A DNA stretch of 64,000 nt from NCBI GenBank assembly GCA_951406725.2, contig OX597815.1, forward strand, positions 203,918,001 to 203,982,000. Direction: 5' to 3'. A model generated the notes under the pieces. That model worked only from the letters and a program-made list of their open reading frames with translations, had not been told where the DNA came from and searched no databases. Made by a program: the position numbers and the translations under genes. This DNA comes from Octopus vulgaris. Taxonomy: Eukaryota. This document shows, one piece after another, positions 1 to 64,000 of the stretch (position 1 is its first letter; each line of letters begins with the position of its first letter).

Positions 1-352
1 CATAGCGAAGTTAATTCATTTTATGGTGGTTCTGATGGGTCAGTTAAAACGGGGGGAGTGGAAAAGAACCTAAATTTACACTAAAGTTTAGTGTATAAAT
101 TTTTAATTCGCCGGCGCAATTTAAAGACATTAATTGATGGCAAATCAGTTAGCGTCGTCTTGCGTCTATTTGCTGTACTATATTTGTCAAACGTATTAAA
201 AGGGGTGTAAAGTATATTTGTTTTTGTATGATTTCGGCAAGGCTTGTTTTTCGACATTTGTTTTATAATTTTTTAGAGGACAGCTCGGCGGGCCGGATTA
301 AAAACCTTGGCGGGCCGAATCCGGCCCGCGGGCCGTACTTTGGAGACCCCTG
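1..352. mobile_element. Right end of a hAT (Charlie-like) DNA transposon/MITE
   Basis: Ends GGCCCGCGGGCCGTACTTTGGAGACCCCTG (rc CAGGGGTCTCCAAAGTACGGCCCGCGGGCC, Charlie/MER-type TIR with GGCCCG subterminal repeats), followed by the 8-mer CTCTAGAC matching the NTCTAGAN Charlie target consensus. Left end is outside the window. Confidence 0.75.
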
Positions 353-523
353 CTCTAGACCATGAACATTTCTCTAGACCATGAACATTTCTCTAGACCA
401 TGAACATTTCTCTAGACCGTGATCATTTCTCTAGACCATGAACAGTTCTCTAGACCATGAACATTTCTCTAGACCATGAACATTTCTCTAGACCATGAAC
501 ATTTCTCTAGACCATGAACATTT
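353..523 (+). repeat. Minisatellite, 9 x 19 bp (CTCTAGACCATGAACATTT)
   Basis: Nine head-to-tail units counted directly; two carry substitutions. Confidence 0.95.
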
Positions 524-575
524 CACCACAGTGTATGATTCTTACTTTGACTCTATTTTCCTTTTATATATACAT

Positions 576-977
576 CTTTACTCTCTTTTACTCTTTTACT
601 TGTTTCAGTCATTTGACTGCGGCCATGCTGGAGCACCGCCTTTAGTCGAGCAAATCGACCCCGGGACTTATTCTTTGTAAGACCAGTACTTATTCTATCG
701 GTCTCTTTTGCCGAACCGCTAAGTGACGGGGACGTAAACACACCAGCATCGGTTGTCAAGCAATGCTAGGAGGACAACCACAGACACACAAACTCATACA
801 CACACACCTATATATATACATATATAATATATACGACAGGCTTCTTTCAGTTTCCGTCTACCAAATCCACTCACAAGGCATTGGTCGGCCCGGGGCTATA
901 GCAGTGGGACTGAACCATGCAGTGGGACTGAACCCGGAACCATGTGGTTGGTTAGCAAGCTACTTACCACACAGCCA
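576..977 (-). mobile_element. tRNA-derived SINE family A (AAAGAGT-tailed), with internal deletion/duplication
   Basis: Minus strand GGCTGTGTGGTAAG...GGTTCAGTCCC (A/B-box-like), central microsatellite, tail (TAAAAGAG)n; about 10 related copies in the window. Confidence 0.85.
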
Positions 978-1093
978 GATTTTTACGTTTTAAAATCTGT
1001 AATAATGTCATTCAGTGTCTGAGATGAGAAAATATAAACAAGGTAATTAATTTTAGCTTTCGTGATCAAAACTATTTTAATATTTACTAAAGT

Positions 1094-1402
1094 GGCTAGC
1101 CGGTAGAGGTCAGGCAAAATGCTTGGCGGCATTTCGTCCTTCTTTACGTTCTTGTTCAAATTCCGCCGAGGTCAACTTTGCCTTTCATCCTTTCGGGGTC
1201 GATGAAACTAGTACTAGTTGCGCAATGGAACTAGCCTCTCCTCCACCAAAAAATATTCAGGATTTGTGCCTATCGTAGAAAGGAATATTTACTAAATATA
1301 AGGCGCTGAGCTAGCAGAATCGTTAGAACGCTGGACAAAATGCTTACCGGTATTTCGTCTGTCATTACTCTCTCTTATTTCCGCCGAGATTGACTGTGCC
1401 TT
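1094..1402 (+). mobile_element. Two diverged/truncated SINE family B copies
   Basis: GAGTTCAAATTCCGCCGAGGTCGACTTTGCCTTTCATCCTTTCGGGGTCGAT-like core shared with 5700-5932 and 17553-17772. Confidence 0.75.
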
Positions 1403-1569
1403 CCATCCATCCATCCATCCATACATACATACATACATACATACATACATACATACATACATACATACATACATACATACATACATACATACATGCATAC
1501 ATACATACATACATACATACATACATACATACATACATACATGCATACATACATACATACATACATACA

Positions 1570-1598
<29 letters not shown>
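1402..1598. repeat. (CCAT)n/(CATA)n microsatellite
   Basis: Directly visible; source of the MYVC/HTYI pseudo-ORFs. Confidence 0.95.
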
Positions 1599-1600
<2 letters not shown>

Positions 1601-1861
1601 CTAGCGCGCTATTTCTCCATATAAATGAGCCTTCGTCTTACAGACTGAACATTTCTTCTCATGGACTTTTATTGTATAAGTTTTATTCGCCAAACACTGC
1701 TTTTATAATTTCTAATGGCAATGCACTTACTAAATTTGATCGCGTATTTCTTCACTTCTAAAGTGAACTGACAATTCATTGACACACCAAAGTGGCACAA
1801 ATTGATCTCAGATAAAATTATATAATTTACATAAATGCATATGCACACACACACATACACA

Positions 1862-1910
<49 letters not shown>

Positions 1911-2339
1911 TCAGACACACATTTACAAGTCGTGATTCCGTACAGTTTTCGTCTACAGTATATCATTCACACAATATTGCTCAACTCAAGAGTAGAGAAA
2001 GAAACTTGCAATGAAAATATCGCGCGGCACGTTGTGTGTGTTATCTTATATTAATGGATAACCATTGTATAAAATATTAGTTGTGTAGGCGATGTACGTT
2101 TTTGTACCGGATGTCGATTTAGTAAGACTAGGTTTTGTGTTATTTTATTGGGTGTTGATTATGCAGAGTATGCGCTGTGTGGGTTGTGTCGTATTAATGG
2201 ATGGTGATTATATAGAATGTTATCTGTGTAGGTTGAATTACGTTTCTGGGTGGAAGTTATACAGAGTACAGTGTGTTGTATTCGTTGCGCAGGTCGTATG
2301 ATGTGTAAATTCTGCTTTTAAATTGAAAGTATATTGGCT

Positions 2340-2600
2340 ATCAGGTAGCTACTTTTGGAACTATACTAAGAATTGTAAACCTTCGTGGGTTTTTGATATT
2401 TTTGTCTATATATTTCTCTGCAATTCCAATGCTTCAACTATTTTTAGAACTGTTTTCACTTTACTTTTCAAGATCATTTTCTCTTTAAGGAATACTATAC
2501 ATTCTGTCGGTGATCGAGATGTGGTTTCCATTTCTCCCTTTTAAATTTATATTTAGACATTTTGCTATGTTCTCCTCATGAGCTTAGATAGGTAAAACTC
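2340..2600 (-). pseudogene. Possible degenerate PLE GIY-YIG C-terminal remnant
   Basis: Minus translation ...KMILKSKVKTVLKIVEALELQRNI resembles the IL..E....RKI.EA.EI motif; contains stops. Confidence 0.3.
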
Positions 2601-3591
2601 AGATTAGTTTAATCAAATCGTTACCGTGCAATGTGTTCGATACTTGCTTATACTACTAATTCTTAATATTTACGTCGTAGTGTCGGTATAATTACCTCAC
2701 TTGAGCTACCGATTTAAATTAGGTTTCTTTCTTACAGCACCAGTCATGAACCTGTAGTGATTCACTTATTATGAGTTGAATATGTAGCTTATTCATTTTA
2801 AGAAGACGGACATACGTATCCTGCATAGATTAATAAATTCCTGGAATCACAGACACGTTTTTATTATCTGTGTCTGTGTGTATGTGTTTCATAATTATAC
2901 ATACGATTTCCTTTATATTTATGGTCCACAAATACCTTTTAATTATTTTTTCTAAATCATAACATTTTGTTAGATTCTTAAGCATCAGTCAAACGATGTT
3001 CTTATCCAAACCAATTTATATGCTAATAAAGACGACATACTTTCAAATTCCGCCGCGATCGACTTTGCCTTTCATGGCAGTCAAAGCTTAGAACCATGAA
3101 AACACATTTTTACATTAAAGCACATTGTTTATACGCCAGAAAGACATTTGAGTGAATAAGAATTTTAGTTAACCTTATACCTATGAGTTTCACTATTAAT
3201 GACCAAAGAAATCAATTATAAGACAATTAATTGATTAGTTAATGATGCCATTTTTAACGTGTAAGAAATCCAGGTGGTGGTTGTCTCTCCCTGTATGTTT
3301 CATACACTTTCATATTTAAATATATTTATGTCTTCTGTCTGTTATTACGCATGCTGGCCACTGGTAAAAAATTATTTAATAATTTTTACCCTTGTATTTA
3401 TAAAGTTAAATATTTCAATTCTTCGGCCGGATAGTATACGTTTGAATTTATTCACTGCTATACTACTCTGGTTTCGCACGTTGATTTGAGGGCATTCGTG
3501 GTGAATCTTAGATGTATGAACATGGAACTGAATGGGTACATGTTTACTTTGTGTTTTCAATACGTATTGTAGTCTCATAGTTATACATTTC

Positions 3592-3974
3592 GTGGAGGCG
3601 CAATGGCCCAGTGGTTAGGCAGCGGACTCGCGGTCGTAGGATCGCGGTTTCGATTCCCAGACCGGGCGTTGTGAGTGTTTATTGAGCGAAAACACCTAAA
3701 GCTCCACGAGGCTCCGGCAGGGGATGGTGGTGATCCCTGCTGTACTCTTTCACCACAACTTTCTCTCACTCTTACTTCCTGTTTCTGTTGTACCTGTATT
3801 TCAAAGGGCCGGCCTTGTCACTCTCTGTGTCACGCTGAATATCCCCGAGAACTACGTTAAGGGTACACGTGTCTGTGGAGTGCTCAGCCACTTACACGTT
3901 AATTTCACGAGCAGGCTGTTCCGTTGATCGGATCAACCGGAACCCTCGTCGTCGTAACCGACGGAGCGCTTTCC
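3592..3974 (+). mobile_element. tRNA-derived SINE family C, full length, TSD TTATACATTTC
   Basis: GTGGAGGCGCAATGGCCCAGTGGTTAGG...GGTTTCGATTCCC tRNA-like head; 11-bp TSD at 3581-3591 and 3975-3985. Confidence 0.92.
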
Positions 3975-3990
3975 TTATACATTTCATAGT

Positions 3991-4088
3991 GACCTTACTA
4001 ACGACCTACGGATGATTAACTAATCAATTAATTATCTTATTAGTTGATTTATTTTGTCATTAACTGTGAAACTCATGGGTATATGGTT
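3991..4088 (+). ncRNA. Degenerate type-I hammerhead ribozyme
   Basis: GACCTTA-CTAACGA-[long stem II]-GAAAC-TCATGG-GTA-TATGGTT; the inverted arm reads TAAGGTT, which restores stem I; G5 is mutated. Confidence 0.5.
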
Positions 4089-5010
4089 AACTAATATTTT
4101 TATTCACTCAAATGTCTTTCTGGCGTACAAACAATGTGCTTTAATGTAAGAATGGTGCAATGAATGCGCCTTGGCGCAAAATAACTGTCGGTGCACAATG
4201 TCCTTATCATCACCATCTCTACCATATCTTCCAACAAGAAAATACTCTATAGTTGTTACCAACAACAACTACACATCATCTCCGATGGTATGCATAGCTA
4301 AAATCATTAACCTGCTGATGCTATCAATTGGAAGCAACTTTCGAAACTAGCTCTTCAGGCACAGATGTACCGCTCCGCAGGATTATCTGTGATACCCATT
4401 GAACGGGAAAATGCTCGGGGATTCCCTTCGGGTTCGATTCGATAAAAGGTATTCGTTAGGTAATTTAATTGACCTAACCAGCAAGTGATTAACATTTCCA
4501 CAAATATTTGTATCCTTAACGTAATTCTCACGCAGTCAGAGTGACATAATTTGTCACAAGACTGTATATTTGAATTTCAGATACAATCATACGACAATCT
4601 TACGAACGGTTTCCGTCCACCCAATTTCACTCCTAAGCTAGATATGGAACCCGAACTATAGAAAATGACATTTATCAATAATACAATGCAGTGGGATCAA
4701 ATCCAGAAGCTTTTGGTTGCGAAGGGATCTCCTTAAGTATTAGGCCATGATATTGGAAAATTTTCTCAAGAGTGCTTTTTCATGAAGTGCACACAGCTGA
4801 GTACTGGTTAAGAGATCTTTGCCTTCTTCCCTTAACAAAGTATTATTATTAAAACAAATGATGTTTTCCAATCTCATTATCAGTGTAATATTTCAGTTAA
4901 ATTTAAATTAATTTGGTGCCACTACGTCAAGAAGAATAACTCATATTCACACACACGTATATACATATACACACTCACGTATACGAGCGTACAACACACA
5001 CGCGTACACA

Positions 5011-5397
5011 TGGAAGCATTCCGTCGGTTACGACGACGAGGGTTCCGGTTGATCCGAATCAAACGGAACAGCCTGCTCGTGAAATTAACGTGTAAGTGGC
5101 TGAGCACTCCACAGACACGTGTACCCTTAACGCAGTTCTCGGGGATATTCAGTGTGACACAGAGAGTGACAAGGCCGGCCCTTTGAAATAGAGGTACAAC
5201 AGAAACAGGAAGTAAGAGTGAGAGAGAGTTGTGGTGAAAGAGTACAGCAGGGATCACCACCACCCCCTGCCGGAGCCTCGAGGAGCTTTCGGTGTTTTCG
5301 CTCAATAAACACTCACAACGCCCGGTCTGGGAATCGAAACCGCGATCCTACGACCGCGAGTCCGCTGCCCTAACCACTGGGCCATTGCGCCTCCACA
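5011..5397 (-). mobile_element. SINE family C, full length, TSD ~CGTACACAT
   Basis: Near-identical reverse complement of 3592-3974. Confidence 0.92.
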
Positions 5398-5699
5398 CGT
5401 ACACATATCTGTGTGTGTATGAGTGATATTTTACAAAACTGATCATACTTCCATTCTGTTTGCTTATTCATGTTATTTATTTTTTCACTTTCTCTTATAC
5501 TTGAATTTCTGTGCAACCATTTATTTTGTTATTTCATTCTCCTTTGAAGCCATGCCCTACCTGACACATTGTAGAAAACTGTTTAAGCTAATTGTGTAAT
5601 TTATTCAATGTGTTTCTTTTATACAAGAATCATGAACTTAAGTATTTCTTAGGAAGACTAGAAGCCCCTGTTGTGTATCTTACTATTTTCAAACATTAT

Positions 5700-5932
5700 A
5701 TATTTCTTTACTACCCACAAGGGGCTAAACACAGAGGGGACAAACAAGGACAGACAAACGGATTAAGTCGATTACATCGATCCCAGTGCATAACTGGTAC
5801 TTAATTTATCGACCCCGAAAGGATGAAAGGCAAAGTCGACCTCGACAGAATTTGAGCTCAGAACGTAACGGCAGACGAAATACGGCTACGCATTTCGCCC
5901 GGCGTGCTAACGTTTCTGCCAGCTCGCCGCCT
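5700..5932 (-). mobile_element. tRNA-derived SINE family B, full length
   Basis: GGCGGCGAGCTGGCAGAAACGTTAG head; CCTTTCATCCTTTCGGGGTCGATAAATTAAGTACCAG central domain (Meta-domain-like, from memory); imperfect TSD TTCAA(A/G)CATTA. Confidence 0.88.
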
Positions 5933-7166
5933 TTCAAGCATTACAATTTACTTTCCATGTACTTCAGGACAGTGAAGTGGTTCTCGTAAATGTAGAGTTC
6001 AGAAAGGGTTATGAAAGTTCATTCAAAACATGTACAATGACATATTTGAAAATGAGATCTTTTTGTTTTCTTGGGAAGTAAAATGATACCATATTCCCTT
6101 ATATATCGAGTTGCTTTCAGAACAATTTTAGGATCGGTTAATATAAACACTAAATATATGGGAAGCTATTATTAAGTCCGTTGCCTGAGATAACAAGAAT
6201 TTAGGATTTCCGAATAAAATTCATGAGCATTTAAAACACAGCGTGATATTTACAAAGATTTATGACTCATTCCTTTAGTATTTGCAGCTTTGAATTTCAC
6301 AAATGTATTTGGAATTCAATAAGACTGTTCCTTATATTTTCTTTATTATTGAAACTCCTGTTATGTCCTATTGTCTGTTGCTATTTCCGTTTTGTCAGTT
6401 TTCATTATATCAGTATTGTTCTTTACAATACATCCGCTTCTCTTTATTTGCTTGAGTTAATCTTTACTTTACATTTTTGTTTGATAACTGCATTCAGCGG
6501 CGTACAATGTTATATAATCTTTCGTCTAAACTTAAACCACTAATTGTTATACAAGAGTAGCATTTCCTTATTTTATTATCAGTCACAGGAACCCTGCATG
6601 ACCTAAAATGCTTCTTTAGGAATAAATTAGCGACAGTGAATAAAGGGAGTTTTTTTCGGGTCACACCTTTAACGCCAACGTTATCTCAAAAGGTTTCACA
6701 TTATTTGGATTTACCCCGAAGAGTCAAAAAGTATGTAAATAACGGTAAATTGGAACGGAAAAAGAAAAGCTTTTGATTGAATGAAAACTATGTTCAGTAT
6801 TTATCGAGTAAGAACGGGATCAAACACCGTCAGTGCTGATGTTCAGACAAACTATAGTACAGTACGTGGTATGGAAATATGTCAATAAATCTGGACCTTT
6901 TTCCCCTCCTGTAAGATACCTAAAGATTTTTTACCTCTTCCTATATGTCTGCAAAAGAACTTCTAGTACGTAGTGACATCTACGTGACCTACCACAAAAC
7001 TGGATTCAAAATAAATTAATCACCTCATGAGGAAATATTTAGAGATACAATTCATAAGGCATATCTATCTATCTGTCTATTTATCTATCTATCTATCTCT
7101 ATATATGTGTATACAACACACACGCACGCACACACACACACGCGCGCGCGCATACACAGATATACA

Positions 7167-7365
7167 TGTGTCATCCATGTTTTTAACCGTTACTGTCTCC
7201 AAAAAAGATTTTTCGTTTCTTGTCTTATCACCGAAAAGGTAATTATTTTTCCACGCTTGCTGATATTGTTTTTGTGTCTCTCTTTTTGTCTCAAAGCCGT
7301 AGGGCGCCTGTGTCATCCATGTTTTTAACCGTTACTGTCTCCAAAAAAGATTTTTCGTTTCTTGT
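7167..7365 (+). repeat. ~57 bp direct duplication
   Basis: TGTGTCATCCATGTTTTTAACCGTTACTGTCTCCAAAAAAGATTTTTCGTTTCTTGT at ~7167 and ~7310. Confidence 0.9.
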
Positions 7366-7828
7366 TTGTCTCTGTTGCGTTGCATTCTTTCATTCTGTGG
7401 CTGGCTGATTCGGAGCGGATCTCAGAATTAAACAGCCGAAATCTGCGATGAGGGATCAGTTTCTGACTGAAGAATGAAGGCTTTGAATGACCCGTTTGTC
7501 TTTTTGTTCGTCCCTTCGTGTATTTCACGTTATTTATTTATGTAAAGGTTTATTATATATATGGATAGATAGATAGATGTAAATTCAATTTTGGGGGATT
7601 AATCGATATTTGGGTATTCTATTTCAGATAATGCAAAAATATCCTAATAAGTATATCTGACAATAAACTCATGGTATCAGTTTGCACATCACGAAATATT
7701 ACTTAAAGGATATAACCAACATTTCCAGCAGGGTATATAATATACTTCATTAATTATATCATACTTTAGTTAATACTTATATTTATTATATATGAAGGAA
7801 CTACATTTGTATTGGAAGATTACAATAG

Positions 7829-8040
7829 TCTGTGTTTGTCCTCCCACCACCAAAATTGCTTGACAACCGATGCTGGTGTGTTTACATCCCCGTAACTTAG
7901 CGGTTCGGCAGAAGAGACCGATAGAATAAGTACTAGGCTTACAAAGAATAAGTCCTGGGGTCAATTTGCTCGACTAAAGGTGGTGCACCAGCATGGCCGC
8001 AGTCAAATGACTGGAATGAGCAAAAGAGTAAAAGAGTAAA
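7829..8040 (+). mobile_element. SINE family A, 3' half
   Basis: TTGACAACCGATGCTGG...AAAAGAGTAAAAGAGT tail. Confidence 0.85.
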
Positions 8041-8254
8041 TTTATGAGGATATAAACAAAATTTAGTTGAACTTTGGCTTGCAGTAAAACTTCCGCCGCA
8101 GAAGGTTCTATTTTGACAACACTGCCTCTCATTAAGCGGTGTAAGTTAAAGACTGTGGTGTGTCTAGCAGTTTACGGCAGTTAGTTACGTAAATACCGTT
8201 ATCAGACTGCCCATAATGTAATCTGTGAGTTTATGCGTCAATGTGTATGTATGC

Positions 8255-8288
<34 letters not shown>

Positions 8289-8322
8289 TTCTAATATACA
8301 AAATATACATATAAGTGCATGC

Positions 8323-8353
<31 letters not shown>

Positions 8354-8356
<3 letters not shown>

Positions 8357-8611
8357 ATATATATAAACGGCAGTTTGTCTGTGTGTGTGTCTGTGTGTCT
8401 GTCAGGTTGTACCCTCACCCTGACCACGGCTTTCGATAAATTCGACATGGGGTCGAGAATCAGAAACACAAACCACAGACTGTCTAGGGGACGCAACTCG
8501 ACCTTTTTAACTCTCAAAAAATTTTTTTCCCATTTTTTGGCTATAACTCTCTAAAAATGCTTTATAGTTATTTCCCTTACAAACCCGAGCAACGCCGGGC
8601 GATACTGCTAG
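8354..8611 (+). mobile_element. Non-autonomous Helitron
   Basis: 5' TC(TATATATA), 3' hairpin CCCGAGCAACGCCGGG then CTAG, inserted between A and T; 3' end shared with 47843-48242. Confidence 0.85.
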
Positions 8612-8620
8612 TATATATAT

Positions 8621-9116
8621 ATAATCAGAAAATGGAGAAAACCTCAGATCTTCAGATTAACAAACACATATGTTGGATCACATTTATAGCTTCTTTTTTT
8701 TTAATACAAAGCACGAGATAACAGATAGATGACGCAACAAATCTTACGGCCGTTTCCGCATCCGCTGCCTAACGCTGCCTATAAATAATTGCGGAAATAA
8801 AATTCTTCATCTTCATAGGACATTCGAATTAAGGCACGGAGCTTCATTACAGTAAAAACCAGGGACATCCAATATAAAAAATTTATATTGGATGCTCCTG
8901 TTTTTACTCATGAAGCTCCATGCCTTAATTCTAATGTCCTATGAAGATGAAAAATGTTATTTTCGCAATTAGCGTTAGGCGACGGATGCGGAAACGGCCG
9001 TAAGATTTGTTACGTCACCTATTTGTTAAGTCATGCTCTGTATAAAAAAAAATAAGCTATAAATGTGTTCAATCGATGTGTCTGTTAATCTGAGCTTTTC
9101 TCCATTTCCTGATTAT
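8621..9116. mobile_element. ~500 bp diverged fold-back palindrome, PLE-like
   Basis: Arms are reverse-complementary about ~8879; both carry ATGAAGA...GAAAC-GGCC-GTA (hammerhead-like, degenerate). Confidence 0.65.
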
Positions 9117-10129
9117 TGGTATTTAGTTCCGGATAAACTTTTGTTTATCCTGTTGTTACCGGCACTCTACGTGCATAGTGTACCTGCACACCAATGAGAG
9201 AGAGGGAAAGAGAGAGATATTCAGTTAGGGTATTGAAATACCACTTGCCATATTTGGAGCCATTGCTCCTAAATCACCAGTATATATATGTGTGTGTGAG
9301 TGTGAGAGTGTGTGTGCGTATGTGTGTGTGTGCGCGTGTGTGTGTGTATGTATATATATACACACACACACTCACATATGTGTTCATATATGTATGTATA
9401 TGCATAGTGTATGTATGTATACGTATAGTGTATATATGTGTTTGCTTATATATATATATACTTCGCGTAGAATCACTTGCTTTTGGTTTTTTGAGAAGAA
9501 ATAGCGCAGCGGTCAAATTTACCTTTCATTCTACTTAGTAAACTAAGTATATACGAAGAATATATGAAGGTCATTTTAAAATCAACTATAGCGATCTCTT
9601 CCAACATTAGAAATTATATTTCATGAACGAAAATAGAATTTCGAAAAAGTATTTTCAATAAAACTCAATATCAAATTTAATTTAAACCTAAATAGAATGA
9701 TATATATTTCAGATATGCTTTAGAAGATCCCCGGGAGCAATTCTGTTTATTGCTTTCGTATTATTATTTTTGCTTTACTTATAACTATTACATCTCTTCG
9801 CTTATAACTATTGAAAACGTATGAACGTCATCATTTTCTAGTTTTTCTCTCCTACATATCTGAACCATTCTAATTACAGGAGAGATCAATTTAATCCTGT
9901 TTAGACTTGATTATTTTGTTTTATAACTCATTCATCGCAGTTGCTATAATTACTTCAGCTATTTTCATTATCGTTTTTCTTTCGGTTTTGGTTTACGGTT
10001 CATACGCCCAATTCTCAAACATTATTGTACAGATAGAGATTCGACGTATTCCACCTGCTAGAAATATCAGTAAAATTGCTCTAAAGTCTGCACTATACCG
10101 ACTTTGAAGATCAAAATAAAAAGATATGA

Positions 10130-11500
10130 ACGCTATATCTCTGGAAAACAAAAAAGATTTGGCTGTTCACGGTCAGGAAGGATCTAGTCATATGTCTACT
10201 TAATTGGGAAACTGAGAGAAACTAAAGCTTCATTCCTGGCACATCAGAAACAACTAAATAGACGAAGGAAACCCTCTGTGAAGCATTCACTACGTCACAC
10301 ACTCGTTCAAATCTCATAGACTCCCAAAAACTTAGCGGTTTTATCCAGCATCGCAAGTCCTGTAAATTCTGCAATATCAACCGGAACGAGACGAGAGCTT
10401 CTGCGCATAGCACATTTTCCAAACTGCAACTGATCATTTTAGCTCCTTACCAACTAAGATTTCTACTTACTTGACGCAAAGCTCTTTTACCCCACTGCTC
10501 ACATACGATGGTTCAGTAATCAGTACTCTTGTTGCGAAAGCTTTCATATTTATCTACTTTGCATCCAACTCCAGGCTGCATACTCAAATGAAATTTCCTA
10601 GAACACTCTGCCTTGTTACTCGACCAAAACGGTCACCCTGACAAGTATGCAAGCACATACATTTGCCAAACCAACGAGGCATCTGGGTCTGGAAGATTTT
10701 CTTTCATTACGGGGTAACTCATATTCTTTTCTAACTCTTCAATATCTCACTCTCGCTCCTAACTGATATATTCCGATCTTCTCTGCCAATTCATTAAATT
10801 TATACAGTGAAAATGAAACATTCTCCAAAGTGTCCCATACATATGGAGAGCAACCTTTCTGCTCCTACCAGCTAACACCCTATCTTAATCACTTAATCCA
10901 TCTCAGTTATGATGAAAAGAGAAAATATTATCGAAAACCATTTGCAACACGTCAAATTCTATTCTCTTTTCAGTGACTAATAAAACGGCCTTGGGAAAAC
11001 CAGGTATATTGGAGACCTAATTTTCTGTTAGACACCAGTGAGTATCTCTCTCTCTCTCTCTTCAGAGATTTAGTAAAAGGGCGTTATTAGACAGCACATC
11101 TGCATAGCATTCTCTTCTGGCATGCGAATCATTTGAAAAATCTGCACCTCTATCTGAACACCATCTATATCTCATTTCTTAGATCGGGAATTTCCTGTCA
11201 AACCACACAATTATGTACTGATGGAGCTCTCACACACATTCTATCAACTCAGATGTGTGATATGATTTTTCTCTATACACACTTTTTCCACTAACTTAAT
11301 GATCTACATACGGTTACCTCTATCAACGCCCACTCTCAGGTAAGTGATAAGTGATTTATCCTTCATTCCTCTAACATTTAGAACCTGTAGCATCATCTAA
11401 TTGTATGGCAGATACCGCATGCCAAGCACGTACCAACCCTTTAAACAGGTGTTTTAAAGCTTAAAAACAACCTCATTTAAGATCACGCCTATTTTGCTTC
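10130..11500 (+). pseudogene. Highly decayed CR1/Jockey-group LINE ORF2 (RT region)
   Basis: Recognisable fragments in order: SSFTPLLTYDGSV..KA, FASNS, ASG.., WKH..V.PI, LFSD.Q.G...R..GDL, DLVKAF-like; many stops and frameshifts. Confidence 0.55.
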
Positions 11501-11509
11501 TTTCAACAG

Positions 11510-13035
11510 CACAAAGAAGTAGGGGCTGCAGATATTAAGGAAATAATGCTTTGATTGATGATCAGCACTGGTATGACTTTTACATTACCCCCTCGCATTC
11601 TAAACAGTTTTTTCCATTTCCACTTTCAGTTTCGAGTACTTGGTGATTTTTTCAACCTATTTACTCACAAAATTCGTACCATTTGGTATGGCTACATCAA
11701 TGATCTGACCGTATTTGTCTCTCTTATTCAATATGACAATATCCGGCCGACGGTGTTTGTTTACACAATCCGTCTGAAAATCAGTCCCAGAATATCGTTA
11801 CTTTTCCATCCTCCTGCATAACTTTACTTGGTACATGCTCATAACAGTTCTCTGTTACTTCATATTCGTATTTATGGCATAAGTGCCAATGAAGATACAC
11901 ACACACACTTTATCGTGGCGGCGTTTGTATTCTTTTTGTGCAAGGCCCTCACATCCACTTACCAAGTGGATCACATTTTCCACACTCTTTCCACATAGTC
12001 TGTATTTCTGGGTGTCAGAAGTTTTATAGATGTTATACTTCACTGAATTAGTAGCAAGAACCTGGTCTTGTGTAGCAATGATCAGACTTTCGGTGGTACG
12101 CTTCAAATCACCTCGTTCAAGCCATGCCCACGATGCTGTATTATGCTTAACGTCTCGTGTATTCCTTCCAAACTCTATGCATTCTCATTTAAGGTTTTCT
12201 TTTCTCTTCTCAGTTCTTTGGTTAAACTCTGCCTTACCCATCATTTCATCTGAATTTACACATATGCATTTACACACATGCGTTTACACCCATATCATAT
12301 TGCAGCAGGTCTTCATCACTATCTATCAAATACGCGGCAAGCGTTCTTCTTTCACTCCTTATACAATAGTCTATACTAATTAGTCCTCTGCCACCACCAT
12401 TTCTTTTCGTATACAATCTGTTTACGTTTGCTTTAGGGTGTAGCGCCCTATGCAGCGTCATCAACTTTCTCGTTCTTCTATCCAGTTTTGTTATTTCCTC
12501 CTTAATCCATTTGAGGATGGATGCACTATATCTGACCACCGCAAATTTCCAGATACTCATTGTAGTAATCAAATTTTTGGCATTCAGGTTGGATTTCAAC
12601 ACCATCTTCATCCTTTTTTGATACGCCTCGCTACCTTGACTTTCATTTCTCTGTGTAGAATGTCAGCCAGCTCCAAAAACCCTAAATATCTATACCCACT
12701 ACCGTCGGGTTCACCCATGGGCTCTCCGGATGGTAACCGCAATCCTCTGCAGACAGCTTTCTTCCCTTTTTTAATATTAAGTACTGAGCATTTGGCGATC
12801 CCAAATGCCATACTGATGTCCCTACTACACTTCTGAACTGTTTCGGTTTAGGACTCTATCTGTTTTTCAGATTTCCCACACAATTTCAGGTCATCTATAA
12901 ACAGAAAATGGTTCAACGATGGGCCTTTCTTCCCACATCGGTAACCCATTTAAACTTTCCTAAGTATCATTGTTATGGGTATTAGAGCAATTAAAAAAGG
13001 TAACGGAGATAACGAGTCACCTCGGAAGATTCCCC
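11510..13035 (-). mobile_element. R4/Dong-clade non-LTR retrotransposon, 5'-truncated, disrupted
   Basis: GIFRGDSLSP, NHFLFIDDLKL, YRYLGFLE, RLY.KR..GGRGL, QDQVLAT..CG...E.V.HL.SGC..LA..EYKRRHD (CCHC+RHD), RRPDIV..D..IP..K restriction-like endonuclease. Confidence 0.88.
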
Positions 13036-13039
13036 ATCA

Positions 13040-15570
13040 TTATTATTATTATTATTATTCAGTAGTCTTATTTTTATAACGTACTTTCATTGCACTACTG
13101 AGCCCAACTCTGTGTGCCTCGGGTATGTTTTGTAACTTGTTGTGATGCTCTTATAGATAGTGTAAGGAAAGTGTTTTACGTAGGATGTGTGCGGTGCCTA
13201 GTAGTGCTATTTTCTGTATGTTGTATATATTTGCTATTCCTAGTGTTTTTGTTATGTACATGGGTTGGACAAAATAATGGAAACACCTAACATCAGAGCA
13301 TCATAATTTTGAAATGTCTATAAAAACAACAAAAGCTTGTTTATTTTTATATCTTTTGATTTATTATTAGTATCGTTTAATATGTTTTGCTAAAATTGCT
13401 GTTTCTTTTCAGATATCATCAGAAAAAGGTAATTAAAATGCATTAAAATGACACATCTATCGGACTTTTTGATACCTATTATCTTGTTTTTCGGATTGAG
13501 CTCTGTTTTCAATATTATTCTAACTCGTGTACAGTATTCTTTTTTTTTTATTATTTTCTCTTTCATTTGTGTGTGTTGTATTGTATCTTGTTCATTGGTT
13601 CCTAAGTATTTGTATGCCTTGCTTTGGTCTAATTCTCTTATTTCATTTGCTTTATCTAGTGTTATGTTACTACTCTTAACTAGTTTTCCTCTTTTCAAGG
13701 TTGCTTTAGTACATTTTTCTAAGCAAAATTTCATGTTTATTTCTTTGGTAAATCCATGTACTGTCTGTAGTAATATTTCCAGCTGTTTATCATTTGTAGC
13801 GTACAGTTTTAGATCTTCCATATATTTGAGTTGGCTGATTGTTTTGCAGTAACGGTTTTATCCACATCCAGTTTTGTTTAGCAAGTCAGATAAAGGTATC
13901 AGTGCCAAGCAGAGAAGGAGTGGAGAGAGCGTGTCTCCCTGAAATATTCATCTTCTAACGGGAATGGCTTTGCTTTTTATGAGTCCCTCTTTTGTCTGGA
14001 GCTGTAGCATTGTCTACCATTTATTCATGGAATGTTTTATATATTTTATGATTATTTGTGCTACCTTGTTCATGGCTAGTGTTTCTAGGATCCATGTATG
14101 GGGAACGCTATCAAAAGCTTTTCCGTAATCGATTCAGGCCTTACTTAGACCCTTCTTTCTGCGGCTGTTTTCAGTTATGGCTATATTGATCAGTCGCTGA
14201 TCTTTACAACCGTATGAGCCCTTGTAGCATCCCTTCTACTCTTCTGGAAACAGGCTATGTTCTTCCTGATGCTGGCTCAGTAAAGGCTTTGTAAATTTCA
14301 GTGGATTTGGGAATTAGGATAGTTTTCCCTTTCATGAGCCATTCAGGCATTGTTTGTGGTTCTGTTAGTATTTCATTAAATTTCTCAATGTGTGTTGTTA
14401 TTAGGTATTTAATCAGAAATTAGGGAACTTGTCGTGCCAGGGTGCCTTCTAGTTGCTTAGTTTTTGCATTGCCTAAGTGACCGCTTCAGTTGTTAAAGGA
14501 GTCCAAAGTTGTTCAGGTGCTGTGTTCGTTGTTTTGATAAATCTTTGCTGAGGTTCTTCCTTCGCCGACCATATTTCTTTCCAAAATTCTTCCACTTCTG
14601 CTGTTGGTGCTGCATTGATCTCAATTTTATTTTTGCCAGGTTCTTGGCAGAATCTTTTGGGATGAGAGTTGAACTGTTCATTTTGTTCAAAGAAATGTTG
14701 GCGTTTCTCAAACTGATGGATTCTTTGTGCTTTGGTGAGGATATCTTGCTTTAGCTGTCCTTTTACCTCAGATATACCTTGTTCTGTAATTTTGTATTTA
14801 CATAGTATTTTCTTCTCTTCTTGTTGCCTTAGTAGTGTTCATTTCATTTTCTTCTAGTTTCATTAAGGATTGACAAATCCTGTCTCTTATTTTCTATTTT
14901 TTCTGAATATCATTTATCCACAGGGTTTGTATGGGTGGTGATGCTCCTGCTTGGATGGGTTTTAGGGAGTATCTAGCCGTTTTTGTGACCACAGAGGCTG
15001 CTGCATATATTATATCAATTAGCCGGGTCATATTGACAATTTTTTTCTGTGGCTATTAGTTCTGTGCCGGGCAGGTTCATGCTATTTATTATTGATGTTG
15101 TTTTATTATCAATTTTAATTTTGGGGAGGTATAATCGGTGGTCCACACTGAGGTCTGTGGCTTTCAATTCTTTGATTATGCTCATTTTTAGACTATCATA
15201 ATCATTAGTTTCACCTTCGCTGTTACCAGGTTTTAGATTTGCTTCCTATTCCCTCCCGTTCATATTTTTGCCTGGAGTGGTCTGGTTTCATGCATTTTGC
15301 AAATCATTATACATTCCTACGGTCTGGGTTTGTTGTCTTTTGTTGTTTACTTCATTTTTGTTGGACATGTTACGTTGGACATTTTCGAGTTCCAGTGCTT
15401 ATGATATTATTTGGCATTGCTGTGTCGTTACTATTTATGTATTCCTGGTGTGTTTTTCCTTTTAACTGTTCTATTTCTGTGTCTGATAGTTTTTTGATTT
15501 GAGAGTATATCTCCGTATGGTAGCTAGTTTATTATGGCGCATTGTTGTATCCAAATCTTTATCTTTCAGA
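13040..15570 (-). mobile_element. Second R4/Dong-clade element with (TAA)n 3' end, internally deleted
   Basis: MEDLKLYA...YKYLG RT motifs, DYGKAFDSVPH; C-terminal IQKIALLGTAHILRK and 3' UTR ending in (TAA)n at 13040-13060. Confidence 0.85.
13259..13462 (+). mobile_element. Tc1/mariner terminal fragment
   Basis: TA|CATGGGTTGGACAAAATAATGGAAACACCT resembles a Tc1-type TIR after a TA target; it replaces the missing middle of the Dong element. Confidence 0.65.
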
Positions 15571-15580
15571 TTTTATATAA

Positions 15581-15983
15581 TCTTTTACTCTTTTACTTGT
15601 TTCAGTCATTTGACTGCGGCCATGCTGGAGCACCGCCTTTAATCGAACAACTCGACCCCGGGACTTATTCTTTTTGTAAGCCCAGTACTTATTCTATCGG
15701 TCTCTTTTGCCGAACTGCTAAGTGACGGGGACATAAACACACCAGCATCGGTTGTCAAGCAATGCTAGGGGGACAAATACAGACACACAAACACACACAC
15801 ACATTCATATATATACATATATACGACAGGCTTCTTTCAGTTTCCGTCTACCAAATCCACTCACAAGGTATTGGTCGGCCTGAGGCTATAGCAGAAGACA
15901 CTTGCCCAAGGTTCCACGCAGTGGGACTGAACCCGGAACCATGTGGTTGGTTAGCAAGCTACTTACCACACAGCCACTCCTGC
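15581..15983 (-). mobile_element. SINE family A, full length
   Basis: High identity to 576-977. Confidence 0.9.
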
Positions 15984-16160
15984 TGTATATGCTTTTGCGT
16001 TTTCGTTCTGAGGGTAGAACATTGCTGTAAAATAAACGTGTAGGATTGAAATATATTCCTCAAATGTCCATTTAGGCTTTTTTGATATTTATTTGCGGAT
16101 AAGAGAAATAACGCCCGGCCCTTTATTTTGATGGTCAATATTTTTCTAGGGTTCCGATCC

Positions 16161-16379
16161 GTTACTCTTTTACTCTTTTACTCTTTTACTTGTTTCAGTT
16201 ATTTGACTGCGGCCATGCTGGAGCACCGCCTTTAGTCGAGTAAATCGACCCCGGGACTTATTCTTTGTAAGCCCAGTACTTATTCTATCGGTCTCTTTTG
16301 CCGAACCGCTAAGTGACGGGGACGTAAACACACCAGCATCGGCTGTCAAGCAATGCTAGGGGGACAAACACACACACAC
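16161..16379 (-). mobile_element. SINE family A, 3' half
   Basis: Tail (TAAAAGAG)n plus 3' body. Confidence 0.88.
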
Positions 16380-16678
16380 TTCATTTGTGGTCTTAAATGG
16401 TTTTGCACGTGTAGTTTTTCGCACATTTTGTGTAACAAGTTCAAAGTACGTACTTCCCGTTTGTTATCCTTGGGTTGCATAATACTGGTATTATATAATT
16501 TATTGTTCATTTTTTTGTACATGTTGGTTGGAGGAGACGGAAATGGTCTGATGTTGAACGGATCGCAATGTGGCAAGTGTGTTTACAAGTGTTCCGCGAG
16601 GGATGGAGATGATACACATTTAAAATACATCGTTTCATTTGGGAAAAAGGAATGCATTTTAACGAGCATCATTCGTAT

Positions 16679-16769
16679 ATTGTCCAACACTTTTAATGCA
16701 TATTACTTACTCGGGTATTGTCCAACACTTTTAATGCATATTACTTACTCGGGTATTGTCCAACACTTT
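16679..16769 (+). repeat. ~38 bp tandem repeat x2.4
   Basis: ATTGTCCAACACTTTTAATGCATATTACTTACTCGGGT repeated. Confidence 0.9.
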
Positions 16770-16917
16770 GTCAGTTATTTTAGGTTCCATTTGGTGTCTT
16801 TATTCCAAATGTTTTTGGATAGATTTTGGAGCAGTGTTTTATCGCTCTCACATGTTAAACGCCCCCGGTGTTCTATGTCAAACGTCCCCGGTGTTACTCT
16901 GTTAAATATCCCACGTG

Positions 16918-17013
<96 letters not shown>

Positions 17014-17200
17014 AATGCGGCGAGTTGGCAGAATCGTTAGTACGCCGGGCGAAATGCTTAGCGGCATTCCGTCCGTCTTTACGTTCTGAGTTCAAATTTC
17101 GCCGTGACCGAATTTGCTGTGTGCCTATAGTAGAAAAGATTATTATTGCTGTTGTTGTTATTATTATTATTATTATTATTATAATTATTATTATTATTAC

Positions 17201-17251
<51 letters not shown>

Positions 17252-17370
17252 CATCATCATTATTATAAATGGTTAGCACGCCGGGCAAAATTCTTAGCGG
17301 TATTTCGTCCGACTTTACGTTCTGTGCATCAAAACTGCTATGGAGTTTTAATTTGCTTTTCATCCTTTTG
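16918..17370. repeat. (TCA)/(TTA)n microsatellites interleaved with truncated SINE B heads
   Basis: Trinucleotide runs with SINE B fragments at ~17016-17140 and ~17268-17366. Confidence 0.85.
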
Positions 17371-17552
17371 GGAGGTCAAACTCGGCGGCATTTGAATTTA
17401 CTATTCGTAGGTCAACCAGAAGTTATGGTAGAACATTTTGATTGCAAAACCTGTTGAACGTAGACTACACGGTTAGCAAAGTGTACTCTTAGCTGCGCAG
17501 CCATGCTTGCACCCACTTACCAAGCTGGGTAGTGATAATCAGTTCTCAAACG

Positions 17553-17772
17553 TCGGCGAGCTGGCAGAATCGTTAGCACGCCGGGCGAAATGCTTAGCGG
17601 TATTTCGTCTGCCGTTATATTGTGAGTTCAAATTCCGCCGAGGTCGACTTTGCCTTTCATCCTTTCGGGGTCGGTAAATTAAGTACCAGTTACGCACTGG
17701 GGTCGATATAACCGTTTGTCTGTCCTTGTTTGTCCTTTCTCTGTTTAGCCCCTTGTGGGTAGTAAAGAAATA
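17553..17772 (+). mobile_element. SINE family B, full length, TSD GATAATCAGTTCTC
   Basis: 14-bp TSD at 17534-17547 and 17773-17786. Confidence 0.92.
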
Positions 17773-19448
17773 GATAATCAGTTCTCTAATCAGATCTCTA
17801 AATGGCTTTTAAGTTTATCCAATATTAGATACTTAAGAACCTAAGTGCTATGATGACCAGATGGACAGATAACTTGGATGAGGACTCAATGCATATGCCA
17901 ATACATGGAAGTAACTACATAAAAGAAAATAAACATCAGCAGTTTAGTAACACATTTTGTCTCAACATTTAACTTATACACATTAATACATACGTGCACA
18001 AATAAATTTAGACGTGCATATTTCTCTCTCTTTATATGTGTTTGTATGTGTGTGAGTGTGTGTATGAGTTCGTATGTGTATCTCGAAATATATGTGTGTA
18101 TATACATACTTATAAACATATACACATGTGCGCAAACAGACCATACAATACATTCAAGAGTGGCTTCAAGTGCATGATGTGCATCAAAACTAAGATGCAC
18201 CTGTTTAGTTTTTATTTTATTTATCTAAATTATTCCATATTATTTCTGTGTATCTTATTTTCCTGATGTCATAAAAATATAATCATATAGCTACTATTAA
18301 ACTGAGATTGTTTACGTCACAAATACAACACCAGTAGCTTGGAACAGATGGTGTGAAATATCTTATCAAGTAAGGAGAAGAGTAAAAAATAAAAAAAACA
18401 ACAACAACAGCAGCAAATGCAAACACGAAAGGCAGCTTAACAAGTAACTCGTCACTTTACAAACGAGCATATTTTCAAAAGATTTCGTATCTTTTCATCA
18501 TTGTAAACAAACTTCTTATACCGTTCTGAATGTTTATTCATGTATTCACCTACATATTACTTCAATAATAATTGAAGCTGGCAGTCTTTGGTATTGCTTT
18601 TTAAATATTGAAAAACAATATAAACACTATTCGATAACAGCTGACAACTGAAAAATGTAGAAACAGAGGAAGGCTTTAGGACTATCGAGTCTACAAAAAA
18701 TGTTTCGATTCCTGACCGAAGCTGTCTTGATTTTCTTACACTGCAAATACCCTAGAAAAAGTCTTTAAGCTCCCAAGATTTCACCACCTCCCTTTTCCTT
18801 CTGTGTAAGACAAAATCTTCGTTTTCAAATATAAGAAACCAATGACTCACCTTATACAAAGTTTCAAATTTAGAGGGAGATGTTGATGAGATCTAAATTA
18901 GTAGATGATACTAAATCCAAAATTATGTCAAATGAATTCTCTGCCGTACACTATTACAAACTGTTAGTGTTGGTTGCGAAAAGTTTTACGACGTACACGA
19001 TACTAGTGGCTGAGTATTGTTAGTGTCTGCAGTAAAACTGGAGGCAGTGTTCACTTATATTAGTTTGCTCATACATCTAAATTCAGAATATTTTGTTCTT
19101 TAATAAATAAATCGCTTGAAGTTACTCTTAATTTTACAGGCACAGATATCAATAAAACATGTACGCACATATGTATGTAAATATGCATGAATATATCTAT
19201 GTCTACACGAAAAACACCATTTCTGCATAGAGAAAATTAGTAAATCTATATTTATAAATGATGATTTCTGTCTTATGCACAGTTTGAGAGGAGGGGTTAT
19301 TGGAATCTACTTGATATAAGTGACACTTTATTTTAATCGACACCGAAAATTTTGTACAATTTAAATTGCTAACTGGAGTATAAACCACCTAATATTCAAT
19401 CCTGCCGTCCATCATATGGAGGGTAGATACTGGTATGATGATATTTGA

Positions 19449-19915
19449 ATGCGGTGAACAAGCAGAATCCTTAGCATGCCGGTCAAAATGCTTAGCAGCC
19501 TTTCATCCGTCTTTACGTCTAAGATCAAATTCTGCCGAGATCGACTCTGCATTCCATCCTTTCGCGGTCAATAAAATAACTAACAGTCAAACTCTGGGAT
19601 CTATGTGATCGACATAACCCTAGCAGCCTTTCATCCGTCTTTACGTCTGAGATCAAATTCTGCCGAGATCGACTCTGCATTTCATCCTTTCGCGGTCAAT
19701 AAAATAACTAACAGTCAAACTCTGGGATCTATGTGATCGACATAACCCTAGCAGCCTTTCATCCGTCTTTACGTCTGAGATCAAATTCTGCCGAGATCGA
19801 CTCTGCATTTCATCCTTTCGCGGTCAATAAAATAACTGACAGTCAAACTCTGGGATCTATGTGATCGACTTAACCCTCCTGTGAAACTGCTGGTAGTCTA
19901 TCATAATTTGAAACC
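19449..19915 (+). mobile_element. Old SINE family B with internal 128-bp unit tandemly triplicated
   Basis: Units start at ~19493, 19621 and 19749; nearly identical to each other, diverged from the family consensus. Confidence 0.88.
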
Positions 19916-21020
19916 GATATTACGATACGTGTGTGCGAGGGTGTGTAATTAGCAATTGAGCTGAGTCAGTGTTGCTCTTCCCTTACCTCATAATTACTTC
20001 TGATACGATTGACTGTTGATGCTGACTACTTTAAATATGTTAACACATATTACTGATGAAGAGGTAAACTGATAGCTAAGCTGCATAAACAGAATAGAAG
20101 CAATGATAAGATATGGACTAGTTGATTATTATTTTAGAAAAACAAATGAATAAATACTAAATAATTTACTGAAACTTCAGCCTTTAAGATTATTAAGCAA
20201 GTAATGTAACTTAATAATATATTTTATTTATGATTCTGTTAATAGCATGAATGTAATTATAAACCATTTTTGAAAGTATCATTTCAGCTGTTCCTCATTG
20301 TTTTAATATCAGTTTTAATCTCGTAAACCTAATAGCAATATTAATGATCTGCCTCTATAACTGGCATTTTATATTAAATAAGAAAAATAAGGAAAATAAA
20401 ACATTATAAATTGCAGGTCACAAAGGAAGAAGATATCTATTTCATAACATAAAAACCCTAAATCTCTATGGATGTCACAAATCTCGTGAGTTTTGCAAGA
20501 GATAAATTCAGTCAAGTCATCTGGAAATTGAATCCAAAAGTCAATTTAAAGGAAATATAATAATTGTGCAGTAGTGCTAGTTCCGCATTTGACACCAGTA
20601 ATCAATGTGTTTACTAAAAGTGTCATCAAACTGACAAGAAAAAAAGCTTCCAGCATTGGCAAAGCATAAATCGTCAGTTGACATTCCCGAAGTGACGCAG
20701 CGAATTAAAACATACTGAGACGCATTTTTTATGGTAAATATTCTATGAACAAATCCATAATATATGTCATCAAATTGCTTCCGTTAGAAAGAAAACACGC
20801 AAAAGTTTTCACGTAGGCATATGCACATGTCTCTCTTTCTCTCTCTATATATATATATAAATACGCATGCATGCGTGTATGTGCGTCTGCGTGTGTGTAA
20901 CCTCGAACCCAAAATCTCATTACTACAAAACGAACTTCCTAACTACTCTGTCGAGCCTGCCTCCGTATACATATATAGACATACCATACGCACTCGCACG
21001 CACACACGCAAACACATATT

Positions 21021-21052
<32 letters not shown>

Positions 21053-21118
21053 TGTATGTATGTATGTATGTATGGATGGATGGATGGATGGATGGATGGA
21101 TGTAGGTAGGTAGGTAGG

Positions 21119-21151
<33 letters not shown>

Positions 21152-21244
21152 ATGTGTGCAAGCATGCATGTTTGTATGTATGTATGTTTGTATGTATCTG
21201 TGCATATCTATACATGCAATTATATTCAATAGCAACCACATATT

Positions 21245-21376
21245 GGTATTTCAAATTTTGTCACAAGGCCAGCAAGTTCGATTACAACGACCCCAGTTCT
21301 CAACTGGTACTTATTTTATTGACCTCCAAAATGATGAAAGGCAAATTCGACATCGCCGGAACCAGCTCGTCGCCTT
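21245..21376 (-). mobile_element. SINE family B, deleted copy
   Basis: ACTGGTACTTATTTTATTGACC...ATGAAAGGCAAA...CCAGCTCGTCGCC. Confidence 0.7.
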
Positions 21377-21446
21377 ATATTGATTCCCTTTTTATATTGT
21401 ATTTATTCGTTAAACATCAGAACAATTAGAAGTTGAAGAGGGAAAG

Positions 21447-21810
21447 GGAAGCACTCCGTCTGTTACGACGATGAGGGTTCCGGTTGATCCGAATCAACGG
21501 AACTTAACGTGTAAGTGGCTGAGCACTCCACAGACACGTGCACCCTTAACGTAGTTCTCGGGGATATTCAGCGTGACACAGAGAGTGACAAGGCCGGCCC
21601 TTTGAAATACAGGTACAACAGAAATAGGAAGTAAGAGAAAGTTGTGGTGAAAGAGTACAGCAAGGATCACCACCATCCCCTGCCGGAGCTGCGTGGAACT
21701 TTTATGTGTTTTCGCTCAATAAACACTCACAACGCCCGGTCTGGGAATCGAAACCGCGATCCTATGACCGCGAGTCCGCTGTCCTAACCACTGGGCCATT
21801 GCGCCTCCAC
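21447..21810 (-). mobile_element. SINE family C, TSD AGAAGTTGAAGA
   Basis: Full head; small internal deletions; TSD on both sides. Confidence 0.92.
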
Positions 21811-22117
21811 AAAGAAGTTGAAGAAACAACTGTGATAATCGCATACATTTATGCATTCATTTATCATTATTTTTATACGTAAAATGTTTCCTCTTATTAA
21901 TCTATAATTCAACATTTACTCTAGAATCTCATTTAATACCATATTTCATACTTAACCTATTTGTTACCCAAACGTTCCTTTTCATTATTTTCCTTACTGG
22001 TTTCCTTCTTCAAAGATTTGGAAAGTGAAAATAGGCGTTATTAGTTAATATTCTACTCTTGATTTCTGAATATTTGTATATACTTTAGTGTTTGAGAAGT
22101 ATATTATTATGTGGCTT

Positions 22118-22502
22118 GTGGAGGCGCAATGGCCCAGTGGTTAGGGCAGCGGACTCGCGGTCATAGGATCGCGGTTTCGATTCCCAGACCGGGCGTTGTG
22201 AGTGTTTATTGAGCGAAAACACCTAAAGCTCCACGAGGCTCCGGCAGGGGATGGTGGTGATCCCTGCTGTACTTTTTCACCACAACTTTCTCTTACTCTT
22301 ACTTCCTGTTTCTGTTGTACCTGTATTTCAAGGGGCCGGCCTTGTCACTCTCTGTGTCACGCTGAATATCCCCGAGAACTACGTTAAGGGTACACGTGTC
22401 TGTGGAGTGCTCAGCCACTTACACGTTAATTTCACGAGCAGGCTGTTCCGTTGATCGGATCAACCGGAACCCTCGTCGTCGTAACCGACGGAGTGCTTCC
22501 AC
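22118..22502 (+). mobile_element. SINE family C, TSD ATTATGTGGCTT
   Basis: Full length, 12-bp TSD. Confidence 0.92.
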
Positions 22503-23054
22503 ATTATGTGGCTTATGTTGACTTTTGTGTTTCTTTTTACTGCACTCTTGATTAGGAGATATTTGGCTTCAAGACTACACAGTGTATGTGGTTTGAGTAA
22601 TTGTAATTTCTGTCGTGTAATATCAGATGCATTTACTGCCTTCTGTTTGGGCCTATTTTAAGTATTTTAGTCTTCAAGACTGTAAGAACGCCAGCTGTTT
22701 TAATACATTTATTTATCTTCCGCTTCATTTGCAGAAGACAATGAAAGTGCTCTTCTTAGTAGGGATTTTATCACTGACTTTTGTAATTATGTGGATATAA
22801 GTTCTTTCCATGTAAGTAAATGCATTTTACATGTGTCTTTAGCTTTAATTGACTTTATGTGTTCTTTTTCAATTTGTCCTTTTCCAGTGCGACCAGAACT
22901 GGATCTGTGTTTGAATCAGTTTAGAACATAGTTGTTTTCAGATCTTTTAATTTCTCATAAGAAATATAACAAAAAAATTATGATGAAAACGTGGAAACTA
23001 GAACAAATGAATGAGTATGTAACGGTGTGTGAGCTCGAATATTTATATTAGTAT

Positions 23055-23103
<49 letters not shown>

Positions 23104-24294
23104 TGTATGTGTGTGTGTGCGTGCGGGTGTGTTATTATACTTGTGTGTGTGTGCGCGCGTGTATGTGTATGCGTGTGTGAATACATGTCTGTGTTCGGCA
23201 GCAGTGTGTCGCAAAGTGCAGCAACGTCAATGTTGTATGGTTGTATTGTTTAGTTCCGTGAAATGTCTTAGTCTACATAGTTGCGTGATTTCATTGGTTA
23301 AGCTGTGTGTAACTCGTGTTATTATCTCTAATGCCTTATGTTCGATTGCTAAAGGCATATCCTGTTAGCTGAACAGATTTTATGAAACACCGAACGCAGG
23401 TGATGCGTATTAGAAACCTATCCACTAATATAAATGCACTCTGTTGCCTTGTATAAACAGTTTCAATTAAAGTTCCAGGTCACTGATATAAATGTCAGCA
23501 ATACTGTTCCTGTTGCTTTGCTATGTCTCTTTGGAATTCTCTGGTATCTGGGTCGTTGATGCTGCTGGTGCTAGCTTTAGATAATACTGAAAATTGGCAA
23601 ACCGTCTGTTCAGCTTATAGTGATTCAACACATACTCTAACCTCTGTTTCACACCCATACTGTTTGCCCATTTTGCTTTCTACACCACTTTTGTAGTACT
23701 TACAGCGCCATGGTGTATCTCTCTTCGAAGCTGAGCACACCATCCTTAGTAGAAATTAGCAATCCATAGGTATAGCGATGAGTTTCGGACCCGGGTTGAG
23801 GTAGAAATGATTTTGTCTCCCACAAAACTCAGAGCATTTTTAATGGCACAGCACCCACACTAACCGATCCCAGTTGTCCCACAGACATCAGTGGTTGGCC
23901 ATCCCACCGGTCCGCCACCCTTGCCCAATCCAGCTATCTGCACCAATTCACTGAAAATTCCACCATGTTTTAGACGATTTCGGCTTTCAGGAGTGCTCTC
24001 AACACACTAATATCTCTCGAGCCTCTGCTCCCTTCGAAGTCATGTTGAAGTTGAATACCAACATCAAACCGGTAGACAAATAAGGTGCCGAGGTTGTGCA
24101 GAGCGCTGACCTCTATAGTAGTGCGACAGCTCCACAAAATCCTCTTCTATTGCCGTTTACTGTCTGACTCAACACTACTTGTCTCCTTCACTATCTGCCA
24201 ACTCCTAGCATCTTACCTTTTTAGGATCTTTTCCTTTTGATGGACGGAAGTTTCTAGTTAACTAAACAATTTGAAACTTCGTATACTGGTAGAA

Positions 24295-25262
24295 TGTGTC
24301 AAAAGAAAACATTATTGTAAACAAAATTGAAAACAAAATTGTAATTTGTAAGTTTAATGTAGTTTAATTCTTCGAATTTTAACCAATGCCAGCATTTGAG
24401 CTCAAATCATTTGCTGCGTCTAATTATTCATCCTTCTCTCTTCTGTCTGTCTTCTGTCTTCTGTCTTCTGCATGTGCTAGAAATAACAGCTATATCTCTT
24501 AAATCGATGAATTTCGTCGGCCAATAAAAATATTAACGATATTTTTTGAGTATTTTCTTTATCTTTTTTTTACCAAAAAGGCTTTTCCCATGGTTTTGAA
24601 GGTCCAGAAACAACAAAAACAAAACAATAATATGCCTAAATCGGTCTAGAGGGTGCGCGTGGAGTGCGGGTCGTATTGTAAAAATTTGCGAAATATATTT
24701 TTCATAAAAGGATGCCCCAGCTTGTCGGAGGCTGTGATATAAATTGGAAAAAAAATCCTCGACACCAGTGCGTAATTGGTACTTAATTTATCGACCCCGA
24801 AACTATGAAATATTGACCCCTCCCCACTTCTGGATTATTTACCTTTTGTGTAAATTTGTTGTGGCAAGGGGCAAAACACAGAGGGGACAAAGCATGAGAT
24901 ACAAAAGTATTAAGTCGATTCTATCGACACCAGTGCGAACTCACGAACGTGTATGTATGGTTGTGTGCGTATGTGTGTGTATGTATATCTCCGTTTGTAT
25001 GTGTGTGTACGCTTATATATTAATTACTATGTGCTTGTGCAAATGTATATGCATGTGTTTGAGAGAGAGAGAGAGAGGATGACAGAGAGTGTGTGTGTGT
25101 GGGCGTGCGTCTGCTATGTTTGTTTATCAATATCGATAACGCAGCAAATGATTTGAGCTCAAATGCTGGCATTTCATTGGTTAAAATTCGAAGAATTAAA
25201 CTACGTTAAACTTACAAATTACAATTTTGTTTTCAATTTTGTTTACAATAATGTTTTCTTTT

Positions 25263-25268
<6 letters not shown>
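24295..25268. repeat. ~125 bp near-perfect inverted repeat (24295-24419 / 25139-25268)
   Basis: TGTGTCAAAAGAAAACATT...TTTGCTGCGT versus its reverse complement; the spacer holds SINE B scraps and microsatellites. Confidence 0.85.
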
Positions 25269-25331
<63 letters not shown>

Positions 25332-25339
25332 CAAATATA

Positions 25340-25540
25340 CAAAGTAAAAGACAAAAGAAGACAGGTGTACGAATAAGCAGGTGTATTAGTTTAACGCTCG
25401 GGAAAAATAGAAAAGTTTTTAACGTTTCGATGTGACGTTCTTGGGCAGAAAGGAATAAGAGGGGAAAATGGAGAGAGAACGAAAACATGGAGAGAGGAAA
25501 ACTGTAGAATTCAGTGGAGGAACCCAAAAGTAACCGGAAA
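25340..25540 (-). mobile_element. PLE-like terminal fragment with decayed hammerhead (~25415-25452)
   Basis: Minus CTTT-CTGCCCAAGAACG..CATC-GAAACGTT-AAAA; resembles 48745-48930. Confidence 0.45.
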
Positions 25541-25958
25541 TACTCTCTCACGGACAAGCCCGTTGTTGTTTAGGCTTCCGCCACAAGAAGCCACTTGATG
25601 CGACCCACAGCTATTAGTATGCCGACAATAGGATATTGTATTTACTACTTTCAAGTCTAAAATAATTTTCGTTTTCAGGCTATCCTGGACAAATGACCAT
25701 TAAATAGATATGTAGAATCATTTTGAATTGATATAACTGGAAGGCACCGTTTACTGATTAATAATCTATGTCTGGAAAACTGCGACCGAAACAGTTGCCA
25801 TGTTTCTAACAGCTTACAAGGACGCTTCCATGACCAAAATACAAGTTTACGAGTGGTTTTCACGATTTAGGAATTGTCGCTTCTTGCTTGTAGACCAGCC
25901 TTGTATCTCTATGTAGACATTTCTGTATACATATATACATACACATTTTCAGACAAAT

Positions 25959-26003
<45 letters not shown>

Positions 26004-26043
26004 GACATACATACATACATACATACATACATACATACATACA

Positions 26044-26074
<31 letters not shown>

Positions 26075-26429
26075 GTTGGGCATGTGTGCGTGTTTATACA
26101 TATATATATATATATTTCGATTTGGGATTTGGTTTGCAAGATTCTTTATGTGAGTTCGTAAATTTGAAAAATCTTCATGAAAGAAGGAAGCATTTTCAAT
26201 TGTTCAAAAAGTAACCATCACCCCAGTACATGGTCGCCAAATATGCATTTTAAGAACAAGTTGCGACTTAATATTTAAACTATAAAATACAATATGTTAT
26301 AACGTCATAGACATCGAAACATAAAATTACACAAAAATCTTGCATGTGCAAAACCGAAATCAGAATAAATATTCTTCAAGGCCAACCAGTATCAAGCCAT
26401 CTCATAACTAACCACCAGAAGGTATAGGT

Positions 26430-26805
26430 CTCGGGTTTGTAAGGGAAATAACTATATAAGCATTTTTAGAGAGTTATAGCCAAAAAATAGAAAAAAAATG
26501 CATTAAAAATGGAAAAAAAATGATGGTAATTTTTTTTTTAAATCGTTGACTCATCGTAGACATTTTTAGAGAGTTCCCTTATATAATAGCGAAAAAAATG
26601 CATTAAAATGGAAAAAATTATGGTAATTTCTTTTTTAAATCGTAGACTCATCGTAGACGCGCGCTAATACCCAGAAGGGCTCGATATGAATCAGGACTAT
26701 AAGATACCCGGTTTTGGTTAAACTACACAGCAAAATGTGGTAGTAGTTAGGAATCTAAATCGTAGGAGACAGACAGACACACAACCTTACTTTTATATAT
26801 AAAGA
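26430..26805 (-). mobile_element. Non-autonomous Helitron, 3' end truncated
   Basis: Reverse complement of 47843-48220; 5' TCTTTATATATAAAAG present, CTAG end lost. Confidence 0.85.
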
Positions 26806-27066
26806 TTTATATCGCAAGGATAGAAATGAAAGAATGGCGATAGTTCTAAAGAAATTTGACGATATTCTCAAGATATTACTTGCTGCAATTTTTTCGAAAC
26901 CTTTACATCTACTTAGTCATGCAATTTCTAGGGAGTTTTAAATATCTACAACTATGACTCGCATTGCCAGATTTTTATGAAATAGGCTTCACTAAAAGGA
27001 GGGAATCTTCAGCTTTAAACTAACATGCACTGATACACACACACACACACACACACGCATACACAT

Positions 27067-27154
<88 letters not shown>

Positions 27155-28398
27155 TCACATTTGCTTAGTGGCATTTGCCTGTACTTCGTGGCTGTCAACT
27201 TGTACTCATATCGAGAACAGAACGAAATAGCTTTCGTGGATACACTTCAGTTTCTGTTGGTTTTCTTTTCCATTCCAAATCTGCTTTCTCCCTATCGTAT
27301 AACAGTCCTTTCCAGTTCTTGATTCCAGATCATATGCATAAAGATACGTGTGTGTGTGTGTCTGTGTCTGTTTATGTATATACCTGTGTGTTTGCGTGCA
27401 CGTACGTGTTAGTTTATAGTTGAAAATACCCGCCGTTAGTACAGGAATTTCTTTTACGGATATATTTGAAATGTAAGACCTCAAATGATCTTCAAATTCC
27501 TTTATAGTTCTACGCCTAGGTAGCGTATGTTTTATCAATTCTCCATAGAGACTTGCTTGCAAATTTGGAATTCATTTTTGCCAAGCAGCTCTTTTATGGG
27601 GATGTAAATATGGCAACACTACTTTATAAAACACAATTTGAAATGTGTGATGCTACATACTTTCAAAAATAGTGGCACGGGGATAGCTATAACGGATTTA
27701 GCAAAGCTAAATGCATATAGAATTCATTGGAAATGCAGTTTCTCCAGTAACATCACGGACATATCCATTAATAGAAAAGCAATGACCTTGCAATGTTCAA
27801 TAACGATACACGGAAATCTGTATAGCTTTGTCTGAAAAAACAAAAGAAAAAGAAATTTGCTGAATGCGAAGAGAATTCCATAAGAAGTGGCTTTCATAGA
27901 ATATTTCTGTCCTGTTAATCGGTTTCAGTATAACAATAGGATATTGTATTTACTACATTCAAGTCTAAAATAATTTTCGTTTTTCAGGCTATCCTGGACA
28001 AATGACCATTAAATAGATATGTAGAATCATTTTGAATTGATATAACTGGAAGGCACCGTTTACTGATTAATAATCTATGTCTGCAGATAGAATAGCCAAT
28101 TTGACGGTTAATTAACATTCCGTATCACGAATTTAAACTCTTCAACCTAGAATCAGAAGAAGGGTCGTTCACACAGCTGGTCGATGACTTATCAGACAGC
28201 ATATTTCTCAACGCAGCACACGTACATGCAAACATACATACAAAGAAACAAACAAACACACATACATACATATATACAGACAGACATACATACATACAAA
28301 CATACATACAAAGAAACAAACAAAGAAACAAACAAACAAACATACATACATATATACAGACATACATACATACATACATACATACATACATACATACA

Positions 28399-28430
<32 letters not shown>

Positions 28431-28535
28431 GTTGGGCATGTGTGCGTGTTTATACATATATATATATATATATTTCGATTTGGGATTTGGTTTGCAAGAT
28501 TCTTTATGTGAGTTCGTGTGTTGAAGCATATTCTA

Positions 28536-28735
28536 TTGTGTCTGGGGAGAGTCATTCTCTTTTGGTGCCTTATAATTTAACACACTCACCGGTAAAATTT
28601 CCACTTATTTCTTTTTTTATTTCTCTAAAATTTTCGCAGCAAAAATTTTAGGAAATTTTAAAATATGTGAAAATTTTAGTGGTGAGTGTATTAAATCATA
28701 AAGCACCAAAAGAGAATGACTCTCCCCAGACACAA
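28536..28735. mobile_element. Fold-back palindrome of the PLE-like family also at 42745 and 43393
   Basis: TTGTGTCTGGGGAGAGTCATTCTC... arms inverted about AAAATTTTCG (3' half of the HHR core). Confidence 0.7.
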
Positions 28736-29119
28736 CCTTGTGAATGACGTAGAGTTCCTAATTATAAAAACCGTAAAAGACCAACAAAATGTTTAGACTT
28801 ATATTTTCTGATATGCATAATCACCAGAAGGTATAGGTCATTTCCAATTACAGCGACACATCTCTTTGCCCTAATAGCAAACGATAACAGCGAAATACAC
28901 TGAAGAATTCTATAGAGTTTCACGATATTATCAACGAGACAGGCAGGAAAGATATGTTTATCCTCTAGGGTGACTGAAGTGACTAAGTATTGAGGGATGC
29001 ACAAGATGGCCAAGGGGAAATCATCTGCCTTGATGTGATGATATCGCACATTAAGGGGATTTACATCTGTTTGAATCTGTCAGTTATGATAACACGGTAG
29101 TGTCAAATATACTGGATGG

Positions 29120-29506
29120 ATGGAAGCACTCCGTCGGTTACGACGACGAGGGTTCCGGTTGAATCGAATCAACGGAACAGCCTGCTCGTGAAATTAACGT
29201 TTAAGTGGCTGAGCACTCCACAGACATGTACACCCTTAACGTAGTTCTCGGGGATATTCAGCGTGACACAGAGAGTGACAAGGCCGGCCCTTTGAAATAC
29301 AGGTACAACAGAAACAGGAAGTAAGAGTGAGAGAGAGTTGTGGTGAAAGAGTACAGCAGGGATCACCACCATCCCCTGCCGGAGCCTCGTGGACTTTTAG
29401 GTGTTTTCGCTCAATAAACACTCACAACGCCCGGTCTGGGAATCGAAACCGCGATCCTACGACCGCGAATCCGCTGCCCTAACCACTGGGCCATTGCGCC
29501 TCCACA
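29120..29506 (-). mobile_element. SINE family C, TSD ATACTGGAT
   Basis: Full length; (TCCA)n tail. Confidence 0.92.
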
Positions 29507-29787
29507 TACTGGATAAGCATAAAATCTCGTACGTAGGGAACAGGAATGCTAGCAGCTGATCGCACCACCACACTGTCTTAGCATAAAATCTCTCAACTCG
29601 CATTGTCTTAGACTGTCTTAGCATAACAACAGTATAAAACTGAAGTAAACGCACGACATAAGCATTTACAGATGTAAATAATAAGTATGACCATGTCATC
29701 ATGAAATGCAGGGTTCTATTATGGAGAACTAGCAAAAGGAAAACGAGAAAAGTGAGAATGAATTTAAACTTTTGTCGGTATTAAAAT

Positions 29788-30160
29788 TTACTCTTTTACT
29801 CTTTTACTTGTTTCAGTCATTTGACGGCGGCCATGCTGGAGCACCGCCTTTAGTCGAGCAAATCGACCCCGGGAATTATTCTTTGTAAGCCCAGTACTTA
29901 TTCTATCGGTCTCTTTTGCCGAACCGCTATGTGACGGGGACGTAAACACGCCAGCATCGGTTGTCGAGCAATGCTAGGGGGACAAACACAGACACACAAA
30001 CACACACACATACACAGATACATATATATATACATATATACGACAGGCTTCTTTCAGTTTCCGTCTACCAAATCCACTCACAAGGCATTGGTCGGCCCGG
30101 GGCTATAGTAGAAGCCACTTGCCCAAGATGCCACGCAGTGTGCCTGAACCCGGAACCATT
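29788..30160 (-). mobile_element. SINE family A, slightly 5'-truncated
   Basis: Identity to 15581-15983. Confidence 0.88.
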
Positions 30161-30786
30161 TGTTGATATTAATTCTTCATCACAAAACTTAATGAACCTA
30201 GAACCTCCGAGGAATGACAGGCAACACTTGGAAAATTGTCATCATTATTACTCTTTTAAGAAGACTTCGAGGTTACTATCTGCAAGTTCAATGCTGTGAT
30301 GACAGAAAGAAACAAAGAGGTTCTGAAGATACCGATCGCAAATCGCAACTGAGGTGCCACCAAAATATTGGCCGAAAGCGATAAAAGCAGAAAACTATAG
30401 AAAGATACGAGTAGAAGACATTATACAGTAAAATATGAGGCAATCGAAAAGGAAAGTTAGATAGAAATAAGAGAAGGAAACCAAAGATGAGCGCTGAACA
30501 ATTTCAGTATATAATGATAATAGCCTTTCTAGCAACAAAATAAAGTGACATTCCAGCTTCGGAAAATGCCTCACCGAAGGAAATAAATTGACTGTAGGCG
30601 TCGTACAAAGCATACATGGAAAATAGATTAAGGGAGAAAAAGAAACGATGGAAAATGGTGGTCACAGTAGTTCTCAGTAGATGAGCATCCAGATGTACAG
30701 TCTCGTACAGAATGTGCAGGTATCTTCGAATTACGACGAGCATTTATGTAATACGGGGACGTATACGTCGTATTACAAAACGCTGA

Positions 30787-30853
<67 letters not shown>

Positions 30854-30884
30854 CATACATATATATACATACATACATATTTAT

Positions 30885-30942
<58 letters not shown>

Positions 30943-30945
<3 letters not shown>

Positions 30946-31080
30946 CACCTTGACCGACCAGTCCCTCAGGCGTCCATTTGACACCGCTGGTCACAGCACG
31001 CTGTCCACACCCCTCTGGATCGCGCCTTTCTCAGACCACCCGGAAGACCTCCACGAGGACGGTTGGAATCACGTGGATAC
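30943..31080 (-). mobile_element. 3' tip of an RTE LINE inside a (TA)n tract
   Basis: [10 protein letters not shown]...[14 protein letters not shown]; end GTCAAGGTGAT resembles 50230-50260. Confidence 0.65.
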
Positions 31081-31086
31081 ATATAT

Positions 31087-31202
<116 letters not shown>

Positions 31203-31664
31203 ATAAATGAAATATAGAGATATTCTATTGACATCCAATAATTTATTTCTATTACAATATTGCATTAAATACTATGAATATAATATATAACATAACAATA
31301 TAGATAATTATAAAAACCGTAAAAGACCAACAAAATGTTTAGACTTATATTTTCTGATATGCATAATCACAGGGTCCATCGGTTCAGAAAGACGAAATCC
31401 CGCCTGGAAAGGACGGCTGGATTGTAAAAATTAATTGAAATGTCTGTGTTCTGAGCGTGGGCGTTATTCAATCTCACATCAATTACTATTAAAAAACAAC
31501 AAAAACATTTCAACGGACGATACAATCAAGTAAGAGCAATCCACAACCATCGATATTCACTTGATTATATCTCAAACACATACAAATTGAAACTTTTTGA
31601 TGTCCTAGATAGTCTCTTTTCATCACAACATATCATAATAATGCATTTGTGTATAAAAATGTAT

Positions 31665-31934
31665 AGACGCAGGGTTGGCTGTGTGGTAAGTAGCTTGCTT
31701 ACCAACAACATGGGTTCATTCCCACTGCGTGGCACCTTGGGCAAGTGTCTTCTACTATAGCATCGGGCCGACCAAAGCCTTGTGAGTGGATTTGGTAGAC
31801 AGAAACTGAAAGAAGCCCATCGTATATATATATATATATATGTATATATGTGAGAGTATGTGTTTGTGTGTCCGTGTTTGTCCCCCTAACATGGCTTGAC
31901 AACCGATGGTGGTGGTGGTGGTGGTGGTGGTGGT

Positions 31935-31969
<35 letters not shown>

Positions 31970-32131
31970 GTAACTTAGCGGTTCAGCAAAAGAGTCCGAT
32001 AGAATATGTACTAGGCTTCCAAAGAATTAGTCTCGGGCTCGATTTTCTCGACTAAAGGCGGTACTCCAGCATGACCGGAGTCAAATGACTGAATCAAGTA
32101 AAAGAGTAAAAGAGTAAAAGAGTAAAGAGTA
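31665..32131 (+). mobile_element. SINE family A, full length, expanded internal (GGT)/(GT)n
   Basis: Head GGCTGTGTGGTAAG, tail AAAAGAGT x4. Confidence 0.9.
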
Positions 32132-32556
32132 TAATTAAGTATCTAAGTCTTCTCCAACGGGTAACTACGACAAAAAATATATAAACAATTACATCTTCAA
32201 TACAATAACTCTTTTATCTATATTAATTAGTTGGTATAAAAAAACTTAATTGCTTAAATTAACTACTAATAAACTTCCATATTTATTATTTTCTCGTAAG
32301 GATAATTATGTAGTAGATATGAATAGAAACCGAATGAAAATATCTCTCTTTGTTTACTTAAGCTATGGTAATTATCATATTTTAGCCTATAGCAATGGAA
32401 ATGGAATTTACTCATGTTTTAAGGGTAACCGGATTTGCAGTTACTTAAACAATGATTATTATTTGCACTCCATGGAAGGGAGAAATTAGTGAATTGGATG
32501 TCTAACACACCCCTTGGAAGGGTTCCTTTTCCTCAATTTGTTACTATATATATATA

Positions 32557-32596
<40 letters not shown>

Positions 32597-32764
32597 CGTG
32601 AAGTATATTTGCCACTTAAATGTGGCTAACCCTTAAGGGTGGATGCTACTGTAGCTTGTAGCCCCAGGAGGATATCTCCTCCAGCTGGCTATTGACACAC
32701 ATTCTGTGCCCTATCAGTATTTGCAAAGGGAAGCCATCCTTCCCATCTTCAATCTGACATGATA

Positions 32765-32808
32765 CACACGGACTCGAGTTCTAGGTATTGACCCGTCATC
32801 AGCGTGTG
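32765..32808 (-). ncRNA. Type-I hammerhead ribozyme, near-canonical
   Basis: CACACG-CTGATGA-CGGGTcaatACCTA-GAAC-TCGA-GTC-CGTGTG; perfect 6-bp stem I, palindromic ACTCGAGT stem III; GAAA box altered. Confidence 0.7.
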
Positions 32809-33559
32809 ACAATCACCGATTTTCTCTTTATTATAGGCACAAGGCCTGAATACAGAGGGGACAAACACAAACATGTGGTAACAAAAAAACATATGAAAAA
32901 ATGAATTATAGTGATTTAAATTATAATGAAGATGAAACGGTTTTCTCGGTCCCGCTCCGAGACGAAACCGCGATTTCTTTTTTTACAATTAAACGTTCTT
33001 ACAATTTTTTTACTTTTTTCTTCTTTTTTTAGCTTGTTATTTTTCTCAGTCTTTTGTTGTTTTTTTGTATCGTTTTTTTTTCTTTTTTCTTTATACATTT
33101 TAACAGTCTATTTTCCTCATATTTTTTTTTTATGAAGTACAAATTTTACTTATTTATTTTTAAATGTTCATAAAGGGTTTTACTTCTCCTAATTCCACGA
33201 CCGTCGGGAGCTCGTCAAACTCGACTTCAACGCCCAGTCTGGGTCTATCGAAACGTCCATACATCTCTCAATTCCGCAAAAATCTCTCTTTGTCCTATGA
33301 CTATTCCATTGTGTATTCCGGGCATATATATATTTACACTTTTTGCCGATATATATAATAGTACTCATATATAGTATGTATCTATATATATATATATATA
33401 TGTATATATAGTGATATATATATATTATATCTCTTCTTTGCTTCGGCTCCCGTCCTAATCCGTTCGGGCGTGCAGAAACAATGCACACGTAATTTATATG
33501 AACGCTTGACTATATATATCTCTCTGTTGTAATGCTGTTTTTTTCCTGTGTGTCTTCTT

Positions 33560-33960
33560 TCACAACTGCTTCTGTTGGTGCTTCACACCTATTTCTTTTC
33601 ATTGAAACTTCTTCACTGTTATCGTTCTGTTAACGTTTTGGTGTTCAGAGGAGAGTGTACTGGCATAGATGTGGCAACATTTGAAATATTGTCTAGGTAT
33701 ATGCAGCTGATGAAGCATGTTGGGTCTACTTTCTACTGTTATTCGAAGTCTGCTGTCTTCCGGGAGTATTATTTTCTCCGTTATACTATGCAAGTCTTCC
33801 AAATTTACCTGCATGGTCACTTCGAGGCTATATCCCAACCAATTGGACTTTGGGGTCCTCGTTATCCTTCACATCGTGCAATATGGCTGCTACCACTAGT
33901 ATATACGCAGTGAAGCTATACAATAGCGTCGTATTTATTTCGATTGCTATTTTCCAGTAA
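33560..33960 (-). pseudogene. Decayed LINE ORF1/gag-like fragment
   Basis: NWLGYSLEV...IILPEDSRLRITVESRP then a Cys/His-rich remnant; similar weak pieces at ~30300-30700 and ~45550-45870. Confidence 0.35.
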
Positions 33961-34169
33961 ATATCGGTGCCTTGTTGTACCATTTATTTACTTGTATATA
34001 TATATATATATATGTATGTATATATAAGCACATAAATGCAAAACAAGGTGGAAAAAATAGTACGCAAATACCAAAGGCAGAGTAAGATTCATTTTTATTA
34101 AAGCTGCAAAAACATCGTAAATCTGTTACTCAGTAATAGTATTGTGATGTTTTCGCAACTTTAATAGAA

Positions 34170-34203
<34 letters not shown>

Positions 34204-34474
34204 AGGTGAGGGATATACTATCCACGTTGATAACGAATTTCTCTATGAAAAGTGCTCAGGCTGCTCCTTTCAATGGTACGTTGTAAGGTAAATTTCGTAT
34301 AAACTACTCTGAATGGCTTCTCCAAACAATACCATATTTATTCACCATGAAGATATCATACTAATAATGAATTAGTCGCTACATATAAATATGTAACAAT
34401 ATGCAATTAATACGATTGAAACATGTGTAATTAAGCATAAAATCTGAATGTTCAAAATTTTCGTTCCCTTATTA

Positions 34475-34528
<54 letters not shown>

Positions 34529-34689
34529 CTGTCCGTTAAGTTTTCGTCTAGTGTTCCCTTCGCGCTCTGCTTTCGTCTAACTTTTTCTCCTTTTTGTGTT
34601 CTTTCTCTTTAGCCCTTGGTATATATACACAAGCGCGTACTCACACACACACACACACACATCTATAAAGGAAAATGGAAAGGAGAAGT

Positions 34690-34734
<45 letters not shown>

Positions 34735-34752
34735 AAGAGAGAGAGAGAGAAA

Positions 34753-34854
<102 letters not shown>

Positions 34855-34944
34855 TATCCTCTATGTCTGTCTCTCCTTATTTAAAATTGTTCGATGATCA
34901 TTAAATATTCGATAAACTACTTCCTTCAATGAGTTCTGAAACCT

Positions 34945-35290
34945 AATTAATGCTGCGAACTTGAAGGCTGCAATTTGTTCACCCAGAGTTTCGTTGTCTG
35001 CCTAGCTAGTGTTGAGGTTGCTCTACCAGTGCATCTGTTGCTGCCAGACAGAATAGAGTTGTCTGCGATGATGGAACCAATGTATATAAAGTTGTGAACC
35101 ACCTCAAGCTGGCAGTTGTTGCTGGTTATATTTAGAGAGTGTTCAACACATTGGCCCAACAAGTTTCTCCTCCCTTGACTAATGTTCAATCCAAACATTT
35201 GAGACACTGTCTATGAAGGATTTAAGTTGCATCTCTGAGACTGTAACTTATGTCGCACTCAGTCGGGACATACTGAGCAGTTTACTGCAT
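34945..35290 (-). pseudogene. RTE-clade LINE RT fragment
   Basis: FGLNIS...LEVVHNFIYIGS.I...R.GRATST.ARL...W motif. Confidence 0.75.
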
Positions 35291-35453
35291 ACATATGCAT
35301 ACACATATGCATATATATATATATATATAAAACGAATTCTATTTCTTCCATGGCGAATCTGCTTTCATTATACACTTCTGCCATTGCCATTCTTCGCTTT
35401 GTATTTCTACACTTTTTCAGTCACATTTCAGTCACAATTTCATTGTCTATTTT

Positions 35454-35522
<69 letters not shown>

Positions 35523-35534
35523 TCTATCTATCTA

Positions 35535-35589
<55 letters not shown>

Positions 35590-35658
35590 CTTTCTCCATC
35601 TCATCGTGCGTATATACATATACATGCATATATACATACACACATACACAGAAATATA

Positions 35659-35700
<42 letters not shown>

Positions 35701-35723
35701 CACATATATATGTATATATTTAT

Positions 35724-35790
<67 letters not shown>

Positions 35791-35793
<3 letters not shown>

Positions 35794-35844
35794 GGAGTTC
35801 TACAGGACTAGTACTGTTTCATTCAAGAGAAATCATCAGGAAGC
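35791..35844 (-). ncRNA. Inverted second copy of hammerhead (stem I shortened)
   Basis: Reverse complement of 35849-35903 with a 1-nt deletion. Confidence 0.75.
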
Positions 35845-35901
35845 AGGAGCTTCCTGATGATTTCTCTTGAATGAAACAGTACTAGTCCTGTAGAAGCTCC
35901 T
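35845..35901 (+). ncRNA. Canonical type-I hammerhead ribozyme
   Basis: AGGAGCTTC-CTGATGA-TTTCtcttGAAT-GAAACAG-tactagtc-CTGTA^GAAGCTCCT: 9-bp stem I, 4-bp stem III with an ACTAGT palindrome in the loop; predicted cleavage after 35892. Confidence 0.88.
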
Positions 35902-35981
35902 TCTATATAATAAATTAATTTTACTCTGCTATGTATTGAGTACCTTATTTACTGTGGTTAACCCCGAATCAACCCGGGACC

Positions 35982-36019
<38 letters not shown>

Positions 36020-36028
36020 TATACATGC

Positions 36029-36078
<50 letters not shown>

Positions 36079-36511
36079 TTATTATTTATGGTTAATTCTA
36101 TTTAGCTTTTTTCCATGTCACCTTTATAAAGGAAAGAAATGTCACTCCGATACCGCCTTTGTGTTTGTTATATTACCATGTTTTACGTGAAGAGACAACC
36201 TTCACAAGCCGTACGTCATCTTTCTTCTCCACAATTCTCTATGTAGACTCCTTTGTCATGTCACCAACATATCTACTTACATATACATGTGAGCATGCAC
36301 ACACACACACACACACATATATATACACATATATACACATTTTTGCGTGTGTCTGTGTTGGAGTAAGTATAATGGGTGTGTCAAAATTACCTTCACACTT
36401 CAGTGGGAAAATCTTTATTTAACACAATTAATAAACTAGTTTTTATCATATACGGATTACATAACTTTGTGCCTCAACCTGCTCTCCTTTTTACAGAACA
36501 GTCAGTTGGAA

Positions 36512-36860
36512 ACCGGTCATAGGATCGCGGTTTCGATTCCCAGACCGGGCGTTGTGAGTGTTTATTGAGCGAAAACACCTTAAAGCTCCACGAGGCTCCG
36601 GCAGGGGATGGTGATGATCCCTGCAGTACTCTTTCACCACAACTTTCTCTCACTCTTACTTCCTGTTTCTGTTGTACCTGTATTTCAAAGGGCCGGCCTT
36701 GTCACTCTCTGTGTCACGCTGAATATCCCCGAGAACTACGTTAAGGGTACACGTGTCTGTGGAGTGCTCAGCCACTTACACGTTGATTTCACGAGCAGGC
36801 TGTTCCGTTGATTCGGATCAACCGGAACCCTTATCGTCGTAACCGACGGAGTGCTTCCAC
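36512..36860 (+). mobile_element. SINE family C, 5'-truncated, TSD TTGGAAAC
   Basis: Starts within the tRNA head; TSD on both sides. Confidence 0.9.
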
Positions 36861-37756
36861 CAATTGGAAACACTCTATATGTGAGTGTGTGTGTGTATGT
36901 AACTGCGCGTGTATATATGTGTGTGTATGTTTTAATACACTAATGCTGAAGTTTTTGCGAATAGATGGCACCGCATTTGTAAATCTTACCGTACGTTAAC
37001 TTACGTCATGTACTCACTTGATGTCCGGTTTCCCTTTCACCGTACTCTTAAAGAAAAAGAATACAAAAGACATCAGATCAGGTGAACGATGAAGGTGTTG
37101 CAAAGTCCCAAATATTCATAACCATCTTCATGAAGCGTATTATCACAGAAATTGCTTCCAATTCACGTAAACAGCCAAAGTACACAATGCTGCTAAAAAA
37201 AAATACATCACGTTTCATATTGTCCGTTAAACTTTATAGATATTGCAAGACTGGAGAAATTTAAACACTTATAGGAATCTCCTGCATGAGTATCAGCAAA
37301 TATGTTCCAATTACAGAAGGCAAAAATTACTTTTCTGCAGGGAACGTTCATACTCAAGAGTTATTGTCTCTAACATAACGATTCTCCTAGCAAACTTTTG
37401 TGTATCGGTTCGCATGAGGGCAAGTGACAAAAGTAAGTCCGTCATTAAAATCCACCGGATTTATAATGTGAGATTCAACGATTTACTGCATACATATGGA
37501 TACATTTAACAATTAAGGATAACTTCTTAATAAGGAATCTTAACAAGAAATTATCAGGTAGTTAGCGGGAAAAACCTCATAAGAGAAAAAAATTCGAAAA
37601 TAATTTTTTTCTTTTGAAAATATTAATTTATATTGTATAGGGGGCATTATTACACATAAATGCCTCACACTAAGAGGGACATAAGTCATTACTACCAAAA
37701 TTTCACTAATCGTACCTAATGCAGTTTTCGAAGCAAGACATTTAAAAAATGAATTT

Positions 37757-37821
37757 AGTTCTATATCACCTGTGATTTCACACTTAACGCATCAAATACG
37801 TCTATGATCATCAGTAGAACT
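37757..37821 (-). ncRNA. Canonical type-I hammerhead ribozyme (PLE terminal repeat)
   Basis: AGTTCTA-CTGATGA-TCATAGACGTAtttgaTGCGTTAAGTGT-GAAATCACagGTGATA^TAGAACT; 7-bp stem I, near-palindromic stem III. Confidence 0.85.
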
Positions 37822-37947
37822 GATTCTGAACACATCATAAATAAACGATCAATATACCTGGCGAAGTCGAACAGACATCTGCTCTCTCCGGCGAAGCACA
37901 TGGAAATGTTTATAAATCATATATTCGGTAATGGATACACATATACA

Positions 37948-38178
37948 TACTCTTTTACTCTTTTACTTGTTTCAGTCATTTGACTGTGGCCATGCTGGAG
38001 CACCGCCGTTAGTCGAGCAAATCGACCCCAGGACTTATTCTTTGTAAGCCCAGTACTTATTCTATCGGTCTCTTTTGCCGAACCGCTAGGTGACGGGGAC
38101 GTAAACACACCAGCATCGGTTGTCAAGCAATGCCAGAGGGACAAACACAGACACACAAACATATACACACACATACAT

Positions 38179-38244
<66 letters not shown>

Positions 38245-38407
38245 GACAGGTTTCTTTCAGTTTCCGTCTACCAAATCCACTCACAAGGCTTTGGTCGGCC
38301 CGAGGCTATAGCAGAATACACTTGCCCAAGGTGCTACGCAGTGGGACTGAACCCGGAACCATGTGGTTGGTTAGCAAGCTACTTACCACACAGCCACTCC
38401 TGCGCCT
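37948..38407 (-). mobile_element. SINE family A, full length
   Basis: Head AGGCGCAGGAGTGGCTGTGTGG, tail present. Confidence 0.9.
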
Positions 38408-38454
38408 ATATATATATATAAAACGAAGAAAGGAGAGAGAAACAAAGAGGGAGA

Positions 38455-38785
38455 ATCATCATCATCATCATCATCATCGTTTAACGTCTGTTTTCCGTGC
38501 TAGCACGGGTTGGACGGTTTGACCGGGGTCTGGGAAGCAAGGAGGCTGCACCAGGCTCCAGTCTGATCTTGCAGTGTTTCTACAGCTGGATGCCCTTCCT
38601 AACGCCAACCACTCCGTGATTGTAGTGGGTGCTTTTCTTCGTGCCACCGGCACCGGTGCCACGGGGGGAGGGGCGCTGGCAGCGGCCACGATCGGTTGGT
38701 GCTTTTTACGTGCCACCGGCACAGAAGCCAGTCAAGGCGGCGCTGCAATCGGCCACGTTCGGATGGTGCTTTTTGCGTGCCGAAA
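38455..38785 (-). mobile_element. SINE family E 3' part with (TGA)n tail
   Basis: GGCGTTAGGAAGGGCATCCAGCTGTAGAAAC domain, internal GTGCCGGTGGCACG repeats, ...ACGTTAAACGATGATG tail. Confidence 0.75.
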
Positions 38786-39211
38786 GGATGCAACAGAAGA
38801 TGACAACCACACTCTTACCCGCGCGTAGAGCGGGTCACCTTCCGCTAATATATATATAAAACGAATTCTATTTCTTCCATGGCGAATCTGCTTTCATTAT
38901 ACACTTCTGTCATTGCCATTCTTCGCTTTGTATTTCTACACTTTTTCAGTCACAAACATTGCTTTGTCTCTCTCTTGCACGCGCTCTTTCTCTCCCTCTC
39001 TCTCTTTCACTCCTTCTCCCTCTCTCGCTTCCCCCTCTCTCTCGAACCTGGTAGCGTTCTATTCTAACACTTTCCAATATTTTTTCAATGCTTGCACGAC
39101 TTTTAGACGTGATGTGGGCGCACCCTGAAATCATACGATAAACTTATTTACAAGGTTTCACGTAACACCTCTATCTCCAAGCTGTGGTATTTAGTAAATT
39201 TTCAAGGGCTA

Positions 39212-39548
39212 TATGGCTGTGGTTAGAGCGTCGAGCTTACGATCGTGAGGTTGTGAGCTCGAATCCCGGACCGGGCTGCCTGTTGTGTTCTTGAGCAAGA
39301 CACTTTATTTCACGTTGCTCCAGTTCACTCAGCTGTAGAAATGAGTTGCGACGTCACAGGTGCCAAGCTGTATCGGCCCTTGCCTTTTCCTTGGACAACA
39401 TCGGTGACGTGGAGAGGGGAGGCCGGTTGCATGGGCGACTGTTGGTCTTCCATAAAACAACCTTGCCCAGACTTGTGCCTCAGAGGGTAACTCTTTAGGT
39501 GCAAACCCATGGTCAGTGTCTGACCGAAGGGGGTCACCACCATCACCA
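39212..39548 (+). mobile_element. tRNA-derived SINE family D (CORE-like centre)
   Basis: GTGGTTAGAGCG...GAGCTCGAATCCC head, then TTGTGTTCTTGAGCAAGACACTTTA...CACTCAGCTGTAGAAATGAGT. Confidence 0.8.
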
Positions 39549-39559
39549 TATGGCATTGT

Positions 39560-39850
39560 TTGTTGAACATCACAAATGCTCGTTTCAAATCTACCCAATC
39601 AAAGATGAAACATTTCTCTCGTAGTAGGACCCAAACCGAACCAAACTGAACAAACCTTTCGCACGTATGATAAATCGTTAAACGCTTTTCTGAAGCTTGA
39701 TGAAATTGTTTTTGGAGCGTCTTGAGAAGTAGGGTGGGAGAATGGGACACTTTCATCAGACTTACCACGAATCTCCTCTCTTCTAAAGTTAACCAGTTTC
39801 CCATTGTATATTAAAAAAATAAATACGAATGTCTTTTCCATTAAAATGTT
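39560..39850 (-). pseudogene. Tc1/mariner transposase N-terminal HTH remnant
   Basis: WLTLEERRFVV....S......F......RLTI....RF...GSV pattern of mariner-type HTH domains. Confidence 0.65.
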
Positions 39851-40058
39851 AATGTAATTCTCTCGCGCGCGCTCTTTCTCTCACTCACTCACTCACTCTC
39901 TCTCTCTCTTTCTCGCACGCGGTCTTTCTCTCCCTCTCTCGCTTTCATTCTCTCTCTTTCACTCTCTCTCACTCTCTCTCTCCCTTTCCCTCTCTCTCTC
40001 ACGCGCACATTTGATATGCAAGCACTCACATGAATACATGTACTAAAAATTGTGCGCC

Positions 40059-40111
<53 letters not shown>

Positions 40112-41929
40112 ACATATATACATTATACATATGCATATATACATATAAATACTCACACAGGTATATATATATATGTACATATATAAACACATCCAGACAA
40201 GATATTAATTATACTAATAAGAAAACAAATACCGATTTACTCGAATCTATTGGCTAAGATACCGACCAATAGATGGCGCTTTAAGGGTCTGGAAATCGTT
40301 CCGGTTTGCGTGGAAGGCTGCTATATTTCTTCCCCTTTTTAAATATGCATGCACACGCACGCACACACACACATGTACACACACACGCACATACACACTC
40401 GCACATACACACACATATTCGTATACACACATACATACATGCATGCATACATACAAACATACATATATACATATATACATATATACATACATATATACAT
40501 CCACATATACATATATATATTTATATATACATACATATTTATATATACATATTTATATATATTTATATATACATATACATATTTATATATACATACATAT
40601 ACATATATATGTGTGTGGTGTGTGTGTATGTATGTATTTACGAAATGCACTCCATATTCCATATTCTGAAGTTGATACGGTTGACAACCATTTCTAAATA
40701 TATGAACTTTAATTTATTGTTATTATTGTTTATTTTGTGTTTTTGGAATTTTATTTTATTTATTTAACCTTTTTTTTTTTCGTAACCTATAGAATTACAG
40801 TGTCAATAACTGGATCGTGATTACAAGACTAAAAAGGATTCTGTTATCCAAATCGCATCGTGCTTACTCTTTCACCTCTCGTATCATCAAGTCAGTAACG
40901 TACGAACGCTGGCTGCACTCGATTTTCTATACCCTCTTCTCCACATTCTCGACATCCTCTTCAGCCTTCTTCAGCCTTCTTCACTCAGTTCCTCCCCATC
41001 ATCACACTCACCATGATCATAGGGATTATCATCATCATCGTCGTCGTCATCGTCGTCAACGCCTTCGTCATCGTCATCGGACTCGTCCCTTTCATCTTCG
41101 TTGTTATCGTCATCATCATTATTATCTTCGTCGTTTTGATCATCATCATCACCACCACCAAAATCATCATCATCCTCTTCACCATCATTATCATCATCAT
41201 CACCATCATTATCGTCGTCGTCGTCGTCGTCATAGTCCTCCTCTTCGTCGTCTTCTTTTAACGTTTAGTTTTCCATTTTTGCATAAATCAGATAGGATTT
41301 ATTAAAGCATATTTACTCCATCAGAATGTCCTTACTTTCACAAATCCCCCAAACAATCTTATTTCCCCCATAACTGGACATATATTGTGGAAGATCAGAA
41401 GTGAATGACACCGCTTATATGACGGTGAGAATTTTTTACATTTATTACGGTATATCAGAAAGAAGCACACGCACAGACGCATACCTACCTACCTACCTAC
41501 CTACCTACATACATAAATACATACATACATACATACATACATACATACATACATACATACATACATACATACATACATACATACATGCATACATGTATGT
41601 GTGTGCATTAAATGCATATATATTGGAGCTGGTTCTTTTTGTTTGTTTCTTTGTTTTTTTGTGCCCATGTGTGCGTCAGTGTGCAAGTGTATATACATCT
41701 GTATGTATGTATGTATGTATGTATGTATGTATGTATGTATGTATGTATGTATGTATGTATGTATGCATGTATGTATGTATGTGTTTGTATTTATGTATGT
41801 ATGTATGTATGTATGTATGTATGTATGCATGTATGTATGCATGTATGTGTACGTGTATTTTTGTGTGTACGCATGTTTAAATGTGTCTATGGACGTGCAT
41901 CCGTTATGGATGGATGTGTGAATAGAGGG

Positions 41930-42175
41930 TGCTTTTAAAGACAAGGAGACGATATACATAGGTGAGACATCTAGAAGATCATTTGAGTCAGTATGAGGAC
42001 AGAAAACATTCCTCCATACTTTATCATTATGCAAAAGCCCATTGTGGAGACACACTGGGTCAACTTGACATCCCCATTTTACTCAAGCACCCAAAGTCCC
42101 CAACACTCAGACAAATACAGGAGTACGTCCTCGTAAATGAAACATACCCAGTACTAAATAGTAAATATATGTAGA
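41930..42175 (+). pseudogene. PLE GIY-YIG endonuclease fragment
   Basis: IYIGETSR then (frameshift) H..SSILYH...H...I.IL....LRQIQE..V....P.LN. Confidence 0.75.
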
Positions 42176-42223
42176 AGGTAGTCATACACCAATACCCACG
42201 TAAGTAGAGTTGTTAGGAGGCTG

Positions 42224-42261
<38 letters not shown>

Positions 42262-42409
42262 TGAAATAGAAAGATGAATAATCTTGTTGCAGATTAATCA
42301 AAAGTTTAACCGATACCTTGGTAGCAAAAATCACAGCAGAAGACAGCACGGTTGGAGGTACAACCATATGGTGTTGCAACCGTGCGTTGGTGCGGATAAT
42401 TGAATTTTA

Positions 42410-42670
42410 ATATTATTAGTGAATTGAAGAAATGGAGTTGAACGAAGATTGAACAGAAATCGTTTTATTGCATTCTACACGTGTATCGAAAGGCACAATT
42501 TACCAAATTCCGATTGAATAAGGAGACCATATTTCTTCCTGAAGTGAAAGACACAATATGGTCTCCTTATTCAATCGGAATTTGGTAAATTGTGCCTTTC
42601 GATACACGTGTAGAATGCAATAAAACGATTTCTGTTCAATCTTCGTTCAACTCCATTTCTTCAATTCACT

Positions 42671-42678
<8 letters not shown>
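42410..42678. mobile_element. Perfect 124-bp fold-back palindrome with variant hammerhead (42536-42615, +)
   Basis: Arms 42410-42533 and 42555-42678 are identical; TTC-CTGAAGT-GAAAGACACAA..TTGTGCCTTTC-GATAC-ACGT-GTA-GAA then AATAAA. Confidence 0.8.
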
Positions 42679-42746
<68 letters not shown>

Positions 42747-42849
42747 TGAAGCCTATTTTATTGTGTCTGGTGAGAGATATCTTCTTTTAGTGCCTTATCA
42801 TTAATCAACACACACACCGATTCGATTTCCACTCATTTATTTAGTTTTT

Positions 42850-42886
42850 CTAAACTTTTCGTTGCGTCTTGCAAACTTGTCAATAG
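42850..42886 (-). ncRNA. Minimal hammerhead, U3-A8 core variant
   Basis: CTA-TTGACAA-GTTTGCaagacGCAAC-GAAAAGTT-TAG, within PLE-like repeat ~42745-42920. Confidence 0.6.
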
Positions 42887-43098
42887 TCGTTGAATCTGTC
42901 CGTTATCAGTGCTGCGTTCTTTTTGGGTTTTTTTTGTTTCTACGCATGTGTGTGCGTTAGTGTTCATGTGTATATCGATATGTATGTATGTATATATATG
43001 TATGTATTATGTATTTATGTATGTATTATGTATGTATGTATGTATGTATGTATGTATGTATGTATGTATGTATGTATGTATGTATGTATGTATGTATG

Positions 43099-43134
<36 letters not shown>

Positions 43135-43392
43135 CACATATATACATGTATATGTATATATATATATATATATATATGTGTGCATGTATGTATGTATGTA
43201 TGCATGTGTGTACGTTTGTATGTATGTATTGTGCGTATTCATGTGCTTCTGTGTTCATGTTTGTGTTTGTATGTGTGTATATGTGTATATGTGTGCTTGT
43301 CTGTCCGCATTAACTATGTACCTATCTATTTATCTATCTGTTTACTTACATATCTATTTACCTATACATACACACATACACACACACACACA

Positions 43393-43741
43393 CAATAAGG
43401 GAGAATGACTCACCCCCAGACACAATAGTATATATATTATTATGTCTGGGGTGAGTCATTCTCCCTTATTGCCTTATTACTTAACACTCCCCTGTTTCAT
43501 TTCCACTTTTTTTACTTACTCTTTTACTCTTTTACTTATTTACTTGTTTCAGTCATTTGACTGTGGCCATGCTGGAGCACCGCCTTTAGTCGAGCAAATC
43601 GACCCCGGGACTTATTCTTTTTGTAAGCCCAGTACTTATTCTATCGGTCTCTTTTTTTTGCCGAACCGCTATGTGACGGGGACGTAAACACACTAGCATC
43701 GGTTGTCAAGCAATGCTAGGGGAACAAACACAGACACACAA

Positions 43742-43776
<35 letters not shown>

Positions 43777-44010
43777 CACATATACGACAGGCTTCTTTCA
43801 GTTTCCGTCTACCAAATCCACTCACAAGGCATTGGTCGGCCCGGGGCTATAGCAGAAGACACTTGCCCAAGATGCCACGCAGTGGGACTGAACCTGGAAC
43901 CATGAGGTTGGTTAGCAAGCTACTTACCACACAGCCACTCTTTTTCTAAAATTTTCGTTGCGTCTTACAAACTTTTCAATAATCCTTGACTCTGTCTATT
44001 TACAGAGCGG
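43393..44010. mobile_element. PLE-like repeat (tail-to-tail palindrome 43393-43471), split by SINE A; U3-A8 hammerhead at 43946-43982 (-)
   Basis: Same family as 28536 and 42745; minus TTA-TTGAAAA-GTTTGTaagacGCAAC-GAAAATTT-TAG. Confidence 0.65.
43515..43940 (-). mobile_element. SINE family A, full length
   Basis: Identity to other family A copies. Confidence 0.9.
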
Positions 44011-44229
44011 CGTTCTTTCTGTTTGTTTGCTTGAGTGTATGTGTGTTCACATATGTATGTATGTGTGTATGTATGTATGCATGTGTGTATGTATGTGTAT
44101 GTATGTATGTCTGTGTGTGTATGAATATATATATGTATGTATGTATGTGTCTGTGTACGTTAGATTCACTTCAACATTTAAATTTTTATTTGTTAAAATA
44201 TTTTCGTCGTCTTGAAACCGTACTGCACG

Positions 44230-44287
44230 GAATTTCGTCAGTGAACAGGTCACGGCTTCATAGCGACGAAAATATTTTGACAAATTC
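44230..44287 (+). ncRNA. Minimal hammerhead, G3-C8 core variant, within palindrome 44158-44314
   Basis: GAATTT(C)GTCA-GTGAACA-G-GTCACggcttcataGCGAC-GAAAATATTT-TGACAAATTC; 10-bp stem I with one bulge, AATATT palindrome. Confidence 0.72.
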
Positions 44288-44361
44288 AATTTAAATGTTG
44301 AAGTGAATCTAACGGTTTTTGTGTGTGTTTAAATGGCTTATAAACCACCTTCCACGCTGCA

Positions 44362-44407
<46 letters not shown>

Positions 44408-44430
44408 TGTTTGTTTGTGTGTGTGTGTGA

Positions 44431-44463
<33 letters not shown>

Positions 44464-44494
44464 CGTGTGTATATGTCGGGCTTCTTTCGGTTCC

Positions 44495-45013
44495 AAATAT
44501 AATCACAACTCTATGGTCGACATGCATAAGATCTGGTCATCAAATCTAAGTAGAGACTTCAAACTTGAAATCTTCAAAGCCACAGTCGAACCAATTCTAC
44601 TATATGGCTCAGAAACCTGGACGTTATCAAAGAAGCTTGAGAGGCGGTTGGATGGAACCTACACTCGCCTCCTTATGAGAGCTCGAAATCTCTCGTGGAA
44701 GCGCCATCCAACCAAAATGCAAATATATGGGAAACTACCACCTGTTTCATCTCTTGTGAAAGGTAGGAGAGTCCAGTTTGCTGGACATTGTTGTAGAGCT
44801 GAAAACGAGGCAATTTCTACTCTTCTCCTCTGGAAGCCATCTACTCGCAACACCAGTGGGCGCACACTCTCCTACCCTGATGTAATCTCCAGGGATACAG
44901 GCATCCAGCAACAGGACCTCCGTAATGCTATGATGGACCGTGAAGTCTGGCGTAGCATGGTAAATTCCATTGTCTCGACCACGGTCGAACAATGATGATG
45001 ATGATGATGATGA
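44495..45013 (+). mobile_element. RTE-clade LINE 3' end, open frame, (TGA)n tail
   Basis: KIWSS.L....KL.IF.ATVEPILLYGSETWTL...RRLDGTYTRLLMRA...FAGHC.RA; ends CAATGATGATG. Confidence 0.9.
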
Positions 45014-45314
45014 TTGGTCGACCCGAAATTATAGTAGAAGGCACTCGCCCAAGCTGCCAAGTGCTATGCAGTGCGGTTGAACCAGGGACCGTGTTGGTGG
45101 GAAGCAAGCTTCTGACTTGCGCCTATATGTATATCATTATTCAGTTCTCTTTCAGGATTTCTTGCCAATAGCCGGTTTCTTTTCTAGATCCAAGGCTCCT
45201 TCATGGGAATTTCAGCAACTTATGTATGTATGTATGTATGTATGTATGTATGTATGTATGTGTGTGTGTGTGTGTGTATGTATGTATTTATGTGTGTGTG
45301 TGTGTGTGTATGTA

Positions 45315-45367
<53 letters not shown>

Positions 45368-47126
45368 TTTGGTTTATGTGAATGCCTTCCCCTCTACATG
45401 GTCTAAAAGGTATAAATAAGAGTATATATGTATGTGTGCATGTGTATGTATATTTATATGTATGTGTTTTCAGGTATGTAGGTATTTTAAAAATAGCTTA
45501 CAAAGCAATGATCGTGCTCTGCATAGTTACAGGCTGCCCTTTGGCAAGGCATAGAACCCGTTCAGCCATACTGTCTGAGATCGGGCGAAGTCATGAGATT
45601 GCAGCATGGTCGATCGTGGAAATGAAACAGAAGAGCACAACCTATCCAACGGTGCTTCTTACATTGATGCCAAGGGGAGGAATCCTAAGAGATCGACGGT
45701 CAGGATCTCCAATCTCTATCAAGAGAATAACTGCAACGCATCCATAGGGGTGGCGTCAATGATTATGTAATCACCTAATGAAAGATTCAGTATTACTCAA
45801 GATCCCAATTCAAATTTATAAGGATAGATTTCGACGGCGACAAAGACATGGAAATCCGAGAAGACAGCAGAAAGGAAAATGTATCTCTCTCTTCCTCCCT
45901 CCCCCTCTCTCTTTCTCTTTCTCTCTCTTTATATATATATATACACACACACACATACATACATACATACATACATACATACATACATACATACATACAT
46001 ACATACATACATACATACATTCATACATACATACATACATACATACATACATACATACATACATACATACATACATACATACATACATACATACATACAT
46101 AGACGATAAGTATGCATCGTTGTTGCTGATATATTTTCTTCATAAAATTCCTTGAAGACACGGCATGGTACTGGGCAGTTTTCCCAAACTGTCTTCATAA
46201 TTTTTTTTTTCCTAAGCTATTTTCAAATCCTGTGCAATCTCAAAATACTCTTCTGGTTCTCGATCATGATAATTTCACTTTGGTAATTTAACTTCATGGT
46301 GCGATACACGGTATTTGGTCGTCCATCCATATAACAAGCGTACCTTCCATCGTCATCTAAAATGTTACCCCATTAATGAATCACTGCCTTTGCTGATTGT
46401 ATTCTTCATTATAGCTTCAATTATTTTTCATTTTTGTATTAATCATTGATATAACTAAGTTCAAGGATTCCCCCACGTAAGCCTGACATTCGCCAGCTCC
46501 ATTTCAACACAACGTTCAAATCTTATGCTAAGAGTGAGACTACTCTCTTGGCGCCATAAATGAATTTCAGCACTTTAAATAGCAGACAATTTGTTTTTAC
46601 TTATGATAGATAAAAATTGTTATCAATCTGGGTGCATGTTAAACTATACATGTGTGTGTATGGTAGTTTCTTGCGTTTTATCATAATTTGATTTTCTAGG
46701 AAAACATTTTGGCATTTTTGCGAAACAAAAAACTCTCGTTTATCTTTATGGAGCAACGGGCAGTAAGACAGAAAGTAGGTAGCCCAGATTTTATTTTGGT
46801 ATTTTTCATACTCTTACTATTTTACTTGTTTCAGTCATTTGACTGCGGCCATGCTGGAGCACCGCCTTTAATCTTTCATCTTTAAACTTCTGCAAATTGT
46901 TTGCAATATACTTTTTATTTTCCTTTCTCATTTATACAATAATCTCTATGGAACGAAACTAAATTAAAGAAGTGATGTATCAAACGAAAGGATAATACAA
47001 TACAAAGAATGAGAGTAGAAAAAAGATAGGACATCAGAGACAGTTTATGATAAAACAAACGGCTAAGACGAGTCATCATGACAGCAGAAAGGTGCAAGTT
47101 ACATAGAGTATCGAAGAGAAAGTCAA

Positions 47127-47492
47127 GAGGCGTAGCTGTGTGGTAAGAAGTTTGCTTCCCAGCAACAGAGTACCTGGCTCAGTGCCACTGCGAGCCATCT
47201 TGGCCAAGTTCTTCTACTATAATCTTGGGCTGACTAAACCCTTGTAAGTGGTTTTGGCGGATAGAAACTGAATGATGCCCGCCATGTATATACCCACATA
47301 TATAGAGTGGGTATGTGTGTGTCCGCACGCGACTGCTTGACTACTGATGTTGGTTTCTTTACACACCTGTAATTTAGCGGAAGGGACCAATAGAATACGT
47401 ATCAGGCTTTAAAATGTAGGTACTGGCGTCGATCTATTTCCTTAAACCCTTCAGGACGGTGCCCCAGCATGACTGCAGTCCACCGATTGAAA
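47127..47492 (+). mobile_element. Old SINE family A copy
   Basis: Diverged head GCTGTGTGGTAAGAAG and 3' CCAGCATGACTGCAGTC. Confidence 0.75.
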
Positions 47493-47842
47493 CATATAAA
47501 AAGGATAAAAGATATATGCAGAAAAGATGGCCCTCAAACATAGAGGTGAATATGTGCGACAGTCTAGATAGCCAGACAGAAGGTGAGGAAAGTGGAGAAG
47601 TTTATGAAATGTTCTTCCAAGAAGAAAACGTTGGAGATGATTTAATGCGACACCAATATGAAAAATATATATTTGTTTATCACATTCTGGTGCCAGATTA
47701 TTTTTCAATTTTTTCACATGTTGAAATAGATTGCCCACCAAATTTAAGAAAATTTATAAAATAAGTTATTTCTGCGACTGCCGTCACTAATTATAACGAT
47801 CTTGAGATTTCAAGGAATATAATGTCTCTAACAGAAGCTTTA

Positions 47843-48242
47843 TCTTTATATATAAAAGTGAGGTTGTGTGCTGTTTGTCTCCTACGATTTAGATTCCTAA
47901 CTACTCCCACATTTTGCGGTGCAGTTTAACCAAAACTGGGTATCTTATAGTCGTGATTCATATCGAGCCCTTCTGGGTATTAGCGCGCGTCTACGATGAG
48001 TCTACGATTTAAAAAAACATTACCATCATTTTTTTCCATTTTAATGCATTTTTTTCGCTATTATATAAGGGAAGTAACTCTCTAAAAATGTCTACGATGA
48101 GTCAACGATTTAAAAAAAATTTACCATCATTTTTTTTCCATTTTTAATGCATTTTTTTGCTATTTTTTGGCTATAACTCTCTAAAAATGCTTATATAGTT
48201 ATTTCCCTTACAAACCCGAGCAACGCCGGGCGATACTGCTAG
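47843..48242 (+). mobile_element. Non-autonomous Helitron, complete
   Basis: A|TCTTTATATATAAAAG ... CCCGAGCAACGCCGGG-CGATACTG-CTAG|T; internal ~100 bp direct repeat. Confidence 0.9.
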
Positions 48243-48546
48243 TAGTAAATAAATCCTGAACGGGGGTATTAATATAACCGTTGGACTTTTTCATCGCCTC
48301 GACAAGTAAAAATATAGCAGGTCACAGCTGAACAGTTCTCCTAGTTCGATGTTTTGCCGTGTCTCTTATGTGAGAATTCACACCTATCAGGTATTTGCAG
48401 ATTAAATTGCAGATGTTGAAGCAGTGGTCCCTTGCACGGAAGCGCAACTGAGAAGGGATAGCTATGTTGTACGCAAGAAAGACACTCACATAAAACCTAC
48501 TAGGATCAACTTATCTCAAGTTCCAGGTACTAAGAACGCCCACTGT

Positions 48547-48667
<121 letters not shown>

Positions 48668-48821
48668 TTATTTATCTATCTATCTATCAATCTAGCTAGC
48701 TATATATCTATCTACCTATCTATACCCAATTATATATATATATATAAGAAAACACAACAACGCAAGGACGTGGAATAAATAAAGTATTATTGGACGCTCA
48801 GGAAAGAAGGGAAAAAGGAGG

Positions 48822-48856
48822 GTTTAACGTTTCGAGCGGAGCTCTTCGTCGGAAAC
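48822..48856 (-). ncRNA. Minimal hammerhead (U4C) in PLE-like end 48745-48930
   Basis: GTTT-CCGACGA-A-GAGCtccGCTC-GAAACGTT-AAAC; same family as 53432. Confidence 0.68.
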
Positions 48857-48980
48857 ATAGGAGAAGGAAAGATCCCGAGAAGGGAAGACAGAGGAAAAAA
48901 ATCGCCAGTGGTACTCACGAGGTCACATATACATACATACATATATATATACATACGTACACACACATACATACACATAC

Positions 48981-49031
<51 letters not shown>

Positions 49032-49039
49032 CACACATA

Positions 49040-49077
<38 letters not shown>

Positions 49078-49186
49078 TACATATATACATATATATTATA
49101 GGCATGTACAAGTGTTGGCGCCCTCATGTACATATTACAGGCGTGTGTTGTGAATATATGTATGAATATATGTGTGCGTACATGTG

Positions 49187-49218
<32 letters not shown>

Positions 49219-49939
49219 AACATACATGTATACGTCCGTACGCGCCAGCAGGTCATTGACACGAATATGCGGTTGGAAAGAATATGCTTCAGCTAAATCT
49301 TGGCTCAACGTAAGGATACTAGAAACAAAATGATACTATCACTTTAGATTGTTTAATTATGCGAAGAATAGCGAAGAATATAGAGAGATAAAAGCAGGAG
49401 GAGGAAAAGATAGAGGATGAGAAATACAGAGGGCAAAAAGAAGAGACAGAAATGGAAGAAAGGGAAGAACAGACAGTGAGTCAGTGAGAGAGCTATACAA
49501 AAGAGAAGTATCTTTAAGAAATGTAAAATCTAGATAACTATTATGTTTATATTATTAAGAATACTCGAATTCTTTGGACTGTTTGGATATATACGCCGTG
49601 GTTATATTAATGCTCTTACTGGTGGTGATGGAGATAATGGCTATAATAAGACGAGTATGGCGGCGACAGCGATGCTGAAGGACAGATTATTTCCGTAAAT
49701 ACGGCTTTACATCTAAAAATAGTTATTATCATGTGTTTGGAACGATGAACTAGCTAAATGTCAATATTCATGAACATACTAACACAGCTTGACATATACG
49801 CATATGTATATGAGCATTTATGTATGTAGGTGCATGGAAATATTTACACGCGTGTGAACGTATACATATGAATAAATACATAGATCGTAAAATTTATGCG
49901 GCGAGTTTACGTATCTATGTGTGTGTGTATATATATATA

Positions 49940-50167
49940 TATTTCTTTACTACCCACAAAGGGCTAAACATAGAGGGGACAAACAAGGACAGACAAAGGG
50001 ATTAAGTCCATTACATCGACCCCAGTGCGAAACTGGTACTTAATTTATCGACCCCGAAAGGATGAAAGGCAAAGTCGACCTCGGCGGAATTTGAACTCAG
50101 AACGTAACGGCAGACGAAATACGGCTACGCATTTCGCCCGGTGTGCTAACGTTCTGCCAGCTCGCCT
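49940..50167 (-). mobile_element. SINE family B, full length
   Basis: Near-identical to 5700-5932. Confidence 0.9.
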
Positions 50168-50229
50168 ATGTACGTATATATATAGAGAGAGGGAAATAGA
50201 TAAGATGGGGAGAGAGAGATACATACATA

Positions 50230-50900
50230 CATATAAATATGCGCGTGAGTGTATCACCTTGATCAACTTGTCCACCACACTGTCGGACGTCGTTTCGACA
50301 CTGCTAGTCATAGCACATCGTCCATTCCTCTTTAGATCCTGCCTTTCTCATCCATGTACCTCCAGACGCTTGTCGTATTTCGTCAACCCACCGTTTTCGG
50401 GGCCTTCCGAGAGGCCTCCTCCGCTCGCGTGAATACCCCTAGACAACTGCTCAAGTCCACCGATTGTCGGTGAACCGAGCAACTTGTCCAACCCATCTAA
50501 ACTTCTGCCTTCTGTATTCTGTGATCATGTCTCTCACGCCAGATTTCTCTCTGATCGCTTCGTTAATCGGATGTGATCATTCAGTGACACTCCCAACATC
50601 AATCTTTTCATGGCTTTTTTGAGCAGTTAACTCGTTGACCAGCCTTTGCCCCTCTCTCTTTGTCGTGACCCAAGTTTCGCTTCCTTACAAAATTGCAGGT
50701 GAAACTGTGCGGTTGGTGAGGTTGTCCTTTCCAGTTTTCCTTTGAGCACATCTTCGATGGAGTTGAACGCTTTCCATGCGGCCCTTATTCTCCGCAAGAT
50801 CTTCTTTCGCCTCCATGTCTCAGCACATATTCACCTCTTGTCCAAGGTAGATATATTCCTCCACCTCCCCTTTTTCATCGTCTCCTGCCACTATTCGGCC
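50230..50900 (-). mobile_element. RTE-clade LINE 3' portion, disrupted
   Basis: VEEYIYLGQEV, RRIRAAWKAF, GSETWVTTK, MLGVSL.DHI, RW.GQVARFTDNRWT, RPLGRP.KRW. Confidence 0.88.
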
Positions 50901-51142
50901 TATTGCTGAATATTCAGACCCGCATAAACTTGGTTGGCATGGGGTTCATTTTGAGGCTTGTTTCCGAACTTCTGGCGTCCAGATCCGTCGGTATAGCCCA
51001 CGGTCACGACGTACTGAGGCAGTCTGTATTCTTTCCTTCGCTGAAGCAATTGGATCAGAGTGAATATAAAATCCATCGTGCTGTAGTTCTTCTGAAAGCC
51101 TGCTTGTTCCCCTGGTTGTTGTTCATTTAGATGATTTGATAA

Positions 51143-51339
51143 TCATACGGTTCTATATTTAAGAGATGAGGAATTATATACATTATTTACAATTGACGGA
51201 TATTTGTCCTCATTTTGTTTGTTGTTAACACAACGTTTCGGCTGATATACCCTCCAGCCTTCATCAGGTGTCTTGGGGAAATTTCGAACATGAGTTCTCA
51301 TTCCTAAGGTATTTTTCAATGTTGTTGTTGTTGTTGTTA

Positions 51340-51423
<84 letters not shown>

Positions 51424-51469
51424 TCACTGCCTGGAATCGAACTCGGAATCTTGGGTGTAGTAACCCGCG
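51143..51469 (-). mobile_element. Composite element: tRNA-like head + (AAT)n + hammerhead
   Basis: Minus: GCGGGTTACTACACCCAAGATTCCGAGTTCGATTCCAGGC (B box) - (AAT)n - linker - HHR - AT-rich tail. Confidence 0.7.
51227..51272 (-). ncRNA. Minimal type-I hammerhead ribozyme
   Basis: GACAC-CTGATGA-A-GGCTGgagggtatatCAGCC-GAAACGTT-GTGTT; AACGTT palindrome in place of stem III. Confidence 0.85.
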
Positions 51470-51518
<49 letters not shown>

Positions 51519-51598
51519 CAAAGTGAAGTTATAAGGTATCGCACGAGTGGAAATATATATGAAAGAATGTTTGAAAATGCAATTTTAAAAGGTGTTTA

Positions 51599-51646
51599 TT
51601 TACTTGACCGGTTTCACTTTTTTAGAAAACGATTGTCAAAAGTAAA
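51599..51646 (-). ncRNA. Minimal hammerhead, U3-A8 core variant, inside ~40 bp inverted repeats (51558-51768)
   Basis: TTTACTT-TTGACAA-TCGTTTTctAAAAAAGT-GAAAC-CG-GTC-AAGTAAA; perfect 7-bp stem I, ACCGGT palindrome, GUC site, overlapping AATAAA. Confidence 0.78.
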
Positions 51647-51761
51647 ATGTAAAAGCTTTGTTGTGTTAAGTACTGGTTGTCACAAAATATTACAGTACAT
51701 ATATACATTCTTTGATAATAATAAGAACAAACACCTTTTAAAATTGCATTTTCAAACCTTC

Positions 51762-51807
<46 letters not shown>

Positions 51808-51816
<9 letters not shown>

Positions 51817-52005
51817 AATATGTTACATTACTCGATAGTCAAGATAAAACTCTGAGTTTCAGATGCCGAAGTGGAAATCCACAACACCATCTCTTCGGTT
51901 ATCTAGCCAGATAAGCGAAGAGATGGTGTTGTGGATTACCCACTTCGGCATCTGAAACTCAGAGTTTTATCTTGACTATCGAGTAATGTGACATATTATT
52001 GTATA
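51808..52005. mobile_element. Fold-back palindrome with two head-to-head hammerhead-like motifs
   Basis: Minus 51842-51904: AGATAA-CCGAAGA-GATG..CATCT-GAAACTCAGAGTT-TTATCT; the plus copy 51909-51972 has GCGAAGA. Confidence 0.72.
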
Positions 52006-52070
52006 GATAAATTTCCTCTGTTTACATAATATTGAGGTCTCTTTCTTTCTTTTGTTATCTTACCGTTTTA

Positions 52071-52159
<89 letters not shown>

Positions 52160-52249
52160 GAAAGAAGGTTTGAAAATGCAATTTTAAAAAGTGTTTGTTC
52201 TTATTATTATCAAAGAATGTATATATGTATTGTAATATTATATGTATTG

Positions 52250-52295
<46 letters not shown>

Positions 52296-52429
52296 CATAC
52301 ATACATACATACATACATACATGCATACATACACGCATATATATATATAACTATATTAATACAAGAGTAATCAGTAGTTAGCATGCGTAATAAAAGTCAG
52401 AAGACATAAATATTCTTATAATATAAGAG

Positions 52430-52761
52430 TGTATAAAAATGTATACACGAAGAGAAGACCACCATGTGGACTTCTTATATGCTAAAAGGGCAGTCAAATC
52501 CCAAACCACGAAAAACATTCTTATTACTGGCACATTGCTTGTAGCCGAGCAGGACACTTGAATGAATAATAATCTCAGTTAACTCTAACTCTATACTCTA
52601 AATAGAGTTAACTGGGATTTTTATTCATTCAAGTATCCTGCTCGCCTAGAAGCAATCTGCCATTAATAAGAATGCTTGTTCATACTTTGGGATTTGACTG
52701 CCCTTTTTAGTACGTAAGAAGTCCACATGGTGGTCTTCTCCCCGTGTATAATTTTTTTACA
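52430..52761. repeat. Diverged ~330 bp fold-back palindrome
   Basis: GAGAAGACCACCATGTGGACTTCTTA...AGTTAACTCTA versus its reverse complement; no clear HHR core. Confidence 0.8.
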
Positions 52762-52762
52762 T

Positions 52763-52845
<83 letters not shown>

Positions 52846-52986
52846 CTAGAACGTTATGTATAATATTGTGATATTTTTCTGTTTTATCCATACCTTCGTG
52901 AGTTATTTTGAGTAAACATTTTCTGAGAGAAATTTTCTTAAGTAGTGGAAATGGCTAAAAACTTTTTGGCTGCTATTTCTAGAAAG

Positions 52987-53031
<45 letters not shown>

Positions 53032-53431
53032 GAAATAGAAAGATGATATATATATTTCTTCATACAATATATATATATATATATATATATATTGTATATA
53101 TAGAGAGACACACATGAGCCACTCCTAATTCATTCTTCCTTGACCTTAAACAACACTAAGCCCTACCACACACATAGATTAACAGCCACAACCACACACA
53201 CACACACACACACACACACGTGTTATCATTGCACACATACACACACACGCAGACTTGCGCGCACGCACATATCCACACTTACATACACATACCTCCTTTT
53301 GCACTCTCCTGTCTTTGAAAGAACTTTTTCTTCACCCATTCCCTTCCGGTCATTCAAAATGTGACCGCGTGTGTACCGTTGGCGATTTTTTTTCCTCCGT
53401 CTTCCCTTCTTTGGACCTTTCCTTTTCCTAT

Positions 53432-53467
53432 GTTTCTGACGAAGAGCTCCGCTCGAAACGTTGAAAC
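53432..53467 (+). ncRNA. Minimal hammerhead in PLE-like end 53290-53570
   Basis: GTTT-CTGACGA-A-GAGCtccGCTC-GAAACGTT-(G)AAAC. Confidence 0.75.
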
Positions 53468-53564
53468 CCTCCTTCTTTCCTTCTTTCCTGAGCGTCCAAT
53501 AATGCTATACTTGTTCCACGTCCTCGCGTTGTTGTGTTTTCTCTTTCTGTTTTCATGTTTGGAT

Positions 53565-53613
<49 letters not shown>

Positions 53614-55724
53614 CATATATACATACATAGGTTCCCGGGTTTGGGTATAATAGAAGTTATTTATTAGACGATATTTCGTGAATGAGGAAAGATGATAGTA
53701 TGTCCGCAACACTGTAGTAAAGCAGATTCATATTGGTACAGCCGCATTATACGATCAAAAAGCTGCTGATCAAAAAGAATGTTTAACTACTGTAATGTAG
53801 GTGAGGTAACCACGTCCAACATTATATTTATTGTTGTGTCTATTCCCTTATTTACCTAATTATGTTAGTGTTTGACCCGTGACAATTAGGTATCTAGAAA
53901 TTGTTCTGAAGAAACTTGCTCCAATGGCGATAATATTTTAGATCTGTGATGGGGCAATGTAGCTTGTTAAATTAAAATCTGAACTACCACTGTTGGACAC
54001 AGTCTGTTTTTATCTCTCGATATATGAGTGAGTTTTATCAACAATACCTCAAGTCATTGAACCGCTTTCAGATTCCTGCTTCTTTGATTTTGTACATTAA
54101 TTTGGAAAAGATTAATAAAAGTTCCCTTGTTCGTTGACCAATATCTGAAGGGATTTCCAATGGCAACGTGAAGTGAAAGTGTCTCACAGTTGGCTTCGTG
54201 TGACTCCTTTATTCTTCTTAAAACATTCTGTAGAGACTGCATTCACATAAACAGATGAAATCAACTCTTTATAAAAAGAGTTCTTAATAGCGAAATGCTT
54301 TTGTATTTTTATCAATATTTAGGTTCAATGCAAATAGTGAACAATGAGATGTCTTAACAACGCTGTAATTATTTCACTCCTTAAATATACCAAGAGATCT
54401 AGTAAGTGCAGGGACATTACAGTAGTTTACTAAATTTATTTATAAATATGAAAATTGAAAGATGGAAACAACTACTTGTGTTAAACTTACGTCTCCCATC
54501 GTCCAAAATCAATTTTTTTATAGGTTCGATATTCCTATTTCACCACATGCTTTGAATAAGTTTTCAGATATATAATGGATATTTTATACATAACGAGAAT
54601 GTCTAAAATCGGGTTTTTCCATTTCATTATGGATATCTCTTTCACACTAACTGCTAAACCTACGGAGACTATCCGAGAAGGATAACGACAGCCTATCTAA
54701 TATTATTTGGTGGCCTTTGGAAAGGCGTGAGCATCAAAACAGCACGTCTTTCCTACTGTATCTATGAAAGCTTGCAATATCTGGAGGAACTCAATACTGA
54801 ATATATGAACAGATGAATAAGGACGTTCAGGTGAGTCTCTGTAGTATAATTCTGAACTAAATATATTAACCTATTTAGTTACATACACCCCGGTTCTGCT
54901 CCGATATCCTGCTGGGGTCAAATTTGCTTTTTTACCGCCAGAGATCGATAAAATATTCTTTTGCTACTGAAAAAAGTTGGTATTAAATACTTACAAGAAT
55001 GGCTTTTAATAACCACGACATAATACAAATCATCCTAAGGTGATGTTAATAGATTTATTTGTTGCTGGGTAAATCAATACAGTTAGTGTGCAATGTAAAC
55101 TGACTTTGTGATACAAAAGAAAGACAAAAACAATAAATAATATTTCCCCTTTTTATAGTCACATGGGTTATTTGATAAAGAATGAAAGCGTATTTCCTCT
55201 CTTTCATCATTTTTAGTTGCTCAAATAGCGTTTCGTTTGTCATGAGGCAAAGATATGTTGTTTCTTTTAAGGAACTAATTATCGCTTAACAGAGAGAAAA
55301 CAATAAATTTCCCGGGGAAGATGAAAGACACGAGAAAAGCAATACAGTGAGTGTGTGTTCATAATAAAATTGGTCAGTAGACCAGTAGGTATATTTTAGA
55401 GCTTGTAAGATAGCTTTATATGAAAACAACAAGGCCAAGAAAATAACAATGGAAAACCTCGTGACACAGCATCGGCAACTGAAATAGATGAAGAAACAAA
55501 TACTCGTTTGATTTGCTGATGGAATTTATTGCAGTGTATCAAAGTTGTTTATATTCTAAGCATATCACTTTCTTTCATCTCGTATTCTCTTGAAGCTGAA
55601 ACTTTGATTTATTTGCTTTCGTAGTTCAGTTTTTATCTACAGAGACACCATAAGGAAGAGATTAGTTACGTATGAGTTTTGTTCGTCTAATCAAACAAAC
55701 CCAGTCTAAAACGTAGAAACGAGA

Positions 55725-55745
55725 AAAAGAAGAAAAAGAAGAAGA

Positions 55746-55801
<56 letters not shown>

Positions 55802-55848
55802 TAGTAGTAGCAGCAGCAGCAGCAGCAGCAGAAGAAGAAGAAGAAGAG

Positions 55849-55883
<35 letters not shown>

Positions 55884-55976
55884 TGTTGTAGTGGTAGTAG
55901 TAGTGGTAGTAGTAGTAGTAGTAGTAGTAGCAGCAGCAGCAGCAGAAGAAGAAAAAGAGGTAGTAGTAGCAGCAAC

Positions 55977-56048
<72 letters not shown>

Positions 56049-56089
56049 AGAAGAAGAAGAAGAAGAAGAAGAAGAAGAAGAAGAAGAAG
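55725..56089. repeat. Compound trinucleotide microsatellite (GAA/GTA/GCA)
   Basis: Three cycles of GAA-run, GTA-run, GCA-run, then a final GAA-run. Confidence 0.95.
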
Positions 56090-56624
56090 ATCTCACATTG
56101 GCCCAAGCCAAAACATCTGGGGTAGTTATTTTATACCCCTTCTCCGCTGAGTTGATTGCGGTGGAATCCTTTTATTAATGTCCGCAGTTACAAGTTTCGG
56201 AAGTTTGCTTCACAACCAAGGGATTTTAAGATCGAATCTACCTCGTGAATTGTTGGACAAGTGTCTTTTATCATAGATTCGGATAAACAAAAGCCTCGGC
56301 ATTGAAATTTCGTACACGGAAACTATGTGGAGGTCCATTGCAATCATCGTTTCCCCTTCTTGGATACTGGACACAATCCGGTGCTCATTTGACCATCAAA
56401 ACCTTGTTCTTAGGTGATTTAGTGACACTAACTCTTGTAAGTATTCGGATGATGGCTTCTGAGTGAGAATAATTCTTCCGCTTCTTTACACCAGACTTAG
56501 AGGTTCCGAAAATCAGTTATGGGTGCTATCTTTCCACCACTGGCTAAGTTATAAACAAATAATTGTGATAATGATCATAACAACAACAGTCACATCAAAA
56601 CCAATACAAAACAACTGACACAAT

Positions 56625-56841
56625 GATGGCTTCAAATTTTGGCACAAGATCAGCAATTTCAGGGAATAGGCTCGGTCGATTATTGCGTTCCCATTGTTCT
56701 ACCGGTAGTTATATTATCGAACCCAAAAGGATGGAAGGCAAGATCGATCACGGCGGCATTTCAACCCAGAGCGTAAAGACGGATGAAATGCCGCTAAGCA
56801 TTTTGCCCGGCATGTTTAAAGATTCTGCCAACTCGCTGCCT
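56625..56841 (-). mobile_element. Old SINE family B
   Basis: Diverged head and central domain. Confidence 0.75.
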
Positions 56842-56886
56842 CAATAATACTACTACTACTACTACTAATAATAATAATAATAATAA

Positions 56887-56917
<31 letters not shown>

Positions 56918-56984
56918 AAGAAGAAGAAGAACAACAACAACAACAACAACAACAAGAACAAGAAGAACAAGAACAAGAACAAGA

Positions 56985-57212
56985 AGGAGAAGATTGTCTT
57001 AACTGGTACATCACACGTATTGAGAAGAGCATTGTCGATGTTAGAACTATTACTACCCATGTATTTTAATTTAACTTTTAAAAAAAATGAACGAACTAAT
57101 GAGTTTAGTTTAATGGCCTACCAATGTATACTATGAGTTTCTTTGCCCTAAGAGTCGGGAAGACACTCGGCAAGAAATGGAAGCAAATTTGAAAGAAGAA
57201 AAAAAAGATAAC

Positions 57213-57268
<56 letters not shown>
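56985..57268 (+). mobile_element. R4/Dong-type 3' end with (TAA)n
   Basis: KIVLTGTSHVLRRALSM, then 3' UTR and (AAT)n. Confidence 0.7.
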
Positions 57269-57269
<1 letters not shown>

Positions 57270-57270
<1 letters not shown>

Positions 57271-57466
57271 TTCCTCTCTCTACTATAGGCACAAGGCCTG
57301 AAATTTTGGGGAAAGGGGCTCAGTCGATTACATCGATCCTATTGCTTTACTGGTACCTAATTTATTGACCCCGAAAAGAATGAAAGGCAATGTCAACCAC
57401 GGCAGCATTTGAATCCAGAAAAAGGGCCAACCGGTGTGCTAAATATTCTACAAGGTCCCCACCTCG

Positions 57467-57509
<43 letters not shown>

Positions 57510-57542
57510 GAATAATAAGAATAAGAAGAAGAATAATAATAA

Positions 57543-57573
<31 letters not shown>

Positions 57574-57916
57574 AAGAAGAAGAAGAAGAAGAAGAAGAAG
57601 AAGAAGAAGAAGAAGAAGAAGAACAACAACAACAACAACAACAACACTACTACTACTACTACTACTACTACTACAACAACTACAACAACAATAGCAACAA
57701 CAAGAACAAGAATCCTTTCTACAATTCGCACAAAGCCTGAAATTTTAGTGGTGGGTGTACTCTGTTACATCGACACCTGTGCTCATTTGTTACTTATTTC
57801 CTCAACCTCAAAAAATGAAAGTCAGAGTCGATCACGTCGAAATTTCAATGCAAAATGTAAAAAGCCAGAAAAAAATACCGCTAAGCAGTTTGGCCGACGC
57901 GTCTAGATTTCTGCAA
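57270..57916 (-). mobile_element. Two old SINE B fragments (57270-57415, 57712-57916) around a trinucleotide mosaic
   Basis: GGCACAAGGCCTGAAATTTT...GACCCCGAAAAGAATGAAAGGC motifs. Confidence 0.65.
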
Positions 57917-58059
57917 GTAAATATAATGGTAATAATAGTGGTTTCACCTTTGGCTCCAGGTCAGCAATTTAAACGATTAAATAAACACCAGTGCTGATCT
58001 GCTATTGATTTTAATAAACGTTAAGGACGAAAAGCAAAGCTGACCAACGTGGACCCTAA

Positions 58060-58931
<872 letters not shown>

Positions 58932-59689
58932 AGAAAGATTTTTTAATGCATAATTGGTAGGCATAAGATTGCTGTATTAGTTCACAGAAATTTTTGCAGG
59001 AAATTTTGTTTTTCATGTACATGAAAAACAATAGCCATTTTGTTAGATTACAAATGCAAGCCTCCGAAAATATTTTATTGGGGTTGTGGTGAGACTTACC
59101 TTTTCAAGGCGAAAACAGAATAAAGACAGCAGACAGAATATGCCTGTCGTCCACAAGGAAAACGCATGCATTGAATCGATGAGGCATTCCCGTTTAAACG
59201 TAATATAGAAAGAAATGAAAAAGGAAGAATCGAGTATTGCACAAACTTGAAGTATGAAATATTCAAGTGCAGGAACAGAGAAGTTAACAAGGTTATGACA
59301 ACTGCCGATTATTACTGATGCCTTGGAAACAGTAGAAAAGAAAAGTTGAAACCATTTATTGAAAAATTTGACCTTAACCTTGGTATTAGTACAATTTTAG
59401 AACGCATGTCAATTATGCGACAATGTAATATAACAGATATGAAAACCAAAATGTACCAAAAGCACTTAATCGTAGATCACATGTTATGGTTCGATAAAAT
59501 GCATAATTAATGTCACATTTATGAAACAAGAGAACATGATGATGATGATGATGATGGTCAGTCCAGTCGATTTTGACGTATGTGATTTTGCAGAAAGGAT
59601 TAAAAGTTAAATAAAAGAAGCTTAATCTATTTGCGGTGATTGCGTGAATGTAATTTGAATCCAAGTACGAATGAAGTCACAATGGGGAC

Positions 59690-60420
59690 AATGATGATTT
59701 AGATTGATCCTGGTATCAGACAGATGCATCCATTGATTGCAGGATATAATTATTTCATTATTTTATTCCTCCATCTCAAATTGTCTTGATGCATCATGTC
59801 ACAATTTATGACACTCATATCGATCTAGGCAATAAGTTTCTCAAGATGATAAATTAGGCTGTAGGGATTCCACTGATTGTTTCAACTTATACCTAAGGAT
59901 GGGTCTTCTTTTACCATGGAATCCCACTCCTTGGCCGTACAAAAGAACTCTCGGAATGCAATCATCTTGCATTCGAAGAACATATCATCTAAAGTTGTAA
60001 CATTTGATAACTTATCTTGCCATTAATCTTGCAGACATTGCGCAGACAGTACATGGGGAGGTTTTAAAGTTTATTTATATGTCTGGAGTAGGGAGTAAAA
60101 AACTGCCTCAAAATACAAGATTTGTATACGCTTGTTTTAACTTTCAAACTGTCATAGTATTCATTCCACAAACGATGGGAAAGTTTTCCAAATACATTTG
60201 TAGCCTTATACATTCAAACATTCATTTCATCAAGTGTACTCTTAAAGTTTACTGTACTTCCAAGATATTTAAATGACCTGATGCATTTGAGTGGCTTGTT
60301 GTCAATTATTACCTTTCAATGATAATTATGTTGTGTCCCAGGTTTTGGTTGAAATAAAACTTCAGTCTTCTTAATGCTGATGGTCAACCCAAATGTATGA
60401 GCTGCCTCAGCAAAACTGTC
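59690..60420 (-). pseudogene. RTE (BovB-like) LINE RT fragment
   Basis: FAEAAHTFGLTISIKKTEV, FKYLGSTV, KATNVFGKL.HRLW, I.WQDK.SN motifs. Confidence 0.82.
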
Positions 60421-60424
60421 TTCA

Positions 60425-61720
60425 TGATGAAATTCGAGACCCACTTACTGAAGGCATTCAAATCCCTATATGGTCATGAATCAATACTCTAGTTACGGTT
60501 CATTGATAACGTCTTTTTTGGCTGGGAAGGATCACAGGATAGTTTAACTGATTTCTTGCATTTCTGCGACTGTTATGCAAAAAACTATGGCTTTAAGTCT
60601 AACATAAAATTTACGTCTAGTTTTTCAAAAACTAGCGTTAAATTTTTTAACACAAAAGTTAAGTTTTCTGGAGGCAGAATAGTGACGAAGTTATTTTGCA
60701 AGCTTACGTCATCCTACATTTACCTCCACCACCACTCCGATCATCCAAATTATATAATTCGATCAAATCCCATATCCTAATTTTTTAAGATCAAACGGAT
60801 TTGTACTGACATAGGAGATTACCGGAAACACGCAAATGCTTTTGTATATTATTATGTCAAAGGCGGTTACAGTGAATCACGATTAAATGACATAGCTAAG
60901 ATTAGGAAAGAATGTCAAACTTTCTCGCATAATTTTACCAAAGTACAATATCTGTCAGAATTCCTGTAGTGATTAACTGACACTGGAATTTTGCTGACAT
61001 TTCAAAAGTATTATATGACAGGTACCAGCATGTTGCGGAAAGATATCCTCGTTTCAAGCAAATATTTCCTCAGCTGCCTATTGTATCCTTCAGACGGAAT
61101 AAAAGTATAAGAGAACTATTAGCTTTTACTTCTGACTCCAAGAGAACTAATATTGGAGTTTCTGCACACTCTATCTTGAAAGACTGTCGCAAGAGAGTTA
61201 AGCCCTGTTCATTGTGCTACAACATGCGTCAAGTGAATTCCACCGGGAATCATAACAGAAAGGCGGGACGTGTAGAGATTCCGATTTGGTGTATGCAGCA
61301 GAATGCACAAAATACAACTTGATTTAAATTGATTGTACAAAGGAACAATTAAACAAAATATTAATTGGGCACAGATATGACGTCAGGCACAATAACGGTA
61401 GTCCGACAGAACATTTTGCATCAAACGGCTGCAATTTTGAAAAAGACCTGAAAGTGCATATTCTCAGAAAATATTCTGAATCTGCTACACTTTCAATACT
61501 CAAAATGCACGAGGAGAAATGTTTGCTGGTTATTAACATCACGCCCTGGAGAAATGAATAAAATGACATCATATTTACACAAAACTGGTTAAATATTCTC
61601 CTTGTTTATCCTTTTCTTTTCTGTTTTTCTTTCTTTTTCATTATGCCAGTTGTAAACTTGAAAATTGAACACTGATGATTTCATTCCAGCAATTTGAGGA
61701 CACTGGTTGCTCTCGTTCCT
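60425..61720 (+). mobile_element. Penelope-like element remnant: RT C-terminus, linker, GIY-YIG, decayed HHR at ~61668
   Basis: LRFIDNVFFGW...IKFT....VKF..TKV...TKLFCK.TS..IYLHH.S.HP...P.S.F..IKRICT; C..C, LVYAAEC, GHRYD, EHF; CTGATGA just downstream. Confidence 0.85.
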
Positions 61721-61994
61721 GTTTTGCATTTGAATTTCTATAATTTAGAATTTTTCTCACTTTTCATTTTGAACACGACAATGACACGCTAGCTGTCGAA
61801 ATATCGTTTAACCAACAAAATATCTATTGCAATCTCATCGCACTCTTCGTGCTGTCTATTTACGTTTGTGAAGAGTTATGTCAAGCCTTTTAAGATGTTG
61901 TTGTTGTTGTTGCTGTTGCTTTACTTCTCAGAACTTTCGGTCTTGTCTTTTCTGGTAGATTTTGTGAAAGCGGACGGCAGGCTGTTGTCAGAGC

Positions 61995-62230
61995 TATAAG
62001 TACTTGGGTATATTGGAAATGGATAAATTGATTGAGAAAGAAATTACAGACAAATTTAAGGTGGAGTACTTGCGCAAACTGAGAGTGATCCTTAAGTCGA
62101 AATTAAACGGACAGAATAAGATTGAAGCTATCGACACCTGGGCGGTTTCACTCTGTAGATAGAGAGCAGGGGTAATCGCATGGATAGTAGACGAACTAAA
62201 CAGCTTAGACAGAAAAGCAACTAGAAATGT
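61995..62230 (+). pseudogene. R4/Dong RT fragment
   Basis: YKYLGILE......EYLRKLR.ILKSKLNG.NKI.AI.TWAVS. Confidence 0.82.
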
Positions 62231-64000
62231 GGCTTCATGCATGATCAGTAAACACGTGTCGCCTTAGTCTGTTAGATGCCGCTTTAGTCTGCTAGATGTG
62301 AACAGCTGACACTTTCCCATTATACCCAGTAAAATACTGTGGGGATTTTTATGATATAATAATAATAAATTTTAGCCTAGACGCAAGGTAAAAAATTCGT
62401 AGGGAATGGTATCGTCAAGTATGTCGACCCTAGTACTTGAATAATACGAATTTTCTCGAAGTATGAATGGTGTGAGAGGAACTGAACTGAAGTAAACTAA
62501 AGGGCACTCGAATAAATAAATGAAGTTACTTTTTCCGATGCTCTAGTGACTTTACTATTACCGATTCAGCAAATGTGTAGTATATGCACAGTTTACTCAT
62601 TTTGGGGAAACACTACGCTTGATCTTATTGATCCCTGTACTCAATTGTTACTTATCAACCGCAGATGTATGGACAACAAAGTCATCTATGATTGGGTTTG
62701 AATTCAGAACATAAAATACTAAATTATATAACACAAGGATTCTTTTCTAGTGTTTCTGTTACTTTTAACGTAATGTCAAAAGAAAAGCAATATATTGTGC
62801 AATGTAGAACGGACATAAAATGCAGTGTTAAGCTTCCTAAATTTAAGTAATGGAGATATCTATTTCTGTAAACACGCAGGCAAGAACAGTTAGTAAGAAA
62901 GCACTAAGTCGAAACAAAAATGCAAATTATGAGGCATTAATCAATTGGGTAGTTTTTACTTTATAAAGAGAAATTTGTGAAATATAACTCAGTACACACG
63001 CAGACACGCGCGTGTGTGTGTGAGAGTGCTTGTATGAGTAATCTGAAAATCATATATTTATAGGCCCTTTAATTTACTTATTGTACACTAGACACCTAAT
63101 GACATAGACGCCAGAGTGCAAGGTAAATATCAACTCTATTCTCCAATCAGAGAGTAAACGGTTTGAGGCTAGAACCATTCAAAATCGCTGAAAATGTTAT
63201 TTTCAGGAAACTGTAAGACATTTAAATTTACTTGAATCATGAATTCAACTTTTCAATGCTTTTCTTTCTCTAATCTTTGTCAGACAGAAATCTTCCTTCA
63301 GATCTCATCCCAAGCCGTAGCCCTCTACTTTCCACATTCGTTTTACCTGACAGAAATGGCTCCTTCTTAAATATATTATGCAATGTTTGAAGTGATGGCT
63401 TCTTTGGGGAAAACAGACAATAAATTATTAAAATTCTAGAATCATCCCAATAACAGAAAACTTGCACCATACACATAAACACACAAACTAAAGTACAAAA
63501 AGCTCATTGAACCAGAATAAAAAAAAAAATTGATCCACAATAAAAAAAAAAATTCAAGTCATGAGAATTGATGTTCTGTTACAATACCGTTCCAATGACT
63601 TTGCCTCACCTAGTACACGGACTGCTCGGTAATAAATGGGACTATGTGTAAATGTCACATGCTGAATAGGGTGTCCAATGTAATACAAACAGCCTCGGCG
63701 TACCTTAATATAATAAACCTCACCATGCTACATCCATAATACCTGAAACAAATTGACACTGGTGCATAAAAAGCAATACATACACACATTCCTAATTGTA
63801 TATCAATGGGGCTAAACCTGCCATACCACAGTAGATGCCTCGTAACATATCGAAATCATGTATTCAGTGCAGAGATACTTCAAATGACAATTAGTTACAG
63901 AGAAAAATATGAACATGAAATGTAAACCTAGACGTTAAAAAGGATATAGAAAGCGAAGTGTAGGTAATCGTTCCACCACCAGCCCCATCAATCGCTTTGT

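Follow-up and report, generated by a model that had tools for sequence, protein, structure and literature searches.

What leaves two hammerhead ribozyme cores back to back on opposite strands of a (TA)n microsatellite, and does the pair do anything as RNA? The arrangement lies in a 64,000-nucleotide stretch of the Octopus vulgaris genome (contig OX597815.1), hereafter the window, and the initial annotation described it as a 120-bp element, nothing but two hammerheads, with TA repeats at both edges. The palindrome itself is real: an inverted repeat of 58/59 nt (arms 35787-35844 and 35849-35907, loop of 4 nt at 35845-35848) contains both cores, has a predicted fold of -103.1 kcal/mol (z = -22; 0 of 200 shuffles equally good), and is adjoined by (TA)n at its left edge. 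The proposed extent is too short: a further ~80 bp belong to the element, which ends at 35984, and (TA)n on the right begins only at 35985 rather than at 35908. In a genome search with 35846-35984, all 40 scored places match 137 to 139 of the 139 bases at 99 to 100% identity, and the matches stop at the same base, after which (AT)n follows. The insert covers 35785-35984, 200 bp, inside (TA)n. Its parts are given below, with element positions (+/-) numbered from the predicted hammerhead cut, which on the plus strand falls after 35892.

35611..35790, no strand: left (TA)n target microsatellite, whose final bases are shared with the left arm's outer end
35785..35844, minus strand: tail-less inverted arm, element -44 to about +17, from blastn against a natural full copy
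35794..35844, minus strand: minus-strand hammerhead, core 35839-35833 intact, predicted cut after 35801
35845..35847, plus strand: junction of the two arms, three bases not native to the element, of which G 35847 occupies -46
35848..35898, plus strand: type I hammerhead with complete core; 35848 is the putative first RNA base
35899..35984, plus strand: remainder of the tail-bearing arm, with an AT-rich inner end site (+15 to +27) and the tail to +92; in full copies this region belongs to the 5' UTR
35985..36077, no strand: right (TA)n target microsatellite; its first 4 bases, ATAT, are also the native continuation of the element

Parent element and genome-wide structure of insertions

To judge from its sequence, the window insertion is a promoterless stub of a young Penelope-like element (PLE) of the Hydra clade. 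Long copies contain a 5,193-bp tandem unit that comprises the hammerhead, the 5' UTR, an ATG at +138, an ORF with reverse transcriptase (RT) and GIY-YIG domains, and a microsatellite-like 3' region; as this last region takes up 2.8 kb, the unit reaches 5.2-6.0 kb. Read directly, the ORF shows the RT motifs MGANDS and YRDD and a C-terminal VY..YIG region. The available text of Craig et al. (2021, PMC8557442) gives RW(R), DKT, a CxCX5C linker, CxxC and CxH, plus GIY-YIG at the C-terminus, as diagnostic of the Hydra clade. The ORF carries IRWRSFF (RWR, of the RWK type), PSDKTK (DKT instead of DKG), CNCHDKTTC (the CxCX5C linker), and CDLC (CxxC) and CMH (CxH), which surround the conserved E and N, and a linker of the same type is found in all eight homologues displayed, with 5 to 7 residues before the third Cys. 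Only one Cys lies between the two nuclease motifs, and CCHH, which the Hydra clade also lacks, is absent. The Neptune and Nematis clades were rejected, as the ORF lacks both the CX2-5CxxC linker and the CCHH motif. A search with the ORF gave 9,733 relatives. Pfam support is sub-threshold: of 12 homologues, 2 had matches, all below the cut-off, neither an RT nor a GIY-YIG family matched the ORF itself, and a PDB sequence search with it came back blank.

Further traits agree with this placement. Insertion into (TA)n is a Hydra-clade trait, and the tandem copies, inverted 5'-truncated copies and tail at one end are those of EN+ PLEs. As far as the same source is available, Hydra-clade PLEs share with the window's family the motifs, the (TA)n target and a type I hammerhead with a U-U base to stem II, and one of them, Penelope-13_HM, has an inverted 5'-truncated copy with a hammerhead on each strand, as in the window stub. 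The Hydra families listed there are mostly <3 kb, a general tendency rather than a diagnostic motif, and have a loop 3 of 1-3 nt, whereas the window's family has 5.2-6.0 kb and 8 nt; the hammerhead of Hydra-1_oBim also differs in sequence from that of the window's family (PMC8557442). The ORF is broken at the same C homopolymer in four of five copies inspected (L080, L075, L065, L069 and L211), which reflects either a mutation in the source or an assembly error. A different long RT and GIY-YIG ORF, apparently with CCHH-type cysteines, is nested in a copy of the window's PLE family at L062 (about 4250-6600, minus strand).

Counts over the whole genome are 2,318 for tail-bearing arms, 4,896 for intact cut sites and about 1,388 for back-to-back hammerhead cores, the last including a few loci twice. 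We sampled the first 100 tail-bearing arms by position on contig C1, two rows of which are one insertion. An inverted partner lies within 110 bp in 41 cases and at 110-10,000 bp in 34; none was detected for the other 25, one of which is in fact an overlooked minimal palindrome. The minimal stub is the commonest single insertion product of the family. On this point the initial annotation, which called the locus a minimal product of PLE fold-back insertion, is borne out; the fold-back half of that description is less likely, given unequal long arms and unshared deletions (see below).

The ends of these insertions are highly regular. Parsing of the 100 arms gave 74 pairs, with 5 spurious matches removed and 21 arms left without a partner. 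Tail ends read CTA-CATATAT in 78 of 95 parsed cases, that is, the arm ends at +92 and ATAT follows, while the tail-less partner ends at +15 to +27 in 72 of 74 (47 of them at +23); one insertion bears a tail on both arms. The inner boundary of short arms falls at or slightly inside -45, the first base of stem I, and solo arms, tail-bearing and tail-less alike, begin at -45; only 6 of 100 arms start between -52 and -200. Loose ends at -45 are also found in contigs from four of four public sequencing runs, and one of these ends continues into an inverted core. No strand-change joint is listed for these contigs, absence from that listing being uninformative, and no RNA run is listed as containing the element in a search of sequencing runs. 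Many junctions between arms have a loop of 0-2 nt. One full-length copy carries a minimal stub with two hammerheads in the (TA)n of its own 3' region, at L075 (about 3070-3280, minus strand).

The window has other repeats. A minimal hammerhead of another repeat family, probably another PLE end, lies at 51275-51226 on the minus strand (core 51267, 7-bp stem II, no loop 3), and at 53430-53570 on the plus strand a further one (core 53436) is separated by about 110 bp from the (TA)n that comes after it, with a similar repeat in L027. We take 12270-13857 (minus) and 44333-44995 (plus) to be fragments resembling non-LTR retrotransposon ORFs, and near-perfect tandem arrays with periods of 19, 38 and 128 bp occupy 353-524, 16678-16769 and 19493-19877.

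Two cDNAs or a fold-back

The stub is likely to be two short cDNAs, primed on opposite strands of cut (TA)n, run off the 5' end of a capped RNA and joined head to head. RNA polymerase II would start at A(-45), and the hammerhead would therefore be the first 51 nt of the mRNA. The RT-endonuclease would cut both (TA)n strands, and these would prime where the RNA has TA-like stretches, one strand at +92 to +96 and the second at +15 to +27. When priming occurs on the 5' copy of the region, both cDNAs would end at -45, with lengths of about 65 and 140 nt, often gaining a C opposite the cap, and their 3' ends could be joined either by way of the AGCT in stem I, which is self-complementary, or once they had been trimmed. 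A downstream copy in a read-through tandem transcript, serving as template, would instead give kilobase-long arms.

The foremost alternative is fold-back, in which a single cDNA from the tail end stops at -45, folds back and is copied through the hammerhead to the other (TA)n end; in a variant proposed for rotifer PLEs, the published reading in the available part of PMC3846280, the RNA self-primes on an antisense template. Taken jointly, we consider these routes unlikely, and for the narrower choice, that of two primed cDNAs over fold-back, our confidence is fairly good. Agreement between arms speaks for fold-back, as does the self-complementary AGCT at the axis. The loop-3 marker is concordant in 73 of 74 pairs (short with short in 41, long with long in 32), and both arms therefore come from one source. 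The window copy also has a private haplotype on both arms, namely a loop-3 A combined with the CUGAUGA core (2 matches genome-wide); the loop-3 A by itself, with 2,111 matches, was rejected as a private variant. This shared haplotype suits fold-back or arm-to-arm conversion, and also a source copy that the assembly lacks.

Arm lengths argue against fold-back. Among 35 long two-armed insertions, the tail-less arm is the longer in 15, the tail-bearing arm in 15, and the two are equal in 5; 8 of the 35 pairs mapped incompletely, some with nested inserts, and for the 27 that mapped cleanly the counts are 11, 12 and 4. The excess of the tail-less arm is >50 bp in 15 of 35 (11 of the 27 fully consistent pairs) and reaches 2.3 kb. 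Later off-centre deletion of a fold-back palindrome can also give unequal arms, and three long pairs are within 20 bp of symmetry. Furthermore, where the tail arm carries a deletion and a partner was detected, the partner is intact in all 12 cases, an argument against fold-back that holds only for deletions made in the course of copying. Fold-back is also disfavored by tail-less solo arms, which likewise begin at -45 and have the extra G, and by many junction loops of only 0-2 nt.

The two-cDNA route further gains from the nature of the -45 boundary, at which we infer a capped RNA start. In 48 of the 49 long arms, of both subfamilies, the first base of a TATA box (TATAAAT) lies 29 nt upstream of -45, and 29 nt is the usual spacing from TATA box to start for RNA polymerase II. 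Of the 44 solo arms that meet (TA)n at -45, 29 have G at -46, 6 have C, 5 have A and 4 have T, as counted by hand with overlapping rows removed. This excess of G is significant (p = 1e-8), the element itself having T there and the target offering only T or A, and the extra G is single in 28 of the 29 solo G junctions; the window copy, too, has a G in this position (35847). An extra G in cDNA is linked to the mRNA cap. It is, in the available text of PMC9731452, a known product of reverse transcription at mRNA starts. No shared upstream exon is seen at these junctions. Together, the stop at -45, the TATA spacing and the extra G thus make two run-off cDNAs of a capped RNA the likely origin of the stub. 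Junctions with C rather than G at -46 are L223, L242, L248, L253, L255 and L236, five of the six in the CUGAUGA subfamily. L225 has +8 of one arm fused head to tail with the -46 G of another, a joint that resembles a jump from a capped end onto a different RNA.

The same two-cDNA route could operate if -45 were not a transcription start but a processed RNA end or an RT stop, a reading to which we assign little probability. A 3' splice site is suggested by the AG at -45/-44, by a branch-like CTAAT upstream in one subfamily, and by Drosophila Penelope, whose intron extends up to the 5' side of helix I (as far as available, PMC4209133). However, splicing would fuse an exon at -43, yet the arms retain -45 and -44 and have no common upstream exon. 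Snap-back on the stem I complement would likewise add G at -46, but it predicts GG or AGG, which is found in only 1 of the 29 solo G junctions. The promoter of Drosophila Penelope is TATA-less (PMC2377424), whereas here the 29-nt TATA spacing, kept in 48 of the 49 long arms across both subfamilies, argues for a transcription start.

Ribozyme folding and deletions at the predicted cut

The plus arm has the CUGANGA core, GAAA, NUH triplet and three stems of a type I hammerhead. CUGAUGA is at 35854-35860 and GAAA at 35873-35876; stem I pairs 35848-53 with 35893-98 (6 bp in native context), stem II (35862-71) has 3 bp on a U-U pair in place of G10.1-C11.1, and the 4-bp stem III with its 8-nt loop (35876-91) leads to the GUA triplet. 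The label "canonical" given in the initial annotation thus sits poorly with a short stem II on U-U, and Rfam shows no hammerhead family at gathering score and none at E<=10, only sub-threshold generic hairpin families. Nor is the minus strand a faithful inverted copy: its core is present (35839-35801), but G at +4 is missing, between 35797 and 35798, which leaves a stem I of only 3 bp. Alone, the minus-strand hammerhead reaches -0.4 kcal/mol with pair probabilities of about 0 (stem I, 0.00). By computation, the plus arm from -45 to +13 folds as a hammerhead with stem I pair probabilities of 0.71-0.94, and when it is lengthened to +92 the stem I probability falls to 0.01; cleavage, if it occurs, would therefore take place early in transcription or with help from a protein. 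The available text of PMC11167929 reports cleavage by an Anolis PLE ribozyme as protein-assisted. A loop-3 kissing dimer is possible, with a predicted -17.2 kcal/mol.

Folding also bears on the proposal in the initial annotation that the stub is a functional bidirectional RNA-processing switch, in which cleavage competes with hairpin formation. Both cores are intact and the plus arm alone folds with the stem I probabilities above, yet in the full element hammerhead pair probabilities are 0.00 on either strand, the hairpin having -113 kcal/mol versus -8 kcal/mol for the hammerhead. The comparison of full and half folds that went with the proposal comes out as expected for the plus half, which folds, and for the full hairpin, which sequesters the ribozyme, but not for the minus half. 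As the arms are joined 5' to 5', read-through from either flank makes the antisense arm before the ribozyme, and with the minus stem I also broken, neither ribozyme is predicted to fold. There is no promoter at the axis, the putative TATA promoter being outside the stub, and about 1,388 equivalent stubs are dispersed in the genome. No host coding ORF of at least 130 aa lies near the site, a cut-off that short exons would escape. A switch is accordingly highly improbable, and the stub as DNA is predicted to be inert, with read-through yielding a 58-bp hairpin and not a ribozyme. An assembly artefact is just as improbable, given the non-native junction bases, the one-base difference between arms, the many different junctions at about 1,388 loci, and the -45 boundary in contigs of four public runs, one possibly the assembly's own sample.

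The G missing from the left arm of the window copy belongs to a wider pattern. Genome-wide, 344 arms have a deletion within +1..+5 after the predicted cut, against 4,896 intact, whereas control deletions number 32 arms in the 8-nt loop 3 and 23 arms in +6..+12; per base, cut-site deletions are 17 to 21 times more frequent than the controls. The first 100 of the 344 arms, classed by hand, comprise 36 without G+4, 20 without G+1, 24 without both, 11 that lost exactly +1..+5, and 9 others. All 30 deletion arms examined are short arms, 27 of them in minimal palindromes, and in 26 of these 27 the deletion is confined to one arm. In an unbiased sample, deletions occur in 12 of 90 short arms versus 1 of 84 long arms (p = 0.003); solo, non-palindromic short arms, with 2 deletions in 39 parsed of 44, fall between the palindrome and long-arm rates. 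The deletions affect both subfamilies and either arm, lie at various distances from the axis, and occur even where stem I has no 5' strand in the DNA. For the public-run contigs, the listing at the 2% threshold shows none at +1 or +4, absence from that listing again being uninformative. As for arms that end near the cut, L252 ends exactly at the predicted cut and continues into TA-rich sequence, and L156 departs from the element two bases past it.

Loss of +1 or of +1..+5 joins downstream sequence exactly to the predicted cut, a junction resembling what an RT jumping templates onto a free RNA 3' end would leave, and non-LTR RTs do make template jumps. Loss of G+4 alone, the window allele, is not accounted for by a simple jump. 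Alternative sources are RT skipping in a folded but uncut stem, mutation driven by the palindrome, and long-read consensus error in hairpins, such errors being known in nanopore data. We consider the deletions probably real lesions; that ribozyme cleavage caused them, as scars of an RT crossing a cut template, is plausible but falls a little short of probable. Still more tentative is the full chain, in which the PLE mRNA would begin with the hammerhead, the double strong-stop insertion would be the commonest product, and about one in seven short arms would be scarred by an RT jump over the ribozyme nick, leaving a germ-line record of cleavage in which the cleaved RNA was still copied.

Known systems and significance

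The stub itself is ordinary: hammerhead pairs on opposite strands and inverted pLTRs with a one-sided tail are already published, in the available text of PMC4209133, PMC8557442 and PMC3846280. Inverted pLTRs of EN+ PLEs are likewise head-to-head 5'-truncated copies with a one-sided tail (PMC8557442; Arkhipova et al., 2013, PMC3846280), and Cervera and de la Pena (2014, PMC4209133) describe dual min-HHRs, again two hammerheads of opposite strand, with about 100-700 bp between them. In the same sources, as far as available, the published inverted-pLTR tail is 30-40 nt compared with about 70 nt in the window's family, which also differs in that about 40% of its insertions are minimal and the axis is fixed at stem I. 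The templates differ as well, as antisense self-priming was proposed for the published pLTRs whereas a sense capped RNA is favored here.

For the two-cDNA route, the closest biochemical parallel is the PLE protein PAc (Poseidon, Anolis), which in vitro cuts and extends both target strands (Frangieh et al., 2024, PMC11167929; available text). Its two internal RT start sites bound the tail and its target is AT-rich, which the outer ends of the window's family fit. In contrast, PAc priming needs no homology to the cut DNA, while both ends of the window's family show TA microhomology, a point against our model. Hammerhead cleavage is dispensable for PAc and no RNA-seq read ends at the cut, whereas in the window's family deletions cluster there. 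In the available portion of that paper we found no explanation for inverted copies or cap-ended run-off products.

Non-LTR retrozymes (10.64898/2026.07.22.740005, available text) are also short non-coding hammerhead sequences related to PLE pLTRs. They are head-to-tail tandem units, whereas window-type stubs are head-to-head with varied junctions; as head-to-tail tandem monomers are absent, a retrozyme identity was rejected. Because the junctions vary, each stub seems to be made anew.

The PLE family bears on two questions, the origin of inverted pLTRs with a one-sided tail and the role of the hammerhead in vivo. Our literature search, confined to papers available without subscription, found no earlier report of the capped-start signature or of cut-site deletions in PLEs. 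Should the deletions prove to be cleavage scars, they would amount to evidence in DNA for self-cleavage in vivo, for which the same search also found no report. The ~1,400 young stubs make these ideas testable: the RNA should be capped where stem I begins, at its first base, each insertion should involve two primers, and RT errors should fall only in the 5 nt past the cut.

Follow-up and report, generated by a model that had tools for sequence, protein, structure and literature searches.

Does the octopus genome carry hammerhead ribozymes in which the central core pair has been turned around? The question is raised by a locus in a window of 64,000 nucleotides of Octopus vulgaris DNA (contig OX597815.1, positions 203,918,001 to 203,982,000 of the forward strand; this whole stretch was analysed), in which GTGAACA stands in place of CTGANGA. 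The C3-G8 pair defines the active hammerhead fold, and at this locus positions 3 and 8 are G and C. The original prediction placed a hammerhead with an inverted G3-C8 pair at 44158..44314, and proposed that two changes which exactly preserve the pair suggest selection on ribozyme function in a family that CUGAnGA searches would miss. All motif parts that it named are present where it had placed them, GTGAACA lying at 44241-44247. The span does contain the motif, but it corresponds to a long inverted repeat, and the element extends to 44366. Sequence comparison identifies 44158-44366 as the end (pLTR) of a Penelope-like element (PLE), present as a short copy in head-to-head arrangement, with the following parts:

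44158..44221, minus strand: inverted second arm, a truncated, antisense pLTR copy that starts with the 3' half of stem II and extends outwards
44225..44366, plus strand: sense arm, covering a PLE pLTR from about 5 nt past the inferred start to its tail-less end
44230..44240, plus strand: 5' strand of hammerhead stem I, with a bulged C in the window copy
44241..44248, plus strand: core G3 U4 G5 A6 A7 C8 A9 and one extra G (44248) before 10.1
44249..44267, plus strand: stem-loop II, strands 44249-44253 / 44263-44267
44268..44277, plus strand: GAAA (44268-44271), palindromic helix III AATATT (44271-44276) and U17 (44277)
44278..44287, plus strand: 3' strand of hammerhead stem I
44333..44365, plus strand: remnant of the first 11 PLE ORF codons, with a one-base insertion, ending where tail-less arms end

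The inverted arm is 87-88% alike to the unit of an intact element (L161) over 44158-44209, and the sense arm is 89% alike to the intact element end. Stem I of the window copy has 10 bp and the one bulged C, while stem II, which comprises 5 bp in the family, contains one A.C mismatch that is likely to reflect CpG decay. The copy carries older-subfamily letters, and its ORF start at 44333 is frameshifted. Cleavage is predicted after 44277 (UUU triplet), with numbering by homology. A relaxed descriptor allowing any Watson-Crick 3-8 pair, together with the stems and a palindromic helix III, matched the window twice (the GTGAACA site and a canonical site at 51267 on the minus strand), compared to no match in 200 dinucleotide shuffles. 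An Rfam search of the window returned nothing at gathering score, and its 18 weak hits included no hammerhead family. A minus-strand CTGACGA was rejected as the true core, being the reverse complement of stem I with a private change and having no hammerhead fold.

The window copy itself is not expected to fold as a hammerhead. Its inverted repeat (44158-44314) folds at -80.3 kcal/mol (z -14.6) and swallows the 3' half of the motif, with stems I and II having a pairing probability of 0.00 inside the palindrome and of only 0.12-0.23 when folded alone, whereas their predicted pairing in the intact element L161 is 0.93-1.0. The all-AU helix III had probability 0 in the fold of the intact element as a monomer, and the two-strand minimum-energy fold lacked an intermolecular helix III, though the palindrome is present and kept. 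These folds, like the UUU triplet at the predicted site, count against cleavage. Owing to the stem II mismatch and its seat in a -80 kcal/mol hairpin, the window copy is predicted to be a dead, palindromic fragment.

The G3-C8 core extends far beyond this copy. The window stretch has 1,830 candidate copies in the 2.8-Gb genome, 40 of which were scored, and the exact motif pattern matched the genome 5,660 times (reversed control, 0). Leaving positions 3, 7 and 8 free gave 5,007 matches; among the first 100 listed of these, 96 had G3-C8, two U3-C8, and one each G3-G8 and G3-U8. Ten of all 5,007 were changed at both 3 and 8, and none carried C3-G8. G3-C8 is the consensus of this PLE family, as the original prediction had proposed, and GTGANCA and stems I and II are kept. 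The proposal that CUGAnGA searches would miss the family is likewise supported.

Relative to the hammerhead letter consensus C3 U4 G5 A6 N7 G8 A9, the motif departs at positions 3 and 8 (G and C) and retains a Watson-Crick 3-8 pair, U4, G5, A6, A9, G12, A13, A14, A15.1-U16.1 and H17. Helices I and II around the core are indicated by the L161 prediction and by paired changes across families, and the features of PLE minimal hammerheads are present as well (an additional nucleotide ahead of 10.1, G10.1-C11.1, a palindromic 15.2-16.2 and a seat in the pLTR). Contigs of four sequencing runs, whose status as RNA is a guess, cover the unit, and the G3-C8 core can be read in the loose-end consensus of runs X15 and X17 (organism labels C and D).

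The element that carries the motif was traced through its protein. One pair of copies 2.5 kb apart encloses a GIY-YIG fragment, a protein with 7,830 candidate sites in the genome (150 scored), and all 11 long RT/GIY-YIG ORF loci examined have the G3-C8 motif some 1 kb past the stop. The longest open frame spans 1,025 codons and includes YVDD, a CX3CXXC linker and GIY-YIG. The GIY-YIG domain was matched by Pfam (E 1.8e-05); the Pfam RT model missed P0002, and RT was named for relatives of P0002. In L161, two motifs are found at a tandem spacing of 4,261 nt, and in the tandem copy the next ORF starts about 90 nt past the motif. The unit measures about 210 nt, its last 90 nt being the first 30 ORF codons. 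Like EN+ PLEs, the element combines RT and, C-terminally, a GIY-YIG endonuclease in one ORF, and has tandem and inverted pLTRs, an optional tail and a target duplication. We identify this recently active family as a PLE; its anatomy matches that described for PLEs (PMC3846280, PMC8557442), in which the pLTR holds the first ORF codons and an inverted pLTR and a tail occur (PMC3846280).

Among named proteins, the element's best relative is an Octopus vulgaris prediction (57%). The element looks like a Nematis-like Penelope element, with linker spacing compared by eye: as in the Nematis EN+ PLEs in the rows of Figure S2 of PMC8557442, RT is followed by the CX3CXXC linker and then by GIY-YIG with, judged by eye, a short spacer, and an inverted truncated copy, a tail and (TA)n targets are shared with the Nematis elements described there. 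Unlike these, the octopus element has a long microsatellite-rich 3' UTR, and the likeness is one of motifs rather than of placement in a reference tree. A first GIY-YIG search led to a separate U3-A8 PLE family, which overlaps the unit in L089 through an insertion, and a sequence common downstream of L032, L042 and L094, considered as an ORF, is a target repeat instead. At L156:5480-6080 the inversion point lies deep in the ORF of long copies, where a 5'-truncated inverted copy abuts a near full-length one.

The motif resembles the PLE minimal hammerheads described by Cervera and de la Pena 2014 (PMC4209133) in being of type I, in the extra nucleotide between 9 and 10.1, in G10.1-C11.1, in its small palindromic helix III and seat in the pLTR, and in its thousands of solo and opposite-strand copies. 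Those hammerheads cleave weakly and as dimers (PMC4209133). The octopus family differs in its 3-8 pair, since the rows of Figure S3 of PMC4209133 contain, by our count, C3-G8 in 53 of 56, U3-A8 in 2, U3-G8 in 1 and G3-C8 in 0. Based on this spread, we infer that C3-G8 is ancestral. Natural U3-A8 variants (PMC3088659; Schistosoma PLEs in PMC4209133) resemble the octopus family in that the 3-8 pair covaries naturally. However, U3-A8 can be reached by two transitions via a U.G wobble, whereas G3-C8 needs two transversions via C.C or G.G, each reported in PMC8495972 as strongly inhibitory at 3-8. G3-C8 is known as an engineered rescue (PMC8495972; PMC3884650). In the hammerhead of an Anolis PLE, the C3G/G8C double mutant partly restores cleavage, for which protein is needed (PMC11167929). 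The octopus motif has the same core letters as that mutant and the same tail and ORF-start anatomy, but here a recently active family carries G3-C8 naturally. No natural G3-C8 family was found in the literature searched, outside which lie Lunse et al. 2017 and Hammann et al. 2012, both of which may list G3-C8.

To place the swap among relatives, a canonical-core pattern with the same stem II base was used, which matched the genome 980 times. These matches are sister PLE families with C3-G8 and 43-53% protein identity in the endonuclease region. Across 12 family representatives, the 3-8 pair is C-G in nine and G-C in three, helix II is 95% paired, and 14 cells of stems I, II and III are changed on both sides compared to 6.2 in shuffles; U4, G5, A6, A9, G12-A14 and A15.1-U16.1 are invariant, and N7 and the loops vary. 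Relatedness among the rows, and their selection by patterns that fix 3, 8 and part of stem II, make the covariation counts partly circular, so that they provide support for selection rather than proof.

An older G3-C8 lineage, first seen as seven matches, was also searched by downstream sequence alone, giving 30 loci of which 28 were aligned (L266 and L276 were excluded as near-duplicate or overlapping loci). It is about 65% alike to the young element downstream. Fifteen of its rows have a core recognisable by eye, with C8 in 13 of the 15 and G in nine, A in six and C in none at position 3; over all 28 rows position 3 reads G10, A14, C2, T1 and gap 1. The G5 position is likewise mixed (G13, A12), so A3 fits general G-to-A decay but may instead mark an A3 subfamily. 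N7 and loop II differ from those of the young element, and the palindrome (AATT) has another length yet is still palindromic. A distant Neptune-like PLE family in the genome has U3-A8 and is split off in the tree at 100/100, with the direction of the swap left open by that tree. At L122:906-4590 lies a young Neptune-like PLE family with a U3-A8 core, whose 781-codon frame occurs in many identical copies; a 359-codon frame lies upstream, and the 3' UTR holds tandem repeats. Further U3-A8 cores occur inside the sister-clade scaffold in L236, L237 and L238, which suggests that several changes of the 3-8 pair may have taken place here.

The argument from paired changes to selection thus holds in part. 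G3-C8 is the consensus, the stems are kept and relatives carry C-G, but single copies are not evidence, as their thousands reflect transposition and not per-copy selection. The argument therefore rests on the comparison between families, which points to selection on the motif. Alternatively, the motif may descend from a PLE hammerhead and no longer cleave, with its fold kept for another reason such as protein binding, promoter function or translation control and G3-C8 tolerated or a product of chance. We consider this less likely, given that both changed letters are Watson-Crick partners, that the core letters are invariant in the 12 representatives while N7 and the loops vary (a pattern partly fixed by the search), and that the palindrome varies in length and stays palindromic. 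It would nevertheless be in keeping with retrotransposed templates that retain the motif uncut, and with the Anolis PLE, in which hammerhead mutants had no effect on insertion in vitro, the hammerhead being dispensable for that step (PMC11167929). Naiad PLEs, as described in PMC8557442, spread without canonical hammerheads. Core promoter elements could also act as a constraint on the motif, which occupies +24 to +70 relative to the inferred start; by eye, the sequence at +28 did not fit a downstream promoter element.

The short copies bear on which RNA the element copies. Many have an inverted second arm without the tail of about 55 nt, and their centre is different each time. Thirty copies were chosen by their tail alone. 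Of these, 12 have an inverted arm and 10 an exact target duplication of 10-15 nt; in 23 the start lies no further in than +22, one or two of these being weakly aligned, and in none does it lie at +61, the start of the cleavage product. Ends of short copies fall near ORF codons 11 and 30. At least one direct pair (L019) occurs among the 60 loci listed, the other copies being solo or head-to-head, and a non-LTR retrozyme was rejected because the short hammerhead units are not in head-to-tail tandem arrays.

Long inverted arms, a very high copy number and the fact that copies without the ORF far outnumber those with it could also indicate that the short palindromes form an independent non-autonomous family, MITE-like or a master-copy SINE, with an inherited or accidental likeness to a hammerhead. 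This is highly improbable, since the arms are unequal, the centres variable and the duplications 10-15 nt long, and since RT/GIY-YIG elements end in the same sequence, which also overlaps the start of their ORF. An origin as a MITE or DNA transposon is largely refuted by the lack of equal terminal inverted repeats and of a short fixed duplication, and by the RT partner.

Reading the short copies as PLE ends, we asked what precedes their fixed start. Of the first 100 listed of 1,023 copies with an intact start, counted by hand, 64 have G as the preceding base, 21 have C, nine T and six A (most long copies fell outside the pattern). The long copies, which represent the template, have C or T. In short copies that were not picked in this way, the extra G is present in 12 of 16. 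Eight of these 12 can be explained from the inverted arm (four by script, four by eye) and two from the target duplication, so that in most cases microhomology with arm or target at the junction is a second way to read the extra G; a cap-derived C would favour such junctions, which is not proof. An extra G marks capping in full-length L1 (PMC11702581), and no report of a cap G for PLEs was found in the literature searched. The extra G before the fixed start is likely to be a copy of the cap, and the short copies probably arose as cDNAs of RNA that was capped and uncleaved, since a cap copy at the fixed start implies templates that were likely uncleaved at the hammerhead.

The same start would be explained differently if it were a 3' splice site, as with the Drosophila Penelope intron, which ends at helix I (PMC4209133). 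The region does resemble a branch point, a pyrimidine tract and a splice acceptor, with AG directly before the start (L121 minus strand 1655-1680; L161:5200-5222), and PMC4209133 provides the precedent. However, short copies retain the AG and share no upstream exon, the letters before the G vary, and a donor-like site of L121 is absent from L161, which makes splicing an improbable origin of the fixed start.

Taking the start as that of transcription, we propose the following mechanism. A capped transcript would start about 22 nt before the core, and the PLE protein would prime reverse transcription internally at two sites within the ORF, close to codons 11 and 30, using one strand of an AT-rich target or both; in the Anolis PLE, uncleaved RNA is the insertion substrate and RT starts at two internal ORF sites, defining the tail (PMC11167929). 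Copying back to the cap would yield inserts of 150-210 nt, and joining of two such copies, or fold-back, could generate the palindromes. Uncleaved templates suggest that cleavage is likely slow or late, and under slow or late cleavage the core could have crossed the inactive single-mutant step, and thus the two transversions, to G3-C8.

On the evidence of these comparisons, we think it probable that the locus is a short head-to-head pLTR copy of a family whose G3-C8 motif self-cleaves slowly in intact elements, as a dimer or helped by the element's protein, and that the window copy does not fold as a hammerhead. More tentatively, a recently active PLE family may run on a natural G3-C8 hammerhead kept by selection through several subfamilies, with the short palindromes as full-length cDNAs of capped, uncleaved, internally primed RNA. 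If so, C3-G8, U3-A8 and G3-C8 cores would coexist in one genome, G3-C8 would be a ribozyme class missed genome-wide, CUGANGA-based censuses would undercount ribozymes, and the short palindromes would be an in vivo footprint of the PLE mechanism. A natural, high-copy G3-C8 motif beside C3-G8 sisters offers a ready test of selection for cleavage and of compensation for a slower core, and the fixed start with its extra G allows a direct test of which RNA PLEs copy in vivo.

Other features of the window include a second minimal hammerhead at 51215-51275 on the minus strand (core 51267), with canonical C3-G8, the extra nucleotide and an ACGT palindrome; it is probably another PLE end and has related copies in L098, L228 and L229. 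Directly right of the element, the C-terminal part of a reverse transcriptase frame, presumably LINE-type, occupies 44505-44995 on the plus strand. A PLE remnant with a GIY-YIG fragment (39%) is found at 41968-42165, and two sister-family PLE ends at 26101-26159 and 28459-28539. Stretches at 45218-46101 resemble the repeat-rich 3' UTR of the PLE and may be low-complexity matches. A dispersed, young repeat occurs in both orientations at 3618-3933, 5062-5397, 22102-22460, 29116-29521 and 36581-36864; its copies measure about 300-360 nt and are 94-98% alike.
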